Part shown: piece after piece, positions 1-44,996 of the stretch
Position numbering within the stretch: position 1 is the stretch's first letter
How the letters are laid out: the number at the start of each line of letters is the position of its first letter
Virus genome (UHGV): UHGV-0278542
From: a virus
Reading direction: 5' to 3' (one strand)
Length of the DNA: 44,996 nt
Notes under the pieces: generated by a model
The model's input: only the letters and a program-made list of their open reading frames with translations
Database searches by the model: none
What the model was told of the DNA's origin: nothing
Translations under genes and position numbers: made by a program

Positions 1-217
1 GATAGCCTCATCAATAATAAGGCTTTATGCTAGATGCATTCCGCTTTGCGACTCAACCTTTTTCACCTAAAGGATGACAAAATCACATAAATAATTTAAA
101 AATCATAGCATTAGATTACTTAATGGTTAAATAATAGACTGCAAAACGCGACAAAACACAACATATCCAGTCACTATGAATCAACTACTTAGATGGTATT
201 AGTGACCTGTAACAGAG

Positions 218-260
218 AATTAGCGCAAGGTGATTTTTGTCTTCTTGCGCTAATTTTTTG
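218..260 (+). terminator. Intrinsic terminator-like hairpin (10-bp inverted repeat ttagcgcaag/cttgcgctaa) followed by TTTTTTG
   Basis: Perfect inverted repeat 220-229/244-253 with T-run 254-259 on + strand; the reverse strand lacks a U-tract. Confidence 0.45.
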
Positions 261-351
261 TCATAAAACATGTCGCACTCCAGAGAAGCACAAAGCCTTG
301 CAATCCAGTACAAAGCTTTGTGTGTATCAGTTTTGTCCTGTGCGCCGGATA

Positions 352-771
352 TCAATCGGCCTGCTCCCCCGGAGGCGTAGGCCAGACGATATCGGGTGCA
401 GTGACGGCTTTAGTCTTCGCTACTTCGTCAATATAGTCCATCCAGGCATTAAGGCTGGCTGATTCATCATCCGTTAACTTACGCCCCATGAGAAGCTTGG
501 TTTGCCAGATAGTAATCCTTTGCGTAGCTTCATCCAGCAAGAATTGTTTATGCACCTCAGCCTGAGCGATACGTTGCTCCTGCGTAGGCTCTGGTGCCGG
601 GATAATAGTGACAACACCAGCATCATTGACCGTAAAAGTGCTTCCAGGTGCGCGGCTCATGGCTTTTATATACTCCTCGCTCGATACTTCTATCGCACTA
701 TCTGGAATAGACTCATAATTCAGGTCCGGTGGGTAAAATAAGCCATCATGAAACTTATAAACATTTTTCAT
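352..771 (-). CDS. Tail fibre assembly (chaperone) protein, putative
   Basis: ORF track 352-786; ATG at 771 preceded by GAGGGGG; last gene of the tail-fibre operon; size typical of Tfa. Confidence 0.55.
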   Translation of the reverse strand: MKNVYKFHDGLFYPPDLNYESIPDSAIEVSSEEYIKAMSRAPGSTFTVNDAGVVTIIPAPEPTQEQRIAQAEVHKQFLLDEATQRITIWQTKLLMGRKLTDDESASLNAWMDYIDEVAKTKAVTAPDIVWPTPPGEQAD

Positions 772-782
772 CTTTATCCCCC

Positions 783-1673
783 TCAATAACCAATCGCAAT
801 CCAGAAGCAGTTTTCATTAGGGCCGCTGGGTGCATAGTTCTGAATTCTAATTTGTTGAGTCCCTTCTGGACCGACATTCATCGATGCATTTGACCCAGGG
901 GCACCGCGTCCCCCGGTAGCCCAGAGTATCGAGTTAGGAAATGCTACAGCCAGATTGTAGGCAGCATTACTGCCAGGGGGAGTTGAATGCACTCCCCACT
1001 GAATGACAATGGTTTGCGCACCGCCTCCGGCACCGATAATGGGGATTTTAATGTAACCAGTTCCGGCTAATGAACCACGGAATGAGGACATGTCTGGAAT
1101 ATCTGATATCCCTGCAGTACCAACATTTCTCGTAGCTGCGGTACCCAATGATAATGCTGTAATAGCAGCTTTTACGAAAGCCGTGTTAGCAATCTGCGAG
1201 CTGTTTGTGTTTTGTGATGCTGTAGGAACTGTTGGGATTCCGGTAAAAGCTGGGCTATTTAATGGAGCCCCGTCAAGAAATGACAGGAGATTAGACCATC
1301 CAGTAGATGTAGAATTAGGGTTATTGGTGTTTGCATCTATCGTGCTAATGTAAATTTTTGAGTAGTCATCACTTATAACTACTGAACCTTGAGGGTATCC
1401 TCCGATGGCACTAGAAAATTCTGAGTCATACGTATTTAATGCGCCTGAACTTGCCCATCTGCATAAAGCCGACAATTCAAAAAGTATCTGATTTACATCT
1501 TGACCTTTTGGTGGCAAGCCGCCAGCAGATTTCAGGATCATTGTTATTGGTGGAAACCCCTGTTCATACGACGCTGAGTTATCTCCTGCAGGGGTGGTTG
1601 GCAATATTACTCCTCTCTGTCCATTAACTCCAAATGGCTTGGGTTGTTTTTTAGGCGAGTCAGAACGATGCAT
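783..1673 (-). CDS. Tail fibre protein, putative (Gly/Ser/Thr/Asn-rich)
   Basis: 296-aa ORF, ATG at 1673; composition typical of fibre proteins; lies immediately upstream of the Tfa-like gene. Confidence 0.55.
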   Translation of the reverse strand: MHRSDSPKKQPKPFGVNGQRGVILPTTPAGDNSASYEQGFPPITMILKSAGGLPPKGQDVNQILFELSALCRWASSGALNTYDSEFSSAIGGYPQGSVVISDDYSKIYISTIDANTNNPNSTSTGWSNLLSFLDGAPLNSPAFTGIPTVPTASQNTNSSQIANTAFVKAAITALSLGTAATRNVGTAGISDIPDMSSFRGSLAGTGYIKIPIIGAGGGAQTIVIQWGVHSTPPGSNAAYNLAVAFPNSILWATGGRGAPGSNASMNVGPEGTQQIRIQNYAPSGPNENCFWIAIGY

Positions 1674-1675
1674 GC

Positions 1676-2314
1676 TTAATTCCTATAAAATGTGCCATCA
1701 TTAAACGGATAGGCATCAGATGAAAAACCAAAATAAGGGCTAATGACTTTACGTATATTTACCAGAACACCACTCGGAACGGGCATCACCTCATAATTTG
1801 TGAGAATAGATTCTTCGTATGGCGCAAGCTCAAATTCAAACGTTATTCCTATTGTCATATCTCGATAATTTACGCAATATGCTCTCCCTCTTTGATAAAA
1901 AAGTATTTTTAGAAATTTATTTATATCTGGAATGGTGGCTATGCTTATGTTGGTAAATGCCTTGCAAAAAATCAATGTTCTGTAAGCGTTATCCCCGAGC
2001 CTGACATTTGTTGTTTCCTGCACTCCATCATAAAAAGGAGAACCATTAAATGGTGAAGGATAATCAGTGCTTCCATCGTCAGCCTCACTAAATCCAAATG
2101 AGTCACTGTCAATTGGAGCGACAATGTATCTGCTTATACCTACTATTTTCCCCCACATATCAAGGCCAAAAGATTCACACGTTGTCAAATCCCATACCTT
2201 TTTGATGAATTCATCTGTGAAGTCATCTAGGCTTACCGCCTGATTAAAAGTGTCAATGATAGATAATAGTTTTTTGCTTGCCGAGTATTGGGTAAGAATT
2301 GTGTCTTCCCACAT
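1676..2314 (-). CDS. Baseplate/tail protein, putative
   Basis: 212-aa ORF, ATG at 2314, tightly packed between baseplate J-like gene and tail fibre gene. Confidence 0.45.
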   Translation of the reverse strand: MWEDTILTQYSASKKLLSIIDTFNQAVSLDDFTDEFIKKVWDLTTCESFGLDMWGKIVGISRYIVAPIDSDSFGFSEADDGSTDYPSPFNGSPFYDGVQETTNVRLGDNAYRTLIFCKAFTNISIATIPDINKFLKILFYQRGRAYCVNYRDMTIGITFEFELAPYEESILTNYEVMPVPSGVLVNIRKVISPYFGFSSDAYPFNDGTFYRN

Positions 2315-2324
2315 GCCTCATCCC

Positions 2325-3554
2325 TCACGATAGAGTTACGGTAATATCTGATTCCTGAATTGTCGGAACCTGGTCGATACCCATTGTTATTGCTGGCCCA
2401 TAGGATGATCCATCAATGGAGACTTCAAGCGATAAAATCCCAACGGTGTCAGGTGATATTGAAATAACCGGAGCATAATACTTACCGGCGTTAATGGTAG
2501 AGCCTATCCTTGCTTTCCCGATCCCCTCATAACCACCATTGAAAACTGATACGATCATGCTTTTCACTTGTGATGTGATATCACTAGGTGGATTAAGAGA
2601 GCTATCCAGCTCAACGCTAAAATAAACCCTCGTCGGAGTTGCTTTTTGCCACTGCATTACATAGGAAGGGTATGGAGGTAGATAGTTAACATTGTCGTAA
2701 ACCGTGTACGAGGTATCTCCGTTCAGATTTGCTCCAGGGTTGTACGTCTGGAAAATTGACTCCGCTACATCCTTATCAGTTCCACCATACACACAGATGT
2801 AAATAGAGTGCGCCACCACAGGGAAGTTAGTAGCTCCCTGATTTACTGTGGCTGCAGTTCTGTTTGACCATACATAGGCATCCAGCACACCATTCGTAGC
2901 CAGCAAGGCAGATAGTGTCGATGCGTCCTGATTGCGGCTATTTCTCGCGACCGACTGCTTGCGACGTGTTTCAAATGCAATACGTGATTCAACATCAACA
3001 CCAACAACGCCTGGGCTCGCGTTTGTGATCGCATCCCATCCGGATACTGCACGGTAAATCTGATTTAATGCACCTGCTGCACAGGGTATTGGTCCGGTTG
3101 TGTTATTTACAAACTGAACATCAATGCTTCCTGATGCTGGTATTGTTGCGATGTCGATAGACCGGTAAATATATCCATTGGTATCAATGGCTGTGCTTCC
3201 CGCGGGGATTGTCGTTCCGACCTGACCAATGCATGTTGCTGTAACAACTGTCCCCTGAGCAGCGATCCGTTCCATAAAGTAAATCCGGCCAATCCCGTCC
3301 TGGAATCTGCCAGTTGAGAAGTCAGGGTTAATTTGATTAAACAAACAAAGAAGTTTGTCGTATTCCTGAGCAATAATTTCAGTGTCAGACTGTGCGATCT
3401 GCCCTTGCGGTGAACTCAGTGATTGACTAGCACCACCGCCAAGAGCCGTTGACATGTCTGTAAGTCTTCCCGCCAGCACATCCGCTATGTCGGGAACTGA
3501 AAGACCGTTTTCAGTGATGGTTACATCAGGAACAGCCGTATTTAATATCGTCAT
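2325..3554 (-). CDS. Baseplate J-like protein, putative
   Basis: 409-aa ORF; ATG at 3554 overlaps upstream stop (ATGA); size and position match Mu gp47-type baseplate proteins. Confidence 0.55.
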   Translation of the reverse strand: MTILNTAVPDVTITENGLSVPDIADVLAGRLTDMSTALGGGASQSLSSPQGQIAQSDTEIIAQEYDKLLCLFNQINPDFSTGRFQDGIGRIYFMERIAAQGTVVTATCIGQVGTTIPAGSTAIDTNGYIYRSIDIATIPASGSIDVQFVNNTTGPIPCAAGALNQIYRAVSGWDAITNASPGVVGVDVESRIAFETRRKQSVARNSRNQDASTLSALLATNGVLDAYVWSNRTAATVNQGATNFPVVAHSIYICVYGGTDKDVAESIFQTYNPGANLNGDTSYTVYDNVNYLPPYPSYVMQWQKATPTRVYFSVELDSSLNPPSDITSQVKSMIVSVFNGGYEGIGKARIGSTINAGKYYAPVISISPDTVGILSLEVSIDGSSYGPAITMGIDQVPTIQESDITVTLS

Positions 3555-3910
3555 AAGGTGGCCTGTGCAATATTACCATTGATATCTGTAACGCGGATTG
3601 TGCCGCGAGTTGTGCGTGTATTCTTGTCAAAGAAAACTGATGCCAGAGCATCCTCAACAACGGGTAATTTGAGTGCTTCAGCCTGCATTTTCTGAGCAAT
3701 AAAACCAGGAGATGGTCGCCTGCCAAGAACTTCTGCCTTCCATGGGATCCCAAGTGTATTGTCGTAATAACACTCTCCTGAAAACACCAGGCATGCACTG
3801 GCGACATCCTGAGCAACAGAATATGATTCTTCTGCGATCGCCAGATTGCCATTTCCGTCAAGCGTCAAGTCCCACGTAGATGTGTCCAGTAGCATAGTTC
3901 TGTATGTCAT
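3551..3910 (-). CDS. Baseplate wedge protein, putative (Mu gp46/W-like position)
   Basis: 119-aa ORF, ATGA-coupled at both ends. Confidence 0.45.
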   Translation of the reverse strand: MTYRTMLLDTSTWDLTLDGNGNLAIAEESYSVAQDVASACLVFSGECYYDNTLGIPWKAEVLGRRPSPGFIAQKMQAEALKLPVVEDALASVFFDKNTRTTRGTIRVTDINGNIAQATL

Positions 3911-4599
3911 GTCGGTTTATCCGTTGCATTGGAATTTATTGTTGCCCCACCACTTTGTACACCTGAAACAGAATGTTTGTGATTGTTATAATTGTCCCTT
4001 AAATTTTTAACAGTAGATGACTGTGAACTTGCGTTATCCTGAATATCACCGCTAACTTTAAGTAAAGGAGTATTCATGTTGACTCCATCAGGAGCATCAA
4101 TATTTAACGATGAACATTTAATATTTAGTGGGTTAGGCGTGGTTATGTTTATTGCACCATCAGCAAATTCAATGAATTGAGTAGGTGCAATATTTAATAC
4201 CCCACCAAGATAAATTGCATCAGATTTACTGTGTCGCCTTTTGCTTCCAGGTACTGATTCTTTACGATTTTTTCTTACCAGTGATGTGTCTTTGTCACAT
4301 ATCGCAATCAGACCAATATCACCCGCCACAGGGTCCATAATTACAGCGCTGTTTCCTCTTTGCAACCGCCATACGGGAAGGTCATATAAAACCGAGTTGG
4401 AAATCATTTTTCCTGTACGGTCTGTTCTGGTAAGCAAAGGAAGAGCATCAACAACTAAATCTGGTGCCTCACCCCTGACTTCCTGAACTTTTGCTAACTC
4501 AATGAAGAAATATCCAGACATCAGCATCTCAAAAATATATTCCTGAGATTGAGCCTCACTTACCTGAGCAGGCGTTGGAGTAAATAGTTGCTTATCCAT
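3907..4599 (-). CDS. Baseplate spike/assembly protein, putative (start uncertain; track ORF extends to 4692)
   Basis: ORF track 3907-4692; internal ATG at 4599 gives minimal overlap with the upstream gene. Confidence 0.4.
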   Translation of the reverse strand: MDKQLFTPTPAQVSEAQSQEYIFEMLMSGYFFIELAKVQEVRGEAPDLVVDALPLLTRTDRTGKMISNSVLYDLPVWRLQRGNSAVIMDPVAGDIGLIAICDKDTSLVRKNRKESVPGSKRRHSKSDAIYLGGVLNIAPTQFIEFADGAINITTPNPLNIKCSSLNIDAPDGVNMNTPLLKVSGDIQDNASSQSSTVKNLRDNYNNHKHSVSGVQSGGATINSNATDKPT

Positions 4600-5473
4600 T
4601 ATTCTGTTGCGCCTCTGCTCTTTGTTCCGCTGTTCTGGCGGCAATACATATTGAGTGCCATGAACCATTTGGCATCCATGATGATAATTCATGCCGAACG
4701 GAGGTTAACTTATACCTTCCGCTTGCATGTGGTAGTTCTGTTTTGATATCCACATATCTTCCAATGCAAAGGAGAGATGAATATTGCGTCTGAAACATCA
4801 GTCCCCCATTTGAAAATACAGGATATCCAACAAGTCCGTATTCTCTGGATATAAACGGAATTACATCGTCTCTGTTTTTTTCTGAAGGCCAGAACTCTAC
4901 TTTTGTAGGTGGCGTAGCTGACATCGCCAGTCCATAATCTGAACAGACCCTATAAAGTTGCTCAAAAACACTTCCTTCAAAATGCGGACTTCCTGATGTT
5001 GTCATCCCTTTTACATTATTAAACACAGCTTCATAACCTGCACTTGCACAAATGGATGAGATGACATCTTCAACACTTTGCGCCCCCTGCGCTGTAAACG
5101 GGCTTGCTGCCATGTTCTGTAAATCAACATTAGGAGAGGCTGTTATCATCAGACTGCTTTCAGGAGCAGAATTCATGTTTGCTATTGATGAAAGCATCGT
5201 GCCGGAGAAAACAAGAGAATCATCAGCAAATACCTCAACATTTAACTTCTGACCTTCCCCAACAATACCATCAGCCTTCCCTGATATATCAGCAAGTCTT
5301 TCGATTCCTAACCCGTAAAGAGATATATCAGCCTGAGCACCTCCCCGACCGGTAACAAAATTCAGGGATACTGTTGACTTAACATTTCTGATGGAGATTT
5401 TATTGTTTCCATTTTTATCAAATGCTGATGATTCATTCGTGAAGTCAAACCGAAGAATGTGATTTTTATACAA
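4592..5473 (-). CDS. Baseplate/tail protein, putative (start uncertain, possibly TTG at 5473; track ORF extends to 5581)
   Basis: ORF track 4592-5581; long overlap with the upstream 100-aa ORF suggests a later start. Confidence 0.4.
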   Translation of the reverse strand: MYKNHILRFDFTNESSAFDKNGNNKISIRNVKSTVSLNFVTGRGGAQADISLYGLGIERLADISGKADGIVGEGQKLNVEVFADDSLVFSGTMLSSIANMNSAPESSLMITASPNVDLQNMAASPFTAQGAQSVEDVISSICASAGYEAVFNNVKGMTTSGSPHFEGSVFEQLYRVCSDYGLAMSATPPTKVEFWPSEKNRDDVIPFISREYGLVGYPVFSNGGLMFQTQYSSLLCIGRYVDIKTELPHASGRYKLTSVRHELSSWMPNGSWHSICIAARTAEQRAEAQQNNG

Positions 5474-5768
5474 GCTCGTTTTCCTCGATGTAATACAGCA
5501 AGTAACGGCTACCCAAGCCTTCCCATCGCGGGTCCGATTCCCCATCATTATCAATGAAAATAAGGTCTCCCTTAAATCCAAGGTAGGAATATCTTACCAT
5601 CTTATTCCCATGCAGACATGGAACGCCCTGCATAATTGGGACTTCATTAACAGTTAAATCCATGTACATAAAACTCTGTCGCTGAACAAGTTTTATATTA
5701 CATTGCTGACCAGCCAGACTTACCGAAATGGACTGAGATTTGCTGGGAAGAACAGATACTGTAATCAT
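5466..5768 (-). CDS. Small tail protein, hypothetical
   Basis: 100-aa ORF, ATG at 5768 overlapping upstream stop (ATGA). Confidence 0.4.
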   Translation of the reverse strand: MITVSVLPSKSQSISVSLAGQQCNIKLVQRQSFMYMDLTVNEVPIMQGVPCLHGNKMVRYSYLGFKGDLIFIDNDGESDPRWEGLGSRYLLYYIEENELV

Positions 5769-6580
5769 GTACTCGCCTTAACTATATTTTTTGCAATATC
5801 TGCCGCTTTTTTTGTTGCGCTGTTTGTGACTTCGAGTATTGGTTTGGATACCGTATCAAGAGCACTCTGGAATTCAGTCTTGATTGTGTCTGAAATTTTT
5901 CCAGTGATTCCGCCAACAGATGATTTCAGTGATGACCATGATTTACTTAGTTCATCGACAGTGGACTCCCTGGCTCCGCCGTTGGTTATTTGCGGATCAA
6001 CGCCTACCTCCCCCTGTGACTTGTTGTTATCCGTTGGCTTCTGTTCTGACTGAGAGCCAGAGAGGATAACCTCCATTTGCTGAATGACCTCCTGAAAATC
6101 AAGATAAACCGTCAGAAGAGTCACCCCTTTTTGAGAGTTAACTTCGTAATAGTGGTCAACAAGGTCGAAACTCTCCAGAGTTTCCTTTGGCGTTTCAATA
6201 TCGTATGTTTTTGCAGAGGACAGCATCGTTTTGATTGTGTTCAGCGTGCTGTTCTGGCTTGTGAATGTGAGATCGAAAATATTCGGGATATTGCCGGAAA
6301 AACCAGTAAGACCATTTACGATGATTGCGCATCTTACCCTGGCGGGTTCTTTAACTTTGTTGATGGACTGGTATTTCCCTTTCTCCACCGGAGCGTTTGT
6401 TATTTGCGCCCTGCCACTTGGCTGCACGGATGCCATACCACTGAACTCAAGAGCAACCTCGCCAGTTTCCCTGTCACGAATCACATACTGAGGATGCAGA
6501 ACGCTGTCGATGATCGAAAGCGGAGAGCCACCACCGATAGCATTGAATATGTCTGCTGTGTTTAAATCGATTATGCCCAT
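5765..6580 (-). CDS. Tail protein, hypothetical (Mu gp43-like position)
   Basis: 271-aa ORF, ATG at 6580; first gene after the ant cassette in the tail operon. Confidence 0.45.
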   Translation of the reverse strand: MGIIDLNTADIFNAIGGGSPLSIIDSVLHPQYVIRDRETGEVALEFSGMASVQPSGRAQITNAPVEKGKYQSINKVKEPARVRCAIIVNGLTGFSGNIPNIFDLTFTSQNSTLNTIKTMLSSAKTYDIETPKETLESFDLVDHYYEVNSQKGVTLLTVYLDFQEVIQQMEVILSGSQSEQKPTDNNKSQGEVGVDPQITNGGARESTVDELSKSWSSLKSSVGGITGKISDTIKTEFQSALDTVSKPILEVTNSATKKAADIAKNIVKAST

Positions 6581-6636
6581 CTACTCTCCATTAAACAAAA
6601 ACCCAGCCGAAGCTGGGTCGTTGCGTTGGTTATCTG

Positions 6637-7566
6637 TCAGTAGTTATGTACTGAAGGAGGTAATTCTTTATTCTTAAGTCTCATCCATGCGGAAAGATTC
6701 GTTGGTCCGTCTGGCTCATTGATATCAACATCTCGTGTGTGGTTTATTAAAACGTCTCTCGCCATTCCGATAACATACGAGAACTCATGACCGTAGTCGT
6801 AGCATCTGCCGGAATAGTTCGATTGAATTTGTTTTAGCGCCGGATACAGTTCGCGGAATAATGCCTGTGAGCGGTTGGCATAATCCCATAGCCATACAAG
6901 GCTGTTTGCTTCTTTTGCAGAAAGCTCGTTGGTTTTCTTCTCTTGTTTGCCGATGAACTCACCTTCAAGTGGAACTCGAGCTGCAAGTGACAGTGCTTCG
7001 GCAAACTGCTCCTCACTGATTTCTTTGTATGAACACCCAAAATGAGATTTCAGTGACGACCACATGGTGATCATCGCCTGCGCCTGTTTTTCTTTTGGCA
7101 GAGACTGACCGCGACTCATGACGAGTTGTTTAATAGCTTCCTGCTGTTCAGTGGTGATTTTACCCGGCAATGCCTTTTTAGCTTTGCGCGGGTTAACCAC
7201 ATGGCCTTTAGTCCAGTATTCGTATAGCACATCGTCACACTCTTCCTGATACTGGATTACCTTGTCGCGGATTTCAGGGCGGACTTTGTTAGGACTGATG
7301 GTTTGCAGCCAACCTGCAAGTTTGCGTAAAGCAAGACAGATAACCAAACGACGCTGAGTATCGCCGGGGAGCTGAATCATCATTTCGATGATGCAGGTCT
7401 TAAATCTCTCCATCAACTTGCGGTGTTGAGACTGCCAAGTCATACCCATTCCTTCAACGATAGGTTTCATTGGGGTATACGGTTCGCCGTTGTGATTGAC
7501 AACATAAAGCTCTGCGCCGTGGAATGGTACGTTGATAGTAGATACCGCTGTTGCTATACTTTTCAT
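6637..7566 (-). CDS. ant: Antirepressor Ant-like protein (AntA/KilAC-type N-terminal region)
   Basis: 309-aa ORF; N-terminal sequence [34 protein letters not shown] resembles phage antirepressor N-domains; preceded by an Arc-like gene and divergent from an Mnt-like gene, as in P22 immI. Confidence 0.65.
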
Positions 7567-7632
7567 GTCAGTTTTTCCTCAATACTTACTGGCGATTTAA
7601 GCCCTAGATACTCGCAATATCTGGGGCTTTAC

Positions 7633-7779
7633 TCATTCTGGACAAACAATCCCGTCCTTAGCTACCGACTCCTTAAGCCTCCTCAACACCTCATTGCTGA
7701 ATGACCGATCATCCTTTTTCGCTGACTGCTCCAAAGCTTTTTCGAGCCATTCTGGCATCCTTAACGTTTTTACTTTCAT
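7633..7779 (-). CDS. arc: Arc-like ribbon-helix-helix repressor (48 aa; below the ORF-track size cutoff)
   Basis: Hand-translated MKVKTLRMPEWLEKALEQSAKKDDRSFSNEVLRRLKESVAKDGIVCPE; AGGAG 6 nt upstream of ATG; directly upstream of ant. Confidence 0.5.
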   Translation of the reverse strand: MKVKTLRMPEWLEKALEQSAKKDDRSFSNEVLRRLKESVAKDGIVCPE

Positions 7780-7884
7780 TTTCGCTCCTTTGGTATGCGG
7801 TACGCATACATAGTATGTAGGTACGCATTGATAGTCAATAGATACCTACATATCCTGTGGTAAAAAATTATTCAGGATATGCTG
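7780..7884. promoter_or_regulatory. Divergent promoter/operator region between arc-ant and the mnt-like gene, with nested palindromes
   Basis: Inverted repeats atgtaggta...tacctacat and attga-tag-tcaat, plus a repeated gtacgcat element, in a 105-bp intergenic region. Confidence 0.5.
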
Positions 7885-8127
7885 ATGTCTGAACGCAGGT
7901 ACAAGAACCCACAAGTTAATCTTCGACTTCCTGTGGAGATAAAGGATCGCCTAACCGCGTTAGCTGAGGCGAATGGCAGATCTTTAAATGCAGAAATGGT
8001 TGCAGCTCTAAGTGCATGGGCAGGAGAAAATAAACATGTTCACTCGCTTAGCCTTTCTTCCTTAACCGAAAGATTAATAGCTCTTGAGAGAGAGGTTGCA
8101 GCCATTAAGGAAGCAAACATCAAGTAA
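7885..8127 (+). CDS. mnt: Mnt-like ribbon-helix-helix repressor
   Basis: ORF track 7879-8127; N-terminal NLRLPVEIKDRLTALAEANGRSLNAEMVAAL resembles P22 Mnt/Arc RHH motif; about 80 aa; divergent from arc-ant. Confidence 0.55.
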   Translation: MSERRYKNPQVNLRLPVEIKDRLTALAEANGRSLNAEMVAALSAWAGENKHVHSLSLSSLTERLIALEREVAAIKEANIK

Positions 8128-8150
8128 GAAGACGATATTACGAGGTTGCT

Positions 8151-8618
8151 ATGGCATGTCTTAGCAAGGAAGAAAATGAAATCATCAATGTAGAATTTAA
8201 AAAAACATCAGCAGATGAGTTGTTGATAATCAAGAAATTAATTATCGATGTTAAGAACCATAAAGGGCTATACCAAGATGTCGTAAAGCATGGTCGAAAC
8301 CTGTACAACTCAAAGAATAACATCATTCAAGAAACCGGACTTAGCGAAAAGATATCTGGTCGTCTTGCTATGATCCTTTGGTCTATCACTAATCCTGAGG
8401 TTGAGGCGGCACGCCGATTAAAGATTAAGATCACTGAGGCAACGTGGGTGTTTGAGGATTTCCTATGTAAACATCCCAGTCACCGCAATCTCAATGGCAA
8501 AAAGTACTCTATTCGTAAAGGAATCAGGATCGGCTTTTTCAAGCACATCCACCCAGGACAACTTGTAGGGTGTGGATGTTTATCTAGACCCATAATTCCA
8601 GGATTAAAAAACTCTTGA
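8151..8618 (+). CDS. Hypothetical protein with a MuF-like C-terminal motif
   Basis: 155-aa ORF, GAGG RBS; C-terminus HPSHRNLNGKKYSIRKG...HPGQLVGCGCLSRPIIPGLKNS parallels the C-terminus of the head-morphogenesis protein at 19513-20331 ([17 protein letters not shown]...[22 protein letters not shown]). Confidence 0.5.
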   Translation: MACLSKEENEIINVEFKKTSADELLIIKKLIIDVKNHKGLYQDVVKHGRNLYNSKNNIIQETGLSEKISGRLAMILWSITNPEVEAARRLKIKITEATWVFEDFLCKHPSHRNLNGKKYSIRKGIRIGFFKHIHPGQLVGCGCLSRPIIPGLKNS

Positions 8619-8627
8619 TAGTAGTAA

Positions 8628-8867
8628 TTAATTTCCATCAAGAGCAGCAAGCAGCGAAGTGCGCAACTCTTCTTGAGTCATTTTCAACTCTCCGCTCTTT
8701 GTTTGCCGGCGAAGATCATCGACCACCATTTTGGTGAATTCTGTAGGGGTAATCTCACTCTCGATAGAGACCTCTCTCCCGAGAAGCAATGCTATCCCAC
8801 CCAAAATTAGGCTAAAGGCATTACCAATATTTTTTAACGATGGAGTGTAAACGATGGAAAGTTTCAT
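8628..8867 (-). CDS. Hypothetical small protein (79 aa, one hydrophobic segment); alternative to the full 161-aa track ORF
   Basis: C-terminal part of track ORF 8628-9113 reads protein-like from the internal ATG at 8867; the N-terminal part looks like antisense of the + gene. Confidence 0.3.
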   Translation of the reverse strand: MKLSIVYTPSLKNIGNAFSLILGGIALLLGREVSIESEITPTEFTKMVVDDLRRQTKSGELKMTQEELRTSLLAALDGN

Positions 8868-9204
8868 TTTTACCGTCCGACAAGAAGATGTTGAATCATT
8901 GAACGAAGCAATGCAAACATGGGGGCTAGAACATAAGCCACATGTAACACTAGCATTCGACAGCTCGTCTCCACCAGAGTGGGTGCAAGTAATTGTTAAC
9001 GGAATAACAAGCCCTGCGGCAATGAATTGTTTATCTGCTGCAATTGGATATTTCGTCGCCAGAAACAAGGGGAAAAAGCTAGAGATACAAACTAACGACG
9101 GGAAAAGATTCATCGCTGAAGGGTTTAATCATCGTGAAATAAGCGCCTTACTGAGCGAATGTCAAGATCATATCGTTGTCAATAATGATGACAAGCCCAC
9201 CTGA
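8854..9204 (+). CDS. Hypothetical protein
   Basis: 116-aa ORF with GGAG 9 nt upstream of ATG; AT-rich cargo region. Confidence 0.4.
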   Translation: MESFIFTVRQEDVESLNEAMQTWGLEHKPHVTLAFDSSSPPEWVQVIVNGITSPAAMNCLSAAIGYFVARNKGKKLEIQTNDGKRFIAEGFNHREISALLSECQDHIVVNNDDKPT

Positions 9205-9270
9205 GTAGGCATTGCGTGTTTTTTCTTCATTTAATGGGTAGAATCATCAAAACAGCACAAGGATTATAAT

Positions 9271-9729
9271 ATGAAGAAATCATATATTCGTTATGCCATT
9301 CCTATTGTCTCCTCTTGGCTATTCTTAGCTTCGGCGTATGGAGAAGAAGGACTTATTCCACCAGATCATGTCACCAAGGAAGCTGAGATTGCTTGCATTG
9401 GGTTGGCTCAAAAATACGCTTCTGAATCAAGAAGATTTAACCCTGATGACATGAAAAAATTCGTCATGGAACAAGCGAATGATTGTCGAGTTTTTTTGTC
9501 ATACTCAATCTTCAAGCCCAATACTGCAAGCATAATTTTAGATAAGATTGAATCTGACTATGGTCGTTTTACTCCAGATGTATCCGAGGAAGAGGCCAAG
9601 TTCAGAGACTATTTTCACAAGAACATCATGTCAGGTGCACAAGAAGCAGCTAAAGATAAGGCTTTTAGAGATGAAATGGTAACACTTGGAGGTTTTGCCA
9701 TTGCTTCGCCATCCCATCGCAACTTTTAA
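9271..9729 (+). CDS. Hypothetical secreted protein (N-terminal signal-peptide-like segment)
   Basis: 152-aa ORF; N-terminus MKKSYIRYAIPIVSSWLFLASAYG; AAGGA RBS; convergent with the tape-measure gene. Confidence 0.5.
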   Translation: MKKSYIRYAIPIVSSWLFLASAYGEEGLIPPDHVTKEAEIACIGLAQKYASESRRFNPDDMKKFVMEQANDCRVFLSYSIFKPNTASIILDKIESDYGRFTPDVSEEEAKFRDYFHKNIMSGAQEAAKDKAFRDEMVTLGGFAIASPSHRNF

Positions 9730-11505
9730 CTATCTAACACCACTTGAAAATGCCTGATTTACTGATGATCTGCGATTCAACTCCTTAAATCCTTCGGTTA
9801 ATTTTGAGGATTGATCCGTTTTGGCAATTACCTTTACCTCTCCTATGTGCTGGCTGTTGTAATTGTTAACAACGCTTTGGGCATAGGATTGGTTTGCAGA
9901 TCCATTAGCCAATCTTTGCTGGGTTTGGTAGTACGCGGCATTGCTATTTTTCGTTGGGTTACCATAATCAAGACCCCGCCTCCAATTTGAATAACCTTCA
10001 TGTCGTGCCATGTAGGAACTTAATTTAGCCATAACAGACGGGTCTGAAAGGTCGAGTTTTTCATTTGCATCAACCCCCATTGCCTTAGAAACTTGCTTTA
10101 TGTATGAGGCGGTATCGTTTTCTGAAGGTGGAGCCCATTTCGTAATAATACCGTTTATAGTGTTAAGTTTATCTCTTGTGTAATACAGAGATAATTGCCT
10201 TCTTGCTGCTTCCCATCCTGACTCATCATCAGTGTACTTCGCAAACCCTCCAGAATCCCTACCGGCATTACCTTTAGTTCTAAGATTTAATGGGTTGAAG
10301 TTTCTATCCGCTCTTGTTTTCCCTGATGGATTTGTTGGTACATCCTGATTTGGATCTTCATATTCAATATTGAATAATCTTTCGAACCAGTGCTGCTGAA
10401 AAAACCAAGGCCTTTGTGCATCAGGAACATCTTTATACTGGTCTTGTACCATCTGCCCAAAAATACCAACAGCACCGATTAATCCCAGCTTGCTTCCTAA
10501 CCCCTTGCCGCTAAGAAGGGCCATGGCAGCAAGAATGCCCAATGCGTTTCCAGCGCCACCAACGGCTTTAACAAAACCATCAATACCTGTACTCAGGTTC
10601 CTGAAGAACCCAACAATGTCACCCTTGTTGTTTTTCAGCCACTCTAAAAACTCCTGTTCTGCTTTAAGCACTTCAGGGCCAAATGTAGCCATTAATTCTT
10701 GTTTAACCTGAGCAAATTGCGAGTCAAGGGCTTTAGTCGTAGCAAGAATATTACGCTGTGCTTCTTCCTGCTCTTTGGTCATCTGCCATCGTTTTTCTTC
10801 CTCAGATACCATCTGCACAGCTTTTCCGCTTTTAATATCCCCGGCAAGATTAGGGTCATAACCAAAAGCAGAAAGCACTTGCATTAACTGTTTCTCGTTA
10901 TGGTTCTTCCCATATTTCTGAAATTCCGCCAGAGCATCTTCAGATTTACCTCCAAGCTTACTAATATCAATGCCTGTTCTCGCTCCAGTTGTTAGTAAAT
11001 TCTGAGCCTCCGGTGTAAGTCCGCCGAAAATTGTTGGGTCTTCTATATTGGCAAGCGCCATCCTGGCGCTCATCTGAGCCCCAAGGAACGCGCCGCCGTT
11101 CTGACCAATTCGGGAGAATCCATACTGAGTACCAAGAACGTTACTGGCGCTTGTTCCAAGCATTCTCCCCATATTACTGGCTCTTACAATTGACTCCGAA
11201 GTACTTTCAAATGCACGGTGAATGCCAATTGCTACGGCAGTCAACACACCGCCAACAGCCACAAAGCGTGTCGAAAGCCCCAAAAAACCATTAAATGAAG
11301 CAGTCAACCCTTTCATTGCAACAGCAGCTTTGTCGGTCTCCTTAGCCGTTTTGGACATTGAGGAGGTTGTTGACCTTTCTATCGCAGATGAAGATCTCTC
11401 TATTTCGTTTTTAAGGTCTTGTGCTTCCTGCTTTACTTTCCGTTTTCCATTCAGGAATTCATCGGCCTTAATTGTGACCTTGTAGGCCAACTCATTGATA
11501 ATCAT
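9730..11505 (-). CDS. Tail tape-measure protein, putative
   Basis: 591-aa ORF after two small chaperone-like ORFs and downstream of sheath/tube genes; coiled-coil N-terminal half. Confidence 0.55.
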   Translation of the reverse strand: MIINELAYKVTIKADEFLNGKRKVKQEAQDLKNEIERSSSAIERSTTSSMSKTAKETDKAAVAMKGLTASFNGFLGLSTRFVAVGGVLTAVAIGIHRAFESTSESIVRASNMGRMLGTSASNVLGTQYGFSRIGQNGGAFLGAQMSARMALANIEDPTIFGGLTPEAQNLLTTGARTGIDISKLGGKSEDALAEFQKYGKNHNEKQLMQVLSAFGYDPNLAGDIKSGKAVQMVSEEEKRWQMTKEQEEAQRNILATTKALDSQFAQVKQELMATFGPEVLKAEQEFLEWLKNNKGDIVGFFRNLSTGIDGFVKAVGGAGNALGILAAMALLSGKGLGSKLGLIGAVGIFGQMVQDQYKDVPDAQRPWFFQQHWFERLFNIEYEDPNQDVPTNPSGKTRADRNFNPLNLRTKGNAGRDSGGFAKYTDDESGWEAARRQLSLYYTRDKLNTINGIITKWAPPSENDTASYIKQVSKAMGVDANEKLDLSDPSVMAKLSSYMARHEGYSNWRRGLDYGNPTKNSNAAYYQTQQRLANGSANQSYAQSVVNNYNSQHIGEVKVIAKTDQSSKLTEGFKELNRRSSVNQAFSSGVR

Positions 11506-11720
11506 CGCTGCTCCTGATGTTTATTCCAGACCCGCTTGTTAAATGATTCCACCGAGATAATTTCCAGAAGGTTATACATATCACGAACAGATAACCGTTC
11601 CTGCAAATCGGTATAAGTGGCTTTTCCTGAACAGATAATGGCGTTCATTGATGGTGTGACGTTTACGGGGCTAACGAGTTTTGCCGGAAGAGTCTCCTCC
11701 TCCATGAACGGGTACTTCAC
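11502..11720 (-). CDS. Tail assembly protein, putative (start uncertain)
   Basis: 72-aa ORF between the chaperone-like gene and the tape-measure gene. Confidence 0.35.
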   Translation of the reverse strand: MKYPFMEEETLPAKLVSPVNVTPSMNAIICSGKATYTDLQERLSVRDMYNLLEIISVESFNKRVWNKHQEQR

Positions 11721-12124
11721 TCTCCGGCGATCGTTAAAAAATCAAAATTAACTTTAAATACCTTATCCATTACCTGACGAATGGTTGATACCTCTTCAAA
11801 GTCGACAGGCTTCACGGTTCGCACCTGTCTGCTGCCTTCGTGTGTAATCACAATTTGCACAGTTGACATCAGGCGTTCACGAAGTTTTCTGGCGACTTCC
11901 GGCGATGCGGCAGAAAGAACATTCAGACCAAGGGTGGCAAGGCCAGCGCACCCCATGGCAATCACATCAGCAGGGATACCAGAGAATCCCGATTCCCCCA
12001 TGGAGCGGAATAAATCCTGTGCCAGTTCGTCGGCATCCCATGCCGACATCTCTGTGATAATGAACTCTTTCCCATTGTCGCGATTATCGTCTTCCACGAT
12101 AAAGGGGATTTCTTTACGTGCCAT
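11717..12124 (-). CDS. Tail assembly chaperone, putative
   Basis: 135-aa acidic ORF directly upstream of the tape-measure region. Confidence 0.45.
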   Translation of the reverse strand: MARKEIPFIVEDDNRDNGKEFIITEMSAWDADELAQDLFRSMGESGFSGIPADVIAMGCAGLATLGLNVLSAASPEVARKLRERLMSTVQIVITHEGSRQVRTVKPVDFEEVSTIRQVMDKVFKVNFDFLTIAGE

Positions 12125-12558
12125 CAGATAGTGCTCCGTGTTACAGACTCAAAGTGAAATACTGCCGGGCGTGGTTTCAGTACGCGCCGACCCGGAGGGG
12201 TTGGAGTCCATGTATAAAGAACCCCGTTCACAAAATTCCACTTCGCGCCGAGAGCTGGAACTGTAAGCACCGCATTACACTGAAACGCTGAAATTGCGGT
12301 TCTCTCCGCTGCATACCAGTCATCAATCAGCGAGCCAGCATTGGATGTTGGCATCAGGTTGATGGTGAACTCTGTCGGGTTAAAGATAAAACCAGCATGG
12401 TATTTACCGTCCGCTGACATCATGTCTTCTTTGTTCTGTAACGCACCAGTTTCAAACATGTTATCAGCTGCGTAGTCGTCAACATCAAAACCGCCAGGGT
12501 AGTAAGCGGGCACGACGATTCGCAGCTTACTGTTTGCCGAGGTAATATCGATAGGCAT
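12124..12558 (-). CDS. Tail tube protein, putative
   Basis: 144-aa ORF immediately downstream of the sheath-like gene. Confidence 0.5.
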   Translation of the reverse strand: MPIDITSANSKLRIVVPAYYPGGFDVDDYAADNMFETGALQNKEDMMSADGKYHAGFIFNPTEFTINLMPTSNAGSLIDDWYAAERTAISAFQCNAVLTVPALGAKWNFVNGVLYTWTPTPPGRRVLKPRPAVFHFESVTRSTI

Positions 12559-12569
12559 GATTTATTCCC

Positions 12570-14060
12570 TTATAAAATCGCGGTTGAGGACATCGTGATG
12601 GACTGAATAAGTTGCCCATCGACATAATAAAAAATGACACCTTTCAGATCTCGCTCAATGCGTGCAGAGCCTGACTGTGTCGGGATGTACAGGAACCAGC
12701 CCTGTGAATACAGCGTCGATGAGATATCTTTTCCAACTGTGTTATTCACAATTCTGGTTTGCGCATTATCAAGTTTCACGCCACGCTGAATAGCCCCGAA
12801 ATTGAGAGCCTGTTCAGCAACATCAATAACAGCGGCAGACACTGCGCCGTATCCTGTCTCATTGAACGGGTAAGACTGATTATTGGTGAACAGGTTGGCA
12901 AAAGCACTAACCAGATTGGCATTAATCCATACCTGATTAATAAAACTGTCCAGCCATACAAACTTGCCAGTAATGGCACCATCAGATGCGTACTGCGCCA
13001 TTGTTTTGTTCAGGCTGTATGAGCCGTAGAAGTTGTAACCATTTGACTTCAGTGCCTGAGCGGTCGCCAGATCGCTTACGTTGGGTGCTAACCCTGAAAA
13101 TCCACGGAACTTGAACGAGATACGCCCACTGGTGCGTGCAAAATCCACGGATGCAGCATATGCCAGTGCTGTAACGCCATACAGGTATGTTCCGTACACC
13201 GGAAAAATGTTCTCGTAGCCATTTGCCACAACCACTTTCTGCACAAAGCAATTGGCATTATTGGCTACCGTTCCTGCTGAAGTGGTGTCGTGAACAACAT
13301 ATCCAAACCGGTTTTTACTGCTGCTTGCCCATGCGCACAATTCTGTTTTCTGGTCATCGGTCAGTTCGACCAGCGAGTTAAACAGGATCCAGTTCTGGTT
13401 GACGTTGATGATGTTGTTCATCGTGTCTGTCAGCGTTACCGCATCAGAACCCGGTGATACAATCGCTGCGGAATCCTGCGTCAGTAACAACCCGGTAGCC
13501 AGAGCGCCAGCAGAAGCATAAGACACTTCACTCTCTGCGCCAGTAGTGGCAGAGCGAATGATGAATCGGTTAGCGATTGGCAACCATTCAACCACCACCT
13601 TGCTTGCACCAATTCCAACCTGCAACTTGGACGCAATGTCACTAAAACTTGTGGCTGTGGACAAATCAATTGATGTGCTGGTAGTCGACTCACCGTCAAT
13701 GGAAAGGGTGATTGTTCCTGCTGGAATCGCTTTCAGTGTTGCCAGGGCAACACCTTTCAGGTTGCCGGACAGAAGATACCCAGCCACTGGTGAAGTAACA
13801 ATACGATACATCAGCAGTTCACCAGGAATAACGGATGAATTTTCGTATCCGTTAAAATACTGTTGTGCTGCGAGGAATTCTTTCGATTCACTCCCCATCA
13901 AAGCTGATACATCAGATGAGGAGTAATAAGATTGTACCGCGCCAACCGGGATAAGCTCGTTATCGGTCAACATCAGGCCGTTAGCATCAACCGCAGAACC
14001 GGCAGGCGTAACGACATTGGGCGTGATATTAAAATCTACAGATAAAGGGATTGTGCTCAT
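12570..14060 (-). CDS. Tail sheath protein, putative (Mu gpL-like size)
   Basis: 496-aa ORF followed by tube-like gene and tape measure; implies a contractile tail. Confidence 0.5.
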   Translation of the reverse strand: MSTIPLSVDFNITPNVVTPAGSAVDANGLMLTDNELIPVGAVQSYYSSSDVSALMGSESKEFLAAQQYFNGYENSSVIPGELLMYRIVTSPVAGYLLSGNLKGVALATLKAIPAGTITLSIDGESTTSTSIDLSTATSFSDIASKLQVGIGASKVVVEWLPIANRFIIRSATTGAESEVSYASAGALATGLLLTQDSAAIVSPGSDAVTLTDTMNNIINVNQNWILFNSLVELTDDQKTELCAWASSSKNRFGYVVHDTTSAGTVANNANCFVQKVVVANGYENIFPVYGTYLYGVTALAYAASVDFARTSGRISFKFRGFSGLAPNVSDLATAQALKSNGYNFYGSYSLNKTMAQYASDGAITGKFVWLDSFINQVWINANLVSAFANLFTNNQSYPFNETGYGAVSAAVIDVAEQALNFGAIQRGVKLDNAQTRIVNNTVGKDISSTLYSQGWFLYIPTQSGSARIERDLKGVIFYYVDGQLIQSITMSSTAIL

Positions 14061-14605
14061 GGGCGGTTATCCACCTGTTCAGTTGAAATTTCTGCTTTGT
14101 CGAAATAGTCCTGCTGGAACGACACGGTGATGTGTGCTTGCAGGGAAAGAGTTAACGTGTAACGCTCCTGCCACTGACTCTCGGCGTTGATCATCGGCGC
14201 CTGAATGGCAGGAGATGAGTAAAGCGGTGCAAGCCGTGCATCAATAGCCTTGATGATGTCGTAGCCATATCCACTGGTGAATGTTGTTTCCAGTGCAATA
14301 GCTCTATCCCCTGCACCTTGACCATAGACATCCACCTGAATATCAGCCTGGCGAACTTCCGTATACCCCATTGCGCTTGTGTCCGGAGAGCCGGTATCTT
14401 GTTTAAGCTCTCTCGTCGTGGATAGCCTGGGGAATCGCAAAGGAGTCAGGATGCAGAACTGATCTTTGGGCATTGGTACACGGTTAGCCTGAGCCTGCAG
14501 GCATTTACCAGCGATAGGTTCTATGTAGCCAGCAAGTACATCGATAATATTATCGACAGTGAAATCATTCATGGGCTTACCTGCAACACGGCAATCAGCC
14601 GGCAC
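14057..14605 (-). CDS. Head-tail joining/completion protein, hypothetical
   Basis: 182-aa ORF in the head-tail connector block. Confidence 0.4.
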   Translation of the reverse strand: MPADCRVAGKPMNDFTVDNIIDVLAGYIEPIAGKCLQAQANRVPMPKDQFCILTPLRFPRLSTTRELKQDTGSPDTSAMGYTEVRQADIQVDVYGQGAGDRAIALETTFTSGYGYDIIKAIDARLAPLYSSPAIQAPMINAESQWQERYTLTLSLQAHITVSFQQDYFDKAEISTEQVDNRP

Positions 14606-14946
14606 CAGTCAGGCCACAACTCTATTGGCTCAACAACAAGCCATTGCTCCCCGTTAATCACGAAGATATCTCCGCCCTGCTCCAGTTCTCGCTGCACACT
14701 GAAGTAATTACCATTGACGTAAATCACTTTTGCCAGCCCCTGAATATTCAATCCATCGACGTGTTGCATGTCGCCGCGACTGATTGGCTGTAGTTGAATG
14801 GTAACGTTCTGGTCAGGGAGATAAGACGGAATCGGCTTGCGACCGGGGCCGATAGTTTCACCTGCATACTTTTTCAGGATTGCCGGGATGTTGGGGTTAA
14901 TGCTTGTGATCGCGTTATTGGCTATCTGTCGAAGATTCAATTTCAC
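14569..14946 (-). CDS. Head-tail joining protein, hypothetical
   Basis: 125-aa ORF in the connector block. Confidence 0.4.
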   Translation of the reverse strand: MKLNLRQIANNAITSINPNIPAILKKYAGETIGPGRKPIPSYLPDQNVTIQLQPISRGDMQHVDGLNIQGLAKVIYVNGNYFSVQRELEQGGDIFVINGEQWLVVEPIELWPDWCRLIAVLQVSP

Positions 14947-15481
14947 CTACCTCATAATCAACAGCCCTTAACATGTCCCCGGTCCATATGAGAGGCTTGT
15001 TGTTGCTCATATCAACATCAACCTTTTTCACCGGACCGAAATAGCCCGGACCACCAAAAACATCTTCTCTGGCCTTCACTACATCCCACTTAGTCATTTC
15101 CGCCCTGTTATTAGGGAATCTACTTCTTAGAAGTACTGTTACCGGGCTTAATGGCGGCTCTTGAATAGTTCGAATGGATTCCTGAATGTCTGCTTTTATG
15201 ATCTCGCCGATAAGATTCAGAACAGTATCCGTATCTCCGTCATGCGATTTCATGAGCTTTTCGACCTTTTCTGACCACTCTTCAGATTTAGAAGCTATAG
15301 CATTCCTGAAGAATGGCCTTGGCGGACTTCCACTTGCCGGGTTACCAAATTCGTTAGATGCTGCAACCATTGGCATAGAAGTACCATCCGGATAGGTGGC
15401 ATCTTCAAGAAACCCGACCTTCAATTGCTTTGAGGACAACTCACTACCAACTGAATCAAGGAACTCCATCACCTTATCCAT
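14915..15481 (-). CDS. Head-tail joining protein, hypothetical
   Basis: 188-aa ORF in the connector block. Confidence 0.4.
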   Translation of the reverse strand: MDKVMEFLDSVGSELSSKQLKVGFLEDATYPDGTSMPMVAASNEFGNPASGSPPRPFFRNAIASKSEEWSEKVEKLMKSHDGDTDTVLNLIGEIIKADIQESIRTIQEPPLSPVTVLLRSRFPNNRAEMTKWDVVKAREDVFGGPGYFGPVKKVDVDMSNNKPLIWTGDMLRAVDYEVGEIESSTDSQ

Positions 15482-15912
15482 CAGTACCTCCGGTAATACC
15501 CATACGGGTAATTTGATGGAGAATGCCCGCTTATATACTGGAAGGTGCGAAACGGCGCCGTAGCATTCCAGTAATCAGCCCCGTACTTTGTTTGCATGTA
15601 CCATGCTGAATTTGCTGTTCCCCCTGGCATATCGGCATGAACGCTAACCGAACCCTCTGAAGCACTGTCGATTCTTCCAACCAATCCGGATGGAGACTGC
15701 CCATTTGCTCCTGAATACAAACAGGCGATATGGGCAACCAGCATACTCAGCAGCATTGAGCGTACAGCCAAATCCGACACACGACTTGAGTCTGTGTTAT
15801 CGAGATAAATGGTTGCTTGCGTGAAATACTGCTGAAGAAGTGCGTCGTCGACAGATGAGAATTCAGGATAGCGTAGCTTAAATGCGGAGGGGTCAAATAT
15901 TACGACGCCCAT
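15481..15912 (-). CDS. Head-tail connector protein, hypothetical
   Basis: 143-aa ORF in the connector block. Confidence 0.4.
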
Positions 15913-16271
15913 TTGCTGCTCCCGCTATTTTTTGTCAGCCTTTTTACGCCCGGAGCCGGATTTTCCGGGTCAAGGCCTTCGAGGCCAGTTTTTGATTCTT
16001 TCAGATCTTTACCCTGCGCATTCAGACTGCGAATATCTTTCTGAATGAAGATTGCATTGTTCTGAATATACGCGGCATCCTTATAGGTCTCGATGAACTT
16101 ATCCATGAAGTCTTTCTCGACCATGGTAACTCCGAAAGCCCCCTCAGGAATTGCACCATCAAGACCACGGAGGGCGGTTGTTGCCGCCCCGTTCAGGATT
16201 ACTGTTTTGCCATCCAGAGTTACCTGAAGGCCATTTGGCAATTTGCAGCCAACGCTTACCATTTCTGCCAT
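15900..16271 (-). CDS. Head-associated protein, hypothetical
   Basis: 123-aa ORF directly downstream of the major capsid gene. Confidence 0.4.
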
Positions 16272-16274
16272 GAA

Positions 16275-17315
16275 TTAAACTCCCAACATGCTTGCAAATG
16301 CCAGCGGCTGGCGAATGATTGCGCCCCAGGTGCCACCGGTTTTCTTTTGTTTGTACGCGGACAGCTCAACAACAACCGGATGCGCACGCATTTTTTCGGT
16401 AAATGCGCAGTAGCCGGTGTCCTGACCATCCAGATCGTCGGCAATCAACTGAACCAGTTCGCCGGATTCGGTTTTGTACTCAACAGCAGTGACAACACGC
16501 AGGTTCGGGAAGTTTTTCTTCAGCTGATCAGACACGTTGACGTTGTACATGTTGGTCTTGGTCAGATTTGCTTCTGACTCTGGAGACATCGCCAGCGTCA
16601 TTTTGCTATCCCGCTCAACGTACCCCTTGGTCTGCTTCACTAACTGCATGTAAAGAGCCTGAATATCGTCATACACCGCCTGACCGTCTTTAGTTGCCCA
16701 GGTAGTTCCACTGCCAGTACCCGTTGCGCCCGGGGTGATTGATGCCGGAAGGTTAGGGTCATTCAGAATTCCGTAGTTCTTCAGACCAGCAACGCCGAAG
16801 AAGTAGGACTTGTTCTGAAACTTATTCAGGGTCAGCGCAGAAGCCGTATTCAGTTGTTGAGCCCATGCAATGCGGCCTTCACCGTAACGGTCAAGTTCCA
16901 GCTCACCCCACTGAGTAATGGTCTGGTACAGATAGGACTCACGAGCAACCCAGTTGACGTTAGCATTTACCTGCCCATTATTGTTGTAGTCACCATAACT
17001 GGAAACCTGACCCGTTGATTCCACAACCGGGAATTGTGCGGTCATGGTGGTCCAGTCTCCCTTCTTCGTTTCCCCCAGAATTTCCACCGCTTTCATCGGA
17101 GTGACAAGGATGCGAATCAGTTCCGGGTCAACGTAATTAGTGAAGTACCATGGAATGCCAGAGTTACTGGTTGTTACCAGTGAAGGCTGAGAATCCATTG
17201 CATAGGAATAGCTATTAGCAACAGCATCCGTCAGATAGGCTTTGGCTTCCGGAAGGATTACACCGTAATCTCGCTCAGCCATAGCTTTATGTTGTAAAAA
17301 TTCTGCGTTATTCAT
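16275..17315 (-). CDS. Major capsid protein, putative
   Basis: 346-aa ORF following scaffold and decoration-like genes. Confidence 0.6.
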
Positions 17316-17318
17316 GTA

Positions 17319-17798
17319 TTAGCTCCAGGTGCCCATCTGAATCAATTCGCCAGCCTCGCCAGCACTGCCAACAACAAATTTTGTTTCAACGTAATCCGAG
17401 ATTGACGCCCCGGCATCGCCAGCGGTAATGGTTCCATCTGACAGTTTGGCGAAAATCTTCTGCCCTACGGTTGCCGCACCGGCAGTTTTCACCCAGTAGT
17501 CGCCAGCAGTCATCAATGTCATCTGAACTCCAGGCTGAATAGTCATAGATGACTCACCAAGCCATGTGGTGACAGACGCCTGCCCTTCCCGATGAACGAA
17601 ACCGGCAGGAGCACCGGTTCCAGTGTTATTGACAACACCATTGCTTACCCATGCAAAGCGACCCACAACAACCCCATTTGCACCGGCAACAAGAGCGCCC
17701 TCACCTGCAAGAAGACTTGCTTTAGGGTTAGCCGAAGCGAAATCCCCTTCAACTCCCGGCGCCTGTTGCTGATTAATTACACTTTGAAAGCCACTCAT
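17319..17798 (-). CDS. Head decoration/structural protein, putative (Gly/Ala-rich)
   Basis: 159-aa ORF between scaffold and capsid genes. Confidence 0.45.
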   Translation of the reverse strand: MSGFQSVINQQQAPGVEGDFASANPKASLLAGEGALVAGANGVVVGRFAWVSNGVVNNTGTGAPAGFVHREGQASVTTWLGESSMTIQPGVQMTLMTAGDYWVKTAGAATVGQKIFAKLSDGTITAGDAGASISDYVETKFVVGSAGEAGELIQMGTWS

Positions 17799-17801
17799 TT
17801 C

Positions 17802-19106
17802 TTAGCTCCGTTTCAGTTTAGTTGCGCCAGGAAATGCCTTGGCGAAAGAATTGGTTGCGGCAGAATCCATACCCATACCATGAGATGGTTTGCGAACTAC
17901 CGCTTTCTGGCTGATAGCAAATTCAACCATCGATTTAAGTGCTGAAGGATGAACGCCTTTATGTTCGGCACCGATTGAATCAAGAGCAAAGCGATAAATA
18001 GACTCTGCGGAATCCATGGCGACCAGACTCACATCACCAACCAAAGCACGAACGCATTCTCTAGCCTCATTGGCTTGACGGATACGCCCCATCACATTCT
18101 CTTCAGCTTTTCGAATCAATGCGGCATCCATAGCTGCTTTATTCTCATCATCGTCTTCATCCTCGGCAGTCTTTTTATCCTTGCCGTCATCATCTTCGTC
18201 TTCCGCTTCTTTGCGGTCACGATCGCGATCCTTTCGCTCACGTTCTTCACGCTCTTTTAGTTCATCCTCTTCACGTTTCAGACGCTCTGCTTCTGACTCA
18301 TTATCTCTCTCGGCCTGAGTGGCTTCGTCTTCAACAACCTTTTGCACTTTCTTTTCCACTTCTTCTGGCTTCTCATCACTGGCCAGCATCGGCGTGATAA
18401 CTGCCATTAACTTTTTAGTAAGTTCTGACATTGATTTCATTCCTGTTGGTATTGAATCCCCGACAACAACGTCGGATCCGGCTCTTCCCTCTGTTACGAG
18501 AGCAACGTGGTTCCCGACGATATCGCGCATTACACCATCGTATGGCTGGCCTTCATGCACGCCGGGGGTCATGTCAGCTACATATCTGTAGGCCGACGAA
18601 AGTTCTTTCTTCTCGTCTGTCTCGATTCCAGCGATAGAATCTGCGTCCCATACGACAAGCGAGTTCTTGAGATAAGTCCCGTCAAACTCAGCATCAGTAC
18701 CAGTAGAACCAACCACAGCCATCTTCTGAGGGTCTGCGGCAGTAACCGGGATGTGTTCGTTAAGGAGCGGGATGTTGTTGAATGTCGATGCTGCTTTGGC
18801 TAACTCTTTCGGGTCGCGAAGCAGGTAGTAAACTTTGTCAGGCTGTAGGCCTAGCAATCTGGAATTTGGGATTTCACGACCATAGTAGGGGCAGACGTTA
18901 GCCTTGCTTATTGGCGTCACTTCGATGTGCAGGCGACCGTCCTTGTCAAAGGAGCGAACCGTTGCCCTGTCGAATGCCAAAGCGGAGTCGCCAGTGTAGC
19001 CATTAGCGTAAGCCGCTCGTTCCTGCTCTTCTGCCTCTTCTTTGGTTGGATAAACCTTGCCGTGATTTCCCCATTGCCAGCCGCCGTCAACTTTGCGTAC
19101 GGGCAT
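17802..19106 (-). CDS. Capsid scaffold/prohead protease-like protein, putative
   Basis: 434-aa ORF with an extremely acidic/charged coiled-coil central segment ([28 protein letters not shown]); lies between MuF-like and capsid genes. Confidence 0.5.
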
Positions 19107-19141
19107 GGATTTACCTTTCTTCAGGCAATAAAAAAGCCGCC

Positions 19142-19243
19142 TCAGCGACCGTTGTTTTTCTTCAATGCGGTTATTGTTAGAAGCGCTATAACCACGCCGC
19201 CAAATATCAATGTCAGGCCTAATGCCTTAAACACTTCAATCAT
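19142..19243 (-). CDS. Possible small membrane peptide (33 aa)
   Basis: ATG at 19243 with AGGA RBS; [33 protein letters not shown] is a single hydrophobic helix. Confidence 0.25.
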
Positions 19244-19505
19244 TTTTTTCCTGGTCTGTATTTTCTTCGCCCAGACGTTTAAGTCCTGCGTCATCAACGA
19301 AGAATCTTTCGCCAAGCTGTCCATCAACCATCCACATTCCGGGAATTGGCTTTCTTTCGAAAAAGCCAGCGTGGTCCATCCTGGTCTCTATCAACTCCCC
19401 ATTTTCAGCGATGACCACAATTTCAACATCGATGTCAGTGACATCTACCGAAACCACTTTATTAACGCCGTACTGGTAGTTAAATACGCGAGAATGATTA
19501 GCCAT
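19236..19505 (-). CDS. Hypothetical protein (89 aa) inserted between head-morphogenesis and scaffold genes
   Basis: ORF with ATG at 19505, same strand as the head operon. Confidence 0.4.
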   Translation of the reverse strand: MANHSRVFNYQYGVNKVVSVDVTDIDVEIVVIAENGELIETRMDHAGFFERKPIPGMWMVDGQLGERFFVDDAGLKRLGEENTDQEKND

Positions 19506-19512
19506 TTTTTAC

Positions 19513-20331
19513 CTATTTATTTTGTAGTCCGGGGATGATTGGTGACCACGTGCACCGACAGTTGATAGCCTCGCCGGGTAACACCCATTCACCATCGAGA
19601 TACAGCCCCTTATCGAGGTCGAACTCTTTTCCATCTGCTTTCACGTGGGATGGCCTTGGTTGCTTCCCGGCGTGTGAGTGTCGCCAGATGCCTTTGGTGA
19701 TGCCTAACTTCTTCTGCCGCTCAGACTGAATTACCGCTGTAGCTTTGTTGTTCTGGTCGCGTGCAATCGTCTCGGCGCGTCTGCGAGTAATGCCATATCG
19801 CTTAACCAGTTCATCAGTGAGATAGCCAAGGTCACGACCACGGCTGACAGACTGCATGACTATCGTCTCAACCTGTGTGTGATAGTGTTCAGGTATGGAT
19901 TTAATCAGGTTGACGTTCTCGTTAATGACAGCCTGCATCACGTTTTTAATCTCGTCATTCATCGTGAACTTAACGGTAAAGCCGCCAGCCTTCAGCGCAG
20001 AATGAAGAGAGACATCAGTATTGCGCAGCGTCTTATCGACGAAGCGATCTGCCAGTTTCTTGGCAAGCTCATTGAACTTGCTTTCCCACTGCTTTCCGAG
20101 CTTAGCCAGCCTGCGCTTTAACTCATCTGCCGGACTGGCATCCATCGCCATGCTGTCTTTGTATGCAGCCTCAAGCCAGTACCGGTAAGACTTATTCATC
20201 TCACTGACCAACTTGAGAAGCTCAGATCGATACCACTCATGAACTCCGGCGTTAGCTCTGACTGGACGAAGGGTTTTCCGGGTCTTCGAATCCTTCTTCG
20301 ATGGACTCGTTTTCGTACTCTTCTTCGTCAT
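19513..20331 (-). CDS. Head morphogenesis protein, MuF/SPP1 gp7-like
   Basis: 272-aa ORF immediately after the portal gene; C-terminal HxH...NCRC motif typical of MuF-family minor head proteins. Confidence 0.6.
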
Positions 20332-21787
20332 ATTCAGATTCCATCATGTGGTATGGGCTGGCCTTATCCGACTGGCGCATGCTTCTTATTGCATCAAGGT
20401 CGAACACGCCAGCTTCGGCATAGTTCTTATCAGCCTCAGACTGATGTTTCATGATCTCGGCTTTCTCTGCTTCTGTAAGCTCGTACAACGGCAGGAATTC
20501 AAAATCAATGTCAGGGTCAATCTCGCCAAATTCATTCAACTGGATAACATCCAGCACTGTTTTCAGCGGCACCCTGAACAGATTCTCCTGCATGGCGTGT
20601 ATTGAGTCATAGAAGACGCGGATTTCGCCATCAGATGAAGCGTTTAGCCCGTTAGGAGTGATACCAAGGAGCTTAACCAGAGGAATGCTTGATACCGATG
20701 CCATTTGTTCCTGAGCTTGCGCCTGAAGAGCATCAACTCCGGACAGACTTGTCACAAACTGGAAGAATTCTTCTCCATCCTTATCAATAAGGAACATTCC
20801 GCGATTGTCGCGAACCTTATTGAATAGCTCGGCACGCATAAACAGGTTTGGGTCTGCAATTCCAGACAAGGCATTCTGCATGTTCGTCTTCAGCCCATGG
20901 ACCACAAACGAATGAACCAGATCGCTAACGCTGTCACGTGTTCTCAACCAGTTCTGCACGTATGGCTCTGCCATCTGACTCAGCGACAAGCCGCCAAAGT
21001 TGTACGCCGCTTTGAGAATGTCTGGAACCTGGCGAGAAATCATTGTCAACATGCGACTGGCGTGAACCGTGCGCCCCATAACATACCATTCAGATGGATT
21101 GAAGAAGTCAGGGCTTAGAGGGTTATCAGCGTTATACACACCAGGGTATGTCCACATGGCCTCGATAACACGGAAACCATTCAGGCTTCCTTTGGTAATC
21201 TTGCGCGGGCTGATATAGAGCTTCTTATCCAGTTCGTCGGGAACCAGCCAGGCTGAGTTACCGCTTGGCGTCTTCACGTCGATATAAATCTGTCCGCGCC
21301 CGAAGTAACCGTCATGTTCCGCTGCCTCGCGAAACTTCTCTCGCACTCTGAAACGCTTTAATGCTTCGTCAAGCTGGCGAATTTTATCGGCCTTGTCGTC
21401 ACCATCGTCTTTACCTACATGCTTCAGCTCAATCCATTTTCGCGTCATCTCTTCTGCTATCGTGCCAGTAATCTTGCGATACTCCGGCAACTGAGCAAGT
21501 TGAGACAGATATGGGTAGCCAGGAAATCCACCGTAGCCATATGCGGTGATGTTTGCTGAGTTAAGGTAACTGTACGGCGTGGAGTCCATCGCCAGAGCTG
21601 ACTCCCCAATATGTTCAGGAATAACGCCTGGCGGGGGTACGTATCTCTCAATTCTACGCAATGCCTCGCCTTCATTTTTAATTCGCTCCTGTTCGTTAAT
21701 AATCGCAAGAACATTCGCCAGAGACATTGGCTGTTTCGCCTCTTCTTTCTGAGGCTCAGATTTTTTCTTTCTCAAAAAATTAAACAC
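20252..21787 (-). CDS. Portal protein, putative (start GTG at 21787 or ATG at 21727)
   Basis: 511-aa ORF immediately downstream of the large terminase. Confidence 0.6.
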
Positions 21788-23307
21788 TATGCGAGCCTCA
21801 AAAGGTCTTCAGATATACGTAACGGACCATTGCCATTTTTCATCTCATCGATGGCATCCATCATCGGATCAAGCTGGTCGTCGTGCGTATTGAAATCAGG
21901 ATTAATAGCTTCCATCTCAACGAGGAAATCGTTGATGAATGGTGCGCTGCTGGGCAACTTGATGTAACCGGACTCGATATAACCCTGTACGTCCATCAGT
22001 CGCGTGTACTTATCCTTATCGCGCTGAATTGCTTTGATGGGGCATATCGCTTTTTTACGGATGTTCTGTATCAGGCCTGTGCCAGATGACTTGTCCTCTA
22101 TCGCCATGTGGCGAAGCGGCCCATTCTTCAGAGTTTTGCACTTTTCCCAGAATGCAACAGCACGGCGTTGTAATTCATCGGCCTCCCATTTACCGCGAAT
22201 CATATCGATCAGATAGATGTACCCGTCAGTACCAAGCCCCCAGTGCTCGAATACTGAGAAGTCGTTGACCTCTTTTGTTTTCTGTGCGGTGTCTCCATAG
22301 ACGGCACGCCATTGCATGGGAGGGAGTACCGAATATTCACCAAACCATTCAGACTTAATAAGCCCCCCGCCTTTGGCGGTTGGTCGTTGCTGATAAAGGG
22401 CATTCCATACAAGAGAACCGCGCTGTTTGCACTTCTCTACGAACTCTCTCGGCATGCGCTCAGGAAACAGAATTTCACCGGGATTGCGCAGTCGATACAC
22501 ATTACCGTTTAGTTCATGAATCTCTTCCTTTTCAGCCTCCATTGGGAAGCTAACTACGCGCCAGCGTTCCCCACCCTCTTCAGCTAGTTTTAATAACTGT
22601 CCGGCGAGATCGTTTTGATGCCAGCGTGTCAGGATGATGACGATGCCGTTTATCTTCGGGTCAACACGAGTGAAGAATGTCGTGTCATACCAGTCCATCA
22701 CCGCTTCCTGGTAAGTTGGAGACGATGCAGTTTTGTAATCTTTCGCGGGGTCATCAATAACCCCAATGTTCATACCCTGACCGGTGATACCACCGTTAAC
22801 ACCAGCAGAACGATATGAGCCGCCGTGTAGTTCGCCTTTGGCATCAACTGGTTCCCATAGCTCGGTTTTGTTGATGCCTCCCGCCAAACTACGTCCTGAA
22901 GGTATTTTCACGTCAGGGAAAACATCAGCGTACTTGTCAGAGGTGATAATGCGTTTAACGTCACGGCTCATTCGGTCTGACAGGTCAGAAGAATATGAGC
23001 ACGAGATAATGTTCCATGATGGATGCTGTCCTAACACATACGCTGGGAAGCGGCGAGAGCACAACTCACTCTTTCCTGAGCGCGGAGGGGCAAACACCAT
23101 TAGCCTGGGCATGTTTCCGGCTTTAACTTCATCCAGAAAGTGATCTAGCTCAGCACAAAGCAGCTCGTTAAACCAACCTGTTTCGTATTGCGGATTAGTG
23201 TACAAAGTGAAATCGAGAAGGTTTTTTCTTGCTGAGCGGATAGCCAGCTCTTTGTGCAACTCATAAATCTGAGCGTTTCGATTCAAGCTGATTGGAGCGC
23301 CTGCCAT
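21787..23307 (-). CDS. Terminase large subunit
   Basis: ORF track 21787-23313; ATG at 23307 with GGAG RBS; roughly 500 aa, upstream of the portal. Confidence 0.7.
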
Positions 23308-23848
23308 TACCAAGCTCCTTCAGTTTCTCTTCAAGTAACTCTTCTGACATATCGGCATAACGAACAGGCCCACCATCAGCGCCAGTTATTTCTGTAGATG
23401 TTTGCTCTTTAAATGCCTGAACAGAAACATGCTTACCAAGAAGTTCGAGGTTTTTGACCTTATCAGGCCATTTGATTTTCTTCAGAAGTGCGGCGCTATC
23501 TGCGGATACTATCTCCACGACATCCATTCCTGATAGCGTTGTGCGCCATACCTTAGGCCAGTCTTTAATGGGCTTTAGCTCACCGTTTTGCAGGAGAATG
23601 TCAAGCACATCCATCTGGTCGATTTCAATAAGGCGATTAAGTACATATTCTGCATTAATACCAACAAGATCATTGCGTTGCGCTTTCAGTTCGGCGATTC
23701 TTAACTTGATGTCAGGTTTTGACAGGTTTTCGGATGCGGTACGGTTAGCTGTCTTTGCGCTGTACCCCGCCCGAATAGCCGCTTGCGTGGCGTTTAAATC
23801 GATGAGGTACTCGCGACAGAACATTTCTTGCTTGTCGGTGAGTGCCAT
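23261..23848 (-). CDS. Terminase small subunit, putative
   Basis: 195-aa ORF; N-terminus MALTDKQEMFCREYLIDLNATQAAIRAGYS resembles HTH-type small terminases; overlaps the large-subunit start. Confidence 0.6.
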   Translation of the reverse strand: MALTDKQEMFCREYLIDLNATQAAIRAGYSAKTANRTASENLSKPDIKLRIAELKAQRNDLVGINAEYVLNRLIEIDQMDVLDILLQNGELKPIKDWPKVWRTTLSGMDVVEIVSADSAALLKKIKWPDKVKNLELLGKHVSVQAFKEQTSTEITGADGGPVRYADMSEELLEEKLKELGNGRRSNQLESKRSDL

Positions 23849-23872
23849 AGTTTTCTCTAGAGGGTTTCTTTA

Positions 23873-24109
23873 ATGAACTCAAAGCAAATTTTTTACCGAA
23901 ATACAGGTCATGATAATGAAACTTATATATTCCTGGACAAATTGGACAATGGCTCCTACCAAGTCAGGGTTGGTCATTCGTCGCCTGTGAGCCATTTTGA
24001 ATGGGAGGGTGATGAAACCATTCAGACAGTGGAAGAGTTTCTAGGTTCTAACCCATCATATACTGAACGTGTTCATCAACTAATTTCTGAGTTTGAAGCA
24101 GAATCGTAA
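23873..24109 (+). CDS. Hypothetical protein (78 aa), opposite strand to the flanking operons
   Basis: ATG at 23873 with GAGGG upstream; sits between terminase and lysis modules. Confidence 0.35.
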   Translation: MNSKQIFYRNTGHDNETYIFLDKLDNGSYQVRVGHSSPVSHFEWEGDETIQTVEEFLGSNPSYTERVHQLISEFEAES

Positions 24110-24404
24110 TCACCACCCAAGCGACTCAACTGATATCTAGTTCATCATTACTAGGACTAAAAGTAGATTCCTGACATTGAGGGACCTCTTTATCCGCTTG
24201 TGGGGATATCAGTTAAGTTATCCCGTGTAGGGTATAAGCCATTGTCGAGACCACTCATTGAATGGTCTCTGCAATAACCGATGTCTTTCCATCAGTCCGC
24301 CACCACAAAGAATCTTTTTTGCCATAATGCAGGAGGTTCATCTTTCAGTGGCTGCCAGTGTTATTTCCCCACTTACTGGCTTGGGTTGTTTCGCTGTACT
24401 GCCG

Positions 24405-24947
24405 TTAATTAGTGAGTCCGGGGATTACGGTTTGCCCGTGCTGTTCAAGGCGTTCAATTCTCGCCAGTAGCTGAGGCTTCTTAATTTTTCCCCAGCGATT
24501 AAGCAGGCGCCCTGACATGCTGGCAACATCCTTCTCTTTCATGTACTCCAGCATTACGGCATTTCTCTCTTCTTCAAATTGACGATGACCAACCTGAAGC
24601 ATGGCGTACATCCAGTTAAATGCGTTGATGTAAGCAATTTTGATACGCATTGCTTCTTTTTTGGTGTAGGACATAACCAAAAGCATCAACCCATCCTTGC
24701 GGAGACGGTAGAATTTTTGCGGCTTACCATTCTGTAACTCATTGTTTTTATAGCAAAGCTCAAAGTTGAGCTTTGTATCAAACTCAGGAGGGCAAGCTTC
24801 TATGGTTCGTTCAATGTCACGAACCACGTTCTTCGGCAGCTTTCCAAATGCTTTTGCCACCATAAAAGAATCTGTAACCGGATCGTTGTTTGCTACAAAA
24901 ATTAGGTCTCTGAAATCTATATCGTTAACAACGGTTGGGTAGTTCAT
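24405..24947 (-). CDS. Rha-family phage regulatory protein, putative
   Basis: 180-aa ORF; VTDSFMVAKAFGKLPKNVVRDIE and FYRLRKDGLMLLVMSYTKKEAMRIKIAYINAFNWM resemble Rha N-domains. Confidence 0.5.
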   Translation of the reverse strand: MNYPTVVNDIDFRDLIFVANNDPVTDSFMVAKAFGKLPKNVVRDIERTIEACPPEFDTKLNFELCYKNNELQNGKPQKFYRLRKDGLMLLVMSYTKKEAMRIKIAYINAFNWMYAMLQVGHRQFEEERNAVMLEYMKEKDVASMSGRLLNRWGKIKKPQLLARIERLEQHGQTVIPGLTN

Positions 24948-25093
24948 TGCGTCTTTACCTTTTAGAAAGATGAGCCTGTTCGCACAGAAAAGCCGTCCCC
25001 GAGATGGTCGCCACCATATACGGCAATTCTCAGGCTCAGCTTTCTGAAAGACTCGGGATTGTTACGCGCTGCGATGCGCGGTTTACTGCAGAT

Positions 25094-25120
25094 GCAAAAA
25101 AGCCCCGCAAATGCGAGGCT
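25094..25120 (-). terminator. Intrinsic terminator downstream of the lysis cassette
   Basis: Reverse-strand RNA agccucgcauuugcggggcuuuuuugc: GC hairpin followed by U-run. Confidence 0.45.
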
Positions 25121-25293
25121 AAATCCTGGTATTTGTAATGACTGGCTCTTATCTCAACGCAGCCCCTTACCGCGCGCCAGATGCTCAATATCAAGCATCA
25201 GCAATGAGATGTTTAATCTGGATTCACTCCAGAAGTGATCACCACCCTGTCTACAGAGCCAGATGTGAAGGATGATGAGTAAAATTATCGCTA

Positions 25294-25761
25294 TCATCGA
25301 AGGCATTGCGTCCTGATGTATTCCTGAAGCGTTCTCAGTGCTGTTTGGTCGCGGATAATTCCGTCCCGGATATCGAGAACGTTTCGTCCAGCAACTGGAG
25401 AGAGTTCGACGGTGGCATCATTGCCCATGCCGGAGGCGCTGGAGGTTTTGGCTGAGGATGGCATAGGGCATTTTCCTTTGACGAACACCCGACCACCATT
25501 ATCAAGCTTGCGCCGAAGAGCATCATTTTCAGCTTTCGCATCAGCTAACTCCTTCGTGTATTTAGCATCGAGTGCATCAGCAGAACGCTGGCGCTGCTGC
25601 ATGTCAGTAATGGTGGCGGTCGCCTGCTTCAGCTCACTGACTTTTTTATCTCGCTGTTCTTTGTAGGCGATGGCGTTATCACGGTAATGATTAACAGCCC
25701 ATGACAGGCAGACGATGATGCAGATAATCAGAGCGGAGATAATCGCGGTTACTCTGCTCAT
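25294..25761 (-). CDS. Rz: Spanin inner-membrane subunit Rz
   Basis: N-terminus [31 protein letters not shown] closely matches lambda Rz; follows R. Confidence 0.8.
25335..25541 (-). CDS. Rz1: Spanin outer-membrane lipoprotein Rz1, embedded in Rz in another frame
   Basis: [21 protein letters not shown] lipobox-like signal, Pro-rich mature part; wholly nested in Rz as in lambda. Confidence 0.65.
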
Positions 25762-26234
25762 ACCTCAATCTCTCTGACCGTTCCGCCTGCTTCTTTGAAT
25801 TTTGCAATCAGGCTGTCTGCCTTATGCTCGAACTGACCATAACCAGCACCCGGCAGTGAAGCCCAGATATTGCTGCAACGGTCGATTGCCTGACGAATAT
25901 CACCGCGATCAATCATCGGTAAAGCGCCGCGCTCTTTAATCTGTTGCAGTGCCACAGCGTCCTGGCTTTTCGGAGAGAAATCTTTCAGGCCAAGCTGCTT
26001 GCGATAGGCATTCCACCAACGGGAAAGAAGTTGGTAACGGCCTGCAGCTGTTGATTTGAGTTTGGGGTTTAGCGTGACAAGTTTGCGAGGGTGATCTGAG
26101 TAATCAGTGAATAGCTCTCCGCCTACAATGACGTCATAACCATGATTTCTGGTTTTCTGACGTCCGTTATCAGTTCCCTCTGACCACGCCAGCATATCGA
26201 GGAACGCCTTACGTTGATTATTGATTTCCACCAT
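25758..26234 (-). CDS. R: Endolysin R (lambda-type lytic transglycosylase)
   Basis: 158-aa protein [39 protein letters not shown] matches lambda R. Confidence 0.9.
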
Positions 26235-26541
26235 CTTCTACTCCGGCTTTTTTAGCAGCGAAGCGTTTGATAAGCGAACCAATCGAGTCAGTACCGATGT
26301 AGCCGATGAACACGCTCGTTATATAAGCGAGATTGCTACTTAGTCCGGCGAAGTCGAGAAGGTCACGAATGAACCAGGCGATAATGGCGCACATCGTTGC
26401 GTCGATTACTGTTTTTGTAAACGCACCGCCATTATATCTGCCGCGAAGGTACGCCATTGCAAACGCAAGGATTGCCCCGATGCCTTGTTCCTTTGCCGCG
26501 AGAATGGCGGCTAACAGGTCATTTTTTTCTGGCATCTTCAT
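26218..26541 (-). CDS. S: Holin S (class I, dual-start Met1-Lys2-Met3)
   Basis: 107-aa protein [39 protein letters not shown] matches lambda S. Confidence 0.9.
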
Positions 26542-26835
26542 GTCTTACCCCCAATAAGGGGATTTGCTCTATTTAATTAGGAATACGGCCTGTTACTGAT
26601 AGAACAAATCCAGGCTACTGTGTTTAGTAATCAGATTTGTTCGTGACCGATATGCACGGGCAAAACGGCAGGAGGTTGTTAGCGCAACCTCATGCCACCC
26701 GCTTTCACGAAGCCAGCCATTGCGCTGGTTTTCTTTTATGCAAAGCACACCGCACCGTAGCCACAGCGGATAAGGTGATTATTTTTGTCTGTCTGGTATT
26801 TGGTTTGATGTGCTTTCAGAAAGGTCGTGATTAAA

Positions 26836-26870
26836 ACGCAAAAAGCCCCGAGCTATTAAATCAGGGCTTT
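26836..26870 (-). terminator. tR'-like intrinsic terminator of the short late-leader transcript
   Basis: Reverse-strand RNA aaagcccugauuuaauagcucggggcuuuuugcguuuu: hairpin plus U-tract shortly after the PR'-like promoter. Confidence 0.55.
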
Positions 26871-26903
26871 ATTTAACGAGTGCATTTATCCATCGTTGAG
26901 TCA

Positions 26904-26932
26904 AATTTACCCAACTTTATTCAAAAAGTCAA
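26904..26932 (-). promoter_or_regulatory. Late promoter PR'-like (-35 TTGACT, 17-bp spacer, -10 TAAATT), the Q-dependent qut region
   Basis: Reverse-strand ttgactttttgaataaagttgggtaaatt immediately downstream of Q; recalled lambda PR' is similar. Confidence 0.55.
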
Positions 26933-26974
26933 TATCATGCCGTTAATATGTTGCCATCCGTGGCAATCATGCTG

Positions 26975-27598
26975 CTAACGTGTGACCGCATTCAAAATGT
27001 TGTCTGCGATTGACTCTTCCTTGTGGCATTGCACCACCAGAGCGTCATACAGCGGCTTAACAGTGCGTGACCAGGTGGGTTGGGTAAGGTTTGGGATTAG
27101 CATCGTTACAGCGCGATATGCGGCGCTTGCTGGCATCCTTGAATAGCCGACGCCTTTGCATCTTCCGCACTCTTTCTCGACAACTCTCCCCCACTGCTCT
27201 GTTTTTGCTATATCTACCGCACGGCCTGTACCGTGGCAATCTCTGCATCTTGCGCCCGGCGTCGCGGCACTACGGCAATAATCCGCATAAGCGAATGTTG
27301 CGAGCACTTGCAGTACCTTTGCCTTAGTATTTCCTTCGAGCTTAGCCACACCACGGTATTTCCCCGATACCTTGTGTGCAAATTGCATCAGATAGTTGAT
27401 AGCCTTTTGTTTGTCATTCTGGCTGAGTTCGTGCTTACCACAGAATGCAGCCATTCCGAATCCGGCTTGTGATTGCGCCATCCCCATAGCAGCCATCACA
27501 TCAGTACCAGAAAGAGAGTCAGAAGCCGTGGCCCGTGGTGAGTCGCTCATCATCGGGCTTTTTGGCGAATGAAATTTAGCTACGCTTTCGAGTCTCAT
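26975..27598 (-). CDS. Q: Late-gene antiterminator Q (lambda-type)
   Basis: 207-aa protein MRLESVAKFHSPKSPMMSDSPRATASDSLSGTDVMAAMGMAQSQAGFGMAAFCGKHELSQNDKQKAINYL matches lambda Q. Confidence 0.9.
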   Translation of the reverse strand: MRLESVAKFHSPKSPMMSDSPRATASDSLSGTDVMAAMGMAQSQAGFGMAAFCGKHELSQNDKQKAINYLMQFAHKVSGKYRGVAKLEGNTKAKVLQVLATFAYADYCRSAATPGARCRDCHGTGRAVDIAKTEQWGRVVEKECGRCKGVGYSRMPASAAYRAVTMLIPNLTQPTWSRTVKPLYDALVVQCHKEESIADNILNAVTR

Positions 27599-27783
27599 GG
27601 CCTTCCCCTTTTGCCCTGTTTGACCATCAGGACGCCGTTAACTATTACGTGACGCTCGCCTTTGTTGTCTCGGTTGTACTTGAGCACTGTTCCTCTTGCG
27701 CAGGAAAGCATCCTTGCCACTTCGGTCTGATTGCCTCGTGTCTGGATAAGAAGCTCTGGTATCGTTTGAATTGTGGCGTTCAT
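27595..27783 (-). CDS. ninH: NinH-like protein
   Basis: 62 aa; IPELLIQTRGNQTEVARMLSCARGTVLKY resembles lambda NinH; ATGA-coupled to Q. Confidence 0.65.
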   Translation of the reverse strand: MNATIQTIPELLIQTRGNQTEVARMLSCARGTVLKYNRDNKGERHVIVNGVLMVKQGKRGRP

Positions 27784-28142
27784 ACGTTCTCCAGTTCGGT
27801 GATTTTTATTCCAAGCCTTCCTCCTGGTACTTTCACACCACGAATTACGCGAATGTCATCGAATTGCTCGTCGTCTTCCGCAAATCCGGCGTGGATAAGG
27901 GAGTCGAGTAAACCTTTCAGGATGTTGTCGAGGTCGCGGCGGCGGGAGTCTGGAACGTCTGCGATGACTTTGATGCGGAGTCGTGATTTGGTGAAAATGT
28001 CTAACTTAAGTTGGCGGATGATTTGCTGAACGTCTTTTCGGTATTTCTGGCCTTTATCGCTGATGTAGTATTGGCTTCCCCTTCTTCGCCAGTAGGTGTT
28101 CAGCGACGGCGGGTATGGAAGCACAAACTGATATTCGTTCAT
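27780..28142 (-). CDS. rusA: Holliday-junction resolvase RusA
   Basis: 120-aa protein MNEYQFVLPYPPSLNTYWRRRG...RRRDLDN is characteristic of RusA. Confidence 0.75.
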   Translation of the reverse strand: MNEYQFVLPYPPSLNTYWRRRGSQYYISDKGQKYRKDVQQIIRQLKLDIFTKSRLRIKVIADVPDSRRRDLDNILKGLLDSLIHAGFAEDDEQFDDIRVIRGVKVPGGRLGIKITELENV

Positions 28143-28429
28143 GGCTTAATCTTCCCCTCCTTCAGCAGTATCGCCTGCGTCCTGATCACGCCTTCGAGGT
28201 GGTAAAGTCTGGCGTCTTTGTTGTCGAGGTTATGGGTGCGCCGGTCGATCTCCGCGTGGCAGTCACTACAAGCCCATGCGCCGATCAGGTCGTCAGGTTT
28301 CATTCCCGTTCCGCAAATTCCAGCCATCCGGTAATGTGCCAGAACTGTAGTTTCAGGATTGCCATTGCATACGCCGTAAATACGTACCTGACATTCTCTG
28401 CCGCGTGCTTCTTTGCGTAGGTTAGCCAT
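28139..28429 (-). CDS. Cys-rich nin-region protein (DUF1364-like), hypothetical
   Basis: 96-aa ORF MANLRKEARGRECQVRIYGVCNGNPETTVLAHYR... with CxxC-type motifs. Confidence 0.5.
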   Translation of the reverse strand: MANLRKEARGRECQVRIYGVCNGNPETTVLAHYRMAGICGTGMKPDDLIGAWACSDCHAEIDRRTHNLDNKDARLYHLEGVIRTQAILLKEGKIKP

Positions 28430-29154
28430 TAAGCAGCCTCACCTGTTACTTTCAGCATTCCGTTATCGAGCAGCTTTCTGGTCAGCCACTGTTGACCACG
28501 CCCGGTGATTTTTGTGGTGAACGATATCTGTATTCCGTGATTTGTGTTGACCGCTGTTTCTTTCACTGTGAAATAGCCGCGATCCATATATTCCTGCATT
28601 GGCACATTGCGCCGGGAACCTGAAGCAATAAGGATTTTGTGATCGCGCATCCACGCAAACAGTTTGTTTGGACCAATTCCAACAACCTTTGCAAAGTTTC
28701 CAATCAAAATTCCGCTGGCCTCGCCAACGCGATCGGCAAAATCAACTTTAGGTGCTGCGAGAGCAAGCTGTTTCTCCAGTTCAGCCTTCTGGTCTTCAAG
28801 GTCAGCCGCGAGGCGCAATGCTTCAGAGAAGGTTTGTGGGATTTTCGCGGTTGCCCCTTCAAGCTCTCGCCAGCGGTCAACAAGGCGAGCGGTGAACTCT
28901 GGCGACAACTGGGCGACGACAATAATGCTGTCTCGCTTTCCTTGTTCGCCTTCGAAGACGTAGAAATCACGCTTCCCGGTAATAACACATAAATCATTGA
29001 TTATGTTAGTGTGCTGCAATGCAGGAGGCTTGATAACGCCACGTTTCACCAATCTATCTATGGATACTTTTACATTGCTATGGCGGCTTTCTACCAACTC
29101 AGCGATTTCAATGCTTGTCATTTTGATGGCATTGCCATTTATTAACTCATTCAT
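28429..29154 (-). CDS. Antirepressor-like protein (Rha-like N-terminus, KilA-C-like C-terminus), putative
   Basis: 241-aa ORF; MTSIEIAELVESRHSNVKVSIDRLV N-terminal motif; inserted in the nin region. Confidence 0.5.
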   Translation of the reverse strand: MNELINGNAIKMTSIEIAELVESRHSNVKVSIDRLVKRGVIKPPALQHTNIINDLCVITGKRDFYVFEGEQGKRDSIIVVAQLSPEFTARLVDRWRELEGATAKIPQTFSEALRLAADLEDQKAELEKQLALAAPKVDFADRVGEASGILIGNFAKVVGIGPNKLFAWMRDHKILIASGSRRNVPMQEYMDRGYFTVKETAVNTNHGIQISFTTKITGRGQQWLTRKLLDNGMLKVTGEAA

Positions 29155-29317
29155 CGTCTTCTTCCTCGTACATTGAGCTATTCGGATCGCTCATCAGTTC
29201 TGCGCAGCAGTGCTCACACACATGAACTTCCAGCACATGCAGCTTCTGACCGCAGTTAGCGCACGTTAAAGCCCGCTCGACGCTTTCTTGTTCGTAACTT
29301 CGATTTGGGTCAATCAC
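29147..29317 (-). CDS. ninF: NinF-like protein (56 aa, GTG start; below the ORF-track size cutoff)
   Basis: Hand translation [56 protein letters not shown]; GAGGA RBS; lambda NinF-like Cys motif. Confidence 0.55.
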
Positions 29318-29496
29318 CTTGTTTTCCTCGCACGTTCTCTAAGCCACCGGATATCCCACAGGTGAGCCGTGTAGTTGAAGGTTTTTACGTCAGATTCTTT
29401 TGGGATTGGCTTGGGTTTATTTCTGGTGCGTTTCGTTGGAAGGTATTTGCAGTTTTCGCAGATGATGTCGGTGAAACTTCGTCGCTGTCGCCTCAT
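29314..29496 (-). CDS. ninE: NinE-like protein
   Basis: [60 protein letters not shown] closely matches lambda NinE; track ORF extends upstream but ATG at 29496 couples (ATGA) to the methyltransferase gene. Confidence 0.7.
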
Positions 29497-30020
29497 GCCG
29501 CCCTCCTGACGCCCTGCCCGATCGCCATCAATGCCGCTTTGGATACGGTAGTAAACATCCGTCGAGGACTGATGAACGGTCGCCAAATCAGTAGCATGGA
29601 GCCTTTGCTGTTTCCCTTCTTCTCCAGCCCTGTCGATGGTTCGATAAAATTAATCCGTCCATCAGTGATAATGCGAACTTCGTCAACACTCTCCAGAGCC
29701 TTGCTGAACCATCCGACAGACATATCCTCTGGCACAAGCATCACTACCGTCTGTCGTTGTTGTATGCACTGCTCAGCGGCTTTTTCCACCCACGGCCTGA
29801 TATTGCTGTACGGTGGGTTATTCCAGATTGCACCGTGGCTTATCCACTCAGAATTTAGCGCGTCGTCGGCCTCAGTTAACCAGTGAGCGCACAGAGCATT
29901 TTTGTCGCTCGCTGCCGAATCCAGCCAGAATCCAAACTCAATATCCAGTGCATCAAAAAGCCAAAGCGGCGTTTGCCAGCAGTCCTTGTCGTGTGCTGGC
30001 GTATTTGATTTGATAGTCAT
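29493..30020 (-). CDS. Phage DNA N6-adenine methyltransferase, putative
   Basis: NPPY motif (AIWNNPPYS); ATG at 30020 with AGGGAAGG RBS; ATGA overlap with ninB. Confidence 0.7.
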
Positions 30021-30466
30021 GCAGCCTTCCCTTTTCGTTGTGACCATTCATACTCTCGCCGGGAGTCATCACTCCACCGCACGTTGCGCTCTGAGCCGAA
30101 CCAGAACATGATTTCGATAAGCTCAGTCATGCTGGCCTTTCGCATTTTGCTGGTACGCACGCCAAGCATGACAACGCCACCGTCGATACCAGGAACACTT
30201 CGTTGCTCCAGTTTTTTGGTCTTAAGCCACAGGGCAGTGAACAGGTCTTTCCAGTCTTCCGGTGCCAGCCGTTGACCATGCCATAGCACCTGACGCGAAA
30301 CATCGTTCAGCATCGGCCACATACGGTCATTCTGCGCTTTGCTGCGCTTGGGTTCTTTAACGTGGACTTCGTGGGGTGACTTGTCGTCGATGGGTAGTGA
30401 GAGAATGGCGTCTATGGCGTTATTTCTGATTGCTTCGTTGCGAAGCAGAAAAGTTTGTTTTGTCAT
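30017..30466 (-). CDS. ninB: Recombination protein NinB (Orf)
   Basis: 149-aa protein; ...AQNDRMWPMLNDVSRQVLWHGQRL...VRWSDDSRREYEWSQRKG resembles lambda NinB. Confidence 0.75.
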   Translation of the reverse strand: MTKQTFLLRNEAIRNNAIDAILSLPIDDKSPHEVHVKEPKRSKAQNDRMWPMLNDVSRQVLWHGQRLAPEDWKDLFTALWLKTKKLEQRSVPGIDGGVVMLGVRTSKMRKASMTELIEIMFWFGSERNVRWSDDSRREYEWSQRKGKAA

Positions 30467-30662
30467 GCTTCATCATCTCGTTCCATGCATCCATGCATTC
30501 TTGGTGGCTATTTCGCGTAACCTCTATCTTCGTTTTCTCACCTTCACACCAGTGGCGAAGGTAAACTTTCAGCACGATGTAACGCTGACCCGTCCAGTGC
30601 TTCGTTTCGTCGAATGTAGATATTCCGGAACCGCAAAATATGCACGGCTTTAACTCGCTCAT
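30420..30662 (-). CDS. Small Cys-containing protein, possibly Lar-type restriction alleviation
   Basis: ATG at 30662 with GGAG RBS; KPCIFCGS...HQEC Cys motif; overlaps the ninB start. Confidence 0.4.
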   Translation of the reverse strand: MSELKPCIFCGSGISTFDETKHWTGQRYIVLKVYLRHWCEGEKTKIEVTRNSHQECMDAWNEMMKHDKTNFSASQRSNQK

Positions 30663-30664
30663 AC

Positions 30665-30928
30665 TCACTCCTTCACTTTTATTCCAGCGGCGCGGATGGT
30701 CTCTACATCGCTTTCGTATTGCGATTCTGCACCTGAGTCATAGCCAATGTGATAATCACCGGGAAGTGGGCCTTTCTTTGGCTTTTGCAGCTCAATCTCG
30801 ATAGCTGCTCGCGATGCCTGCCACGCTTGCCAATACATCTCAACCATATTGGCGTATATTTTATTTTTAGGATCACATCCGGTGTAATTTTCAAACCATT
30901 CTTCAAACTGCTTTCTTGATTCGTCCAT
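30665..30928 (-). CDS. Hypothetical nin-region protein (87 aa)
   Basis: ORF with ATG at 30928, same-strand operon. Confidence 0.45.
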   Translation of the reverse strand: MDESRKQFEEWFENYTGCDPKNKIYANMVEMYWQAWQASRAAIEIELQKPKKGPLPGDYHIGYDSGAESQYESDVETIRAAGIKVKE

Positions 30929-30945
30929 CGATACTTACCCTCAGT

Positions 30946-31152
30946 TCAACTCACAAAACGCCACGCCATTTTTGCTACAGCTACAGGCGCAACACCGATA
31001 ATCACCCACAGGAAAATGCTACCGAAAAGCACACCCACCAGGTCTTTACCTTCGCCTACCAACCGGACAAAACTGCTGGCAACCACAATGAATGTCGCCA
31101 CCATCCACATAGCACCGAGAATCCTCAATGCAGAGAAAATTAACTCAGCCAC
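30946..31152 (-). CDS. Small membrane protein (68 aa, two hydrophobic segments), GTG start
   Basis: GTG at 31152 preceded by GGGGAGAG; strongly hydrophobic sequence. Confidence 0.4.
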   Translation of the reverse strand: MAELIFSALRILGAMWMVATFIVVASSFVRLVGEGKDLVGVLFGSIFLWVIIGVAPVAVAKMAWRFVS

Positions 31153-31167
31153 GATTTACTCTCCCCC

Positions 31168-31198
31168 AAATAAAAAGGCCTGCGATTACCAGCAGGCC
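31168..31198 (-). terminator. Intrinsic terminator in the nin region (tR2-like position, just after ren)
   Basis: Reverse-strand RNA ggccugcugguaaucgcaggccuuuuuauuu: 8-bp GC stem, 7-nt loop, U-tract. Confidence 0.6.
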
Positions 31199-31224
31199 TG
31201 TTATTAGCTCAGTGATGTAGATGG

Positions 31225-31515
31225 TCATTGCCTTACCTCCATAAGCGCCCTATTAATAAACGCCGTCATTGGATTTGCACATCCCCACCCCGTACCATCT
31301 GGATTTCTTTTAATTGGCTCCTTCTTCACTTTGCGTTTTGCATAAATAACCGTCTTCCACTTACGCTCAACAACACTCAAATGCCCTTGTTTCACCATAT
31401 GCCTTGCTGCTTGAGCGATTCTGTTATTTGGTATTCCGGTAATCAGTGCTAATTCATGTGGGGAGAATTGTTCATGAGTTTTCAGATATTCCAGGATGAT
31501 TTCTTTTCCAGTCAC
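31225..31515 (-). CDS. ren: Ren-like protein
   Basis: 96-aa ORF beginning MTGKEIILEYL... (GTG start), resembling my recollection of lambda Ren; immediately follows the replication genes. Confidence 0.5.
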   Translation of the reverse strand: MTGKEIILEYLKTHEQFSPHELALITGIPNNRIAQAARHMVKQGHLSVVERKWKTVIYAKRKVKKEPIKRNPDGTGWGCANPMTAFINRALMEVRQ

Positions 31516-32357
31516 GATCTGCTCCTGTAACTATCCCATGTAAACGCAAGGGTGCATCCGCCGCCATCATTCATCCTGTCAATAACACGCTCACCAATGA
31601 ATGCAGACAGTTCATCTTTGCTCTGGTTGCTAATCAGGATTGTTGGCTTCATGCGCTCGTAGCGGGTGTTGATGATTTCGAACATGATCATCTTTTCCGC
31701 CTCGCTTCCAAACTGCACACCAACCTCATCGATAATTAGCAGGTCAGGTTTAGTGAACTGTCGGATCACTTCATCCTCTGTGCGGGTGGAGTTTTTCGAC
31801 CATGTTGATTTATATTCTCTGGCAATTTTCAGCGCCGTTGTGAAAATAGCTGAGCTTTGATGTTCCGTAATTGCGTGCCGGGCGATAGCCAGTGCAAGAT
31901 GATTCTTTCCAGTACCAGGCTTTCCACACATAACCAGCCCACCGCCTTTCTGTAACCTCTCAGGCCATTTGCTGGCGTATGCCTGACACACCCTGAGCAC
32001 TCTCTTTGCATCGTCGTTGACTGGCTCGTAGTTCTGTAGTGTGCAACCCTTGAATCGTTCAGGAATATCAAGATTATTCAACAGAAACTCGACATTGCGC
32101 TTACGTGATTCCTCGTCGATTTTAATCTTCTCTGCCTGTAGCCGAATAAGCTCATCTCTCATGCATTCCGGGCATTCGCTAGGTCTTGAGGCAAACTTAA
32201 TTGGCCCAGTCGAGTAACGGTTACGCTGCTCAAACTCACCATGTTTTTCACAGATGCCAGTGCCAATTTCTACAGCTGTATGCTCGATAGCAATTGGCGG
32301 AGAACTCAATTCTGCAAGCTTTTTCTCCAGTTGGGAGATCTTTTCATCCAGCGTCAT
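31512..32357 (-). CDS. DnaC-type helicase loader (occupies the position of lambda P)
   Basis: Walker A GKPGTGKNHLA and Walker B LLIIDEVG; ATG at 32357 with AGGAG RBS. Confidence 0.75.
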   Translation of the reverse strand: MTLDEKISQLEKKLAELSSPPIAIEHTAVEIGTGICEKHGEFEQRNRYSTGPIKFASRPSECPECMRDELIRLQAEKIKIDEESRKRNVEFLLNNLDIPERFKGCTLQNYEPVNDDAKRVLRVCQAYASKWPERLQKGGGLVMCGKPGTGKNHLALAIARHAITEHQSSAIFTTALKIAREYKSTWSKNSTRTEDEVIRQFTKPDLLIIDEVGVQFGSEAEKMIMFEIINTRYERMKPTILISNQSKDELSAFIGERVIDRMNDGGGCTLAFTWDSYRSRS

Positions 32358-32359
32358 GT

Positions 32360-33202
32360 TCACTCCTGCGCCCATGAAGGCATTTCAGTTTGTCCGTAAT
32401 CTTTGGTGGCAAAGTTTTCCTGCATAGCTCTATGCTGCGGCCTCGGTTGAGATTTCCCCTTTGGAGTCTTGGGCTCAAAAATCCCCTGCCAACCACTGGC
32501 GATGCTCTGGTTTATAATTTCTTCAGGTGTATATCCCTTCTCCAGACTTCTGCTTAGAACGTTGATAGCCTGAGTGACACTTTGCTTAGACTTGATCGAC
32601 TTACCTATCTCCTTGCGATAGGTAACCCACGACAACCATGTTTCTGCTGATAACCAATCAGGCAACTCTGTTTCTAGCGGGTCGAACTTCTGAGAAACTT
32701 TTTTGGGGGATATAGGGGGTTTATTAATATTTTCTTTTGTCTTTAAAGAATGTCTTTTGTGTGTCTCTAACTTCGAGACATTGAGTGTCTCTAATTTGGA
32801 GACATTCTTTGTCTCTAACTTCGAGACAAAGTTGCTAACTTGGAGACACTTGCTGAATTGCCACGCAGATACCTCACTGTTTACACCGATTTGATTTCCA
32901 TCCATAAACAGGCAATTCATTGAAATCAGTTCTTTTTTAGCCTTGTTAACATTCTGCCTTGACAGTCCTGTTAACTGAGCAATTTGCTCATCGGCTATTC
33001 GATCTGTTTTCTTATTGAATCCATATGTTTTCCGGACGTAGGCCAGCATAACTTTCAACTGGCGAGCGGTTAAATCGGCACTTGCGATAGCTTCCAGCAG
33101 CTCGTTAGCGAATCTGGTGTAACCATCATCGATATCAGCCACTCTTCGCTCCTGTTCAACAGGTTCACTCTTCGGCAGGTAAAATACTTCAGCCAGGCTC
33201 AT
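32360..33202 (-). CDS. O: Replication initiator O-like protein
   Basis: N-terminal RRVADIDDGYTRFANELLEA...RQLKVMLAYVRKTYG resembles lambda O; iterons lie inside the coding region; ATG at 33202 with GGAGG RBS. Confidence 0.7.
   Translation of the reverse strand: MSLAEVFYLPKSEPVEQERRVADIDDGYTRFANELLEAIASADLTARQLKVMLAYVRKTYGFNKKTDRIADEQIAQLTGLSRQNVNKAKKELISMNCLFMDGNQIGVNSEVSAWQFSKCLQVSNFVSKLETKNVSKLETLNVSKLETHKRHSLKTKENINKPPISPKKVSQKFDPLETELPDWLSAETWLSWVTYRKEIGKSIKSKQSVTQAINVLSRSLEKGYTPEEIINQSIASGWQGIFEPKTPKGKSQPRPQHRAMQENFATKDYGQTEMPSWAQE
32762..32848. repeat. Origin iterons: three 19-bp palindromic repeats (tgtctctaa(c/t)tt(c/g)gagaca) plus a partial fourth, next to an AT-rich stretch (about 32700-32760)
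   Basis: Direct repeats at 32762-32780, 32786-32804, 32810-32828 and partial 32833-32848, located inside the O-like gene as in lambda ori. Confidence 0.75.
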
Positions 33203-33833
33203 TTCCAACCTCCGCATCAAAGCATTGGGCTTCAAGAGACTTAACCATCACCACACTGCCATCTGTATTAATAACTATCGATGAGTTATATTTGCTTATC
33301 AGTTGCTTCGCGTAATCAATTCCGGCGCGAATAAGGAAATTTTTCACCGCAGGAAGATGACCAACTACACTACCCAGACCTTGCTCTATAAGCTCCTCAT
33401 TAAGATCAAGCTCATTTTCATGGCGAAAAGAAATGAATGAGTCGTAAATTGCGTATTCTGCCGTCTCGCCATTTCTTTCAGGGCCAACCAGCGCCCTTAT
33501 TTCATTTAGAGATTCAGAAAGCTCATTATCTTCAAGCTTGAAAAACTCTCGATTATCACTAAGCCTCTCTTTTGCAAAGGCTTTATGAATGAGTTTTTCA
33601 TCTGATGCGGGATTATTTGAATGAAAGGCAGCTATCACCTTAAATGGCTTAGGAACGCCAGTAGAGGCTGAAATTTCTTTAGCCCTAACTTCTGGTGAAT
33701 GCTTAGTCATCCCAATCTTATAAATTCCTGGCATGCACTCATTCGAAAGCACATAAACAAAGCCATTTGATTTAAAATCATCTGGCACCTTCATGCTCTT
33801 CAGAACCTGGAATTTGTCATTTTCGTATGTCAT
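33189..33833 (-). CDS. T5orf172/GIY-YIG-like domain protein (214 aa) inserted between cII and O
   Basis: N-terminal NGFVYVLSNECMPGIYKIGMTKHSPEVRAKEISASTGVPKPFKVIAAFHSNNPASDEKLIHKAFAKERLSDNREFFKL fits the T5orf172-type pattern; AGGAG RBS; 3' end overlaps the O start by 14 nt. Confidence 0.55.
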   Translation of the reverse strand: MTYENDKFQVLKSMKVPDDFKSNGFVYVLSNECMPGIYKIGMTKHSPEVRAKEISASTGVPKPFKVIAAFHSNNPASDEKLIHKAFAKERLSDNREFFKLEDNELSESLNEIRALVGPERNGETAEYAIYDSFISFRHENELDLNEELIEQGLGSVVGHLPAVKNFLIRAGIDYAKQLISKYNSSIVINTDGSVVMVKSLEAQCFDAEVGNEPG

Positions 33834-33867
33834 AATTACTCCTGTGGATTGATCCAGTCTTTCTACA

Positions 33868-34146
33868 TCAGGCCTCGAAGAATTCGCCGTTCTTCGGGGC
33901 TTTTTCTTTTATCAGCATTCTGGCTACTTGCTTAGCCAGTTCCGCCAACTCCTCGTCTTCAACACCCCATTCAAGAACAGCCAGAAGCATGGCCATCTTT
34001 GGGATAAAGCTGTCTTTCCATCGCGAAATTTGCGATTCATTAATCCCTAACGCGTCGGCAACCTTTCGCTGACCACGTACAGCAATTCGATTCAGGATGT
34101 TGCTTGTAATTGCATTCGCTTTCTTGCGAGTACTTGTAAGTTGCAT
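33868..34146 (-). CDS. cII: Transcriptional activator CII-like
   Basis: ATG at 34146; ...GINESQISRWKDSFIPKMAMLLAVLEWGVEDEELAELAKQVA resembles lambda CII; located between nutR/cro and the replication genes. Confidence 0.65.
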   Translation of the reverse strand: MQLTSTRKKANAITSNILNRIAVRGQRKVADALGINESQISRWKDSFIPKMAMLLAVLEWGVEDEELAELAKQVARMLIKEKAPKNGEFFEA

Positions 34147-34225
34147 ATGTAAGTATTTCCTTAGATAACAATTGATTGAATGTATGCAAATAAATGCATA
34201 CACCATAGGTGTGGTTTAATTTGAT

Positions 34226-34257
34226 GCCCTTTTTCAGGGCTGGAATGTGTAAGAGCG
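34226..34257 (-). promoter_or_regulatory. nutR (boxA CGCTCTTACACATTCCA, boxB GCCCTGAAAAAGGGC)
   Basis: Reverse-strand sequence matches lambda nutR boxA/boxB, directly downstream of cro. Confidence 0.85.
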
Positions 34258-34264
34258 TGGTTAT

Positions 34265-34474
<210 letters not shown>

Positions 34475-34491
34475 TTAGTACATGCAACCAT

Positions 34492-34555
34492 TATCACCGC
34501 CAGAGGTAAAATAGTCAACACGCACGGTGTTAGATATTTATCCCTTGCGGTGATA
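34492..34555. promoter_or_regulatory. Right operator OR1-OR2-OR3 with divergent PR (to cro) and PRM (to cI)
   Basis: 17-bp sites at 34492-34508 (OR1, tatcaccgccagaggta), 34516-34532 (OR2) and 34539-34555 (OR3) match lambda operators. Confidence 0.9.
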
Positions 34556-34562
34556 GATTTAA

Positions 34563-35279
<717 letters not shown>

Positions 35280-35429
35280 TGGGCAAGGTGTTCTGGTCGG
35301 CGCATAGCTGGTGAAAAAATTATTTAATGCGGTGTATTGGCTGATTGTAACCCCATGTAACATCTTGCCGTCACCATTTCGGTGGTTAGATTTTTAATAA
35401 AAAAAAACAAATGTATAGCAAGGTTTTTT

Positions 35430-35909
35430 ATGGATAAAATTAATTACCCACCCCTGTTTGAGCCAGGGTTCCATGACATGGATGAAGCTGGATTAAAATC
35501 GTATTGTGTCGATTGCTTTCCTTCATCATCCAGGCGAGGCATGCTATACTGTAATTTTATACAGCTACTCGAATCTATTCGAGAATTATCTGCTCAATAT
35601 GGCTGTTTTACAGAAATATGGGTTGATGGTTCATACACCACGTCTAAACCAGAGCCTGATGATATTGATATTTTGTTGGTATGTGACTATAGCAATATAA
35701 ACTCAATACCTGTCATGCTTCGGGGCCGCGTCGATAATTTGCTTGACCGAAACTACATCAAACAAAACTACAAAATTGATGTCCTACTACTCATGAAGAA
35801 TTTAGATGACCCTAACTATGATTATGAGTACTGGCGTAGTTACTGGCGCGGTTGGTTTGGTTTTGATCGCAGTGAAAACCCGAAAGGGTTAGTGAGGATT
35901 TTTTTATGA
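35430..35909 (+). CDS. Hypothetical protein with a minimal nucleotidyltransferase-like motif, first gene of a two-gene operon in the rexA position
   Basis: ATG at 35430 with AAGG RBS (track ORF starts at 35382); motif EIWVDGSYTTSKPEPDDIDILLV fits hG[GS]-x9-DxD; AT-rich; co-oriented with and downstream of cI. Confidence 0.55.
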   Translation: MDKINYPPLFEPGFHDMDEAGLKSYCVDCFPSSSRRGMLYCNFIQLLESIRELSAQYGCFTEIWVDGSYTTSKPEPDDIDILLVCDYSNINSIPVMLRGRVDNLLDRNYIKQNYKIDVLLLMKNLDDPNYDYEYWRSYWRGWFGFDRSENPKGLVRIFL

Positions 35910-36838
35910 ATGATAAATCAATGTTTAAAAATTGCGATAAACGCATTGATTTCATTCAAAAAGAAGTCGATGCAATGAAGCAAAACAAAACCAGGTCCTT
36001 TGCTGACATGCTTCTTTATCGCTCCATGGATTCTCATCTGAGCGATTTGAAGGCCGAAAAATTAAAGCAAGATAGTCGGCACCCACTTATCGATTTTTTT
36101 GAGCTGCGGCTGAAAGGCTCTGAGGTTGACTTTGGCTCTATTCCTTTAGAGCTGCTTGGGGCTATTTCAACAAATCTTGCAGCGCTAATACAAAGAGCAA
36201 CACACAAAATTGCCTCAGGCAAGGACTCAAAAAAAGTTCCCTACGACGTGAAAAGCTCCTTAAACCTCAGGCTGGCTGATTTATCCCCTGGGTCTACAAA
36301 ATTGGGCGTCACCTTCTCTACAGGAATAGCAGAATTAGTAGAAACAGTACCCAGCAAGGCTGTAAAAGGCATATTCGATTTGTTGTTAAGCGATGACGAC
36401 AACAACTTCATGAATCACGTCGCTGAAATTGGATACAATTCCACTGTAAGCCTTAAGAGAATCGTAGAGGAATGCGATAAACACAACTTAACATTTGATG
36501 CAAGTTGGACCGGTCCATTTAGTAATGGCACCAAGGTGGCAACTATTGACTCCAATAAAATTAAGTACTTGGTGAGTAGACTTACATCAACCATTTCATC
36601 CCCTCCCATTACTGAAACGGTTACAGGCGAACTGGTCGTTCTATCCAAATATGGGAAGCTGGAGCTTGATGTTGGTGGTGAACATTTAAAGGCTTCCTAT
36701 CCGATTGAAATGCTAGATTTAATACAAAAAAAACACAAGGTCGGACAGATTGTTTCTCTTTTAGTGGAGACTACTGAGATTCACAATGATCGCATAGGTC
36801 TGTACCGTAAAAACCATCTTGTTAAATCGGTTCTTTAA
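35906..36838 (+). CDS. Hypothetical protein (310 aa), second gene of the operon in the rexB position
   Basis: ATG at 35906 overlaps the upstream stop (ATGA), GTGAGGA RBS; no recognisable motif beyond a single Rx4H (YRSMDSH). Confidence 0.55.
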   Translation: MNDKSMFKNCDKRIDFIQKEVDAMKQNKTRSFADMLLYRSMDSHLSDLKAEKLKQDSRHPLIDFFELRLKGSEVDFGSIPLELLGAISTNLAALIQRATHKIASGKDSKKVPYDVKSSLNLRLADLSPGSTKLGVTFSTGIAELVETVPSKAVKGIFDLLLSDDDNNFMNHVAEIGYNSTVSLKRIVEECDKHNLTFDASWTGPFSNGTKVATIDSNKIKYLVSRLTSTISSPPITETVTGELVVLSKYGKLELDVGGEHLKASYPIEMLDLIQKKHKVGQIVSLLVETTEIHNDRIGLYRKNHLVKSVL

Positions 36839-36845
36839 TATCTCA

Positions 36846-36872
36846 CCCGGCCACCGCGCCGGGTTTTCTTTG
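36846..36872 (+). terminator. Intrinsic terminator ending the cI operon (timm-like)
   Basis: cccggc-caccgc-gccggg hairpin followed by TTTTCTTT, 8 nt after the stop of the 310-aa gene. Confidence 0.65.
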
Positions 36873-37022
36873 CCTCACGATCTCCCCACCTAAAAAAACA
36901 TAACTCATTGTATTTATTGAAAAATAAATAGATACAACTCACTAAACATAGCAATTCAGATCTCTCACCTACCAAACAATGCCCCCCTGCAAAAAATAAA
37001 TTCATATAAAAAACATACAGAT

Positions 37023-37085
37023 AACCATCTGCGGTGATAAATTATCTCTGGCGGTGTTGACATAAATACCACTGGCGGTGATACT
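37023..37085 (+). promoter_or_regulatory. Left operator OL3-OL2-OL1 and promoter PL (-35 TTGACA 37057-37062, -10 GATACT 37080-37085)
   Basis: Operator half-sites and ttgacataaataccactggcggtgatact match lambda OL/PL. Confidence 0.9.
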
Positions 37086-37124
37086 GAGCACATCAGCAGG
37101 ACGCACTGACCACCATGAAGGTGA

Positions 37125-37155
37125 CGCTCTTAAAAATTAAGCCCTGAAGAAGGGC
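37125..37155 (+). promoter_or_regulatory. nutL (boxA CGCTCTTAAAAATTAA, boxB GCCCTGAAGAAGGGC)
   Basis: Matches lambda nutL, located between PL and N. Confidence 0.85.
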
Positions 37156-37327
37156 AGCATTCAAAGCAGAAGGCTTTGGGGTGTGGTGAAGGGTTCATGG
37201 ATGGGAATATGTCGCACGTAAAGCGGCGAGGCCTGCGGAACTATTGCCGAATTGAAGTCGGCCGAAGCAGGTCGAAATGGGTCTCCCACCTACCACACCA
37301 CCAAAGCTAACTGACAGGAGAATCAAG

Positions 37328-37654
37328 ATGGATGCACAAACACGCCGCCGCGAACGTCGCGCAGAGAAACAGGCTCAATGGAAAGCAGCAAATCCCCTGT
37401 TGGTTGGGGTAAGCGCAAAACCAGTTAACCGCCCTATTCTCTCGCTGAATCGCAAACCGAAATCACGAGTAGAAAGCGCACTGAATCCGATAGACCTTAC
37501 GGTGCTGGCTGAATACCACGAACAGATTGAAAGCAACCTGCAACGTATTGAGCGCAAGAATCAGCGCACATGGTACAGCAAGCCACGCAGTGAAATGGGT
37601 GTGACTTGTGTTGGTCGCCAGAAAATGAAATTAGGCAGCAAACCACTTATTTGA
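37328..37654 (+). CDS. N: Antitermination protein N (lambda)
   Basis: MDAQTRRRERRAEKQAQWKAANPLLVGVSAKPVNRPILSLNRKPKSRVESALNPIDLTVLAEYHEQIESNLQRIERKNQRTWYSKPRSEMGVTCVGRQKMKLGSKPLI matches lambda N; AGGAG RBS. Confidence 0.92.
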   Translation: MDAQTRRRERRAEKQAQWKAANPLLVGVSAKPVNRPILSLNRKPKSRVESALNPIDLTVLAEYHEQIESNLQRIERKNQRTWYSKPRSEMGVTCVGRQKMKLGSKPLI

Positions 37655-37662
37655 GGTGAGAT

Positions 37663-38133
37663 ATGACAAAATCATGGAGTGTACCTTTTCCTGAATCAGA
37701 AACTGAACATGATGGAATGCCTGTTTTCTGGAGATTCCAGGCGACAGTTGAAGAAGATGGAATCAAAATATTCGCACTTCAATATATAGCTTTTCATCAG
37801 ACAGAGCATTATGCATGGTTGGTTCCTGCGCATTGGATTGTTAATTTTAAACCAGCACCAAATCAGTGGTTACAGGAATGGAAACAAAAGAGAAATAGAT
37901 ATGCAATTAAGAAAGTAGCAAAAAATGCAGAAAGATCTTTTGCATTCCCAACGAAGAAACTTGCCATTGAAAGTTTATTGCGCCGGAAGAAATACCATTT
38001 AATGAGAATCAAACAAGATTTGGCTGTTGCATCAACTCTTGTTGATGGGATGAAGAATATTGATACATCAACACCAGATATTGAATATAACTTTGGACAC
38101 AACCAAGAAACAGAAAATTGGGTATTTTATTAG
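37663..38133 (+). CDS. Hypothetical protein (156 aa) immediately downstream of N (lambda ral/sieB position)
   Basis: ATG at 37663 with GAGGTGAG RBS, 8 nt after the N stop; AT-rich; no match to lambda genes that I recognise. Confidence 0.5.
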   Translation: MTKSWSVPFPESETEHDGMPVFWRFQATVEEDGIKIFALQYIAFHQTEHYAWLVPAHWIVNFKPAPNQWLQEWKQKRNRYAIKKVAKNAERSFAFPTKKLAIESLLRRKKYHLMRIKQDLAVASTLVDGMKNIDTSTPDIEYNFGHNQETENWVFY

Positions 38134-38276
38134 TACAAATAAGCACTGTGTATTCATTCCAACGAGTGAATACACGGAGCAATGTCGCTCGTAACTAAAC
38201 AGGAGCCGACTTGTTCTGATTATTGGAAATCTTCTTTGCCCTCCAGTGTGAGGGCAATTTTTTTAACGGGGGAAAT

Positions 38277-39245
38277 ATGAGTGAAGTAACAGATTTAGTT
38301 GTTATTGAAAAAGCAAATGCAATGACTGTATTTCAGTCTGCCGATCAGATTGAAGAAATCCTTCAAAAGGTTGAACGTGAAGTTATGTCCTTTGTGCCTG
38401 ATATCACAACGGCAAAGGGAAGAAAGGAGATCGCTTCTCTGGCGTATAAAGTTGCGCAGACGAAAACATATCTCGATGGTCTTGGCAAAGACCTTGTTGC
38501 TGAACTGAAGGAAATTCCAAAGCTAATTGATGCTAACCGCAAGACAGTGCGTGATCGCCTTGATGAGCTGAAAGCCAAGGCACGCCAGCCTCTTACTGAT
38601 TATGAGGAAGAACAGGCGCGGATTAAAGCCGAAGAAGAAGCTAAGGCAGCAGCTGAAGCTCTCGCAAAGCAAATTGAGTCTGACCATGAAATAGCGATTT
38701 TGATGGATCGCGAATTTGACCGCCAAAGAGAAGAGGCAAGACTCAAAGCGGAGCAGGAAAAGCGAGAGCATGAAGAACGCTTAAAAAGAGAAGCTGAAGA
38801 GAAAGCCAGAGCTGAAGCCGAAGCAAAGGCAAAAGCCGAAATTGAAGCAGCAGCAAGGCGAGAAGCAGAAGCTAAGGCCGCAGCGGAACGTGCAGAGCGT
38901 GAACGCATTGAAGCCGAGCAACGAGCACAGCGCGAAGCAAAAGAGGCAGCAGAACGAGCTGAAAGAGAAAAGCAGGCAGCAATTGAAGCAGAACGCCGAA
39001 AAGCACAGGAGGAGGCAGAACGAATCCGGCGCGAGGCTGAAGCAAAAGAGCAAGCCAGAATAGCAGAAGAAAAAAGAATCAAGGACGAAGAAGAGCGTAG
39101 AGCAAAGGATAAAGCTCACCGGAGAGAAGTAAATAACAAAATACTTGCTGACCTTATCAAGGTTGGCGCATCAGAAGATGTTGCTAAAAATATCATAATA
39201 GCCATCGCAAAAGGCGAAGTATTCGCAACAAAAATAACCTACTAA
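38277..39245 (+). CDS. Charged coiled-coil protein with a long Glu/Ala/Lys/Arg-rich low-complexity core
   Basis: ATG at 38277 with GGGGAAAT upstream (track ORF from 38223); EAKAKAE-type repeats over about 150 residues. Confidence 0.5.
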   Translation: MSEVTDLVVIEKANAMTVFQSADQIEEILQKVEREVMSFVPDITTAKGRKEIASLAYKVAQTKTYLDGLGKDLVAELKEIPKLIDANRKTVRDRLDELKAKARQPLTDYEEEQARIKAEEEAKAAAEALAKQIESDHEIAILMDREFDRQREEARLKAEQEKREHEERLKREAEEKARAEAEAKAKAEIEAAARREAEAKAAAERAERERIEAEQRAQREAKEAAERAEREKQAAIEAERRKAQEEAERIRREAEAKEQARIAEEKRIKDEEERRAKDKAHRREVNNKILADLIKVGASEDVAKNIIIAIAKGEVFATKITY

Positions 39246-39269
39246 TAAAACCAACATAAGGAACCACCC

Positions 39270-39440
39270 ATGATTTACGCAATCGCGGGAGGCGCTCGCA
39301 TGGGTGCCTTCCAACTAAATGAATCTTTACTTGAACGAATCACCCGTAAATTACGTGACGGATGGAAACGCCTTATCGACATACTTAATCAGCCAGGAGT
39401 CCCAAAAAATGGATCAAGCACTTATGGCTATCCAGACTAA
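39270..39440 (+). CDS. cIII: CIII-like protein (56 aa; below the ORF-track size cutoff)
   Basis: Hand translation MIYAIAGGARMGAFQLNESLLERITRKLRDGWKRLIDILNQPGVPKNGSSTYGYPD matches the lambda CIII core; AAGGA RBS. Confidence 0.8.
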   Translation: MIYAIAGGARMGAFQLNESLLERITRKLRDGWKRLIDILNQPGVPKNGSSTYGYPD

Positions 39441-39522
39441 ATTCACTATCGCCACTTTTATTGGCGATGAAAAGATGTTTCGTGAGGCCGTAGAAGCCTA
39501 CAGAAAATGGAGGTCAAAATGA
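39409..39522 (+). CDS. kil: Kil-like small protein (37 aa)
   Basis: MDQALMAIQTKFTIATFIGDEKMFREAVEAYRKWRSK; overlaps the cIII 3' end in another frame, as kil does in lambda. Confidence 0.45.
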   Translation: MDQALMAIQTKFTIATFIGDEKMFREAVEAYRKWRSK

Positions 39523-39707
39523 TTCCGGTAGAACTGGCGAAAACTCCAGAGTTAAGTCGATTAAAAAGAGAATATCACATTGCTGAGGCTCGTTACTGGC
39601 GTAAAGCGGGAGATAAATCAAAGAAACAACTTTGTTTATGGCAGGCGCAAAGAGAGCGCATGAATGAGCGCGAATTTCTTTCCTCCCCATCCGAATTACC
39701 ATTCTGA
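39519..39707 (+). CDS. Hypothetical small protein (62 aa)
   Basis: ATG at 39519 with GGAGG RBS, ATGA overlap with the kil-like ORF. Confidence 0.35.
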   Translation: MIPVELAKTPELSRLKREYHIAEARYWRKAGDKSKKQLCLWQAQRERMNEREFLSSPSELPF

Positions 39708-39715
39708 GGTGAATT

Positions 39716-40396
39716 ATGGGAACTGCGACATTAATACTCGGTGAATCTGGCACCGGAAAATCAACCAGCATGAGAAATATCAATCCAGAGGAAGCAATAC
39801 TTATAAAACCAATAGGCAAGCCGCTTCCATTTAAATCAAAAGACTGGCTGGCATGGGATGCCAGAGCAAAAAAAGGAGCCGTAGTTACCACTGACAAATG
39901 GGACGTAATAGTTGCCGTAATTAAGCGTGCTCACGAATACGGGAAAAGAATCGTTATTGTTGATGACTTCCAGTATGTGATGAGCAATGAGTTTATGCGC
40001 CGCTCAGAAGAAAAGTCGTTTGATAAATTCACTGAGATAGGCCGTCACGCATGGGAGGTCATTAAGGCTGCACAGGATGCGCCTGATGACCTGAGAGTCT
40101 ATTTTCTTGCGCACACCGAAGAAACTCCTATGGGGCGTGTGAAAATGAAGACTATCGGCAAAATGCTGGACGAGAAAATCACTGTCGAAGGCATGTTTAC
40201 TATAGTTCTTCGCACCCTTACCCGTGATGACCAGTTCTTTTTCACCACAAAAAACAACGGTGCAGACACTGTTAAATCCCCAATGGGAATGTTTGACTCC
40301 AATGAGATTGATAACGATCTCTCTTTCGTCGATACCACTATTTGTGATTACTACGGCATCAATAATGATCATCAAATTAAGGAAAACGCCGCATGA
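39716..40396 (+). CDS. Sak4-like RecA-type ATPase, putative
   Basis: Walker A GESGTGKST near the N-terminus, Walker B-like IVIVDDF; about 226 aa; sits where exo/bet would be in lambda. Confidence 0.6.
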   Translation: MGTATLILGESGTGKSTSMRNINPEEAILIKPIGKPLPFKSKDWLAWDARAKKGAVVTTDKWDVIVAVIKRAHEYGKRIVIVDDFQYVMSNEFMRRSEEKSFDKFTEIGRHAWEVIKAAQDAPDDLRVYFLAHTEETPMGRVKMKTIGKMLDEKITVEGMFTIVLRTLTRDDQFFFTTKNNGADTVKSPMGMFDSNEIDNDLSFVDTTICDYYGINNDHQIKENAA

Positions 40397-40980
40397 GCAA
40401 CGTGATTTTTACTTATAACGAAGAAGCAGCACTGACCGCAGGGCAAGGTGGTTTTATTAACGAAACTGGCGCTCATATCATTACCATTACTGAAGCAGAA
40501 CTAAAGCAATCAGAAAAAGGAGCCAAATTTATTGAGTTTTCTGGCGAATCCGACGACGGACGTAAAATCCAATATCTTAGCGTCTGTGTTCAGAAAAATG
40601 ACGGAACGGAAAACAAATTTGGCGCAAATGTCGTTCACGCCATGATGGGGTGTGCCGGGATTGGACAATTAACGCAGCATATGGTTTCCGCCAGTAAATT
40701 TGTTGCTCCTGAGTTTCACGGAAAGAAAATCGGGTTAGTGCTACAGAAAGTATTAACCACAAACAAAAAGACTGGTGCAGACAGTTACCAGATGGAAATA
40801 CGCATCCCGTTTATTGCACAAACAGGTCAAACACTTAAAGAAAAGGCGGAAGGCAAGCAACCAGAAACTATCGCCAACATGGTTGCCAGCCTCAAAGATA
40901 AAGACAATCGCTCTAAAAACGTAAGCCAGAATCATGCAGATGATTATGGTTACAGCCAGAACGATTACCCTCCTTTCTGA
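40393..40980 (+). CDS. Hypothetical protein coupled to the ATPase gene, possibly an ssDNA-binding partner
   Basis: ATGA overlap with the ATPase gene; acidic C-terminus ending DYPPF resembles an SSB-type tail. Confidence 0.4.
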   Translation: MSNVIFTYNEEAALTAGQGGFINETGAHIITITEAELKQSEKGAKFIEFSGESDDGRKIQYLSVCVQKNDGTENKFGANVVHAMMGCAGIGQLTQHMVSASKFVAPEFHGKKIGLVLQKVLTTNKKTGADSYQMEIRIPFIAQTGQTLKEKAEGKQPETIANMVASLKDKDNRSKNVSQNHADDYGYSQNDYPPF

Positions 40981-41003
40981 TTACTGAAAATAAGGCTCCC
41001 ATT

Positions 41004-41300
41004 ATGCCAGCGCCTCTGTATGGTGCGGATGACGCTCGCCGCTGTTCCGGCAATTCCATATCGGAGGTGCTGGAAAATATCAAGAATAATCTCGACGCGT
41101 TTCTTGCTCTGCCACCAGAAACAAAAGAAGAACGGAAGTACCGACGCGATATACAACTCGCAGAAAAACAGGAAAAAGACAGAATAAACGAAACATCAAT
41201 CCGACCATTCCGCAAATTCACATATACCCACTTCCCTGAATATATCGACCCGCGCCTGCGTAATTACCGCTCACGCTATGGCGCTATCAGTAATGACTGA
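41004..41300 (+). CDS. Hypothetical protein (98 aa)
   Basis: ORF with ATG at 41004 in the early-left operon. Confidence 0.4.
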
Positions 41301-41310
41301 GGAATTTACC

Positions 41311-41478
41311 ATGAGAGGACTTGCATACAATCCCGGCATTCTTCCGGCAGAAATGATTATTCACCAACGCGTAAAGCCAATGCCATCGAGAGAAGAATTG
41401 CTTAAGAGAAATAGTTTCGGTTCTGTTAATGACAACAAATATCTGAATGCGATGCGGCGCAAAGGAGGCAACCAGTGA
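41311..41478 (+). CDS. Hypothetical small protein (55 aa)
   Basis: ATG at 41311 with GAGGA RBS; stop overlaps the GTG start of the next gene. Confidence 0.3.
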
Positions 41479-42200
41479 GCGAAATTAACTATAAAGAACT
41501 GCGCGAGGCGGCGAAACAGGCAACGCAAGATGAATGGGTAGCATATATTTTGCCGGGTCATAACGGCATTTATCCTGCGCGCACGTCTGAGGGTAGGCAT
41601 TGCGGATACTTTATTGACTGGCCTAGCGTCTGTCAGGGGCGGGAGAGCATCAACATGAGCATCAGAACCTACGCAGTGAATTGCAATGACGCATGGCTAA
41701 ACACCGAAGGTGATGACATCTCCGGCTCATACGTTAAGTACAAAGACCATCAGGAAGTGGTTGCCGCTCTTGAGGCCAAGTGCGCGGCGCTGGCGGCGGA
41801 GAATGAGCTGGCTCGTAAGGCAGTTCAGGCATTCTGCGATGTTGTTGGCGACAACACCGAGGTTATCGCTGAGGAGGTTGGGCGAGATGGCGTTCTGGTT
41901 ATTTTGGGGGCCATGAAGGCAACAGGAAATATTTCAGCCACCGATGCTTTTCTGGCTGAAATTCGTGCGGAAGCACGCAACGAGGGGATTAACTATACCG
42001 CCAGCCGTCTTGCTGCTGCGTTCAATCACGGATTTATCAATAAATCTTTGCGTGAAGTTTTCGACGTTACACGCATGATTTTGTCAGCGAAAGAAGAGTT
42101 GGCTAATGAACCGCATCCGATTGATGGCCTGTCCGGTGAATATGCGGAGAAATCCCTTGAAGAATGGGCGGAACAGATTCGCAAAGGAGGCAAGCAGTGA
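41475..42200 (+). CDS. Ea22-like family protein (GTG start)
   Basis: AAGGAGG RBS; N-terminus [21 protein letters not shown] of the type seen in Ea22-like prophage proteins. Confidence 0.5.
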
Positions 42201-42496
42201 GTGTATATCTTATTGATAAACGTCGACGTGGGCAACAAATACCACCTGTAGGAATTCCGAATCACACATGGTTTTGCGTACTTGATATCGATGGTATGGA
42301 TGCGTTGGTTGACACTCGTCATTACTGCGATACCGCAACAGCTACTCCGGCGAAAGCAAAGAAAATGGCTGCTCTGATAGAAAACTGGACTCCACCTGAT
42401 GGTTGGTGCAATGGGAATGATCGAGATTGGCATGAAAAAATGAAGGGCTATATCTGCGATTTCTTACGTAAATGCAACGGATTCAGGGTGATGTGA
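42197..42496 (+). CDS. Hypothetical protein (about 99 aa, GTG start inferred)
   Basis: AAGGAGG 6 nt upstream of GTG at 42197, overlapping the upstream stop; track ORF 42164-42496. Confidence 0.35.
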   Translation: MSVYLIDKRRRGQQIPPVGIPNHTWFCVLDIDGMDALVDTRHYCDTATATPAKAKKMAALIENWTPPDGWCNGNDRDWHEKMKGYICDFLRKCNGFRVM

Positions 42497-42497
42497 C

Positions 42498-43055
42498 ATG
42501 AACAAGATTGACTATCAGGCACTGCGTGAGGCGGCAGAGAAGGCAACGTGGGGAGACTGGGACTCATATAAACCACACCGTGGCGCACGTGGTTATGAGG
42601 TCCGACTAAGTAGTCAGGCCATTGCGCAACACGTTCTGAAAAACAACGCTGAATTTATTGCTGCCTTTAATCCAAAGATTGCTTTGGCACTACTGGATGA
42701 ACGGGAAAGGAACCAGCAATACATCAAATCCCGCGACCAGGAGAACGAGGATATTGCACTAACGGTAGGGAAGTTGCGCGTTGAGCTGGAAGCAGCAAAA
42801 TCAAAACTCAACGAGCAGCGTGAGTATTACGAAGGTGTTATCTCTGATGGGAGTAAGCGCATAGCAGAGTTAGAAAGTGGTTCTCAGGCACAAAAGTTAG
42901 TTGAAGCAATCATTGTTGCGATAGAAAACGAACAGGAACGTCTTTTTGATGAAGATTACCTAATGGATTCGAAAGAATGCATTGACGTAATTCGTGAAGA
43001 AGTAAAGCGATGGGATGATTCCCGCGCCGCTGGCATTGGCATCAAAGGAGAGTGA
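42498..43055 (+). CDS. Ea22-like family protein (paralogous N-terminus)
   Basis: N-terminus MNKIDYQALREAAEKATWGDW parallels that of the gene at 41475. Confidence 0.5.
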   Translation: MNKIDYQALREAAEKATWGDWDSYKPHRGARGYEVRLSSQAIAQHVLKNNAEFIAAFNPKIALALLDERERNQQYIKSRDQENEDIALTVGKLRVELEAAKSKLNEQREYYEGVISDGSKRIAELESGSQAQKLVEAIIVAIENEQERLFDEDYLMDSKECIDVIREEVKRWDDSRAAGIGIKGE

Positions 43056-43056
43056 T

Positions 43057-43320
43057 ATGGCAACTTTGACAAAAAAAGAACAAGCATGGTTGAGCGAATT
43101 ACAGGACGTTCTTGATCGCTGCCCATCACCGAAAAAAATTGGTTTTTACACCATTGGCGATAAAAGCATTTACCTGTATGACCTGCGCCGCATGGATGAA
43201 ATCATGGAGGCTCTTGATAATCGTTCGTCAATGGATTGGTGTGTTGCTGTTCATGATATGAATGCCGGATTTGATGAAAAGATTTTATTCCCCTCATCAG
43301 TTGAAAGTACAGCAGGATAA
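43057..43320 (+). CDS. Hypothetical protein (87 aa)
   Basis: ATG at 43057 with GGAG RBS, 1 nt after the upstream stop. Confidence 0.4.
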   Translation: MATLTKKEQAWLSELQDVLDRCPSPKKIGFYTIGDKSIYLYDLRRMDEIMEALDNRSSMDWCVAVHDMNAGFDEKILFPSSVESTAG

Positions 43321-43330
43321 GGACTAACAC

Positions 43331-44215
43331 ATGACCACTATTACCAAAGAGCGACTGCTGACAATCAGGCAGTGGCGCGAAACATACGGACCTGGTAGCA
43401 ACGTTGTACTGCCAGCAGAAGAAGCGGAAGAACTGGCACGAATTGCTCTGGCATCGCTGGAGCAGAATGTACTATCGGGCAACTCTCCGCTTATTCCTGG
43501 TGAAGTGTTGTCCGCAATCCGGGAGGTTGCCAGGATTCGTGCCGATTTCGATGATTTTGACGGTGACAGGCGAGGTATCGGTGATTGTCTGGATGAGGCT
43601 GAGCAAGAGCTTATCGTTACCATTAACAAATATGCCAGTCAGTTGGCAGCAGAACCGATAGCGACTAATGACGTTCGAGAGCAAACAGCCGTTCCGCCAA
43701 TACAGGCTGATGTCGCGCAAGCAATTGAAAATCTCAAGCAGAAGTTAGTGGAATGCAATCGCTATAACTACTGCGCAGATGCAGTGAAGAACGTAGAGGA
43801 TGCCTGCCGTGCTGTTAGCTATAGCCAAGCCGACAATCAGCCAGCATCTGGCAACCAGGCTGCCGAATCCAATCGCGGTAATGAGTGGACTGGCAATCCT
43901 GATATTGATAACGCCATCATCATGCTCGACCGCATAGATACGCTGGAAAATTGCGATGATGACCGTATTGAGGCTGTTAAGGCTGTTTTGCGTAGACTGG
44001 CTGGCAACTCTCCGGTAACTCCGGATAGTTGGATAAGCTGTAGTGAGCGAATGCCCGCTCAAGATGATTGGATTTTAATTTATTCAAAGCACGGCGAGTA
44101 TATGGCAGGACAGGTACAAGGGGAATACGTGGAGTTGAGCGACGGCACTTTATCGTGGTTAGGGAACGCCTTGTACTGGATGCCGCTACCAGAACCGCCG
44201 CAGGAGGCGAAATGA
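43331..44215 (+). CDS. Hypothetical protein with DUF551-like C-terminus
   Basis: C-terminal DDWILIYSKHGEYMAGQ...WLGNALYWMPLPEPP resembles the DUF551 region common in prophage early-left proteins. Confidence 0.45.
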   Translation: MTTITKERLLTIRQWRETYGPGSNVVLPAEEAEELARIALASLEQNVLSGNSPLIPGEVLSAIREVARIRADFDDFDGDRRGIGDCLDEAEQELIVTINKYASQLAAEPIATNDVREQTAVPPIQADVAQAIENLKQKLVECNRYNYCADAVKNVEDACRAVSYSQADNQPASGNQAAESNRGNEWTGNPDIDNAIIMLDRIDTLENCDDDRIEAVKAVLRRLAGNSPVTPDSWISCSERMPAQDDWILIYSKHGEYMAGQVQGEYVELSDGTLSWLGNALYWMPLPEPPQEAK

Positions 44216-44472
44216 TGGATGTAAAAGAGAAGGTTTTGCAGGTGATGCGTTCCCGGGCTGCCCTGCAAGATAAAGCTCTCGGCGGGGAATATCCATTCAG
44301 GATGGCAACCTGGAATCTGTGGTTGGCAATGGAGAAGGAATTTCCTGATGAAGAATGGCGTTCGGCAGATTTGCGCAAAATTCTTATGGAGATTGCTAAA
44401 GACGGAACAGTATCTAAAGATAAACATGCCAGCCGGATTGGTCAGGCAGTATGGAGACTGGAGGAGCGGTAA
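44212..44472 (+). CDS. Hypothetical protein (86 aa)
   Basis: ATG overlapping the upstream stop (ATGATG). Confidence 0.4.
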   Translation: MMDVKEKVLQVMRSRAALQDKALGGEYPFRMATWNLWLAMEKEFPDEEWRSADLRKILMEIAKDGTVSKDKHASRIGQAVWRLEER

Positions 44473-44756
44473 TGGCTAACCTGCAACTTGCCGTCAAAGG
44501 TGAATACTTCGATGCCATGATTCGCGGAGAGAAAACGGAAGAGTATCGCCTGTGTAATGACTACTGGAATAAGCGAATTATGTTCCGGGAGTATGACCGC
44601 CTGATTATCACAAAGGGATATCCGAAGCGCGACGATTCCAGCCGTAGAATTGATGTTCCGTATGACGGATATGAAATCAAGACAATCACACATCCGCACT
44701 TCGGCGATAAACCGGTAAAGGTGTTCGCGATAAAGGTGAATATCGGCAATGAATAA
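44472..44756 (+). CDS. Hypothetical protein (94 aa)
   Basis: ATG at 44472 with GGAGG RBS, overlapping the upstream stop (TAATG). Confidence 0.4.
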   Translation: MANLQLAVKGEYFDAMIRGEKTEEYRLCNDYWNKRIMFREYDRLIITKGYPKRDDSSRRIDVPYDGYEIKTITHPHFGDKPVKVFAIKVNIGNE

Positions 44757-44828
44757 CAATCCTCGCACTCGCGGGGATTTCTTTTATCTGAACTCGCTAC
44801 GGCGGGTTTTGTTTTATGGAGATGATAA

Positions 44829-44996
44829 ATGCACTTCCGGGTCACAGGTGAATGGAATGGAGAGCCATTCGACAGGGTTATCGAAGCAGAGGACATCAAC
44901 GACTGCTATAACCACTGGATGATATGGGCGCAGATAGCACATGCAGACGTAACCAATATTCGAATTGAAGAACTGAAAGAACACCAAACCGCCTGA
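44829..44996 (+). CDS. Hypothetical small protein (55 aa)
   Basis: ATG at 44829 with GGAG upstream; ORF ends exactly at the window end with TGA. Confidence 0.25.
   Translation: MHFRVTGEWNGEPFDRVIEAEDINDCYNHWMIWAQIAHADVTNIRIEELKEHQTA

Follow-up and report, generated by a model that had tools for sequence, protein, structure and literature searches.

The 44,996 nucleotides analysed in this work (UHGV virus genome UHGV-0278542, hereafter the window) hold a prophage with a contractile tail, in which Q, holin, Rz, terminase, portal, sheath, tube, chaperone, the gene in the tape-measure position and the baseplate genes all lie on the minus strand. Between the last two of these lies a compact group of three genes, an antirepressor gene (ant), a small arc-like gene and a divergent mnt-like gene, accompanied by an antisense RNA, a terminator and a short control region (Table 1). 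Given that the genes from Q to the tail and baseplate are all on the minus strand, the cassette is located inside the late operon, with arc and ant co-directional with it. A previous sequence-only reading had recognized here a cassette resembling immI of phage P22, and the three open reading frames it proposed are all present, as are the tape-measure-like and baseplate genes that it named as flanks. That reading also placed the cassette inside the tail gene cluster; the position is correct, and it is no departure from P22, since immI lies in the virion operon there too (between the ejection-protein gene 16 and the tailspike gene 9).

Table 1. Features of the immI-type cassette, its flanks and the prophage repressor gene (positions in the window).
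Feature	Position	Strand	Remarks
First baseplate-module gene, Dit-like	5765-6580	-	RefSeq 'phage baseplate protein'
Intrinsic terminator t_ant	6600-6619	-	3' of ant; terminator scan; left boundary of exchangeable cassette
ant	6637-7566	-	309 aa, P22-type antirepressor
Psar-like promoter	7532-7560	+	Within 5' end of ant, antisense; TTGATA-17-TATACT with TG
sar-type antisense RNA	7567-7641	+	67-nt extent 7567-7633 also given; Rfam, fold, covariation
arc-like ribbon-helix-helix repressor	7633-7779	-	48 aa, first gene of arc-ant operon
Perfect palindrome GTATGCG-GTA-CGCATAC	7793-7809		17 bp, 7-3-7; positional equivalent of P22 Mnt operator
Pant-like promoter for arc-ant	7810-7838	-	TTGACT-17-TACTAT; promoter scan, aligned with P22 Pant
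Large imperfect palindrome	7814-7852		39 bp, 18-nt arms, 83%; spans both -35 hexamers
Candidate Pmnt	7828-7856	+	TTGATA-17-TATCCT; weak consensus match
mnt-like ribbon-helix-helix repressor	7885-8127	+	80 aa, divergent from arc-ant
Cargo ORFs	8151-8618, 8854-9204	+	Co-oriented with mnt; within variable slot
Lytic tail / tape-measure PHROG matches	9730-11505	-	591 aa, after tube and chaperone genes
lambda cI repressor	34566-35279	+	237/237 identical to lambda cI

The likeness of the three proteins to Ant, Arc and Mnt, which the sequence-only reading had claimed and for which it had named alignment with the P22 proteins as a check, is clearest for Ant. Both domains of the P22 antirepressor are matched over their full length (Pfam PF10547 P22_AR_N, 1.2e-45, 154.8 bits; PF10548 P22_AR_C, 5.5e-30, 103.7 bits), and so is the PHROG Ant family phrog_245 (9.7e-96); in NCBIfam, no model naming this Ant was found. 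Identity to P22 Ant amounts to 58% over the whole protein; the C-terminal third is nearly the same, and the N-terminal part only ~40% identical. At the nucleotide level the gene shares 94% identity over 742 bp with the ant gene of O157 lambdoid phages. The terminator that follows ant has an 8-bp stem with 5 GC pairs and a T-run, and its 20-nt hairpin (GACCCAGCTTCGGCTGGGTT) is the same, base for base, as the ant terminator annotated in P22 (16011), being found also in CUS-3, in YYZ-2008 and in 58 of the 145 loci retrieved with Ant. At this end of the cassette, homology to the donor cassettes begins at 6594-6597, and homology to sister prophages with other slot contents stops between 6601 and 6633.

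The two small proteins both score above the cut-off of the Arc family PF03869 (20.4 bits), the 48-aa protein with 25.1 bits and the mnt-like frame, counted from 7879, with 40.7 bits, and in NCBIfam both gave sub-threshold matches only. Over 39 aa the arc-like product shares 31% identity with P22 Arc, and it is 38% identical to the Arc of phage Edno5; RefSeq labels the positionally equivalent ORF of a sister prophage 'Arc family DNA-binding protein', and copies with 100% identity are present in two IMG/VR loci (L094 and L106). A gap of 66 bp separates its gene from ant, which follows on the same strand, and we infer that the two are co-transcribed. The mnt-like gene is on the opposite strand, 105 bp away from arc. 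Its open frame starts at 7879, but the ATG at 7885 has a better-spaced AGGA and yields a 243-nt gene, equal in length to the RefSeq call in the sister prophage. The N-terminus of the mnt-like protein is 47% identical to the DNA-binding domain of P22 Mnt (with a match to PDB 1mnt), whereas its C-terminus has no sequence similarity to the C-terminus of P22 Mnt, where the tetramerisation domain lies; a heptad-like stretch (LTERLIALEREVAAIKE) is seen in the translation, and the C-terminal half as a whole is a mosaic segment other than that of CUS-3 and of Ec702.

An antisense RNA of the sar type, its promoter and the ant terminator were absent from the sequence-only reading. The Psar-like promoter (10/12 consensus matches in the promoter scan, sigma-70-like) has an extended -10 element, TGCTATACT, which is the same as in P22 Psar, as is its distance to the first G of the RNA, and both this element and the spacing are conserved across cassette types. 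The predicted RNA is complementary to the ribosome-binding site of ant and to the arc-ant spacer; its plus strand adopts a two-hairpin fold (-24.3 kcal/mol, z -4.5, vs z -2.3 for the opposite strand), with a CCUC in the loop of hairpin 1 facing the Shine-Dalgarno sequence of ant. When the whole window was searched at the Rfam gathering thresholds nothing was found, and the match to RF00262, end to end but with 28.7 bits (E 8.8e-4, in a 451-nt stretch) against a gathering score of 43 bits, came only from an E-value search of the local stretch. P22 sar itself scores 97.8 bits, and the Rfam model appears to be tuned to the P22 sequence.

Because RF00262 was seen only in this local search, we built our own covariance model (R1) from five cassettes and used it to search 93 sources, most of which yielded the element in antisense orientation, directly adjacent to the start of ant. 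In an alignment of 59 distinct sequences, 96.3% of the cells are paired and compensatory changes occur in 14 of the 19 pairs (vs 83.2% paired in shuffled controls and 32-46% in slid ones); this alignment was fitted to the model, which biases the count toward structure, although the margin is large, and six compensated pairs are already found in the unfitted alignment of five sequences. We therefore count the element as a sar by position and structure: although below the Rfam cut-off for membership, it is nevertheless conserved, and its expression is predicted.

The gap between arc and mnt (7780-7884) had been described as a 105-bp region with nested palindromes, and indeed three inverted repeats lie within or over it (7793-7809, 7814-7852 and 7840-7890), nested or overlapping. 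The 17-bp palindrome can be aligned column for column with P22 Omnt and comes directly after the -10 of Pant, where palindromes are likewise placed in P22 and Edno5; it is largely conserved in relatives from Yersinia and Erwinia (L011 and L015), whose Arc is only ~60% identical. The -35 and the spacer of Pant are also largely conserved in these divergent relatives. The promoter scan was not enriched overall (7 promoters found vs 6.3 expected in shuffles), so that consensus matches alone were not taken as evidence, and the support for Pant consists of position and conservation only. Similarly, the operators are assigned by position, since they are unrelated to those of P22 and the repressors are themselves divergent (Arc 31%, Mnt 47% identical). 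The 39-bp palindrome takes in the position of the Arc operator, between the -35 and -10 of Pant, and by this position it is a candidate Arc site.

On the mnt side, no promoter arranged as in P22, with its -35 downstream of the -10 of Pant, was found in the control region. The candidate Pmnt, the only one with a consensus-like sequence, is instead placed back to back with Pant, with the -35 hexamers abutting, and it is possible, judging from this weak match in an unenriched scan, that the wiring of Pmnt differs from that of P22. Additionally, the motif ATGCGTACC is repeated at 21-bp spacing and is conserved in both L011 and L015. The control region of this allele may work differently from that of P22, with back-to-back promoters and a subsite every 21 bp that is possibly read by both repressors.

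The cassette occupies part of a slot, from about 6620 to 9200, that varies between sister prophages. The tail module is present in about a dozen complete E. coli genomes, and in the slot its carriers have either this cassette, an ant that is split or truncated, another Arc-family or YlcI set, or P63C-domain genes; for sister prophages of E. coli, the genes of the cassette are already named in RefSeq. In strain SC407 the slot is without any Arc-family gene or antirepressor, and in strain Z1323CEC0013 it holds a truncated ant only, the tail genes being unchanged in both, whereas all ORFs of the cassette analysed here are full length. The cargo ORFs (8151-9729) match no Pfam, NCBIfam or PADLOC family; a PDB sequence search with the first of them, orf8151, gave no match, and this gene is paralogous to the region encoding the C-terminal part of the phage's MuF-like head protein. 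For the virion half, megablast found no close isolated phage (the best being Vibrio phage IKEMa6-1, 69.6% over ~3 kb), and at the protein level the nearest isolated relatives of the virion module are the Edwardsiella myoviruses Edno5 and GF-2. The lambda immunity reported by the sequence-only reading is confirmed by the identity of the repressor, and the OR-cro DNA differs from that of lambda by a single base, just beyond cro, with homology to lambda ending at the start of cII. Lambda cI is, by analogy with P22, the presumed target of Ant in this prophage.

Among the 145 loci retrieved with Ant, 60 have a P22-like context and 17 lie between the lambda-type tail genes L and K. Several loci with an apparent myovirus context match only the transglycosylase part of the tape-measure protein, and we counted only two IMG/VR loci as belonging to the prophage lineage of the window: L106, which has the allele of the window (Arc 100%, Mnt 97.5%), and L152, which has the Arc/Mnt type of YYZ-2008 (100%). 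Two specificity alleles, one of the window type and one of the YYZ type, thus share one slot of one prophage lineage.

Taken together, the features described above make it very probable that the cassette is an intact second immunity module of the immI type, homologous to that of P22. The layout corresponds to P22 immI as first proposed, with an identified or candidate counterpart for every element in the same order and orientation, and the likeness is well beyond chance, with 88-90% DNA identity to the immI regions found in CUS-3 and in P22-like E. coli prophages. Its sequence relationships further indicate that it is a terminator-bounded mobile unit (an 'ant moron') recombining among the tail operons of podoviruses, siphoviruses and myoviruses.

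What the sequence shows is anatomy alone, and the functional steps proposed here are modelled on the homologous P22 system. In the lysogen, Mnt would silence ant by binding the 17-bp palindrome, located where the arc-ant transcript starts, and stable lysogeny would therefore need both lambda cI and Mnt. Upon infection, or in a cell without Mnt, the promoter of arc-ant would fire briefly and produce a burst of Ant, after which Arc would switch this promoter off and sar would stop the translation of ant, including that from late read-through transcripts. Ant would then bind cI-type repressors and inactivate them non-covalently, so that this prophage, or lambdoid prophages resident in the same cell, would be derepressed with no need for RecA-dependent cleavage. 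Late transcription modified by Q, finally, would have to pass the cassette and the terminator in order to reach the baseplate genes. P22 Ant is reported to act also against the repressors of three other phages, L, lambda and 21, and may, as suggested by the same authors, couple the induction of co-resident prophages (Lemire et al., PMC3121763). Because P22 Ant is reported to inactivate lambda cI, the idea of cross-talk, raised in the sequence-only reading, is established biology for P22 Ant, even if the natural role of Ant is unsettled in P22 itself (PMC3121763).

The cassette, though homologous to immI, could also be functionally irrelevant to the lysogeny of this prophage, either as a recently acquired passenger that is about to decay or because its Ant fails to recognise lambda cI and acts only on other resident prophages. 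Several observations are in line with this: the slot is in high flux (with sisters that have a split ant, a truncated ant or unrelated P63C-domain genes), Ant is dispensable for the growth and induction of P22 (PMC3121763), and at the similar locus of phage Kapi1 no expression of mnt was detectable in the lysogen (PMC12922286). We nevertheless consider a passenger unlikely, because all the small parts, which decay fast, are intact here (the 48-aa arc, the Psar -10, the sar pairing and the terminator), and the reported inactivation of the lambda repressor by P22 Ant (PMC3121763) also argues against it. Another reading would see the main selected role in the tuning of late transcription into the baseplate genes, by means of the terminator and the bound repressors, with antirepression as a secondary matter. 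There is a strong terminator between ant and the baseplate genes, and for P22 a comparable control of tailspike levels has been proposed (PMC2629481), but strains SC407 and Z1323CEC0013 keep the same tail genes without the full cassette, and the joint conservation of ant, arc, mnt and sar would be left unexplained, which makes this role very improbable.

The arrangement of mnt and orf8151, in the same orientation and with a gap of only 23 bp, together with a weak match to a RelB-like antitoxin, might suggest a toxin-antitoxin pair or a similar addiction or defence pair. That match (NF048017), at 22.3 bits, falls far short of its cut-off of 50; for orf8151 no toxin or defence family was matched, its resemblance being to the C-terminal part of a protein of head morphogenesis, and the gene after mnt varies between otherwise near-identical cassettes; moreover, the N-terminus of the mnt product is 47% identical to P22 Mnt and the gene faces an arc-ant operon. 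The family tests having failed, the toxin-antitoxin reading was rejected, and we give it almost no credence.

A broader proposal can be put forward, although we regard it as tentative and somewhat doubtful as a whole. Portable, terminator-bounded immI units, of which this cassette is one allele, would always be found directly downstream of DNA-delivery genes (those of the ejection proteins in podoviruses, that of the tape measure in siphoviruses and myoviruses), in several Arc/Mnt/operator types that share the C-terminal domain of Ant, and the prophages of one E. coli strain would thereby form a second network of cross-immunity and cross-induction, independent of immC, with a control region possibly unlike that of P22.

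Part of what is described here is already on record, namely the module, its mobility, its site in the virion operon, its occurrence in related myoviruses at this same slot and the effect of Ant on the lambda repressor; a literature search combining antirepressor, tape measure and baseplate returned nothing specific. What is added are the sar RNA, Psar, t_ant, the boundaries of the cassette and the finding of two specificity alleles in one prophage lineage. The current understanding of immI is left unchanged, and the work has little significance beyond correct annotation, for which sar RNA, Psar and t_ant are worth including in such cassettes. As to the biology, lambda cI and Mnt are probably both required to keep the prophage silent, and Ant could derepress prophages of lambda immunity and other lambdoid prophages without DNA damage, which is of relevance for prophage induction and gene transfer in strains with several prophages. 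The locus is also an example of one regulatory module being swapped among three tail architectures at a conserved terminator.

Compared with P22 immI, the cassette has the same gene order and orientation, an Arc and a Mnt of the same Pfam family, a conserved sar fold and Psar -10, an identical terminator hairpin, and a 17-bp palindrome after the Pant -10, and in both cases it is embedded in the late virion operon and co-directional with it. The differences are found in the operators, which are unrelated, in the length of Arc (53 aa in P22, 48 aa here) and in the C-terminal half of Mnt, also unrelated. Additionally, Pmnt and Pant of P22 overlap fully face to face and are predicted to be back to back here, and P22 has c2 immunity, unlike the lambda immC and contractile tail of the present prophage.

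At the DNA level, the regulatory core is shared with CUS-3 (88%) and with P22-like E. coli prophages, including that of strain 702/18 (~90%), over a segment that begins with the terminator, covers ant, arc and the operators and ends within the N-terminal part of mnt. The operator region is the same as in the window, and Arc is identical in loci of the 702/18 type, whereas that of CUS-3 is 60% identical. In these phages and prophages the cassette lies between podovirus ejection-protein genes and the tailspike gene, the Mnt C-terminus and the downstream cargo are unlike those of the window, and CUS-3 has an extra ORF of ~200 bp between arc and ant.

Among isolated phages, the virion module is closest to Edno5 and GF-2 (Gofduovirus), with an amino-acid identity of 75% and 73%, respectively, for the sheath and of 66% for the first baseplate protein. 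These phages use the same slot, between the lytic tail/tape-measure protein and the first baseplate gene, with the same layout (mnt on the minus, arc and ant on the plus strand) and a lambdoid cI/cro/cII early region; the published description of Edno5 names a P22-like ImmI region, comprising Ant, Mnt and Arc, beside cI/cro/cII (PMC6372524). Their Mnt-like genes are labelled in RefSeq as 'partition protein ATPase' (Edno5) and 'Arc-like transcriptional regulator' (GF-2). Their antirepressors belong to another family, with only a faint N-terminal similarity to the Ant of the window, their Arc and Mnt are 38% identical to those described here, and the immC regions differ.

A third setting is that of the lambda-like prophages of O157:H7, such as YYZ-2008, in which ant lies between the tail genes L and K, downstream of the tape-measure gene. 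The C-terminal two-thirds of ant are 94% identical in DNA, the terminator is the same and a sar-like element is conserved, and the gap upstream of ant holds unannotated ORFs, one arc-like and one divergent and mnt-like; the tail is that of a siphovirus, however, and Arc and Mnt are of another specificity type, with other operators. In P22-like phages the region is a known hot spot; Villafane et al. use the name 'ant moron' for it, count ten types in sixteen P22-like genomes and point to its high flux (PMC2629481). The trans-acting antirepressors of the Gifsy and Fels prophages are similar in effect, in that the inactivation of non-cognate repressors couples the induction of co-resident prophages (PMC3121763), but they are small, unrelated proteins controlled by LexA or by prophage repressors, and they operate without an Arc/Mnt/sar circuit such as the one that accompanies Ant in the P22-type module described here.

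The outer edge of the immI-type cassette on the ant side seems to fall on the ant terminator hairpin, and two comparisons meet there. Homology to donor cassettes, found in both podovirus and siphovirus phages, starts within window positions 6594-6633, and in the sister prophages (related E. coli prophages) that carry other contents in the variable slot between the tape-measure-position gene and the first baseplate gene, homology to the window stops between 6601 and 6633. The equivalent of 6594-6633 in CUS-3 is annotated as "bsq1 boundary sequence". From these alignments, the ant terminator hairpin seems to serve as a recombination boundary.

Two further ORFs lie on the mnt side (see table). 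The 152-aa ORF has a signal-peptide-like N-terminus and no family match in Pfam, NCBIfam or PADLOC. Its DNA is kept in two sister prophages with different slot contents (L005 and L006), at ~99% identity from 9193-9212 onwards, and a 459-nt gene, equal in length to this ORF, is annotated in both; the ORF is therefore a backbone gene, and not a part of the cassette. The second, orf8151, is a free-standing gene paralogous to the C-terminal ~110 aa of the MuF-like head-morphogenesis protein that the phage encodes at 19513-20331, with 26% identity to that stretch (E 2e-12). It also resembles the corresponding stretch in phages of Burkholderia and Klebsiella that have the same type of head.

Features located in the window and in YYZ-2008
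Feature	Location	Strand	Context
orf8151	window 8151-8618	+	23 bp past mnt
152-aa ORF	window 9271-9729	+	opposite to tail genes, adjoins tape-measure-position gene
two PDC-M63-matching genes	window 35382-36838	+	rexA/rexB position, directly 3' of lambda cI
YYZ-2008 arc-like ORF, 57 aa	L007 (NC_011356) 5035-5208	-	unannotated, beside ant
YYZ-2008 mnt-like ORF, 114 aa	L007 (NC_011356) 5292-5636	+	unannotated, beside ant

In YYZ-2008, an O157:H7 lambda-like prophage, ant and the arc-like and mnt-like ORFs sit between tail genes L and K, and this Arc/Mnt type is found, 100% identical, in the myovirus slot of L152, an IMG/VR contig of the same prophage lineage as the window. An arc-like ORF without annotation also lies upstream of ant in CUS-3 (L001, CP000711; ~5270-5410 of the locus, minus strand), enclosed by the feature "bsq2 boundary sequence"; it is ~60% identical to the window Arc and shares with it the N-terminal MKVKTLRMPE. 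The epsilon34 paper (PMC2629481) describes arc as apparently absent from CUS-3.

The control region of the window cassette contains a 21-nt direct repeat (GGTACGCAT...) at 7799-7840, with a spacing of exactly 21 bp, the same 9-mer of which falls both in the Omnt-position palindrome and in the predicted Pant spacer; in the Erwinia and Yersinia relatives, TGCGTACC is present in three phased copies. Such 21-bp-spaced repeats may represent shared or cooperative subsites. The control regions of GF-2 (L010, 4248-4355), an Edwardsiella myovirus, and of the E. coli O157 phage YYZ-2008 (L007, 5206-5297) have the motifs ATGGTGCCAT and ATGGTGGCATTATGGCC in common, despite their Arc proteins being only 37% identical.

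In the primary immunity region, the gene pair past cI matches PDC-M63A (DUF6932; 2.4e-41) and PDC-M63B (7.5e-45), a candidate defence system in PADLOC, which looks like a swap of cI-operon cargo. cI, OR and cro are those of lambda except for one base. Within ~33800-34210 this identity falls off abruptly at the start codon of cII, where the immunity region meets the cII/replication genes in a sharp mosaic junction; the latter genes include, unlike in lambda, a DnaC-like loader in place of P.

Follow-up and report, generated by a model that had tools for sequence, protein, structure and literature searches.

The DNA analysed here, a stretch of 44,996 nucleotides referred to as the window, is a lambdoid Escherichia coli prophage. 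Its late genes, which comprise antiterminator, lysis, terminase, portal, head MuF, capsid, E217-like contractile tail and baseplate genes, lie on the minus strand throughout. An island containing a P22-type immI region separates the tape-measure-like gene from the baseplate genes, and a stretch of this island (7600-9239) shares 99.5% identity with torT-proximal prophages of chicken isolates. Immediately downstream of the mnt-like gene of this island is an intact, ATG-started open reading frame on the plus strand, the product of which is a standalone MuF domain and is referred to below as mini-MuF. The features relevant to the locus are as follows.

6637..7566, minus strand: ant, encoding an antirepressor of 309 aa (P22_AR_N E=1e-45, P22_AR_C E=5e-30, PHROG 245 E=1e-95)
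7567..7633, plus strand: sar-like antisense RNA between arc and ant (Rfam RF00262)
7633..7779, minus strand: gene for an arc-like repressor of 48 aa (Pfam Arc E=1.6e-5; RefSeq annotation)
7810..7856, no strand assigned: divergent, overlapping promoter-like sites with an operator-like inverted repeat (consensus scan, repeat search)
7838-7810, minus strand: promoter-like site directed towards arc/ant (consensus match)
7828-7856, plus strand: promoter-like site directed towards mnt (consensus match)
7814-7831 / 7835-7852, no strand assigned: 18-nt inverted repeat, a putative operator from its sequence
7879..8127, plus strand: mnt-like gene for a ribbon-helix-helix repressor of 82 aa, the first gene of its unit (Pfam Arc PF03869 E=2e-10; RefSeq 'Arc family DNA-binding protein')
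8142..8145, plus strand: Shine-Dalgarno-like GAGG, 5 nt 5′ of the mini-MuF ATG (read from the sequence)
8151..8618, plus strand: mini-MuF gene, intact ATG-started ORF for a standalone MuF domain of 155 aa
8262..8612, plus strand: MuF-homologous part of mini-MuF, codons 38-154, equivalent to head MuF residues 155-271 (hhalign, BLASTP, PHROG 324)
9730-11505, minus strand: SLT/tape-measure-like late gene
19513..20331, minus strand: canonical head MuF of 272 aa, directly after the portal gene (PF04233 E=3e-15, above the gathering score; PHROG 324 E=4e-103)
20252..21787, minus strand: portal protein gene (Pfam Phage_portal_3 E=8e-92)

The order of ant, sar-like RNA, arc, divergent sites and mnt in the window is that of the annotated P22 record (Pant/Pmnt/Oarc/Omnt, sar), and the mnt region is ∼80% identical at the nucleotide level to that of CUS-3. 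The sar-like RNA matches the RF00262 model over its full length, with a score (28.7 bits, E=0.0078) that lies below the gathering score of 43. Promoter-like sites were called by a consensus scan, in which six were observed against 4.1 expected. The window carries a complete P22-type immI, in which mini-MuF is the second gene of the mnt unit and is antisense to late transcription. Only 23 nt separate the mnt stop codon from the mini-MuF start; the ORF on the other side (8628-8867) is convergent, and no intrinsic terminator was found 3′ of mini-MuF.

The mini-MuF protein is computed to be soluble and basic, with a pI of 9.7, a net charge of +11 and no transmembrane segments. Its gene lies in the tail-region island ∼11 kb from the portal gene and on the opposite strand to it, while the slot following the portal gene, the product of which is by analogy the expected partner bound by MuF-type proteins, is held by the 272-aa head MuF. 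Because it lies outside the packaging-module position, mini-MuF does not fit the context by which a head-morphogenesis MuF is defined; unlike a canonical head MuF, it has no portal gene alongside, is encoded on the opposite strand, is coupled to mnt and occurs in a phage that already has a canonical MuF.

Mini-MuF and the resident head MuF are homologous. BLASTP aligns residues 45-154 of the former with residues 162-271 of the latter (E=2e-12, 26% identity over 111 residues), and hhalign of the mini-MuF family against a canonical-MuF profile, built from 41 canonical MuFs and the head MuF of the window, aligns residues 38-154 with residues 155-271 (99.6%, E=5.9e-25). The use of the canonical-family profile raised the coverage to 117 residues from the 69 that were reached in a single-sequence hhalign comparison. 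Some full-length MuFs of ∼270 aa align with the mini-MuF family profile from its position 13-16 onwards, and an HMM of the 41 canonical MuFs matches mini-MuF with 70 bits (E=1e-22). Among curated models, PHROG 324 ('head morphogenesis') matches mini-MuF solely over its last 46 residues (E=4e-9), PF04233 gives no match at E<=1 in a Pfam scan, and TIGR01641 gives none at E<=0.1 in an NCBIfam scan.

An AlphaFold2 model of mini-MuF, built on 28 sequences, is confident over the whole chain (mean pLDDT 94, pTM 0.87) and predicts a single compact domain of five helices followed by a small β-sheet. The structural neighbours of this model in BFVD are almost all models of MuF, minor capsid or head-morphogenesis proteins (probability ∼1.0, 145-180 columns); no solved MuF structure was found for comparison. 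The prediction shows mini-MuF as a complete standalone MuF-fold domain, corresponding to the C-terminal half of head MuFs of ∼270 aa, and the part specific to its family amounts at most to the first ∼37 residues (two helices). Homologous domain, predicted fold, basic charge and the motif W...H...G...G...PG...C-x-C...IIPG are all common to mini-MuF and canonical MuF proteins (SPP1 gp7/Mu gpF; PF04233, TIGR01641, PHROG 324). The differences are that mini-MuF lacks the N-terminal ∼120-150 residues of the head MuFs, falls under the curated thresholds and has a Cys in place of the 'AGK-PR' stretch.

A preliminary description of the ORF, made from the sequence of the window, had placed it on the opposite strand within the tail-region island and beside an antirepressor cassette, and both points hold: the gene at 8151..8618 (+) is surrounded by minus-strand tail genes and adjoins Ant, Arc and Mnt, identified by Pfam and RefSeq. 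It had also aligned the C-terminus with that of the head protein at 19513-20331, which the BLASTP (E=2e-12) and hhalign (99.6%) comparisons bear out; the alternative that it had allowed for, a similarity too slight to be significant, is at odds with a pairwise alignment that is highly significant. The homology is not, as was thought, confined to the last ∼50 residues, since it extends over residues 45-154 by BLASTP and 38-154 by hhalign. The N-terminal part is indeed AT-rich (the 5′ third of the gene has the lowest G+C of its neighbourhood, 36% over 8050-8349, against 40-48% in the flanking DNA), but its supposed lack of relatives over ∼100 residues does not stand, as the alignment starts at residue 38. 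What was described as a detached MuF-like fragment with a novel N-terminus is accordingly a MuF-related protein in an unusual place, as stated, but one predicted to form a complete single domain (pLDDT 94).

The conserved residues of the protein include a candidate metal site, the components of which are as follows.

8466..8579, plus strand: putative C-H-C-C metal site of mini-MuF (from conservation)
8466-8468, plus strand: Cys106, at least 90% conserved in the mini-MuF family and the wider short class
8481-8483, plus strand: His111, invariant in the mini-MuF family and the wider short class
8571-8573, plus strand: Cys141, invariant in the mini-MuF family and the wider short class
8577-8579, plus strand: Cys143, invariant in the mini-MuF family and the wider short class

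Within the family of the window protein, C106, H108, H111, C141 and C143 are among the invariant residues. Alignment A3 shows no variation at H111, G116, G124, G136, C141 or C143, with P135 conserved to at least 90%, and the short class of standalone MuF-domain proteins (see below) shows none at H111, G116, G124, C141 or C143 and almost none at C106. This pattern suggests that C-H-C-C constitutes a structural metal site in which Cys106 takes the place of the His of the canonical 'W-x-H-S' stretch, and mini-MuF is probably zinc-binding.

Homologues of mini-MuF were found in 18 protein clusters sharing 51-99% identity, from E. coli, Salmonella, Edwardsiella and Klebsiella, the complete members of which are of near-constant length (151-170 aa). 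Further loci were detected in Rouxiella and in IMG/VR contigs, with identity down to 46% (L023), and a search with the family profile through 1.84 billion representative proteins returned 276 relatives at E<=1e-3. The gene is rare: five of the 5,426 complete genomes of E. coli have it, and it was not detected in 50,697 phage records, where the matches were canonical MuFs only (25-37% identity). Between genera, pN is 0.16-0.34 against a saturated pS of 0.77-0.83, alike in codons 1-44 and 45-155, and the substitution pattern thus indicates that mini-MuF is under purifying selection along its whole length. Mini-MuF belongs to the conserved accessory genes (moron type) of enterobacterial prophages whose contractile tails are E217-like. 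It is not the orphan of the preliminary description, given the 18 clusters, the Rouxiella locus and the 276 profile matches.

Linkage of the gene was assessed in eight distinct lineages, to which a scan of GTDB genomes contributed one locus. In every lineage (n=8) mini-MuF and the late genes are on opposite strands, and in seven of the eight mini-MuF falls within an E217-like tail module or at its border; no tail-gene matches were detected at the remaining locus, that of Rouxiella. In five of the eight lineages it directly follows a gene for a Mnt-like ribbon-helix-helix protein, with an arc/antirepressor pair across the divergent region. These mnt-linked lineages are listed here with their identity to the mini-MuF of the window where it applies.

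The window type
The L019 allele (IMG/VR; described below)
L020 (59%)
L006/L021 (51%)
Rouxiella L016 (70%)

The mnt stop codon and the mini-MuF start codon overlap in L020 (TAATG) and in L006/L021 (ATGA). The linkage is kept at Mnt identities down to 37% and mini-MuF identities down to 51%, while the position of the mnt/mini-MuF block within the tail module varies among lineages. The three other lineages have no mnt: in Klebsiella mini-MuF is divergent from a KilA-N gene, in Edwardsiella it adjoins a gene for a BstA_C-domain protein, and in L023, which also lacks immI, it is a solitary reverse-strand insert amid baseplate genes. A conserved partner gene beside the mini-MuF family of the window was sought and none was found; the downstream genes differ by lineage.

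The L019 prophage provides a second allele in an otherwise matching background. From arc up to and including codon 46 of mini-MuF, its DNA is ∼100% identical to that of the window; the two genes share 50-73% identity at codons 47-127 and 97% over the last 30 codons, and the DNA past the mini-MuF stop codon is unrelated. Because the identity falls only over codons 47-127 before recovering, the central helices and first β-strands of mini-MuF have been swapped between alleles within one prophage background. A mosaic central segment is as expected for a specificity-determining surface, of which it is not proof.

The lengths of the relatives are bimodal among the 150 best of the 276 profile matches. 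In this set, ∼72 relatives are of 150-199 aa and end where the domain ends, most of them bearing the motif '...C...H..(N/D)G(K/R)...PG...C-x-C', and ∼48 are of 250-299 aa and are canonical head MuFs with 'HS-AGK-PR-SH ... C-x-C'. Separate HMMs were built for the short and the canonical class with the mini-MuF family of the window excluded from both. Against these models, both sets of which were drawn from the best matches to the mini-MuF family profile, mini-MuF scores 93 bits for the short class and 70 bits for the canonical class, and all of its relatives likewise score higher against the short class, whereas the head MuF scores 122 and 170 bits, respectively. Because of this better short-class score and the identity of only 26%, mini-MuF is not a recent copy of the resident head MuF, contrary to the earlier view of it as a duplicate of the resident motif.

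Members of the short class match PF04233 with E-values of 4e-4 to 0.04, below the gathering score, and are also sub-threshold for TIGR01641. Their genes were found in the following contexts.

An ICE-like region that also encodes T4SS components, a primase, a zeta toxin and a giant methylase-helicase
An element with an integrase and a D5-primase
A region with an OLD-family ATPase/UvrD pair, Fic and MobC alongside
A region with an IS element alongside
A Comamonas plasmid, where an Abi-family gene and an integrase adjoin
The edge of an element, where the gene overlaps an integrase gene
A contig with a small-terminase gene nearby
Another contig, with no portal gene

In none of these eight contexts, which represent proteins chosen by similarity to the mini-MuF family, was a portal gene found beside the short-class gene. 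The short class and mini-MuF are alike in being sub-threshold for Pfam and in occupying accessory regions of mobile elements; they differ in their N-terminal ∼40 residues, and the mini-MuF family, unlike the wider short class, is confined to enterobacterial prophage tail-module islands. The short-class proteins (∼130-200 aa; 'uncharacterized protein with gpF-like domain' at JGI) also share with mini-MuF their size, the Cys-bearing motif and an end of the protein at the end of the domain. E. coli and Klebsiella plasmid matches to a short-class protein, considered as further standalone cases, were rejected as canonical 232-aa head MuFs beside portal genes. No description of a standalone MuF outside head modules, or of a defence role for MuF, was found in the open-access literature.

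MuF, one of the commonest phage head domains, is known solely from head-module proteins and as a carrier for toxins. The only MuF protein studied in depth, SPP1 gp7, binds the portal strongly, is taken up by the procapsid as one or two copies and has a supporting role when infection starts (PMC5576092, PMC6316719), and it is cited as binding DNA (Stiege et al. 2003, via PMC6316719). The MuF domain is seen as a module for capsid targeting (PMC11699363, PMC6316719), carries C-terminal toxins in temperate phages (PMC5576092) and serves as a hub domain in the polyvalent proteins that phages and conjugative elements encode (PMC5512222). Phages seldom have two muf genes, 614 such genes having been counted in 611 phages (PMC5576092). 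The slot behind mnt is a known variable lysogen cargo position: the annotated P22 record has mnt-orf59a-terminator followed by PsieA-sieA, and other small genes are found there in CUS-3 and in a P22-like E. coli prophage. SieA is a proven prophage-expressed exclusion protein (PMC10461980). Two further prophage proteins let the rival phage replicate but block its tail assembly in the case of Tab (PMC10884400) or its DNA packaging in the case of TerI (bioRxiv 10.1101/2025.02.27.640495).

In view of these precedents it is tentatively proposed, as a possibility still short of being probable, that mini-MuF is a lysogen-expressed, soluble, basic and probably zinc-binding mimic of a portal-associated head protein that interferes with rival phages. 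According to this proposal, mini-MuF would be co-transcribed with mnt from a Pmnt-type promoter, and would therefore be produced in lysogens, whereas in lytic growth convergent late transcription would damp it, a pattern likened to that of the orf59a/sieA cargo behind P22 mnt. The cytoplasmic protein would mimic a portal-associated, DNA-binding minor head protein and might occupy the portal, the procapsid or the DNA end of another phage dependent on a MuF-type protein, whether superinfecting or co-resident, so that head completion, packaging or progeny infectivity of the rival would be spoiled. Such a mode would be a Tab/TerI-like interference between phages, encoded by a prophage. The resident phage may be spared through the divergence of its own MuF/portal pair (26% identity) and a drop in mini-MuF expression after induction. 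The proposal draws on the homology and fold of mini-MuF, its near-constant length, its selection along the whole chain and its distance from the resident head MuF; on the linkage to mnt, the immI cargo slot and the strand opposite to the late genes; on the accessory and conflict contexts of the short class, never portal-adjacent in eight contexts; and on the mosaic allele, the portal and DNA binding of gp7 and the precedents of Tab and TerI.

The likeness to these systems is partial. P22 orf59a/sieA and mini-MuF are alike in lying downstream of mnt, antisense to late transcription and within the virion-gene region, yet their sequences are unrelated; P22 SieA is an inner-membrane block to DNA entry, whereas mini-MuF is predicted to be soluble and cytoplasmic, and the tail of the mini-MuF prophage is contractile and not P22-like. 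Tab (Pseudomonas aeruginosa JBD26) and TerI (Listeria phi10403S) are small prophage proteins encoded among structural or packaging genes, and the mode proposed for mini-MuF is like theirs; no resemblance to them in sequence or fold is expected of mini-MuF, and they have experimental support and cognate anti-proteins, of which mini-MuF has no evident counterpart. The MuF polymorphic toxins (Jamet et al. 2017; Apk2, Bxa, EFV) share with mini-MuF a MuF domain in a temperate phage, but in mini-MuF this domain is the whole protein, no immunity gene is adjacent and the gene is outside the packaging module.

Some observations count against a decoy role. No PADLOC defence family matches mini-MuF or seven of its relatives at E<=0.1. 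Mini-MuF is without the N-terminal ∼120-150 residues of the head MuFs, and has no evident partner for self-immunity. The gene occurs rarely, and the promoter calls are consensus matches; in the Klebsiella, Edwardsiella and L023 lineages, which have no upstream mnt, expression in the lysogen is suggested by strand orientation only.

Two other roles would retain the activity of a MuF domain, and each is regarded as unlikely. Mini-MuF may be a second virion-targeted MuF, packaged in the heads of its own phage beside or instead of the 272-aa MuF and co-injected to aid the start of infection or lysogeny in the next host. The phage does have a MuF-compatible portal, the domain is regarded as capsid-targeting (PMC11699363, PMC6316719), and mini-MuF is basic, as are the gp7-type DNA-binding proteins; against this, the gene runs antisense to the late operon and is tied to mnt instead of the head genes, the identity to the resident MuF is only 26%, and the family is nearer to standalone proteins on ICE, plasmid and integrative elements that have no portal gene nearby. 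Those same relatives on non-phage elements (ICE, plasmid) would fit a cytoplasmic activity independent of the portal, such as nucleic-acid binding or counter-defence that aids mobile elements generally, which is likewise thought unlikely. The basic charge and conserved C-H-C-C motif of mini-MuF, the place of MuF as a hub domain in polyvalent proteins (PMC5512222) and the DNA binding of gp7 as cited (Stiege et al. 2003, via PMC6316719) are also consistent with such an activity.

The coupling to mnt raises the further, rather improbable alternative that mini-MuF is an accessory regulator of the immI switch, working with Mnt or on Ant and Ant-like proteins and stabilizing lysogeny. The stop/start overlap with mnt in two lineages is in keeping with this, as is the antirepressor-type neighbour across the divergent region of each lineage (Ant, KilA-N, Bro-N/pRha, BstA_C). 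However, mini-MuF also occurs in the absence of immI (L023) and of mnt (Klebsiella, Edwardsiella), and the neighbours of its short-class relatives are unrelated; moreover, because ∼150 E. coli genomes have the arc/mnt module and only five of them have mini-MuF, immI works without it. That the gene is a non-functional remnant, either the recombination scar considered in the preliminary description or a decaying duplicate of the head MuF, is very improbable. The rarity of the gene, the lack of a Pfam match and one intact copy that was left unannotated in a RefSeq genome might be taken in its favour, but the frame is intact and its length near-constant across genera at identities down to 51% (clusters) and 46% (L023), pN is 0.16-0.34 against a pS of ∼0.8 with both halves of the gene under purifying selection, the predicted fold is confident and the key residues are invariant. 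Least credible, and almost to be dismissed, is a MuF-type polymorphic toxin or toxin carrier, a link that had been drawn because MuF domains of temperate phages carry C-terminal toxins (PMC5576092). Mini-MuF and its relatives end at the domain, the chain of mini-MuF stopping 12 residues past C-x-C with no C-terminal extension; the next gene is convergent, so that no co-directional small immunity ORF is present; the gene is outside the head module; and no toxin family matches mini-MuF in Pfam, NCBIfam and PADLOC scans. The idea that the MuF domain itself might be a BECR RNase was set aside, as the published work places BECR/PBECR C-terminal to MuF.

Extending the decoy role proposed for mini-MuF to the short class as a whole leads to a more doubtful suggestion, namely that standalone MuF proteins may form a widespread, unrecognized anti-phage family that acts through mimicry of the portal-associated minor head protein and would poison the procapsid, the packaging or the DNA delivery of a rival phage, with the swappable central segment setting specificity. 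If these proteins are portal mimics, structural-protein decoys would join the short list of assembly-targeting defences, and a soluble protein of 155 aa would offer a simple handle on what the MuF domain binds; if they are not, solo MuFs still mark a capsid-independent MuF activity. Mini-MuF indicates that a MuF domain can stand alone, outside the head module, under selection and tied to a lysogeny repressor, and solo MuF domains on conjugative elements, plasmids and integrative elements escape the curated models.

The gene for the mini-MuF, the 155-aa standalone MuF-domain protein encoded directly behind the mnt-like gene of the window (8151-8618, + strand), exists as a mosaic allele in another viral genome:

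8001-8468 of IMG/VR UViG_2703718829_000008: mini-MuF allele (locus L019)

The mosaicism is intragenic, as identity to the window is ∼100% in the flanks and codons 1-46, falls to 50-73% at the DNA level over codons 47-127 and returns to 97% over the last 30 codons, while past the stop codon the sequences are unrelated. The intact 155-aa ORF has no RefSeq annotation in NZ_CP035850.1 (6553-7020), and is labelled "hypothetical protein" by RefSeq in four other genomes.

The immI module of the window island, a P22-type unit of ant, arc, operators and mnt, also contains a sar-like sequence in the interval that separates the start of ant from the stop of arc:

7567-7633, + strand: match to sar antisense RNA

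This full-length match to the Rfam model RF00262 scores 28.7 bits (E=0.0078), which does not reach the gathering score of 43. It shares the position of sar in P22, and the module therefore looks complete, despite its setting in a contractile-tail prophage. Two further genes lie in the island and the tail module:

9271-9729, + strand: 152-aa ORF whose N-terminus (MKKSYIRYAIPIVSSWLFLASAYG...) resembles a signal peptide
9730-11505, - strand: gene for an SLT/tape-measure-like protein

The first, which has no match in Pfam or PHROG, is missing from RefSeq prophages that are ∼99% identical elsewhere and whose similarity stops near 9239; it looks like a further cargo gene of the island. The second encodes a protein that shares only 44% identity, over 356 aa, with its counterpart in prophages whose flanking sheath and baseplate genes are 99% identical to those of the window, suggesting a mosaic replacement inside the tail module.

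In Rouxiella sp. (L016, 1712-2143) a Mnt-like ribbon-helix-helix domain carries a fused C-terminal extension of ∼100 aa, giving a protein of 143 aa, and a gap of ∼190 nt separates this upstream gene from the mini-MuF gene. In Edwardsiella (L003/L004) the nearest called opposite-strand gene, ∼0.8 kb upstream of mini-MuF, encodes a BstA_C-domain protein (6286-7209). BstA is an abortive-infection defence protein of prophages, and the Edwardsiella island may therefore hold a defence gene.

According to Jamet et al., a small ORF behind a muf gene is a usual feature of toxin-immunity pairs. The canonical head MuF gene of the window shares this arrangement, although its product lacks the toxin extension:

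19236-19505, - strand: 89-aa ORF that directly follows the head MuF gene and matches nothing in Pfam or PHROG

A further gene lies behind each of those for two short-class proteins (P0173 and P0175), which belong to the standalone MuF-domain proteins of about 130-200 aa:

3542-4318 of L011 and 2718-3494 of L025: co-directional 258-aa genes, one after each short-class MuF gene

From their identical length and position alone we infer that the 258-aa genes are conserved, and each may form a two-gene module with its short-class MuF gene.

Follow-up and report, generated by a model that had tools for sequence, protein, structure and literature searches.

A predicted exported protein encoded against the tape-measure stop codon of an E217-like prophage as a possible envelope-level exclusion factor

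The moron gp15 of phage HK97 is located beside the tape-measure gene. Exclusion by HK97 gp15 and by TP-J34 Ltp is overcome by changes in the tape-measure protein (TMP), and SieA is a protein of the inner membrane, of ~160 aa, with three predicted transmembrane (TM) segments (PMC10883804). T4 Imm binds the TMP (bioRxiv 10.64898/2026.03.06.709160), and T4 Spackle, an inhibitor of a tail lysozyme, forms a disulfide-containing helical bundle in the periplasm (PMC7677548). EACC1 is a ~115-aa protein with a conserved small-residue central helix and alpha+beta flanks (PMC7159879).

Here, a locus of the 44,996-nt virus genome UHGV-0278542 (the whole stretch, referred to as the window) was analysed, in which a predicted exported protein of 152 aa (p152) is encoded directly against the TMP stop codon. 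No detectable sequence or structural similarity of p152 to Spackle, Imm, SieA, gp15, Ltp, Cor or lysozyme inhibitors was found, and under an exclusion role p152 would be a new, non-homologous addition to a known kind of exclusion factor.

Cargo between the tape-measure and Dit-like genes

The cargo lies between the TMP gene and the next (Dit-like) tail gene of an E217-like myovirus prophage. Next to it are a truncated MuF paralog and the ant, sar-like, arc and mnt elements of a P22-type immI module. The features of the region are as follows:

6637..7566, minus strand: P22-type antirepressor ant (Pfam P22_AR_N 1e-45, P22_AR_C 6e-30)
7567..7633, plus strand: sar-like antisense RNA in the arc/ant interval (Rfam RF00262, full model length, below threshold)
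7633..7779, minus strand: arc-like repressor (Pfam Arc 1.6e-5)
7879..8127, plus strand: mnt-like Arc-family repressor (Pfam Arc 2e-10)
8151..8618, plus strand: truncated MuF paralog, 155 aa (phrog_324 head morphogenesis, 4e-9)
8628..8867, minus strand: p79, 79 aa (dN/dS 0.14-0.29; frame open beside p116 in every p116 locus examined)
8854..9204, plus strand: p116, 116 aa (dN/dS 0.08-0.20; homolog alignment; phrog_12509 1.5e-7)
9195..9210, no strand: hairpin GCCCAC-CTGA-GTAGGC (alignment of the regions upstream of p152 genes)
9271..9729, plus strand: p152, 152 aa, predicted exported (alignments, AlphaFold2 pLDDT 84, dN/dS ~0.06)
9730..11505, minus strand: tape-measure protein, 591 aa (phrog_873, phrog_2013, phrog_2276, which are lytic tail protein / tape measure families; follows the tube and chaperone genes)

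The three cargo ORFs that an earlier note had described from the sequence were all found at these positions, and the 79-aa and 116-aa genes are annotated identically by NCBI PGAP in a near-identical E. coli prophage. All three display a third-codon-position excess and low dN/dS values against diverged homologs, with purifying selection on each of them (dN/dS 0.06-0.3); p79, p116 and p152 are real genes. The block is moderately AT-rich, as had been noted, with a GC content of 0.411 (p152 alone 0.397) compared with 0.459 for the whole window and 0.487 for the late genes. Two properties of a moron are present in this cargo, namely a base composition unlike that of the surrounding phage genes (0.411 vs 0.487) and flanking genes that are adjacent in relatives, where the TMP and Dit-like genes are spaced by -4 to +2 nt (L091, L098, L099) or by 71 nt (L100).

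The three ORFs had been taken as a single block, which did not hold up. A mosaic junction at ~9193-9212 separates the p79/p116 cassette from the p152 gene, and the two are found in disjoint sets of E. coli genomes, so they are separate mosaic modules and not one unit. The hairpin at 9195..9210 lies at this junction, overlaps the p116 stop codon and is degenerate in this phage; in relatives it has a perfect stem with an A-run upstream and is therefore read as a minus-strand terminator. Neither p152 nor p116 was present in any isolated phage of INPHARED (0 phages).

The immI module comprises ant, arc, mnt, divergent promoter-like sites near mnt (7828-7856 on the plus strand and 7838-7810 on the minus strand, promoter scan) and the sar-like RNA, which scored below threshold (28.7 bits vs a gathering score of 43, E 0.007) and is located where it is expected from P22. 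The mnt region has 80% DNA identity to its CUS-3 counterpart, and the mnt-like gene stands at the head of the lysogen-oriented gene string on the plus strand. The locus thus has ant, a sar-like RNA, arc, divergent promoters and mnt in common with the P22 immI/sieA region, as well as lysogen-oriented cargo downstream of mnt that is antisense to late read-through. The P22-like context proposed earlier is correct for the immI module and for cargo at the place of sieA, but not for the virion genes (sheath, tube, baseplate), which are E217-like. In addition, immI of P22 is located between gene 16 and gene 9, whereas here the module is in the TMP/Dit-like interval of a myovirus tail operon. A paper on mEpimmI coliphages was considered and set aside since it concerns an unrelated siphovirus group.

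The ORF upstream of p79 had been called MuF-like, and this was borne out: residues 45-154 have 26% identity (E 7e-10) to the C-terminus of the head-morphogenesis protein that the phage itself encodes (19513-20331). This MuF paralog is a common moron in the TMP-Dit gap (cluster c6).

The interval between the TMP and Dit-like genes was compared across ~90 loci; it is as short as -4 nt where there is no insert and as long as ~4950 nt, indicating an insertion hot spot, which also accepts immI modules, IS elements and MuF paralogs. The cargo is tentatively read as a lysogen-oriented insert at this hot spot with at least two independent modules.

The p152 gene and the tape-measure-adjacent slot

The p152 stop codon (TAA, 9727-9729) abuts the TMP stop codon on the other strand (TAG, 9730-9732) with 0 nt between 9729 and 9730, in agreement with the earlier note. 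In every recovered context, down to 32-39% identity, the p152 gene is convergent beside the TMP stop; most loci have a spacing of 0-3 nt, but L057 has 10 nt and L002 has 81 nt. Its orientation is opposite to the late operon and the same as that of mnt. The following element was found upstream:

9236..9263, plus strand: -10-like box TGGnTAnAAT and AAGGA ribosome-binding site, upstream of p152 and conserved

The two motifs (TAGAAT at 9239-9244 and AAGGA at 9259-9263) are conserved in loci with 70-99% p152 identity and in L018, from which we infer that the TGGnTAnAAT box is a putative p152 promoter; its -35 region is poor and a flanking hairpin is present. No terminator was detected between p152 and the TMP gene, nor any by consensus scan.

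A Sec-type signal peptide is predicted at residues 1-22 of p152 (MKKSYIRY / AIPIVSSWLFL / ASA, followed by YG), and the character of the n, h and c regions and the AXA site, though not the sequence, is kept in every homolog down to 25% identity, consistent with the signal-peptide-like N-terminus noted before; the signal-peptide calls were made with a crude heuristic, not SignalP. The predicted mature protein has ~130 aa, ~14.7 kDa and a pI of 5.2. Cys42 and Cys72 are invariant, and AlphaFold2 gave a confident all-helical bundle (pLDDT 84). No match for p152 was found in Pfam, PHROG, PADLOC, PDB or BFVD, and the PDB sequence profile search with the p152 family gave chance-level matches only. 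Among representatives of 1.84 billion proteins, the family had 8 matches, 7 genuine and 1 likely due to chance. It was found in no lineage other than that of this phage and in no context outside phages, and a single Flavobacterium match in a genome contig scan, considered as a distant relative, was spurious.

Of 72 related loci, 63 have a TMP-adjacent gene whose product shows a signal peptide, a lipobox or a TM segment, compared with 17 of the 140 other gap genes (Fisher p 5e-28), and the same enrichment was observed at the cluster level (15/19 TMP-adjacent vs 6/29 other gap genes, p 1e-4). An envelope-level role of p152 is favoured because of this strong enrichment for exported or membrane proteins in the TMP-adjacent slot. 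The occupants belong to at least 15 families without detectable mutual similarity, and PHROGs gave an annotated function for 0 of the 9 slot-family representatives scanned. Families c4, c2a, c7 and c15 all combine a signal peptide with a Cys-x(25-35)-Cys helical hairpin. Their grouping as one diverged superfamily was rejected as unproven, because the hhalign probabilities were low, at 3-12% when c4 was compared with the other three and no more than 41% between c2a and c7.

The known morons bor and lom encode envelope proteins with host-directed roles. The slot proteins, p152 included, might be general periplasmic lysogenic-conversion or fitness factors (stress, host interaction, virulence) unrelated to phage entry, with the TMP junction merely tolerating inserts. 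We consider this somewhat unlikely. The mixed contents of a permissive hot spot (immI modules, IS elements, MuF paralogs) and the lack of relationship between the slot families by profile comparison are in line with it, but it leaves unexplained why the signal is concentrated in the gene touching the TMP and why p152 is restricted to one phage lineage.

The cor genes of phi80 and N15 are encoded in the tail-gene region. It is quite improbable that p152 blocks adsorption or the receptor, with a receptor in the outer membrane being masked or modified as by Cor or T5 Llp, instead of acting via the TMP. p152 is predicted to be exported, is lysogen-oriented and lies in the tail-gene region, and slot family c28, a lipoprotein, has a faint N-terminal Cor match (E 0.008), all of which would suit a receptor role. 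However, no conserved lipobox or outer-membrane anchor was found in p152, and the gene is linked to the 3' end of the TMP gene rather than to fibre or receptor-binding genes.

The lytic end of the tape measure and the possible role of p152

The C-terminal part of the TMP contains a muralytic domain:

9946..10425, minus strand: Enc34/PHA02564-type muralytic patch of the TMP, aa ~361-520 (PDB matches)

The Trp, Tyr and Glu residues of Enc34 are important for catalysis (PMC8943055). The TMP patch matches the solved Enc34 catalytic domain (9vvp_L 1.5e-13, 7q47_A 3.8e-6), and W457, Y468 and E503 align with Enc34 Trp79, Tyr95 and Glu131. In otherwise identical TMPs the patch is swapped as a cassette together with the neighbouring gene, and its dN/dS is 3-10 times that of the TMP N-terminal region, with an average still well below 1. 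The lytic domain has a pI of 9.4, compared with 5.2 for mature p152.

An Enc34-type TMP was found in 13 of 13 p152-type loci, and a p152-type gene in no SLT-type locus; since the p152 and TMP genes are adjacent, this exclusivity could perhaps be plain vertical linkage. Among close backbones, patch identity is associated with neighbour identity (OR 13, p 4e-6, calculated on non-independent pairs), an association that the fitness-factor explanation also leaves unaccounted for. Against a strict inhibitor-target pairing, the lytic patches of L006 (p152-type) and L077 (c23) are 96% identical. In the sister family c2a, an identical protein on the same backbone stands beside an SLT-type TMP (L011) and beside Enc34-type TMPs (L048, L094). 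For c2a, the idea that each type of lytic domain has its own strictly matched neighbour was therefore rejected, and two lytic domain types beside one protein are in line with general fitness factors.

For p152, lysogen-expressed superinfection exclusion at the envelope, possibly aimed at the TMP lytic domain, is proposed tentatively from these sequence features. p152 would be expressed from its own small transcription unit and exported by the Sec pathway, and would probably form a disulfide-stapled acidic helical bundle in the periplasm, where it most likely hinders related phages in crossing the envelope on entry. At its most specific, the guess is that p152 would bind the ejected tape measure at its basic, C-terminal muralytic domain of the Enc34 type, in the way that T4 Spackle binds the gp5 lysozyme and T4 Imm the T4 tape measure. 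The lysogen would then be protected against superinfection, or its envelope against damage from its own progeny. The lysogen expression, the disulfide, the TMP binding and the exclusion phenotype of p152 are all meant here as predictions. The exclusion function suggested by the earlier note is thus retained as far as slot enrichment favours an envelope role, but not as homology to SieA or to other known exclusion or defence proteins. No SieA family match was obtained for p152, p116 or p79, and in place of the three TM segments of SieA, p152 has a single predicted cleavable N-terminal hydrophobic segment.

Among the described systems, p152 is most readily compared with Spackle (gp61.3). Both are small, with p152 predicted to be exported to the periplasm as a compact alpha-helical bundle with a cysteine pair, and in both cases the action (proposed for p152) is periplasmic and directed at a muralytic domain that a contractile tail brings in, with an acidic protein facing a basic target. 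There is no sequence or fold homology between p152 and Spackle. The mature Spackle protein has 75 aa, whereas mature p152 would have ~130 aa; the Spackle gene belongs to a lytic phage and is expressed early, whereas p152 is in a temperate prophage in lysogen orientation; and the Spackle target is a spike domain of T4-lysozyme fold, whereas the putative target of p152 is a PHA02564-type domain in the C-terminal part of the TMP. HK97 gp15, T4 Imm and TP-J34 Ltp resemble p152 as phage-encoded envelope proteins, theirs being tied to the TMP. However, gp15 and Imm are membrane proteins, whereas p152 is predicted to be soluble and periplasmic, without anchor or lipobox and without homology to them. 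The phage that encodes p152 has a contractile tail.

A TMP muralytic domain with an adjacent gene for a predicted periplasmic protein also resembles the effector-immunity layout of peptidoglycan-hydrolase effectors of the type VI secretion system (T6SS), a comparison that is an analogy and not a homology. In both, a muralytic domain is delivered by a contractile apparatus, a small signal-peptide protein is encoded adjacent to it, and the partners are both highly polymorphic and exchanged as cassettes. In contrast to the T6SS pairs, the pairing here is not strict and the "effector" belongs to a protein of the virion. The toxin-immunity idea of the earlier note can be kept in this form for the TMP and its neighbour, but there was no sign that the small genes form such a toxin-immunity pair with each other.

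Should p152 and the other slot proteins act in exclusion, more than 12 non-homologous families would join the very short list of characterised Gram-negative envelope-level superinfection-exclusion proteins, and the lytic end of the tape measure in contractile-tailed temperate phages would be a recurrent target. A positional rule for prophages would follow, namely to look for an exported protein touching the TMP stop codon, and the slot proteins would be possible natural inhibitors of Enc34-type and SLT-type muralytic enzymes. If the exclusion idea is wrong, three real orphan genes and a cargo hot spot are still cleanly annotated.

The head-to-head p79/p116 cassette

The p79 and p116 genes start head to head with an overlap of 14 nt (8854-8867), the divergent overlap that had been described. 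p79 runs in the direction of the late operon and p116 is antisense to it. In every p116 locus examined, p79 was found alongside with the same overlap and the same orientation relative to the late genes. Among these loci the cargo is arranged in at least four ways and occupies two different slots of the tail gene cluster, and the layout is fixed over 30-100% identity. The neighbours of p116 are the divergent p79, plus p152 or other secreted proteins.

It is very improbable that p79 is no gene but an open frame that arose by chance on the minus strand of the p116 leader or of intergenic DNA. The ORF is short and without a database family (0 matches in Pfam, PHROG, PADLOC and NCBIfam), several of its versions in databases lack part of the N- or C-terminus, and its N-terminal codons cover the p116 ribosome-binding site and start, which alone could conserve the sequence. 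Against this, the codon-position differences are [12,9,27] and [16,9,32], the dN/dS is 0.14-0.29 on the non-overlapping part, the frame is still open in L013, where p116 identity is 49%, and in another slot, PGAP calls the gene, and p79 is better conserved than p116 in L088 (68% vs 31%).

The membrane segment attributed to p79 by the earlier note was unconvincing. Its hydropathy is KD 1.94 over 17 aa in this phage, but homolog segments have only 1.2-1.5 and carry Arg or Lys, indicating that a TM helix is not conserved. The central segment of p116 has a hydropathy of 1.1-1.5, with charged residues within it in some homologs, and no robust TM segment was found in p116 or p79. p116 has an invariant small-residue hydrophobic core (TSPAAMNCLSAAIGYF-RNKGKK), in which S53, P54, A55, A56, C59, A62 and G65 are invariant in the alignment. 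Its sole PHROG match is phrog_12509 (1.5e-7), a family without annotated function. Besides this match and the sub-threshold EACC1 matches described below, Pfam, PHROGs, PADLOC and NCBIfam yielded nothing usable for p152, p116 or p79, and PDB sequence profile searches with the p116 and p79 families gave matches at chance level only.

p116 weakly resembles EACC1 (PF19953), a protease-activated pore-forming effector. Colinear matches were found in four p116 homologs at residues 42-103 (E 0.008-0.1); they are correlated and sub-threshold, the best with E 0.0084 and 16.5 bits vs a gathering score of 23.6, which no homolog reached, and p116 of the window itself gave no match. The shape is in accordance with EACC1, since p116 is a stand-alone protein of ~115 aa with a conserved small-residue central helix and alpha+beta flanks; the predicted elements (H40-70, E75-79, E85-90, H93-104) are of low confidence, and the AlphaFold2 model (pLDDT 52) was too poor for a structure search. 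Unlike EACC1, which has an adjacent (3') gene for a caspase-like protease and belongs to actinobacterial and cyanobacterial conflict systems, p116 is a phage moron in Enterobacterales with a divergent 79-aa gene beside it, and no protease was present in any locus, caspase-like or otherwise.

The functions of p116 and p79 are accordingly worded as possibilities only. The two form a separate two-gene cassette with divergent overlapping starts, p116 antisense and p79 sense to late transcription. Within it, p116 may be an EACC1-like protein that is produced in the lysogen and is latently membrane-active, and p79 may be its late-expressed partner. That the two genes work on their own as a toxin-antitoxin or abortive-infection system (a pore former like EACC1 with a small regulator), and as such are the main defence of the block in place of p152, is rather unlikely. 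Their obligate co-occurrence, the fixed head-to-head overlap and the fixed orientation towards late transcription are consistent with such a cassette, as are the colinear EACC1 matches, the fitting size and the conserved small-residue helix. The sub-threshold, correlated scores, the missing caspase-like protease, the low and in some homologs charged central segment, the 0 PADLOC matches and a p79 without recognisable fold or family argue against it.

A broader reading, which we regard as improbable, would join both modules. The TMP lytic domain and its adjacent gene would be the phage-tail counterpart of T6SS effector-immunity pairs, in which at least 15 unrelated and unannotated periplasmic or membrane families, p152 included, neutralise the muralytic or channel-forming end of incoming TMPs and co-diversify with the swappable lytic cassettes, and p116/p79 would be a protease-independent, EACC1-like membrane-killing switch silenced by late transcription.

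A strong promoter-like site inside the p116 3' end, antisense (9194-9167) and a potential driver of p79, was not conserved in homologs and was not retained. An extended minus-strand ORF of 161 aa (8628-9113) was dropped in favour of p79 and p116 because the p116 frame is conserved down to 31-49% identity. Within p79, the conserved core extends from E38 to Q55.

Phage type and layout of the gap

The late operon of the prophage lies on the minus strand, and matches in relatives to Pfam E217_gp31_N, E217_Gp32, Pam3_gp18, Sheath_initiator and Baseplate_J indicate that the virion genes are E217-like; the phage is therefore contractile-tailed and not P22-like. About 3.1 kb of inserted DNA separates the tape-measure protein (TMP) gene from the Dit-like gene.

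Features of the late operon and of the gap between TMP and Dit-like gene
12570-14060, minus: sheath, late operon
12124-12558, minus: tube, late operon, with chaperones between tube and TMP
9730-11505, minus: TMP, 591 aa, late operon
9271-9729, plus: p152, 152-aa ORF
9195-9210: hairpin GCCCAC-CTGA-GTAGGC at the mosaic junction, overlapping the p116 stop codon
8854-9204, plus: p116, 116-aa ORF
8628-8867, minus: p79, 79-aa ORF
8151-8618, plus: 155-aa ORF
7879-8127, plus: mnt-like gene, P22-type immI
7633-7779, minus: arc, P22-type immI
7567-7633, plus: sar-like RNA (Rfam, P22 sar antisense RNA; full model length, sub-threshold at 28.7 bits against a gathering score of 43, E 0.007)
6637-7566, minus: ant, P22-type immI
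5765-6580, minus: Dit-like gene, late operon, after TMP and followed by baseplate genes

The sar-like match sits exactly between ant and arc, and the immunity module (immI), in which divergent promoter-like sites are present, therefore seems complete, though in a non-P22 virion background. The P22-like setting proposed in the earlier note holds for the immI module beside the cargo and fails for the virion genes. The 155-aa ORF, p116 and p152 are all co-oriented with mnt, while p79 is on the late strand. The block had been called AT-rich, in agreement with its GC content of 0.411, the window as a whole having 0.459 and the late genes 0.487.

The ORF before the block, described earlier as MuF-like, turns out to be a truncated paralog of the MuF-like head-morphogenesis protein encoded by the phage itself (19513-20331, minus), being 26% identical to its C-terminus over 110 residues (E 7e-10) and sharing the C-terminal end PIIPGL(K/Q)N. 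It could be a lysogen-expressed decoy against head assembly of superinfecting relatives. Its family (cluster c6, 152-170 aa) was observed as a recurrent moron in the gap of many relatives, with or without immI.

Mosaic block and the p116/p79 cassette

The three ORFs of the block proved to be real genes, each with a coding signature against diverged homologs: p79 showed codon-position differences of 12, 9, 27 and 16, 9, 32 and a dN/dS of 0.14-0.29, while dN/dS was 0.08-0.20 for p116 and about 0.06 for p152. The block is a mosaic and not a single unit. In a megablast search of complete E. coli genomes it split around 9193-9212: the left-hand segment, from mnt to p116, was found in four genomes, all without p152, and the right-hand segment (p152 with a 60-nt leader) in four others, all without p79/p116. 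Both cassettes are rare, each occurring in 4 of 5,426 complete E. coli genomes, in disjoint sets.

In relatives the junction hairpin has a perfect stem with an A-run upstream, and is therefore read as a putative terminator of minus-strand transcripts. Such a GC hairpin with A-run also forms the left edge of the p152 cassette at homologous sites in five related prophage loci (L002, L004, L006, L018 and L024), and the edge is constant whether the upstream gene is p116, a DUF2513 gene, an Arc gene or a MuF paralog. The hairpin and the stop codon of the ORF upstream overlap in the window and in L007 (KPT-stop and KTT-stop). The hairpin is similar to the sequences labelled 'boundary sequences' in the CUS-3 annotation. 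Between the hairpin and the p152 ATG, a conserved TGGnTAnAAT box is followed by an AAGGA ribosome-binding site.

Sequence comparison shows that p116 and p79 are a conserved cassette. A p79-like frame was found beside p116 in every p116 locus examined (tblastn or direct translation), always head-to-head with a constant 14-nt overlap; relative to the late operon, p116 invariably lies antisense and p79 in the sense direction. In loci L013-L015, where p116 is 49% identical, the cassette occupies a different slot, between the sheath-initiator and baseplate genes; in L088 the overlap is kept with p116 only 31% and p79 68% identical; in L016 the p116 frame itself is broken. The conserved core of p79 comprises E38, T40, E43, F44, K46, D50, D51, R54 and Q55, and family searches with p79 gave no recognisable match. 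Its suspected membrane segment was not borne out, the hydrophobic stretch not being conserved as a TM helix. A candidate p79 promoter inside the p116 3' end (TTGTCA-16-TATGAT, 9167-9194, minus; 10/12 sigma-70-like), whose RNA would run antisense to the whole of p116 and in the sense direction of p79, was rejected for lack of conservation among p116 homologs.

Conservation in p116 peaks in a central hydrophobic segment of small residues, after which comes RNKGKK. In four homologs of p116 there is a colinear match to Pfam EACC1 (residues 42-103 on positions 41-103 of the 107-position profile) with E values of 0.008-0.1; these matches do not reach the gathering score, and p116 of the window gave no match to the profile. 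The EACC1 domain is described as standing alone, with alpha+beta flanks around a conserved TM-like helix that bears a small-residue patch, and its partner is a caspase-like protease (PMC7159879); recent work showed it to be a latent, roughly 13-kDa pore former (bioRxiv 10.1101/2025.11.14.688446). Unlike in EACC1 systems, no protease is present here, and the EACC1 likeness of p116 is a lead, not an assignment. The cassette is probably an independent membrane-directed moron with two genes expressed in opposite phases.

p152 and the TMP-adjacent slot

The signal-peptide-like N-terminus of p152 (MKKSYIRY-AIPIVSSWLFL-ASA/YG) is again predicted as a Sec-type signal, which drifts in sequence among relatives and keeps its character in all of them. 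The mature protein, acidic (pI 5.2) and about 14.7 kDa in mass, has Cys42 and Cys72 invariant in the family alignment and was modelled by AlphaFold2 as an all-helical bundle (mean pLDDT 84). At 90% identity the family resolves into 10 clusters, with members from E. coli, Citrobacter, Enterobacter, Salmonella, Yersinia ruckeri and Edwardsiella. An exhaustive profile search of 50%-identity representatives (1.84 billion sequences) returned only 8 matches, one of them (P0034) probably spurious, and none was found in the isolated phages of INPHARED. All recovered contexts, relatives at 32-39% identity among them, place the gene convergently beside the stop of a TMP gene, at a spacing of 0-3 nt in most loci (exceptions: 10 nt in L057 and 81 nt in L002).

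Across 80 IMG/VR loci fetched with the tube protein, together with the earlier loci, the distance from TMP to the Dit-like gene ranged from -4 nt to about 4950 nt; the junction is therefore an insertion hot spot. With signal peptides called by our own simple heuristic rather than SignalP, a signal peptide, lipobox or TM segment was present in 63 of 72 genes in the slot directly adjoining the TMP stop, compared with 17 of 140 other gap ORFs of at least 60 aa (Fisher p 5e-28), and by cluster in 15/19 versus 6/29 (p 1e-4). The literature searched gave no description of this rule of position, by which the gene that touches the TMP stop encodes an exported protein. The occupants belong to at least 15 families.

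Occupants of the slot, by protein cluster
c4: p152-type
c2a: about 152-156 aa, two Cys
c2b: about 157-159 aa, two Cys
c2a-PAPAPA-c2b fusions
c7, c15, c23, c26, c30, c53
c28: lipoproteins
c3, c27, c64, c66: small 2-TM proteins on the TMP strand

Nine representatives scanned gave no annotated function, and profile-profile comparison did not unify the families. The slot proteins of L046, L065, L071 and L089 (272-287 aa) consist of a c2a-like helical two-Cys domain, a (PA)n linker and a c2b-like two-Cys domain; elsewhere the two domains fill this slot singly, as alternatives to each other. IS-type transposase or TnpB-like genes lie directly after the TMP stop in L088 (about 11979-13019) and L095 (about 11958-13070), consistent with an insertion-tolerant junction. 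HNH endonuclease genes occur between tube and sheath on the opposite strand in L004 (9338-9832), beyond the sheath in L008 (10802-11284) and before TMP in L016 (1811-2401); unlike the tail-gene clusters of these relatives, the window has none.

The TMP lytic domain and its slot neighbour

By sequence match, the TMP end touched by p152 is muralytic. Residues 397-507 match PDB 9vvp_L (1.5e-13) and 7q47_A 'Endolysin' (3.8e-6), and PHROGs annotate the protein as a tape measure or lytic tail protein. 7Q47 shows the catalytic domain of an endolysin of family PHA02564 from the Hafnia phage Enc34; it is all-helical, lysozyme-like and a probable N-acetylglucosaminidase (PMC8943055). Its residues important for catalysis (Trp79, Tyr95 and Glu131) have TMP counterparts at W457, Y468 and E503 in the alignment. 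Among the loci the domain is of Enc34 type or SLT type, and this patch (window 9946-10425, minus) is swapped as an internal cassette (seen in L025, L027, L028, L011 and L048), an exchange of which no description was found in the literature searched. Allelic Enc34-type variants show 52-76% DNA identity inside 96-100% flanks, and Enc34-type and SLT-type patches occur even on one backbone with identical N- and C-terminal ends. The dN/dS is 0.06-0.20 in the patch versus 0.01-0.05 in the TMP N-terminal region.

Coupling between slot protein and lytic domain is suggested but not established, and it is not strict. An Enc34-type TMP is present in all 13 loci of p152 type and in the partial L018, and no SLT locus carries p152. 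Between the window and L025, L034 or L036, TMP DNA is 96-100% identical except in the lytic patch, nt -700 to -250 before the stop (52-76%); the slot gene is replaced as well, c2a for p152, while the 250 nt between patch and slot gene are 88-100% identical (96-100% without the last 50 nt). The two-patch pattern recurs with the SLT patch in L027 versus L028 and in the L079/L080/L077 group. Among locus pairs with TMP N-termini at least 97% identical, patch identity was associated with neighbour identity (counts 20/11/5/37, OR 13, p 4e-6; the pairs are not independent). Also in favour of coupling are the higher dN/dS of the patch and the charges, the lytic domain being basic (pI 9.4) and p152 acidic. 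Against pairing, L011 (SLT-type) and L048/L094 (Enc34-type) carry an identical c2a protein next to TMPs with the same ends, the patches of L006 (p152-type) and L077 (c23) are 96% identical, adjacency alone would be enough to hold p152 with its TMP end, and the backbones compared also diverge by 3-8% elsewhere.

All function of p152, p116 and p79 is what we infer. p152 would be expressed in the lysogen, reside in the periplasm and act on the envelope-crossing step of incoming related phages, possibly on the ejected tape measure at its Enc34-type lytic end; a matching inhibitor would be favoured because a prophage-carrying cell most often meets its own progeny. Envelope-level exclusion in general has roughly an even chance of being right, the explanation of p152 and p116/p79 as a whole is tentative and slightly doubtful, and the TMP lytic domain as the target is rather unlikely. 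The three proteins themselves are new and non-homologous, while two things of this kind are already known: prophage morons for exclusion at the envelope, and a periplasmic protein that inhibits a tail muralytic domain. Analogues for the p152 mechanism are T4 Spackle (PMC7677548), T4 Imm, which binds its own TMP (bioRxiv 10.64898/2026.03.06.709160), and HK97 gp15 and TP-J34 Ltp (PMC10883804).

Follow-up and report, generated by a model that had tools for sequence, protein, structure and literature searches.

Lambda terminator tR2 and the ninA minigene at the ren-nin junction of a lambda-type prophage genome

What is the function of a strong terminator-like hairpin that is embedded in a short open reading frame? 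This question is raised by the minus strand of the viral genome UHGV-0278542 (44,996 nucleotides, hereafter called the window), where a ren-like gene is followed by a GC-rich hairpin and the hairpin is itself spanned by an ORF of 27 codons. The ren-like gene (31225..31515), taken from the ORF list, encodes a winged-helix/MarR-like protein of 96 aa, which in a profile search matched PHROG 1687 (6e-40) and PHROG 142 ‘Ren-like’ (3.5e-13) and which shows 43% identity with lambda Ren over 58 aligned amino acids. The short ORF (31145..31228, MTIYITELITGLLVIAGLFIWGRVNRG) has a GGAGG Shine-Dalgarno (SD) sequence (31236..31240) 7 nt before its ATG, and the ATG (31228-31226) shares bases with the TGA of the ren-like gene (31227-31225) in an ATGA at 31228-31225. 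The initial annotation had described this ORF across the hairpin, its GGAGG ribosome binding site (RBS) and the ATGA overlap with the ren-like stop, and all of these are read directly off the sequence. At its other end, the octanucleotide GTGGCTGA (31152-31145) contains both the TGA of the short ORF (31147-31145) and the GTG (31152-31150) of a gene for a 68-aa two-helix membrane protein (30946..31152), so that the two reading frames overlap by 8 nt.

The hairpin (AGGCCTGC-TGGTAATC-GCAGGCCT, 31176..31199) has an 8-bp stem with six GC pairs and an 8-nt loop and is followed by the U-tract TTTTATTT (31168..31175). It was found by a terminator pattern scan (8 pairs, 6 GC), by folding and by identity with lambda; the scan as a whole is not discriminating, since it returned 10 sites against 8.9 expected from shuffles. 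Folded alone, the hairpin has a free energy of -15.1 kcal/mol, compared to -4.7 +/- 2.2 kcal/mol for mononucleotide shuffles, and none of 1000 shuffles was equally stable. Within a 130-nt context its pair probabilities are 0.91-1.0, and in the same context folding gave no structure competing with the terminator stem and no pairing of the upstream RNA with the 5' arm. An Rfam search of the whole window gave no family at gathering score. On the transcribed strand the hairpin is followed by TTTTTATTT, i.e. the locus has the stem-loop and U-tract of an intrinsic terminator.

From the ninA ATG to the motif GGGGGAGAG (31159..31167), which in alignments is the conserved SD of the gene after tR2, there is a single mismatch with lambda over ~70 aligned bases, a synonymous C/T difference. 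The aligned lambda interval extends from the end of ren (40570) to the start of ninB (40644), which is the interval of the terminator tR2. A reverse-strand terminator in a tR2-like position had been proposed by the initial annotation, and the 8-bp GC-rich hairpin and U-tract bear this out; judged by sequence, the element is an intrinsic terminator and lambda tR2 itself rather than merely tR2-like. The HK620 record labels the hairpin ‘terminator tR2’, the P22 record has ‘terminator ... similar to phage lambda’ at the same place, and those of mEp235 and L likewise have a terminator feature.

The initial annotation had missed that the small ORF is a named gene. It is annotated as ninA at the equivalent position in P22, phage 21, HK620 and L, it matches PHROG 5907 (E = 1.3e-18, residues 1-26 of 27), and its exact 27 residues carry the name ‘NinA protein’ in UniRef/NCBI for phage HK630, as does the 26-residue lambda form. 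The window copy starts in an ATGA overlap, spans tR2 and stops at the start of the next gene, as ninA does. A full-text search of the literature with the peptide string returned no papers. Megablast of the region matched 411 phage records, and a 96-nt query matched 421. A 68-nt core is present in the same number of phage records (421). Of 5426 complete E. coli genomes, 2053 (~38%) contain this core, with up to 6 copies per genome, roughly 3000 copies in all and always at 90% identity or more; despite this, current pipelines routinely omit ninA, and PGAP and several phage records leave it unannotated.

The window also has the control elements of a lambda-type early operon. The lambda pR promoter (TTGACT-17-GATAAT; 34490..34518, minus strand), identified by promoter scan and by its match to lambda, feeds the operon that is interrupted by tR2, and lambda nutR (34226..34257, minus strand), with boxA CGCTCTTA and boxB GCCCTGAAAAAGGGC, is the loading site for N antitermination. 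A gene for an N-like antiterminator is found on the plus strand (37277..37654; PHROG 271, 1.4e-27) and one for a Q-like late antiterminator on the minus strand (26975..27598; PHROG 127, 6.6e-83), downstream of tR2 and the nin genes. Cro, a CI-type repressor, CII, O and a DnaC-like loader are encoded in the window as well. In lambda, N overrides tR2. The terminator described here lies in the pR operon, between the replication and ren genes on one side and the nin genes and Q on the other, and the presence of pR, nutR and the N-like and Q-like genes thus puts it in the canonical N-controlled position. From its gene and site content, the window is annotated as a prophage of lambda immunity that contains ninA, a tR2 under N control and a gene of PHROG 1165.

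The likeness to lambda tR2 includes the hairpin, the U-tract, the 30 nt upstream and GGGGGAGAG, with the exception of the one synonymous site, and extends to the placement after replication and ren genes, the same pR and nutR, and the N-like and Q-like genes. Phage-to-phage homology stops just past GGGGGAGAG. Lambda continues from there with GGAAGTCATG and ninB, where GGGGGAGAG precedes the ninB ATG, whereas the window has TAAATCGTG and the 68-aa gene, with GGGGGAGAG preceding the GTG at 31152. The upstream gene of the window is a homologue of lambda ren with the 43% identity given above, and its helicase loader is DnaC-like, in contrast to P of lambda. With ninA of P22, phage 21, HK620 and L, the window copy has in common the start, the first 23 residues and the embedded terminator; the peptide tails differ, being VNRG here and in HK620 and mEp235, GKS in lambda and phage 21 and GKT in P22, while the L peptide ends after RG. 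By its identity with lambda tR2 and ninA, its lambda-type context, its pattern of conservation and its overlaps, the locus is very probably lambda tR2, located within the ninA minigene as in lambda, P22, phage 21 and HK620, with ninA as the probable bridge from ren to the nin genes. The terminator, ninA and the 68-aa family are all already known and the locus is real but ordinary, a rediscovery; it carries little weight as a discovery, tR2 being a classic model terminator and the embedded ORF having been named decades ago.

Much of what may be expected from the locus can be taken from print. Many papers have synthetic transcription templates in which the identical hairpin string occurs. Lambda tR2 serves as a standard model of a terminator; its efficiency in vitro is ~53%, and its RNA is released at U7/U8 (preprint 10.64898/2026.05.29.728758); from this literature on the identical lambda sequence, termination by E. 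coli RNA polymerase would be expected in the window as well. Li et al. (PMC4824070) used a reporter operon with lambda tR2 and its native upstream 48 nt, noted a NinA initiation site within the tR2 segment, citing Kroger and Hobom 1982 and a lambda ribosome-profiling study, and pointed out that transcripts ended at tR2 have no stop codon for the NinA ORF. The upstream reporter was down to about half, mutation of the NinA RBS or AUG restored it about two-fold, and the site was described as ‘not weak’. Translation of ninA lowered tR2 efficiency by only ~10%, for which the authors give as a reason that ribosomes do not catch RNA polymerase in the first 100 nt of an ORF. The same study found tR2 to be strongly repressed if the stop of a translated gene lies just a few bases ahead of it, and the 30-nt N-terminal segment of ninA therefore serves as a spacer after the ren stop as well. 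The phage L genome paper (PMC8022706) counts ninA among the non-essential lambda nin genes and recalls the ATGA stop-start chaining of the nin region, also with reference to Kroger and Hobom 1982. The questions about termination and translation that came with the initial annotation are answered at least in part by these publications, through the in vitro termination at tR2 and the active NinA initiation site.

Because sequence and context are identical, the established lambda N/tR2 biology can be applied to this copy. Transcripts from pR would cross cro, cII, the replication genes and the ren-like gene. Behind a polymerase left unmodified by N at nutR, the 8-bp hairpin would form and the RNA would be released in the U-tract, and an N-modified polymerase would continue into the nin genes and Q. 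The minigene itself is probably translated, as suggested by the initiation site described in the literature and by the conserved overlaps here, and would then, as a link in the nin region's ‘chain of interlinked genes’, bridge the ~80 nt of the terminator segment. Ribosomes would be passed from the ren-like gene via ninA to the first nin gene, here that of the 68-aa protein, whose SD GGGGGAGAG stands right after the U-tract.

Approximately 140 copies of ninA/tR2 were compared, comprising those from two IMG/VR scans plus phage and E. coli loci, and all homologues show about 90% DNA identity or more. The lower identity seen in SF11, ST-29 and Oslo stems from the downstream module and not from ninA or tR2, and since these provide no more divergent copies of ninA, a robust estimate of dN/dS is not possible. 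A scan of genome contigs with the 3' arm and U-tract gave no new diversity. True homologues were confined to Escherichia or to probably contaminated MAGs; at least 14 hits in unrelated taxa were 100% identical to lambda and are most likely contamination, and most of the remainder were unrelated terminators sharing an 18-mer. The high DNA conservation could in part result from recombination spreading one junction allele, and not from selection on translation.

In 122 of 125 copies, the ninA ATG shares bases with the stop codon of the preceding gene or lies directly next to it (ATGA 87, TGATG 22, TAAATG 13). Such junctions are found in seven unrelated upstream contexts; a purine-rich SD-like motif of its own is present in each of them, and homology breaks off at the ATG. 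On the other side, the start of the next gene lies 0-8 nt from the ninA stop in 111 of 125 copies, although the downstream genes differ (ninB, the 68-aa gene and several others). From the conserved overlaps we infer a bridging of ribosomes between the flanking genes, and the selected function of ninA appears to be bridging translation rather than the peptide. The stems are near-invariant, with only four variants, of which two are synonymous C-to-U changes that leave a G-U pair and two fall on a pair at the end next to the U-tract. Another phage group has the ninA N-terminus MTIYITELITG followed by an unrelated hairpin and U-tract (GGGGCTATTTACACAGTAGCCC-TTTTTT, -12.6 kcal/mol), and one relative carries a compensatory change from T-A to C-G (GGCCACTTACACAGTGGCC, -14.1 kcal/mol). 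The ORF reads through the alternative hairpin in every case, which points to selection both on terminator structure and on an ORF across it.

A further group of copies has the two elements separated. In HK022, Stx2 phage 1717 and several contigs, a gene for a 203-aa HNH endonuclease is inserted between ninA codon 11 and the hairpin. In this allele the ninA N-terminus runs on as MTIYITELIAGLSLLMVLTVYIIKYILYANKKTN, an ORF that overlaps the HNH start by 23 nt, and the tR2 hairpin follows the TAA of the HNH gene without a gap. This architecture indicates that splitting of ninA leaves the terminator in place and that the upstream junction retains a short bridging ORF. The hairpin of HK022-type phages is spanned only by a GTG-started frame that lacks a clear SD, and none is carried over from the upstream gene; with the hairpin directly after the HNH stop, bridging is evidently not obligatory.

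One alternative to bridging is a function of NinA itself, as a small membrane protein with a single pass that modulates a host or phage membrane process, the terminator merely sharing its sequence. Residues 2-21 of NinA are indeed hydrophobic (maximum 2.3 in a 15-residue Kyte-Doolittle window) and are followed by basic residues, and the start and SD of the gene are kept in the seven upstream contexts. However, the hydrophobic core is set by the GC stem and U-tract: GGC CUG CUG GUA AUC GCA GGC CUU UUU AUU UGG reads GLLVIAGLFIW, with G, L, V and A from the GC-stem codons and L, F and I from those of the U-run, so that hydrophobicity is largely imposed by the nucleic-acid signal. The MTIYITELIAGLSLLMVLTVYIIKYILYANKKTN extension of the HNH-insertion allele is in favor of a membrane peptide, being another hydrophobic stretch and one free of the hairpin constraint, and the corresponding stretch of the alternative-hairpin allele is hydrophobic too. 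On the other hand, viable phages such as HK022 have another sequence in place of the C-terminal half of NinA, some rare alleles contain a stop (W21stop) or a frameshift (+1 or -1), and of the two loop variants, L13Q and V14I, the former places a glutamine mid-helix in 8 copies. Lambda is described as able to do without its nin region, ninA included, which is lost in the nin5 deletion, and NinA matched no Pfam, NCBIfam or PADLOC family.

The distribution of substitutions bears on the same alternative. Codons 2-10, outside the hairpin, show 13 distinct variants, of which 8 are synonymous (binomial p ~0.006) and five are conservative replacements (T2N, I5V, I9V, I9M and T10A), as a selected peptide might show. 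The synonymous excess is supportive only and weak, as no more than 13 variants enter the test and the count in an out-of-frame control was almost as high (6/12). Past the hairpin the majority is non-synonymous (8 of 11), and the ninA tail switches with the downstream module, being VNRG, GKS, GKT or absent. The comparative data point to translation through tR2, and not to the peptide tail, as the conserved feature. A peptide function for NinA is possible, though unsupported, and the membrane-protein reading as a whole is improbable. We regard it as similarly doubtful that what keeps ninA is either an effect on the RNA, through non-stop ends of N-less transcripts and melting of the hairpin on read-through, or a role of NinA as a genuine membrane micro-protein. 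If the RNA effect applied, ribosomes on ninA would run off the stop-less 3' end in the tR2 U-tract of N-less transcripts, the terminated early transcripts would become substrates of tmRNA and RNase R, and replication-gene output would be lowered until N acts; on read-through transcripts, translation of ninA would melt the hairpin and bring ribosomes to the first nin gene.

Considerably less likely is that the hairpin and U-run give rise to the ORF as a by-product that is not translated, with the terminator alone being functional, an option that the initial annotation had raised by suggesting an artefactual peptide. An open frame of 27 codons is not improbable in itself, a second frame is likewise open across the hairpin, and both the missing annotation of ninA in PGAP and several phage records and the HK022-type phages, which keep the hairpin with no ninA N-terminus in front, would agree with it. 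The excess over chance lies in how the start, SD and overlaps are conserved between flanks that are unrelated: seven different upstream contexts, all losing homology exactly at the ATG, retain this ATG, an SD-like motif and the overlap of stop and start, and the ninA stop is held at the start of several different downstream genes. Moreover, mutation of the NinA RBS or AUG altered reporter output in vivo (PMC4824070).

The weakest candidates, hardly credible for this locus, are a type I toxin-like peptide and a leader-peptide attenuator whose translation decides the formation of tR2. In pyrBI-type leader attenuators a terminator is located inside a short ORF. NinA is short and hydrophobic with a basic tail, and its gene resembles the pyrBI type (discussed in PMC4824070) in having an intrinsic terminator ~30 nt after the start codon, but the toxin-like option of the initial annotation is opposed by the pattern scan, which called no promoter-like site within several hundred bases on either strand, by the lack of a defence or toxin family match in PADLOC and by the HNH-split ninA of viable HK022. 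As for a type I toxin-antitoxin system, no sRNA gene was indicated, there being no promoter-like site near 31100-31300 and no Rfam family in the window. Unlike a pyrBI-type attenuator, the locus has no competing antiterminator, the upstream RNA being unpaired with the 5' arm and the terminator stem being without an alternative structure (pair probabilities of 0.91-1.0, as above); the effect of ninA translation on tR2 efficiency is small (~10%, PMC4824070), and control would be by N and not by ribosome position.

The bridging proposed for ninA would lead in the window to the 68-aa gene, which matches PHROG 1165 over its full length (E = 7.4e-37, residues 1-68 of 68). Its family comprises 199 database clusters, nearly all of 68 aa, 85-100% identical among those listed and all named ‘hypothetical protein’; the clusters with a named organism are all from Escherichia or Salmonella. 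Conservation from residue 1 supports the GTG start. Hydropathy indicates two hydrophobic spans on either side of VGEGKD, and the AlphaFold2 model is a helical hairpin (helices 2-33 and 38-67, mean pLDDT 88.7). The protein is thus predicted to be a conserved two-helix membrane protein, in agreement with the GTG-started two-helix ORF of the initial annotation. Of the 125 copies sampled, 35 have this gene directly behind ninA/tR2, with the overlap again in GTGGCTGA, and it commonly fills the first nin slot. Compared to its PHROG 1165 relatives mEpX1 gp49, Stx2-86 gp69 and ST64T orf69, the window copy has nothing distinctive. The HK620 record leaves the gene unannotated, and the mEp235 record starts it at an internal ATG, giving a product of 52 aa.

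In HK022 (L150, 211-930), and likewise in L151, L013, L089 and L121, a gene for a 203-aa HNH endonuclease interrupts ninA, its insertion point lying after codon 11 and ahead of the tR2 hairpin. The ninA reading frame cut short in this way runs on as a hydrophobic 34-aa ORF, which overlaps the start of the HNH gene by 23 nt, and at the other end of the insertion the HNH stop codon directly abuts the hairpin. E. coli 2013C-3250 (L149, 1386-2012) carries an extra gene of 89 aa on the upstream side of ninA, following the same ren-like gene and joined to it at the same ATGA junction; the end of this gene provides ninA with a fresh Shine-Dalgarno sequence and ATGA overlap. The ninA ORF lies there in an interval (1942-2012) left unannotated in the RefSeq record, as produced by PGAP.

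Six IMG/VR contigs (L132, L134, L136, L138, L140 and L142) have an unchanged ninA N-terminus, but the terminator behind it is another hairpin, GGGGCTATTTACACAGTAGCCC, with a T-run. The hairpin of L138 shows a compensatory change in the stem, with a T-A pair replaced by C-G, and in this contig a 1-nt shift carries the ORF in frame beyond the following ATG, no stop being found within the stretch read.

In the genome_contigs loci L153, L163, L166, L168, L169, L171, L178, L181, L184, L187, L194, L196 and L204, the sequence surrounding tR2 matches lambda at 100% identity. The taxa given for these contigs include Pseudomonas, Oceanobacillus, Bradyrhizobium, Psychrobacter, Shewanella and Nocardioides, among others, and where the contig title states coverage it is mostly about 1-fold, with two at 2.5- and 9.6-fold. 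These are almost certainly assemblies contaminated with lambda DNA.

The 68-aa membrane protein gene that follows ninA is annotated differently from record to record: in mEp235 (L002, 1625-1783) it is begun at an internal ATG, giving 52 aa, and in HK620 (L006, 684-891) the interval is without annotation. Its GTG start is supported by conservation from residue 1 onward. Next on the reverse strand of the window (30420-30928) come an 87-aa ORF of PHROG 343, a family of unknown function, and an 82-aa ORF with a Lar-like restriction-alleviation match (PHROG 599, 1e-7) that falls under the cut-offs of both Pfam and NCBIfam. On the 3' side of the latter lie NinB and a further ORF of 184 aa; related E. 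coli prophages have a counterpart of this ORF that carries the annotation phage N-6-adenine methyltransferase.

A 214-aa ORF (33189-33833, reverse strand), flanked by cII and the O-like replication gene, contains a T5orf172/MUG113 domain; among PADLOC candidates it matches PDC-S57 (4.5e-29) and PD-Lambda-1. Whereas lambda has rexA and rexB in the slot after cI, the window has two different genes there (35382-36838, forward strand). Profile matches assign the first, of 175 aa, to Pfam DUF6932 and PADLOC PDC-M63A (2e-41), and the second, of 310 aa, to PDC-M63B (7.5e-45), making the pair a candidate two-gene defence system at the rex position.

Follow-up and report, generated by a model that had tools for sequence, protein, structure and literature searches.

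The window analysed here, the whole 44,996-nt stretch of the virus genome UHGV-0278542, carries a lambda-type early operon on its minus strand, in which a gene for a T5orf172-family nuclease separates a cII-like gene from an O-like replication initiator gene. The features of the locus are as follows.

34490..34518, minus strand: PR promoter, TTGACT-17-GATAAT (promoter scan)
33868..34146, minus strand: cII-like activator gene (ORF list; RefSeq comparison with identical loci)
33870..33902, plus strand: oop-like antisense terminator hairpin at the 3' end of cII (terminator scan)
33834..33867, minus strand: conserved cII-O leader, ACTGGATCAATCCACAGGAGTAATT (alignment with N7 and lambda)
33189..33833, minus strand: T5orf172-family nuclease gene, 214 aa plus stop, ATG start (ORF)
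33498..33764, minus strand: N-terminal catalytic T5orf172/GIY-YIG domain, residues 24-112
33204..33488, minus strand: C-terminal acidic orphan domain, about residues 116-210
33158..33827, minus strand: cassette missing from empty-site alleles (alignment with N7 and Bas106; 28 empty alleles)
32360..33202, minus strand: O-like replication initiator with a variant N-terminus (ORF; PHROG 678)
31512..32375, minus strand: DnaC-like helicase loader (ORF; annotation of homologous Bas106 and RefSeq loci)

The nuclease gene starts 34 nt past cII, inside the PR operon; its place between the cII-like and O-like genes and its 14-nt overlap with the O start had been recognised in the earlier note, and both hold. 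The cII-like ORF runs through 33868-34206, and its start is probably at 34146, according to the RefSeq annotation of identical loci, where the 279-nt gene is labelled 'lambda phage CII family protein'. The O-like protein matches PHROG 678 ('replication initiation O-like', E = 4e-81). The O ATG annotated in identical loci corresponds to window position 33202, so the overlap comprises 33189-33202; the initiator is translationally coupled to the nuclease gene. The replication origin is located inside the O gene (32760-32830), and the DnaC-like loader is the next gene of the replication module after O. PR, in a region 99.8% identical to the lambda immunity region, drives cro-cII-nuclease-O. The promoter scan detected no consensus promoter from PR to the start of the nuclease gene, and the terminator scan no terminator-like site on the strand of this gene; a promoter-like site inside the gene (33552-33525) was discarded as being at chance level (3 found, 2.9 expected). 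This arrangement is most naturally read, as in the earlier note, as a PR-cro-cII-X-O-dnaC-like operon from which the nuclease and the replication genes would be expressed together early on. The cII-O leader differs by one base from the N7 O leader in the junction aligned here, closely matches that of lambda, is likewise conserved ahead of the family genes of Pantoea, Klebsiella and Enterobacter, and now acts as the ribosome-binding region of the nuclease gene. The antisense hairpin, with a stem of 14 pairs and a T tract, aligns in position with the lambda oop terminator sequence, and is taken to be that of oop; an Rfam search of 32000-36000 gave nothing credible, the oop model being without a match.

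The protein is a predicted catalytically competent DNA endonuclease of the T5orf172 type (GIY-YIG superfamily). Both Pfam models that match it do so above their curated thresholds: T5orf172 (PF10544) at residues 24-112 with E = 1.4e-15 (58 bits, cut-off 20) and MUG113 (PF13455) at residues 38-111 with E = 7e-16 (59 bits, cut-off 22.3). PHROG 8430 and 16524 match as well. The AlphaFold model has the GIY-YIG alpha/beta fold, and in structure comparison it comes closest to Slx1 and HIGLE, both structure-specific nucleases. Conservation was judged over 45 family sequences with identity down to 25-35%, and the columns G24, Y27, K39, G41, T43, R50, E53, H83, R90, E96, F97 and F98 are invariant; the catalytic-type residues of GIY-YIG enzymes, namely the Tyr of GIY, the YxIG motif, an Arg and a metal-binding Glu, are thus all retained, and Y38 is nearly invariant. 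The motifs by which a T5orf172-type N-terminus had been proposed (GFVYVL, IYKIGMT, LIHKAF and REFF) are all found in the protein, at columns that do not vary within the family, and the suggested GIY-YIG-like ancestry is borne out by the HMM search and the modelled fold. Bas106_0049 is 100% identical to the protein, and the cluster representative P0001, which is 99% identical, is named 'GIY-YIG nuclease family protein' in RefSeq. Two other matches were set aside: the best one of a PDB sequence search with the whole protein (SecD, E = 1.1), which is spurious, and a Maf-like match, the sole result of the NCBIfam search, which is below threshold.

The C-terminal ~100 residues constitute an acidic, family-specific domain under purifying selection, and they are modelled with confidence as an alpha/beta domain. 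The net charge of this domain is -9 and its pI 4.4 in the window protein, and the acidity is family-wide (pI 4.1-5.9, net charge -2 to -12). In comparison with the L035 homologue, dN/dS is about 0.09 in both domains (0.08-0.09 in the C-domain). Residues 116-214 have no match in Pfam, PDB or BFVD, fold matches being limited to the N-domain, and neither these searches nor the charge revealed a sequence-specific DNA-binding module on the nuclease. When the C-domain was compared by phmmer with 1.84 billion representatives, the only matches were a fragment, a single family member and two weak ones, the last two being very long proteins with many matched stretches.

In lambda (J02459) cII is followed directly by O, as the earlier note had stated, and the same is true of phage N7; the junction is uninterrupted and the gene absent in N7, mEpX1 and lambda. 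Comparison of cII-O junctions, which the note had proposed, confirmed an indel: the gene is present in 19 of the 47 E. coli genomes that share the O allele and missing from the other 28, with identical boundaries and O flanks that are 98-100% identical between occupied and empty alleles. Insertion at the junction therefore stands as an indel relative to lambda, N7, mEpX1 and 28 prophages, but it is not a clean one, since the empty allele has 42 nt, O codons 3-16, where the window has 33158-33827. The 670-nt cassette consists of the gene body and 45 nt coding for a replacement O N-terminus. It preserves the O leader and ATGACA, its left junction lying directly after this shared hexamer, and it supplies 15 new O codons; the 28 empty E. 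coli alleles all become homologous again from window 33157. As a result of this codon replacement, O begins MSLAEVFYLPKSEPV here and MTNTAKILNFGRGNFA in the empty allele; the first 15 residues excepted, it is 94.6% identical to the O of N7. Since the site is empty in N7, lambda, mEpX1 and 28 E. coli prophages, the gene is neither universal nor essential for replication, and these alleles contradict the opposite case, which the earlier note had considered. As judged from aligned alleles, the gene is shown to be a true indel and dispensable. With the oop promoter placed as in lambda, the cassette lies between its -10 and its former -35: the -10, CATAAT, which is complementary to the ATTATG of the start codon, is kept in the occupied allele, and the former -35 is the TTGAGT within O codons 7-9. 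The conserved Gln9 codon of the nuclease gene now provides a weak xTGxxx -35.

The immunity/replication boundary is the best-known mosaic joint of lambdoid phages, and genome comparison indicates that the cassette is exchanged among these phages at this classical boundary. On its left side the cassette borders on three or more different cII/immunity contexts, with crossover points that vary (in the leader, within cII or farther out), and on its right side in E. coli to one O allele every time. The 74-bp junction of leader and O start was found at >=80% coverage in 1344 of 5426 E. coli genomes; the empty junction occurs at 1969 places, as against 19 occupied genomes. The cassette splits this junction, and both halves flank the gene in most of the homologous loci examined. 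The GC content of the gene is 0.406, that of O 0.437 and that of the window 0.459, and when the window is compared with L035, dS reaches 0.97 in the nuclease gene and 0.35 in the adjoining O. In the prophage of E. coli 0H15, the slot between cII and the initiator is filled by an unrelated HNH endonuclease. The locus thus shows presence/absence polymorphism at one site in near-identical alleles, a feature of free-standing homing endonuclease genes.

The same position is kept far beyond E. coli. A replication initiator lies directly 3' of the gene in 73 of 74 in-group IMG/VR loci, and it is also the next gene downstream in phages of Pantoea, Klebsiella, Enterobacter and Burkholderia; further family loci from Pseudomonas, Azotobacter and the wider Burkholderiales are likewise upstream of an initiator. 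The initiator starts at most 12 nt past the nuclease stop, and overlap is frequent. The downstream initiators fall into five unrelated classes, and nucleases that precede O, MARSRN-type, HTH_36 and L037-type initiators all have C-domains of a single homologous family. The C-domain thus does not co-vary with the initiator class, as it would if it were an initiator-specific adaptor or a gene-specific DNA reader. Relatives in Burkholderia and Paraburkholderia (132-146 aa) consist of the nuclease domain alone and still stand just before O. Relatives of 230-250 aa end in a conserved GIYGPxxPxEF tail, some in ...DFDDAPF or ...EPIPF, endings that resemble the C-terminal tip of SSB; the window protein has no such tail. 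The swap of O codons, the initiator-adjacent family, the acidic C-half without a recognisable DNA-binding domain, and the cI-repressed position as an argument against lysogen-expressed defence go beyond the earlier note.

Several explanations of these data can be proposed. The one we prefer, with a probability of about 0.38, is that the gene is an optional first cistron of the replication module and encodes a boundary nuclease, selfish or competitive in nature, with early expression driven by PR. During lytic growth, the nuclease would behave like a free-standing homing endonuclease and attack cassette-less DNA of another lambdoid genome in the same cell, cutting in or close to the strongly conserved junction of leader and O start into which the cassette is set. 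The break would either be mended by recombination, so that the rival receives the cassette together with the neighbouring replication genes, or lead to plain exclusion of the rival. The own allele would be protected by its interrupted junction and by the replacement of its first 15 O codons; in view of the acidity of the protein and its lack of a recognisable DNA-reading domain, targeting would probably proceed via a protein partner of the C-domain. The evidence for a nuclease (Pfam, fold, invariant residues, and dN/dS of 0.09 in both domains) agrees with this explanation, and so do the uninterrupted junctions of N7, mEpX1 and lambda, the 19/47 to 28/47 distribution with the same boundaries, the three or more immunity contexts, the low GC and the high dS of the gene, the conserved 74-bp junction as a plausible target, the HNH endonuclease in the same slot, and the precedents of T5orf172 homing genes and SNIPE. 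Against it stand the lack of a DNA-binding domain in a protein that is acidic family-wide, the Burkholderia and Paraburkholderia relatives that have the nuclease domain alone and still precede O, and the low occupancy with a single O allele, which is not the signature of an efficient drive. The fixed site 5' of the initiator, held over five initiator classes and from Enterobacterales to Burkholderiales, is also hard to explain for a sequence-targeted homing element. Literature searches found no cleavage or homing data for the family and no functional study of the gene, of Bas106 gene 49, of PDC-S57, or of a GIY-YIG gene at the cII-O junction.

A replication-fork helper is a serious rival, although we consider it somewhat unlikely. 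The protein would be a structure-selective nuclease tied to replication, a GIY-YIG enzyme of the Slx1/URI kind that acts as a stand-alone protein. It would be produced in stoichiometric amounts with the initiator and brought to forks or branched intermediates by protein contacts (the acidic C-domain, or the C-terminal docking tail in relatives), where it would serve fork or theta-to-sigma processing for the phage or sabotage host forks. The position just upstream of an initiator of any class, in the in-group IMG/VR loci and the others, the similarity to the structure-specific Slx1 and HIGLE, the lack of a sequence-reading domain in an acidic protein, and strong purifying selection across deep divergence are consistent with such a helper; a single C-domain family over the initiator classes suggests that the partner is a host or shared protein and not specific to one initiator, and the SSB-tip-like tail of the longer relatives also fits a helper. 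However, the gene is dispensable, being absent from 28 of 47 same-O prophages and from lambda, N7 and mEpX1, and the window protein lacks the docking tail. Moreover, the gene order of lambdoid phages is conserved anyway, so adjacency within Enterobacterales may reflect inherited synteny. A related proposal, which we regard as doubtful, extends to the entire clade: it would be an integrated partner of phage replication initiation, a 'head-of-replication-module' nuclease and not a homing element. The enzyme would be co-made with the initiator, its acidic C-domain or SSB-tip-like tail would bring it to host replisome or SSB-interactome proteins, and it would cut forks or origins there, thereby switching the mode of phage replication or stopping host and rival replicons. 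The arrangement on which this proposal draws extends from lambdoids of E. coli to phages of Burkholderia.

It is improbable that the gene serves replicon exclusion in the manner of Odn, in which the adjacent initiator or a related DNA-binding protein would bring the nuclease to competing origins of other lambdoid phages, satellites or plasmids. The tight coupling of nuclease and initiator genes fits this idea, and so does ICP1 Odn, a chimera of this type that cuts a satellite origin (PMC10448857). Of the 434 positions of the PHROG 8130 profile, 11-102 match the MARSRN-type initiator in its N-terminal domain (E = 3.5e-15) and 181-257 match the window T5orf172 domain (E = 1.8e-7), coordinates which suggest that natural fusions of an initiator domain with T5orf172 may exist. 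On the other hand, the C-domain does not co-vary with the initiator class, and the own initiator would direct the enzyme to the own origin within O. An apparent nuclease-O fusion, P0032, is a 202-aa metagenomic ORF in which the last 66 nuclease residues are joined to O via a frame change, and is most likely an assembly or frameshift artefact.

Quite improbable is an anti-phage defence or superinfection exclusion gene that guards the lysogen, as a relative of the PADLOC candidate PDC-S57 or of PD-lambda-1/SNIPE. Prophages frequently carry defence genes, a PDC-M63 pair adjoins cI in this one, and PADLOC HMMs match the protein (PDC-S57, E = 4.5e-29; the C-terminal nuclease domain of PD-lambda-1, E = 4e-12), but these matches are restricted to the T5orf172 domain (residues 21-113), and the transmembrane segment and DUF4041 of SNIPE are absent. 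With no promoter or terminator of its own in a cI-repressed PR operon, the nuclease gene should be silent in the lysogen, and this position argues against a defence role expressed there. Very improbable, finally, is a domesticated, non-cutting protein like CapR, a T5orf172 protein that reportedly works as a repressor, or a gene kept mainly for a cis effect on the oop/cII circuit, which could arise since the antisense oop promoter has lost its -35 region to the 5' end of the gene: the retained -10 and displaced -35 agree with the latter, but the invariant catalytic-type residues and strong purifying selection on both domains fit an enzyme and not a cis element, and the acidic protein is unlike a DNA-binding repressor.

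Taken alone, the gene codes for a phage nuclease of an ordinary accessory kind, for which RefSeq already has an annotation. More useful is the family pattern, in which a T5orf172 nuclease with an unusual acidic adaptor domain is found directly upstream of the initiator nearly everywhere examined, over five initiator classes in Gamma- and Betaproteobacteria. If the preferred homing or exclusion nuclease is correct, it would provide a concrete mechanism for recombination at the lambdoid immunity/replication boundary; if the enzyme instead assists replication or kills replicons, lambda-type replication would gain a player that had gone unrecognised. Both can be tested directly, because an identical copy is present in the cultured phage Bas106 and natural empty-site relatives (N7, mEpX1 and lambda) exist.

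Several known systems share parts of these features. PDC-S57 has a homologous N-terminal domain and a similar protein length, but the match covers profile positions 3-94 of 212; unlike PDC-S57 and SNIPE, the present gene is in a repressed phage lytic operon and not in a bacterial defence locus. In SNIPE, a nuclease domain of the T5orf172 kind cuts DNA and targeting depends on an adaptor domain (bioRxiv 10.1101/2025.11.03.685801). The nuclease domain of SNIPE/PD-lambda-1 is homologous to that of the window protein, but the match is confined to profile positions 355-450 of 496, and the N-terminal membrane anchor and DUF4041 have no counterpart here. Slx1 and HIGLE (URI-type) differ in sequence (11-13% identity), and no RING or Slx4-binding module is present here. 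ICP1 Odn, in which T5orf172 is fused to a RepA_N-like domain, shares the tie to a replication-initiator module; here, nuclease and initiator are separate genes, and Pfam and PHROG searches found no initiator-like region in the nuclease. With T4 Seg-type enzymes and I-TevI, the protein shares an N-terminal GIY-YIG domain of ~90-100 residues followed by a C-domain (~200-250 aa in total), an intergenic free-standing site and altered nearby sequence in the nuclease-bearing allele. T5orf172 genes have been proposed to be phage homing endonucleases that lie beside essential genes at boundaries of genetic exchange, and ~87% of those surveyed carry Zn-finger DNA-binding domains, CapR, DUF723 or DUF4397 (PMC10448857). 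The NixI preprint appears to mention T5orf172 only in connection with CapR, not with NixI. The genes of ICP1, T5-like and other phages described by Barth, Dunham & Seed (2023; PMC10448857) share with the present family the nuclease domain with intact catalytic-type residues, the free-standing form, the site beside an essential gene at an exchange boundary and the presence/absence polymorphism; they differ in having mostly Zn-finger domains in place of an acidic orphan C-domain or none, and in occupying scattered sites, whereas the present family keeps to one niche 5' of a replication initiator.

Window 31.5-35.3 kb, where the nuclease gene lies, carries the immunity and replication genes of a lambdoid prophage, the early-right operon of which runs along the minus strand.

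Features of the immunity and replication region (window positions)
34566-35279, plus strand: cI, in a region sharing 99.8% identity with the immunity region of lambda
34518-34490, minus strand: PR, the early-right promoter (TTGACT-17-GATAAT)
34265-34465, minus strand: cro, within the same 99.8% identical region
33868-34146/34206, minus strand: cII-like gene, downstream of PR
33870-33902, plus strand: oop-like terminator hairpin
33826-33902, plus strand: oop-like antisense RNA unit, its -10 (CATAAT) overlapping the nuclease-gene start codon and its terminator being the hairpin at 33870-33902
33189-33833, minus strand: nuclease gene, 214 aa
32360-33202, minus strand: O-like initiator, downstream of the nuclease gene
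31512-32375, minus strand: DnaC-like loader, downstream of PR

A gap of 34 nt separates the cII-like gene from the nuclease gene, which ends 14 nt past the ATG of the replication gene as annotated by RefSeq in identical loci, exactly the overlap with the O start described in the earlier note. Neither a consensus promoter nor a terminator-like site on the nuclease-gene strand was found between PR and the start of the gene; together with the translational overlap with O, this agrees with the suggested placement in the PR operon, and the protein would be produced early in lytic growth along with the replication proteins. Within the O gene, a run of TCTCTAACTTCGAGACA / TCTCTAATTTGGAGACA-type repeats encoding VSKLET repeats (32755-32850) is presumably an iteron-type origin, by analogy with lambda. 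Directly downstream of cI, in the position of rexA/rexB in lambda, two plus-strand genes (35382-36838) encode a 175-aa protein (Pfam DUF6932) and a 310-aa one. This pair matches a two-gene defence candidate of PADLOC (PDC-M63A, E=2e-41; PDC-M63B, E=7.5e-45), is 99.6% identical in phage mEpX1, and looks like a candidate defence module replacing rex and expressed with the repressor.

By every testable criterion, the nuclease protein belongs to the T5orf172/GIY-YIG superfamily. An HMM search matched Pfam T5orf172 (E=1.4e-15, residues 24-112) and MUG113 (E=7e-16) far over the curated thresholds, as had been proposed for the N-terminus, and the identical protein in RefSeq is named 'GIY-YIG nuclease family protein'. 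The PHROGs families assigned to it (8430 and 16524) are both of unknown function, and the PADLOC matches, confined to the nuclease domain, are candidate PDC-S57 and PD-lambda-1 (its C-terminal nuclease). Residues Y27, K39, G41, T43, R50, E53, H83, R90 and E96-F98 are invariant in homologues down to 25% identity, and analogy with GIY-YIG and T5orf172 enzymes that have been characterised marks them as the catalytic and metal-binding positions; mutation of the glutamate equivalent to the invariant one led to loss of function (PMC10448857; SNIPE preprint, bioRxiv 10.1101/2025.11.03.685801). The protein has the T5orf172 fold with its catalytic-type residues intact, and is presumably an active DNA endonuclease.

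An alpha/beta domain is predicted with confidence for residues 116-210. No relatives of it outside its own family were detectable: the PDB (searched by sequence and fold) and BFVD gave nothing, and a search of 1.84 billion representative proteins returned four matches, namely a fragment, a member of the family and two weak ones. In comparison with an 84%-identical homologue, dN/dS was 0.08 for this C-terminal domain and 0.10 for the nuclease domain; purifying selection is as strong on the former as on the latter, and the C-terminal domain is therefore functional. In all members examined it is acidic, with a pI of 4.1-5.9 and a net charge of -2 to -12, and their nuclease domain is itself neutral to acidic. 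The C-terminal domain does not look like a DNA-reading module and is more naturally read as an adaptor, either protein-binding or regulatory.

A 100% identical protein is encoded in the same position, annotated as hypothetical, by the cultured P22-like phage CurroJimenez_Bas106, and in phage N7, in which cII and O are the same alleles (98.5% identity), nothing separates the two. The boundaries of the inserted cassette were obtained from a three-way alignment and comparison with lambda itself. The alleles are collinear across the leader ...ACTGGATCAATCCACAGGAGT(A/C)ATTATGACA, then diverge, and rejoin at GAACAGGAGC... within O; 670 nt (33158-33827) therefore replace 42 nt, corresponding to O codons 3-16. 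The ribosome-binding site and first two codons of O are now taken over by the nuclease gene, O is translated from a GGAGG within the end of that gene, and the variant O N-terminus has MSLAEVFYLPKSEPV in place of MTNTAKILNFGRGNFA. This O allele occurs in 47 of 5426 complete E. coli genomes, with the cassette in 19 and without it in 28; in the cassette-free alleles homology begins at the same base every time (window 33157), and among the 47 genomes the variant N-terminus was never seen without the nuclease gene. On its left side, the cassette adjoins at least three different cII/immunity contexts, with breakpoints that fall variously in the leader, within cII and farther away. The presence/absence pattern and these varied contexts indicate that the gene is dispensable and exchanged at the classical immunity/replication mosaic joint. 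The suspected indel is thus borne out both by N7 and lambda and by the occupied and empty E. coli alleles, and the gene is neither universal nor essential (28 of 47 lack the cassette). In the E. coli E400634 prophage (L004), which has the same cassette, two annotated HNH endonuclease genes (6846-7457 and 7943-8470) flank ninB in the nin region and are further nuclease genes at module joints.

The interrupted site is among the most conserved pieces of lambdoid DNA. The uninterrupted 74-bp junction, composed of the leader and the first 15 O codons, was found at 80% coverage or more, almost always with at least 95% identity, at 1969 places in 1344 of the 5426 E. coli genomes, including Stx phages. 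In lambda this segment contains the promoter and 5' end of oop, an antisense RNA; the -10 CATAAT is complementary to ATTATG, at the start of O, and the -35 TTGAGT lies in O codons 7-9. The lambda sequence compared agrees with the oop sequence. The cassette is inserted between this -10 and this -35. The -10 is kept in 16 of 17 occupied loci examined (CATACT in the exception), and the -35 position, at 18-nt spacing, is now CTGGAA or CTGGTA in close relatives and TTGCTT, TTGCAA or TTGAAG in distant ones. This weak xTGxxx replacement comes from the codon of a glutamine (residue 9 of the window's protein) common to most family members, around which the N-terminus is otherwise variable and disordered. 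The insertion may alter oop/cII control. On the 3' side of the gene the initiator N-terminal peptide xTAE(I/V)LxFP (cf. TNTAKILNFG of lambda O) persists, and the nuclease gene thus splits the conserved junction and keeps both halves. The peptide is common to the first 10 codons of otherwise unrelated initiators (the window and loci L008, L036 and L037); a short module at the junction seems to be conserved whatever the remainder of the initiator, and the overlapping oop promoter may be the reason.

Prophages of Pantoea, Klebsiella aerogenes and other Enterobacterales carry full-length homologues of 211-217 aa with 52-84% identity, and Enterobacter, Mixta, Dryocola and others have a second tier of about 220-250 aa, sharing 33-37% identity with the window's protein over the full alignment. 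At every inspected locus the gene has a cII-like or YdaT-like regulator on one side and a replication initiator on the other. Relatives aligning in tblastn over the nuclease domain only have the same position, among them those of Salmonella phage S107 and Proteus phage Brookers, the C-terminal domains of which still fall in the same homologous family (E<1e-3). A 132-aa version in Burkholderia phage KL4 abuts an O-like gene followed by DnaB, and relatives in Paraburkholderia, Azotobacter and Pseudomonas prophages are placed likewise. Among the best 80 IMG/VR loci, scanned for downstream ORFs with a start between 90 nt ahead of the stop and 250 nt beyond it, a replication initiator comes next in 73 of 74 in-group genes, the sole exception being a contig end; the other six, short out-group proteins, are located elsewhere. 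The initiator ORF starts at most 12 nt past the stop in all 72 scored (usually 0 to 12 nt after or overlapping), and one further initiator ORF (L119), outside the 72, has a called start that overlaps more deeply. About 41 of the 72 are of the 'MARSRN' type, 19 are O (PF04492), 9 HTH_36/DnaD-like, 2 of the type at L037 and 1 DUF1376, and PHROGs names all of them replication initiation, primosomal or helicase-loader proteins. The C-terminal domain is a single homologous family across these classes and therefore tracks neither the initiator protein nor the initiator gene sequence.

An ENA metagenome protein (P0032, 202 aa), in which the last 66 nuclease residues are joined to the O N-terminal domain by a change of frame at the overlap, is probably the product of a sequencing or assembly frameshift and not a real fusion. 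The PHROG 8130 profile (434 positions), matching an initiator N-domain at 11-102 and the T5orf172 domain at 181-257, hints that natural initiator-nuclease fusion proteins exist. Relatives of 230-250 aa (L010, L016-L020, L059-L108; P0029-P0040) have a conserved C-terminal tail, GIYGPxxPxEF, absent from the window's protein; in some of them it ends in ...DFDDAPF, ...SDDSDIPF or ...EPIPF, similar to the C-terminal tip of bacterial SSB (DDDIPF).

Among the roles considered, a selfish or competitive nuclease acting at this boundary ranks first, with a probability of about 0.38. T5orf172 genes are proposed homing endonucleases of many phages, adjoining essential genes and located at exchange boundaries (PMC10448857). 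Both the replaced O start and the pattern of presence and absence fit the target-site logic of free-standing homing endonucleases, for which the empty junction offers an abundant, constrained potential target. An unrelated 266-aa HNH endonuclease (PF01844) occupies the same slot in the E. coli 0H15 prophage (NZ_CP081677; L038, 2701-3501), in the order cII, HNH, initiator, DnaC-like. Its leader (GGAGTTAATTATG) is related, and 11 nt separate it from the initiator. The same cII allele is followed in other prophages by DUF2740 or hypothetical genes. The case against a boundary nuclease is substantial, however: the protein is acidic and has no DNA-binding domain, some relatives are a nuclease domain alone, the niche is constant across unrelated initiators and distant hosts, and occupied sites are few and strictly linked to a single O allele. 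Lack of a DNA-binding domain, nuclease-only relatives, conserved niche and low occupancy favour the main rival, a partner-directed, structure-selective nuclease at replication forks or intermediates. Structural matches to Slx1 and HIGLE, the near-universal adjacency to initiators and the SSB-like tail of the longer relatives point the same way, although the window's protein lacks that tail, and this role is possible, if less probable than the first. An Odn-like, origin-directed exclusion role, suggested by the PHROG 8130 profile matching both an initiator N-domain and the T5orf172 domain, is doubtful. Protection of the lysogen is unlikely because the gene sits in a cI-repressed operon, and so, the active site being invariant, is a non-catalytic or purely cis role.

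Within the window alone this is an ordinary accessory nuclease gene and not of high surprise; the observation in the earlier note is confirmed, and the interpretation given there is supported. The moderate interest of the gene lies in the family-level regularity and the targeting mechanism, and with Bas106 and its natural empty-site relatives it is readily testable. RefSeq and a cultured phage already contain the protein sequence, and literature searches found neither a functional study of the gene nor a description of the initiator-adjacent niche. Compared with homing endonucleases, the gene shows presence/absence polymorphism as they do, but its product has no recognisable DNA-binding module and cannot be so classed. 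Without a membrane anchor or DUF4041, it is not SNIPE or PD-lambda-1, and its resemblance to PDC-S57 is in the nuclease domain only. The gene is classified as a known nuclease module with an unusual acidic orphan partner domain in a fixed genomic niche.

Follow-up and report, generated by a model that had tools for sequence, protein, structure and literature searches.

The slot between the repressor gene cI and the antiterminator gene N is a recognised hotspot for cargo genes, which are transcribed together with the repressor, and both rexAB and bstA are held there (PMC8585504). In prophage BTP1 and its relatives, for example, the position of the defence gene bstA immediately after the repressor gene is conserved, and bstA is presumably expressed from the repressor promoter (PMC8585504). 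Other described defence systems are regulated by a small nucleotidyltransferase (NTase). MntA restrains its partner HepT by oligoAMPylation (PMC13000451), while in Hailong (the NTase HalB and the membrane ion channel HalA) a nucleotide or oligo-DNA made constitutively holds the effector off (PMC13276650) and in Clover (the NTase CloB and the dGTPase CloA) a constitutive inhibitory ligand does the same (PMC12265719), the ligands being oligo-dA or p3diT (PMC13276650, PMC12265719). Finally, the PADLOC defence candidates (PDCs) are genes embedded in BREX, DISARM or type I restriction-modification (RM) systems, and 145 of them were listed in a study in which none was assayed (Payne et al. 2024, bioRxiv 10.1101/2024.01.29.577857). 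One of them, PDC-M63 (cassette CAS_00189; Payne et al. 2024, bioRxiv 10.1101/2024.01.29.577857), is as catalogued a computational candidate derived from such embedding and carries no mechanism. Deletion of a prophage-borne PDC-M63AB from E. coli NILS69 led to no detectable change with 10 virulent dsDNA phages (PMC12409345, Phil Trans R Soc B 2025); the location given for that copy is within a prophage, with nothing further on its placement (PMC12409345).

We have analysed a stretch of 44,996 nucleotides of the virus genome UHGV-0278542 (the window, to which all coordinates refer; Table 1). A BLAST comparison of the window with lambda gave two homologous blocks flanking the cI-to-PL slot. The left one, 34144-35310 (cII'-cro-OR-cI), is 99.0% identical to lambda 38362-37196 and stops 31 bp beyond the cI stop codon, and the right one, 36845-37629, is 88% identical to lambda 35825-35062 and restarts exactly at the rexB stop/t_imm hairpin. 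No lambda homology was found by BLAST between them, where a cassette of two genes (A and B) takes the place of lambda 35826-37195 (1370 bp, rexB-rexA). The description of cI, OR, OL, PL and N as lambda-type in the earlier note is borne out by these flanks and by the Pfam assignment of N, and the two co-oriented reading frames that it placed after cI, with their ATGA overlap, were confirmed.

Both boundaries of the cassette were drawn from three-way alignments of the window, lambda and phage mEpX1. At the left boundary, the linker that follows the repressor gene has two substitutions among the three up to GCGCATAGCTG; beyond GCGCATAGCTG lambda diverges, and the same linker is carried upstream of the identical cassette behind other repressors. 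At the right boundary the t_imm hairpin (ACCCGGCC-N6-GGCCGGGT, stem at 36845-36864, then a T-run) is kept in all three, with a folding energy of -13.7 kcal/mol (z = -3.0). The hairpin and T-run previously read as the end of the two-gene operon are real and constitute lambda's own t_imm. On the alignments, rexA-rexB has been exchanged exactly for the cassette, from linker to t_imm, in a prophage of lambda immunity. The AT-richness reported before holds insofar as the GC content of the cassette lies below that of cI (45.2%) and of the whole window (45.9%), but the shift is modest and the lambda rexAB genes are similar (40.9%).

Table 1. Coordinates of the features in and around the cassette that occupies the rexA-rexB slot
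Feature	Position	Strand	Basis or detail
PR promoter	34518-34490	minus	promoter scan
cI repressor, lambda type, 237 aa	34566-35279	+	ORF and 99.0% lambda block
Conserved post-repressor linker, left recombination boundary of the cassette	35280-35310	+	three-way alignment
PDC-M63 cassette replacing rexA-rexB	35311-36844	+	1534 bp, 39.5% GC
Weak hairpin, then T/A-rich run, cI-A spacer	35362-35391	+	consensus scan flag at 35367-35386
Shine-Dalgarno of gene A, AAGG	35420-35423	+	sequence; 6 nt before ATG
Gene A, DUF6932 minimal nucleotidyltransferase, 159 aa	35430-35909	+	ATG start, homologue starts
Shine-Dalgarno of gene B, GAGGA	35894-35898	+	sequence
Gene B, 310 aa	35906-36838	+	overlaps gene A by ATGA (4 nt)
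t_imm intrinsic terminator, right cassette boundary	36845-36874	+	hairpin scan, lambda homology
PL promoter, TTGACA-17-GATACT, in lambda-type OL region	37057-37085	+	scan, lambda homology
N antiterminator, lambda-like, far side of the slot	37328-37654	+	Pfam N36, 1.5e-26

The pair shares with lambda RexA and RexB the slot from cI to t_imm, the orientation, the two-gene operon layout and a similar AT-richness, and PRM presumably drives both pairs in the lysogen. Such likeness could be expected of highly diverged versions of RexA and RexB, but at the sequence level this descent is refuted and we consider it extremely improbable. The lowest E-value of a two-sequence BLASTP search was 0.42, profile bit scores were negative, the sizes are reversed (159/310 aa against 279/144 aa) and neither A nor B has a membrane segment (19-residue Kyte-Doolittle maxima 1.25 and 1.38), unlike the membrane protein RexB (2.39). 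The lack of resemblance to the Rex proteins extends to the fold.

Both proteins have relatives among the PADLOC candidates. Scanned with PADLOC-DB v2, A matched PDC-M63A (PDLC04744, E 1.8e-41, residues 1-158) and B matched PDC-M63B (PDLC04749, E 7.5e-45, together with five more M63B models), as did all 92 divergent homologues of B. By these profile matches the pair is a member of PDC-M63, in the same A-then-B order, and the cassette appears to be a mobile two-gene unit of this candidate family. The other PADLOC matches were weak, namely a PDC-M32A domain (B residues 62-146) and a sub-threshold DrmC (E 0.004), and no similarity to BstA emerged from the scan for A or B; BstA is moreover a single protein with a DNA self-immunity element (aba), unlike the two proteins encoded here. 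A few B homologues weakly match PDC-M02B. Phage mEpX1, whose genome is sequenced, carries the cassette at 99.6% identity (99.3% over the spanning block 35253-36882) between a cI and an N/Nun region that both differ from those of the window; the two genes have the annotation 'hypothetical' there. Of 5426 complete E. coli genomes, 18 contain the cassette, and Erwinia phage vB_EhrS_59 and Escherichia phage PhiR30_1 have a divergent version of it. Our literature search found PDC-M63 named solely in the NILS69 study and no paper naming DUF6932, the Pfam family of protein A, and, going by titles and abstracts, none of the mEpX1 literature is apparently about these two genes. The earlier note had put the pair forward as a possible new defence system. 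The novelty must be given up, since the pair is already known as an uncharacterised candidate and is not a new discovery; the defence role is plausible, given the PADLOC listing, the type I RM, toxin-antitoxin and helicase genes beside which distant homologues lie, and the standing of the slot between cI and N as a hotspot for such cargo.

Protein A could be assigned with some precision. A longer reading frame that starts from GTG 35382 was rejected because the homologues begin at the methionine of the ATG listed in Table 1. The protein matches Pfam DUF6932 (PF22014, 1.7e-24) and, weakly and below threshold, the Pol-beta palm, with no match in NCBIfam. It contains a glycine-serine pair (G67-S68) followed after nine residues by D78-I-D80, and G67, S68, D78 and D80 are invariant among 45 homologues down to 35% identity; D117 is near-invariant (90% or more of the 45 sequences). 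Minimal NTases are recognised by the motif hG[GS]-x9-13-Dh[DE]h and a third carboxylate, and A has both. The AlphaFold model (pLDDT 96) displays the alpha/beta fold of NTases, and its nearest folds include MNT antitoxins, with modest Z values and only ~90 core residues covered. The NTase signature proposed for the first protein has thus held, both in the alignment of homologues and in the model. A is a minimal NTase of the Pol-beta superfamily with a complete GS/DxD/D site, and it forms a subfamily of its own with additional N- and C-terminal elements. The latter include R136-S-Y-W-R-G-W-F-G-F145 (RSYWRGWFGF), which is almost invariant among the 45 homologues.

Protein B resisted assignment, and searches of Pfam, NCBIfam and PDB sequences with B, its 92 homologues and its middle domain returned nothing. 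Its model (pLDDT 83) begins with two long helices in a coiled-coil (residues ~10-56), continues with an alpha/beta domain (~60-230) and ends in an OB fold (~235-309), a barrel of five strands in which a helix connects strand 3 to strand 4. The OB fold best matches SSB, RPA, PriB and RuvA, and a Foldseek search of the PDB gave no significant match outside it. Class III adenylyl cyclases and the palm domains of Cas10 came up repeatedly as weak matches of B (E 0.01-0.4, probability 0.1-0.6); the likeness fits the modelled beta-alpha-beta-beta-alpha-beta topology of residues 62-202 and is a hint only. An exhaustive profile search yielded 270 representative clusters of B relatives at E-value <=0.001, mostly of 300-330 aa among the matches listed, and a search for fused architectures with the middle domain returned fragments alone, so the B family appears to be a stand-alone one of fixed architecture. 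The idea that A and B are duplicated relatives was discarded (hhalign probability 0.7%).

Conservation within B was counted over 92 members, the most distant of them at about 20% identity. The sole invariant residue is Ser130 (92/92), exposed in a loop of the model and contained in the best-conserved block (121-150, the hairpin LRLADLSPGSTKLGVTF). Trp201 follows (91/92), and then come acidic residues at 63 (90/92) and 66 (71/92), Arg/Lys at 68 (84/92) and 122 (79/92) and Thr/Ser at 131 (81/92). No conserved catalytic set was found across the 92 members, and the surface of the OB fold is poorly conserved.

The order of the genes, with that of a minimal NTase just upstream of and coupled to that of its partner, is also found in HepT/MntA, and a string in B (YRSMDSH, R39...H44) had been singled out as an Rx4H; HEPN partners carry a conserved Rx4-6H motif. 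A canonical type VII (HEPN-MNT) pair is nevertheless effectively refuted. The partner in HepT/MntA is a HEPN RNase, but no HEPN fold appeared among the structural matches listed for B, and the string is not conserved (R39 in 12/92, H44 in 59/92) and sits in the coiled-coil, leaving little doubt that it is a chance occurrence. A itself differs from MntA by its extra N- and C-terminal elements and its DUF6932 assignment. Hailong and Clover resemble the pair in being two-gene systems of a Pol-beta-type NTase and an effector, and the OB fold of B would suit a ligand of the kind made there. However, HalA is a membrane channel and B has no membrane segment, and CloA is an HD-domain dNTPase whereas no HD domain or dNTPase was found in B or its 92 homologues (Pfam, 25 families listed). 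No match named HalB was among the listed sequence and fold matches of A. The pair does not present the CD-NTase of about 300 aa or more and the signal-activated effector by which CBASS is recognised.

A way to appreciate how A and B are used by phages is to examine where else they occur. An IMG/VR scan gave 55 viral loci (B at 46-100% identity), in all of which A is directly upstream of B with a 4-nt overlap. In 52 of the 55 the pair is preceded, at a distance of 56-409 bp, by a repressor-like gene of the same orientation, and the arrangement first noticed here extends to other prophages; of the other three, two are truncated and one (L032) has a DinI-like gene in the place of the repressor. 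Clustering at 70% identity sorts the upstream repressor-like genes into about 21 clusters, and most of the genes encode S24 (GxSM) repressors. In ~10 loci (three clusters) the upstream proteins are short (113-131 aa) and lack the S24 GxSM motif, and those inspected have a helix-turn-helix and a cro-like gene facing them. Cassettes with 99-100% identical B stand behind at least 8 different repressors, always joined by the same linker. We found no systematic placement of PDC-M63 in repressor operons of lambdoid prophages in the literature on the family, so that its recurrence behind about 21 repressor types, as displayed by these loci, is what is new here.

All other contexts that we examined, at identities down to about 35%, likewise have A directly before B, the junctions being a 4- or 14-nt overlap or a 10-nt gap. 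One copy is in an E. coli prophage that has a lambda-type integrase and early genes of the YdaS/YdaT type and that adjoins an isocitrate-dehydrogenase (Iso_dh) gene, and a P22-like prophage of Salmonella carries the pair as well. Distant homologues from metagenomes (35-45% identity) retain the pairing and adjoin type I RM, YoeB/Phd and DUF4011 helicase genes; one such pair shares a mobile element with genes for Lar, RadC and a methyltransferase, another is again behind an S24 repressor and a third, chromosomal, adjoins imuB-dnaE2. Adjacency in all loci together with such varied settings indicates that the two genes travel as an obligate unit, apparently cargo of defence islands and, in enterobacteria, standard cargo of repressor operons.

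The imuB-dnaE2 neighbourhood, the resemblance of the OB fold to SSB, RPA, PriB and RuvA and the weak Pol-beta palm similarity of A would suit an accessory of phage DNA metabolism, in which an NTase and an ssDNA-binding OB protein serve repair, replication or SOS. This is quite improbable in our opinion, given that the pair is co-oriented with the repressor and not part of the early lytic operons, that A has neither the thumb nor the fingers of a polymerase and that the neighbourhoods are mostly defence or mobile elements. We also give a low probability to the pair having no anti-phage role and acting as an addiction or stability module, or in some other function of lysogen fitness or lysogeny control within the repressor operon. 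The negative defence test in the native host (NILS69) and the toxin-antitoxin-like architecture are compatible with it, and the link to many repressor types would fit prophage maintenance equally well. However, the distant homologues are found outside prophages, beside or inside RM and other defence loci, and the same slot carries proven exclusion systems.

For expression, no convincing promoter was found by scanning between cI and gene A, nor any -35/-10 conserved upstream of gene A across cassette variants; in the divergent variants, inspected by eye, the AAGG Shine-Dalgarno is the sole common element upstream of A. The only promoter-like site within the cassette falls inside gene A and is within chance expectation. 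The hairpin in the cI-A spacer (-7.2 kcal/mol, z = -1.5) is no better than in shuffled sequence and is probably not a functional terminator. Since there is neither a convincing promoter nor a significant hairpin in the spacer, the simplest reading of the layout is that A and B are co-transcribed with cI, presumed to be the first gene of the PRM operon, from PRM/PRE, in parallel with rexAB and bstA, and would hence be made in the lysogen. Against this part of our interpretation, certain variants bear terminator-like hairpins between the repressor gene and A.

Taking all this together, the explanation that we prefer, and to which we give an even chance, is that lysogens express the PDC-M63 cassette in the rexAB slot and that A controls B in it, the pair acting in exclusion or in the manner of a toxin-antitoxin module. 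An anti-phage function of the pair, by itself, we consider slightly more probable than its absence. Both proteins would be made in the lysogen from the cI transcript and, because their genes are translationally coupled, may form a complex in which the NTase holds B in check. Infection would break this control, and B, once free, would attach to nucleic acid and arrest the infected cell. The restraint of B by A, which is drawn by analogy, falls a little short of even odds in our judgement. It could operate by nucleotidylylation of B, as MntA does with HepT, the invariant and exposed Ser130 being a candidate site, or by constant synthesis of a nucleotide or oligonucleotide ligand bound by the OB fold, comparable to HalB and CloB; each of these chemistries, taken singly, is unlikely. 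Both predict that B alone, or B with a catalytically dead A, would be toxic.

This explanation agrees with the makeup of B (an OB fold and neither a membrane segment nor a conserved catalytic set), with the linkage of A and B in 55/55 viral loci and in all further contexts, with the co-oriented repressor-like genes of about 21 clusters in 52/55, with distant homologues near type I RM, YoeB/Phd and DUF4011 helicase genes, with the original recognition of the family as embedded in RM, BREX or DISARM and with the precedents of HepT/MntA, Hailong and Clover for an NTase that restrains its partner. On the other side, deletion of PDC-M63AB in NILS69 was neutral to 10 virulent phages (a narrow panel), PDC status rests solely on guilt by embedding, neither A nor B has a recognisable toxic or effector domain, and OB folds bind proteins too, the OB surface of B being poorly conserved.

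The main rival explanation, although unlikely, reverses the polarity. A would be a toxin that modifies tRNA or another nucleic acid (compare MenT and AbiEii), and B an antitoxin or sensor whose OB fold sequesters either A or the substrate of A. The complete and strictly conserved active site of A, its Arg/Trp/Tyr-rich C-terminal motif, suited to nucleic-acid binding, the lack of a conserved catalytic set in B and the tight coupling of the two, which resembles a toxin-antitoxin pair, would all be accommodated. However, AbiE/MenAT systems combine an NTase of DUF1814 (the Pfam family of AbiEii and MenT) with an AbiEi-type partner, and Pfam gave A only DUF6932 and the weak Pol-beta palm, while B had no significant Pfam match and PADLOC gave nothing beyond PDC-M63, PDC-M32 and the weak DrmC. 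With its 159 aa, A also lacks the second lobe of the AbiEii/MenT toxins. Furthermore, in toxin-antitoxin operons the antitoxin is usually the first-encoded and smaller protein, and this is the place that A occupies.

A more far-reaching version of the preferred explanation, in which A controls B, would make PDC-M63 a mechanistically new immune module, where a DUF6932 NTase guards an OB-fold effector of an unseen type, whether by nucleotidylylating a serine or through an oligonucleotide ligand of its own making. The module would spread as interchangeable repressor-operon cargo among enterobacterial prophages of 20 or more immunity types, as the functional successor of RexAB; we regard this version as rather doubtful. 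The slot between cI and PL is the site where phage exclusion (by RexAB) was first studied, and it is known for defence cargo expressed in the lysogen. The presence there of PDC-M63 with clean boundaries, its association with about 21 repressor types and the inseparability of the pair provide independent contextual support for a role in conflict. The lambda-immunity background makes PDC-M63 accessible to lambda genetics, and a convenient test bed would be a lambda that carries the cassette instead of rexAB, or else phage mEpX1 grown on E. coli K-12. If inactive, the pair would advise caution about predictions made by guilt by embedding; if active, it would add a new class of partner to the defence systems regulated by small NTases, such as HepT/MntA, Hailong and Clover.

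The lambda-like part of the immunity region, as delimited by homology, comprises only cro-OR-cI and t_imm-OL-PL-N, with non-lambda modules on its flanks, because similarity to lambda stops at the start of cII (window 34144) and the cII allele differs from that of lambda. Directly past cII in the rightward operon, the gene for the T5orf172/MUG113-domain protein is a possible second conflict gene near the immunity region: it matched PDC-S57, a single-gene candidate of PADLOC, at 4.5e-29, and the PD-Lambda-1 T5orf172 domain at 4e-12. Past N, where lambda carries ral and sieB, the window instead has two ORFs, neither of which had a match in Pfam or PADLOC.

Features of the immunity region, its flanks and gene B
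Feature	Window position	Strand	Assignment
T5orf172/MUG113-domain protein, 214 aa	33189-33833	-	T5orf172/MUG113
cII	33868-34149		Pfam Phage_CII, 5e-41
Segment of gene B middle domain, residues 62-146	about 36089-36343		shared with PDC-M32A N-terminus
156-aa ORF	37663-38133	+	phrog_1636, function unknown
ORF of about 323-340 aa, very Glu/Lys/Ala-rich	38223-39245	+	phrog_1376, function unknown

Variants of the cassette formed by gene A (the minimal nucleotidyltransferase) and its partner gene B were found in IMG/VR. In four of these loci (L044-L046 and L060), the spacer that separates the repressor gene from gene A holds a good intrinsic-terminator-like hairpin followed by a T-run; one example is GTGCCTAACAAGTAAGGCAC-TTTTT. 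Such a hairpin may either weaken read-through or point to a separate promoter. Another locus, L064, is a decaying copy, with B shortened to 221 aa, A intact and the upstream repressor broken into two ORFs. A distant A-B pair lies, in two metagenome contigs (L070 and L071), directly downstream of an imuB-dnaE2-type mutagenesis cassette (IMS and a DnaE2-like polymerase), and no prophage or defence island was recognisable around it in these contigs.

Within the PDC-M63 cassette, to which the A-B pair corresponds, the first-listed family is FAM_00167. This family is also paired with FAM_01519 in a second cassette (CAS_00073, FAM_00167>>FAM_01519), more abundant than that of PDC-M63 and turned down as a candidate (Payne et al., 2024, supplementary file 8). 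The related nucleotidyltransferase family may therefore have partners other than the family of B. Along the B protein, a segment of the middle domain (residues 62-146) is also present at the N-terminus of PADLOC PDC-M32A, with matches of up to 7e-8 among B homologues, a few of which also gave weak matches to PDC-M02B. From these profile matches, an unnamed domain in the middle of B appears to recur across several candidate defence systems.

Follow-up and report, generated by a model that had tools for sequence, protein, structure and literature searches.

[quoted passage not shown] The central gene pair is the Sak4-SSB pair of phage HK620 in near-identical copies, and the biochemistry of the HK620 proteins was already published in 2018 (Hutinet et al., Front Microbiol 9:743, PMC5928155). 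The initial annotation had described a 226-aa Walker-A ATPase coupled through ATGA to a 195-aa protein, and both open reading frames (ORFs) as well as the overlap were found as claimed:

39716-40396, + strand: sak4 ORF, 226 aa, beginning MGTATLILGESGTGKST
39740-39766, + strand: Walker A (P-loop) motif GESGTGKST, Sak4 residues 9-17, read directly from the sequence
39950-39967, + strand: Walker B motif IVIVDD, Sak4 residues 79-84
40393-40396, + strand: ATGA overlap of the sak4 stop (TGA, 40394-40396) and the ssb start (ATG, 40393-40395)
40393-40980, + strand: ssb ORF (HkaK, SSB-HK620 or "SSB-2"), 195 aa, ending ...HADDYGYSQNDYPPF
40960-40977, + strand: C-terminal tip NDYPPF, SSB residues 190-195, the Sak4-recruiting motif; SSB-HK620 delta-6 lacks exactly these six residues

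Since both ORFs have strong PHROG matches (9e-108 for sak4 and 2e-66 for ssb) and thousands of homologs, they are real genes and not chance reading frames. Shine-Dalgarno-like sequences precede both starts (GAGGTG ahead of 39716, AAGGAAA ahead of 40393). What was observed directly on the pair is its gene identity, its motifs and folds, its synteny and the conserved tip.

The gene pair and its HK620 counterpart

On its sequence, the sak4 product is a predicted 226-aa, RecA-core-only, ATP-dependent single-strand annealing protein. Its Sak4-like identity, proposed in the initial annotation, is borne out by a match to phrog_2872 "Sak4-like ssDNA annealing protein" (9.4e-108, residues 1-220, 219-position profile), by a Pfam AAA_24 match of 30.4 bits, just over the gathering cutoff of 27, and by identity to HK620 HkaL at 221 of 226 residues (98%). 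The Walker A residues G9, S11, G12, G14 and K15 and the Walker B residues D83 and D84 are invariant across 42 Sak4 family members, and Walker B forms a beta strand (E79-82) in the structure model. The protein has the RecA/Rad51 core fold with neither N- nor C-terminal accessory domains. About 80% of sak4 genes have an adjoining cognate ssb (PMC5928155), here the ATGA-coupled ssb.

Protein identities to the HK620 reference genome (AF335538) were determined by BLASTP. In addition to Sak4, the SSB is identical to HkaK at 194 of 195 residues (99%) and the hkaM-like protein to HkaM at 61 of 62, and Abc2 shares 71 of 98 residues (72%) with its HK620 namesake. The five substitutions in Sak4 (window residue first: D43E, A55T, T207A, I209V and D218V) lie outside the Walker motifs and the sole substitution in SSB (E153V) outside the tip; these six changes probably leave function unchanged. 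HK620 hkaL (5065-5745, 681 nt) and hkaK (4481-5068, 588 nt) match the window genes in length and in the 4-nt ATGA overlap, and share with them the NDYPPF tip. The order kil, hkaM, sak4, ssb, abc2 is common to both phages, and positions 39321-41459, from kil to abc2, form one block shared with HK620 at 94.8% nucleotide identity, while the flanks share short patches only and the rest of the window phage is a different mosaic. Within this single blastn block Abc2 has diverged far more than Sak4 and SSB.

From its sequence and a structure model, the ssb product is predicted to be an ssDNA-binding protein of 195 aa that combines an OB fold with a disordered tail at the C-terminus. The suggestion that the second protein is an ssDNA-binding partner agrees with its near-identity to HkaK, with its match to phrog_743 "single strand DNA binding protein" (1.8e-66) and with the OB-fold core seen in the model, in which residues 177-195 have a pLDDT below 50. 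The model suggests an OB fold for HkaK-type SSB, with PrgE, an atypical SSB from a plasmid, as the nearest match; the OB-fold status of HkaK is disputed between PMC5928155 and PMC12315714. Even at E<=10, Pfam-A assigned the SSB to no family, the canonical bacterial SSB family (PF00436) included, NCBIfam gave none, and a phmmer search against PDB sequences returned nothing relevant. Likewise, HHpred found no direct match of HkaK to E. coli SSB according to the authors (PMC5928155). The protein is predicted to work like SSB, yet it stands outside the canonical SSB (PF00436) sequence family. Many of its 147 homologs are named DUF669 by NCBI, a label that derives only from source names, since there was no Pfam DUF669 match.

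The SSB-like acidic C-terminal tip noticed earlier is present as NDYPPF and its end is conserved in the family: among full-length SSB-2 family members the terminal F occurs in 107 of 117 and the penultimate P in 65 of 117. DDDIPF, the tip of E. coli SSB itself, closes three members exactly, and five distant phages have acidic tips of the form ...[LMI]PF. The pairing reaches well beyond enterobacteria: an SSB-2 homolog or an annotated SSB lies downstream of sak4 in five of the six distant phages sampled. In Acinetobacter phage PhabP_R1, Pseudomonas phage MR15, Moraxella phage Mcat8 and Aeromonas phage 2_D05, the SSB-2 profile recognises the gene that immediately follows sak4 (E 8e-17 to 9e-61), the proteins having the tips DDDLPF, DDIPFD, DDDMPF and DSDLPF, respectively, and in Roseburia phage Jekyll an annotated SSB right after sak4 ends in DEELPFN. 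The SSB-2 profile found no homolog in the post-sak4 position of crAss001. Two genes downstream of the Sak4-like ATPase of crAss001, gp82 (L007 3473-3847, 124 aa) ends in ...EVADEMPFKD, an acidic ...PF motif resembling an SSB tip in a protein that does not match the SSB-2 profile.

Genomic setting and distribution

The + strand of the window carries the leftward early operon, in which the pair lies downstream of N, cIII and kil and upstream of abc2 and of Ead/Ea22 genes. The following neighbours were assigned:

37277, + strand: N (Pfam N36, 2e-26)
39270, + strand: cIII (Lambda_CIII, 9e-25)
about 39412-39522, + strand: kil (Lambda_Kil, 9e-21)
39519-39707, + strand: hkaM-like gene, 62 aa from the HK620-equivalent start (phrog_1723, 2e-33; the longest ORF starts at 39507)
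41004-41300, + strand: abc2, last gene of the Rec module, predicted anti-RecBCD protein (RecBCD modifier; Anti-RecBCD_p2, 3e-42; phrog_656, 2e-48)

The pair thus occupies the pL operon slot in which lambda carries gam-bet-exo, as had been proposed, and none of the ORFs scanned between 37277 and 44756 matched the Gam, Bet (Rad52-like) or Exo families. The hkaM-like gene is the first in the HK620-type Rec module; a further ATGA overlap joins its HK620-equivalent ATG (39519) to the stop of kil (39520-39522), so that kil, hkaM, sak4 and ssb follow one another in close succession. PHROGs labels this gene "recombinase" (phrog_1723), whereas it is described as an orphan of unknown function in PMC5928155.

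Several neighbouring genes deserve mention in their own right. The 156-aa ORF that directly follows N (37663-38133, +) hits a PHROG family of unknown function, phrog_1636 (3e-111). Between this ORF and cIII lies another of 340 aa (38223-39245, +), which has a long E/A/K/R-rich, apparently coiled-coil central region and matches only phrog_1376 and phrog_21365 (unknown function); neither ORF has a Pfam or PADLOC match. Downstream of the Rec module, positions 41475-42200 and 42498-43055 (+) encode two paralogs of the Ead/Ea22 family, 42164-42496 (+) a DUF7739 protein and 43331-44215 (+) a protein of 294 aa with a DUF551 domain at its C-terminus; all are typical genes of the lambdoid "ea" region (41475-44215). 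Two overlapping ORFs (35382-36838, +) fill the lambda rexAB slot between cI (34566-35279) and N: the first (175 aa) matches Pfam DUF6932 (2e-24) and PADLOC PDC-M63A (2e-41), and the second (310 aa) has no Pfam match but matches PDC-M63B (8e-45). These matches suggest PDC-M63, a candidate defence system of two genes carried by a prophage.

No single phage record spans more than 35% of positions 20001-44996, and it is this low coverage together with the HK620 block that marks the window as a mosaic lambdoid phage or prophage with an HK620-type Rec cassette. Matches to the module region 39400-41400 occur in 344 phage records, of which roughly a hundred belong to Stx-converting phages, and the core (39716-40980) matches 195 of 5,426 complete E. 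coli genomes (~3.6%), always on the chromosome. The closest protein clusters comprise 1,036 and 1,407 sequences. In PGAP annotation the pair appears as "ATP-binding protein" and "hypothetical protein" or "DUF669 domain-containing protein", and phage records use "DNA binding ATPase" or "hypothetical protein". The main value of the present finding therefore lies in annotation: generic labels cover a biochemically characterised recombination pair, and public annotation is behind the literature. Furthermore, the pair is useful as an alternative recombineering system, and it raises no new biological question.

Proposed loading of Sak4 by the SSB tip and competing readings

The biochemical steps were established by others on proteins 98-99% identical to those of the window, and by analogy they would apply to this allele and phage. 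HK620 Sak4, a monomer in solution, requires ATP both to bind ssDNA and to anneal it (PMC5928155). HkaK elutes as a tetramer, has an ssDNA affinity about 4-fold below that of E. coli SSB, blocks RecA-mediated annealing and does not anneal by itself, and SSB-HK620 stimulates annealing by Sak4 in vitro (PMC5928155). In recombineering, Sak4 reached 15-fold over background and about 210-fold when ssb was co-expressed; hkaM and abc2 had no added effect, so that sak4 with ssb equalled the full module (PMC5928155). Deletion of NDYPPF lowered recombineering about 10-fold, turned the stimulation of annealing in vitro into inhibition and abolished the ATP-dependent Sak4/SSB/ssDNA supershift (PMC5928155). 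Loading of Sak4 onto SSB-coated ssDNA depends on the six residues, and contact between the two proteins was detected on ssDNA only, none being seen in solution (PMC5928155).

We therefore favour the following sequence of events for the window phage. The module would be expressed from pL under N antitermination, with the ATGA overlap coupling translation of sak4 and ssb. SSB, an OB-fold protein and a tetramer in HK620, would coat phage or lagging-strand ssDNA and expose its flexible acidic tail, whose terminal NDYPPF would recruit ATP-bound monomeric Sak4 onto the SSB-ssDNA complex, and Sak4 would then anneal the coated strand to a complementary single strand. Abc2 would retune host RecBCD, which would then process phage DNA ends to the advantage of the phage instead of destroying them. 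As a whole, the module probably serves phage recombination and recombination-dependent replication.

The initial annotation had also proposed that the tip recruits host factors. The recruiting role stands (PMC5928155), but the client demonstrated is phage Sak4 and not a host protein. It is possible, albeit unlikely, that the tip mainly mimics the C-terminus of host SSB (DDDIPF in E. coli) and recruits or titrates RecO, PriA, ExoI or Pol III chi, instead of or besides loading Sak4. NDYPPF does follow the canonical pattern of acidic residues and a terminal P-F, the host sequence itself is found at the end of three members of the family, and DDDLPF or DDDMPF at that of distant homologs; in addition, SSB-HK620 has a weak stimulatory effect on strand exchange by RecA in vitro, where it partly replaces E. 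coli SSB (PMC5928155). Nevertheless, no host partner of the tip has been reported, the interaction with Sak4 on ssDNA is the only tip-dependent one demonstrated, and recombineering by Sak4 and SSB is equal in RecA+ and recA strains (PMC5928155), which argues against recruitment of host factors. We consider it somewhat more doubtful still that the SSB-2 tip is a true mimic of host SSB with two uses, loading Sak4 and engaging or competing for the E. coli SSB interactome (ExoI, RecO, PriA, chi). Such a dual-use tip would direct host repair and replication factors to phage ssDNA, and it might be sensed by host defences.

Another reading makes Sak4 a recombinase and not an annealase. The RecA/RAD51 core fold, the filaments of staphylococcal phage 52A Sak4 in the 8RC5 complex and the crossover recombination measured with Sak4 and SSB in a conjugation assay (20-fold above background) would all suit a RecA/Rad51-like, filament-forming strand-exchange recombinase with SSB as its mediator. 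However, HK620 Sak4 yielded neither joint molecules nor strand-exchange products in vitro with either SSB and had no effect on RecA (PMC5928155), it is a monomer in solution, its activity in vivo is 500-fold below that of RecA, and its 226 residues, core only, lack the C-terminal secondary DNA-binding domain of RecA; strand exchange is thus an improbable role. A chiefly accessory role in replication, as a replicative SSB and a fork-associated ATPase, is the least probable of all: Sak4-like ATPase genes adjoin helicase or primase genes in crAss-like phages and in Roseburia phage Jekyll, but the window pair lies in the Rec-module slot of the pL operon beside abc2 and far from O and P, and recombineering activity was directly demonstrated for the HK620 proteins. 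Loading of an annealing Sak4 by the SSB tip remains our preferred reading.

Comparison with known systems

The Sak4 protein of Staphylococcus phage 52A (PDB 8RC5; Nat Commun 2025, PMC11846896) has only 14% sequence identity to the window protein. The 52A protein is the target of the SaPI2 Stl2 repressor, whereas no such interaction with a parasite or a defence is known for enterobacterial Sak4. Within the RecA/Rad51 superfamily, Sak4 differs from RAD51D, RAD51C, XRCC3 and archaeal RadB in lacking accessory domains at either end, and with HK620 Sak4 neither strand exchange nor an effect on RecA was seen. The window SSB was compared with PrgE of pCF10 (PDB 8S4S; PMC11137577) and with the OB folds of canonical SSB, PriB and RPA; it has no detectable sequence similarity to canonical SSB, and the HK620 protein binds ssDNA about 4-fold more weakly than E. 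coli SSB does.

At the level of the module, the HK620-type genes resemble lambda Red (Gam-Bet-Exo) and the arf-erf-abc1-abc2 genes of P22 in their pL operon slot and overall task, and abc2 is common to the window module and P22. In contrast to both systems, the HK620-type module contains no exonuclease and supplies its own SSB, and its annealase is an ATP-dependent protein of the RecA fold, whereas lambda Red and P22 use a Rad52-like ring, Bet or Erf.
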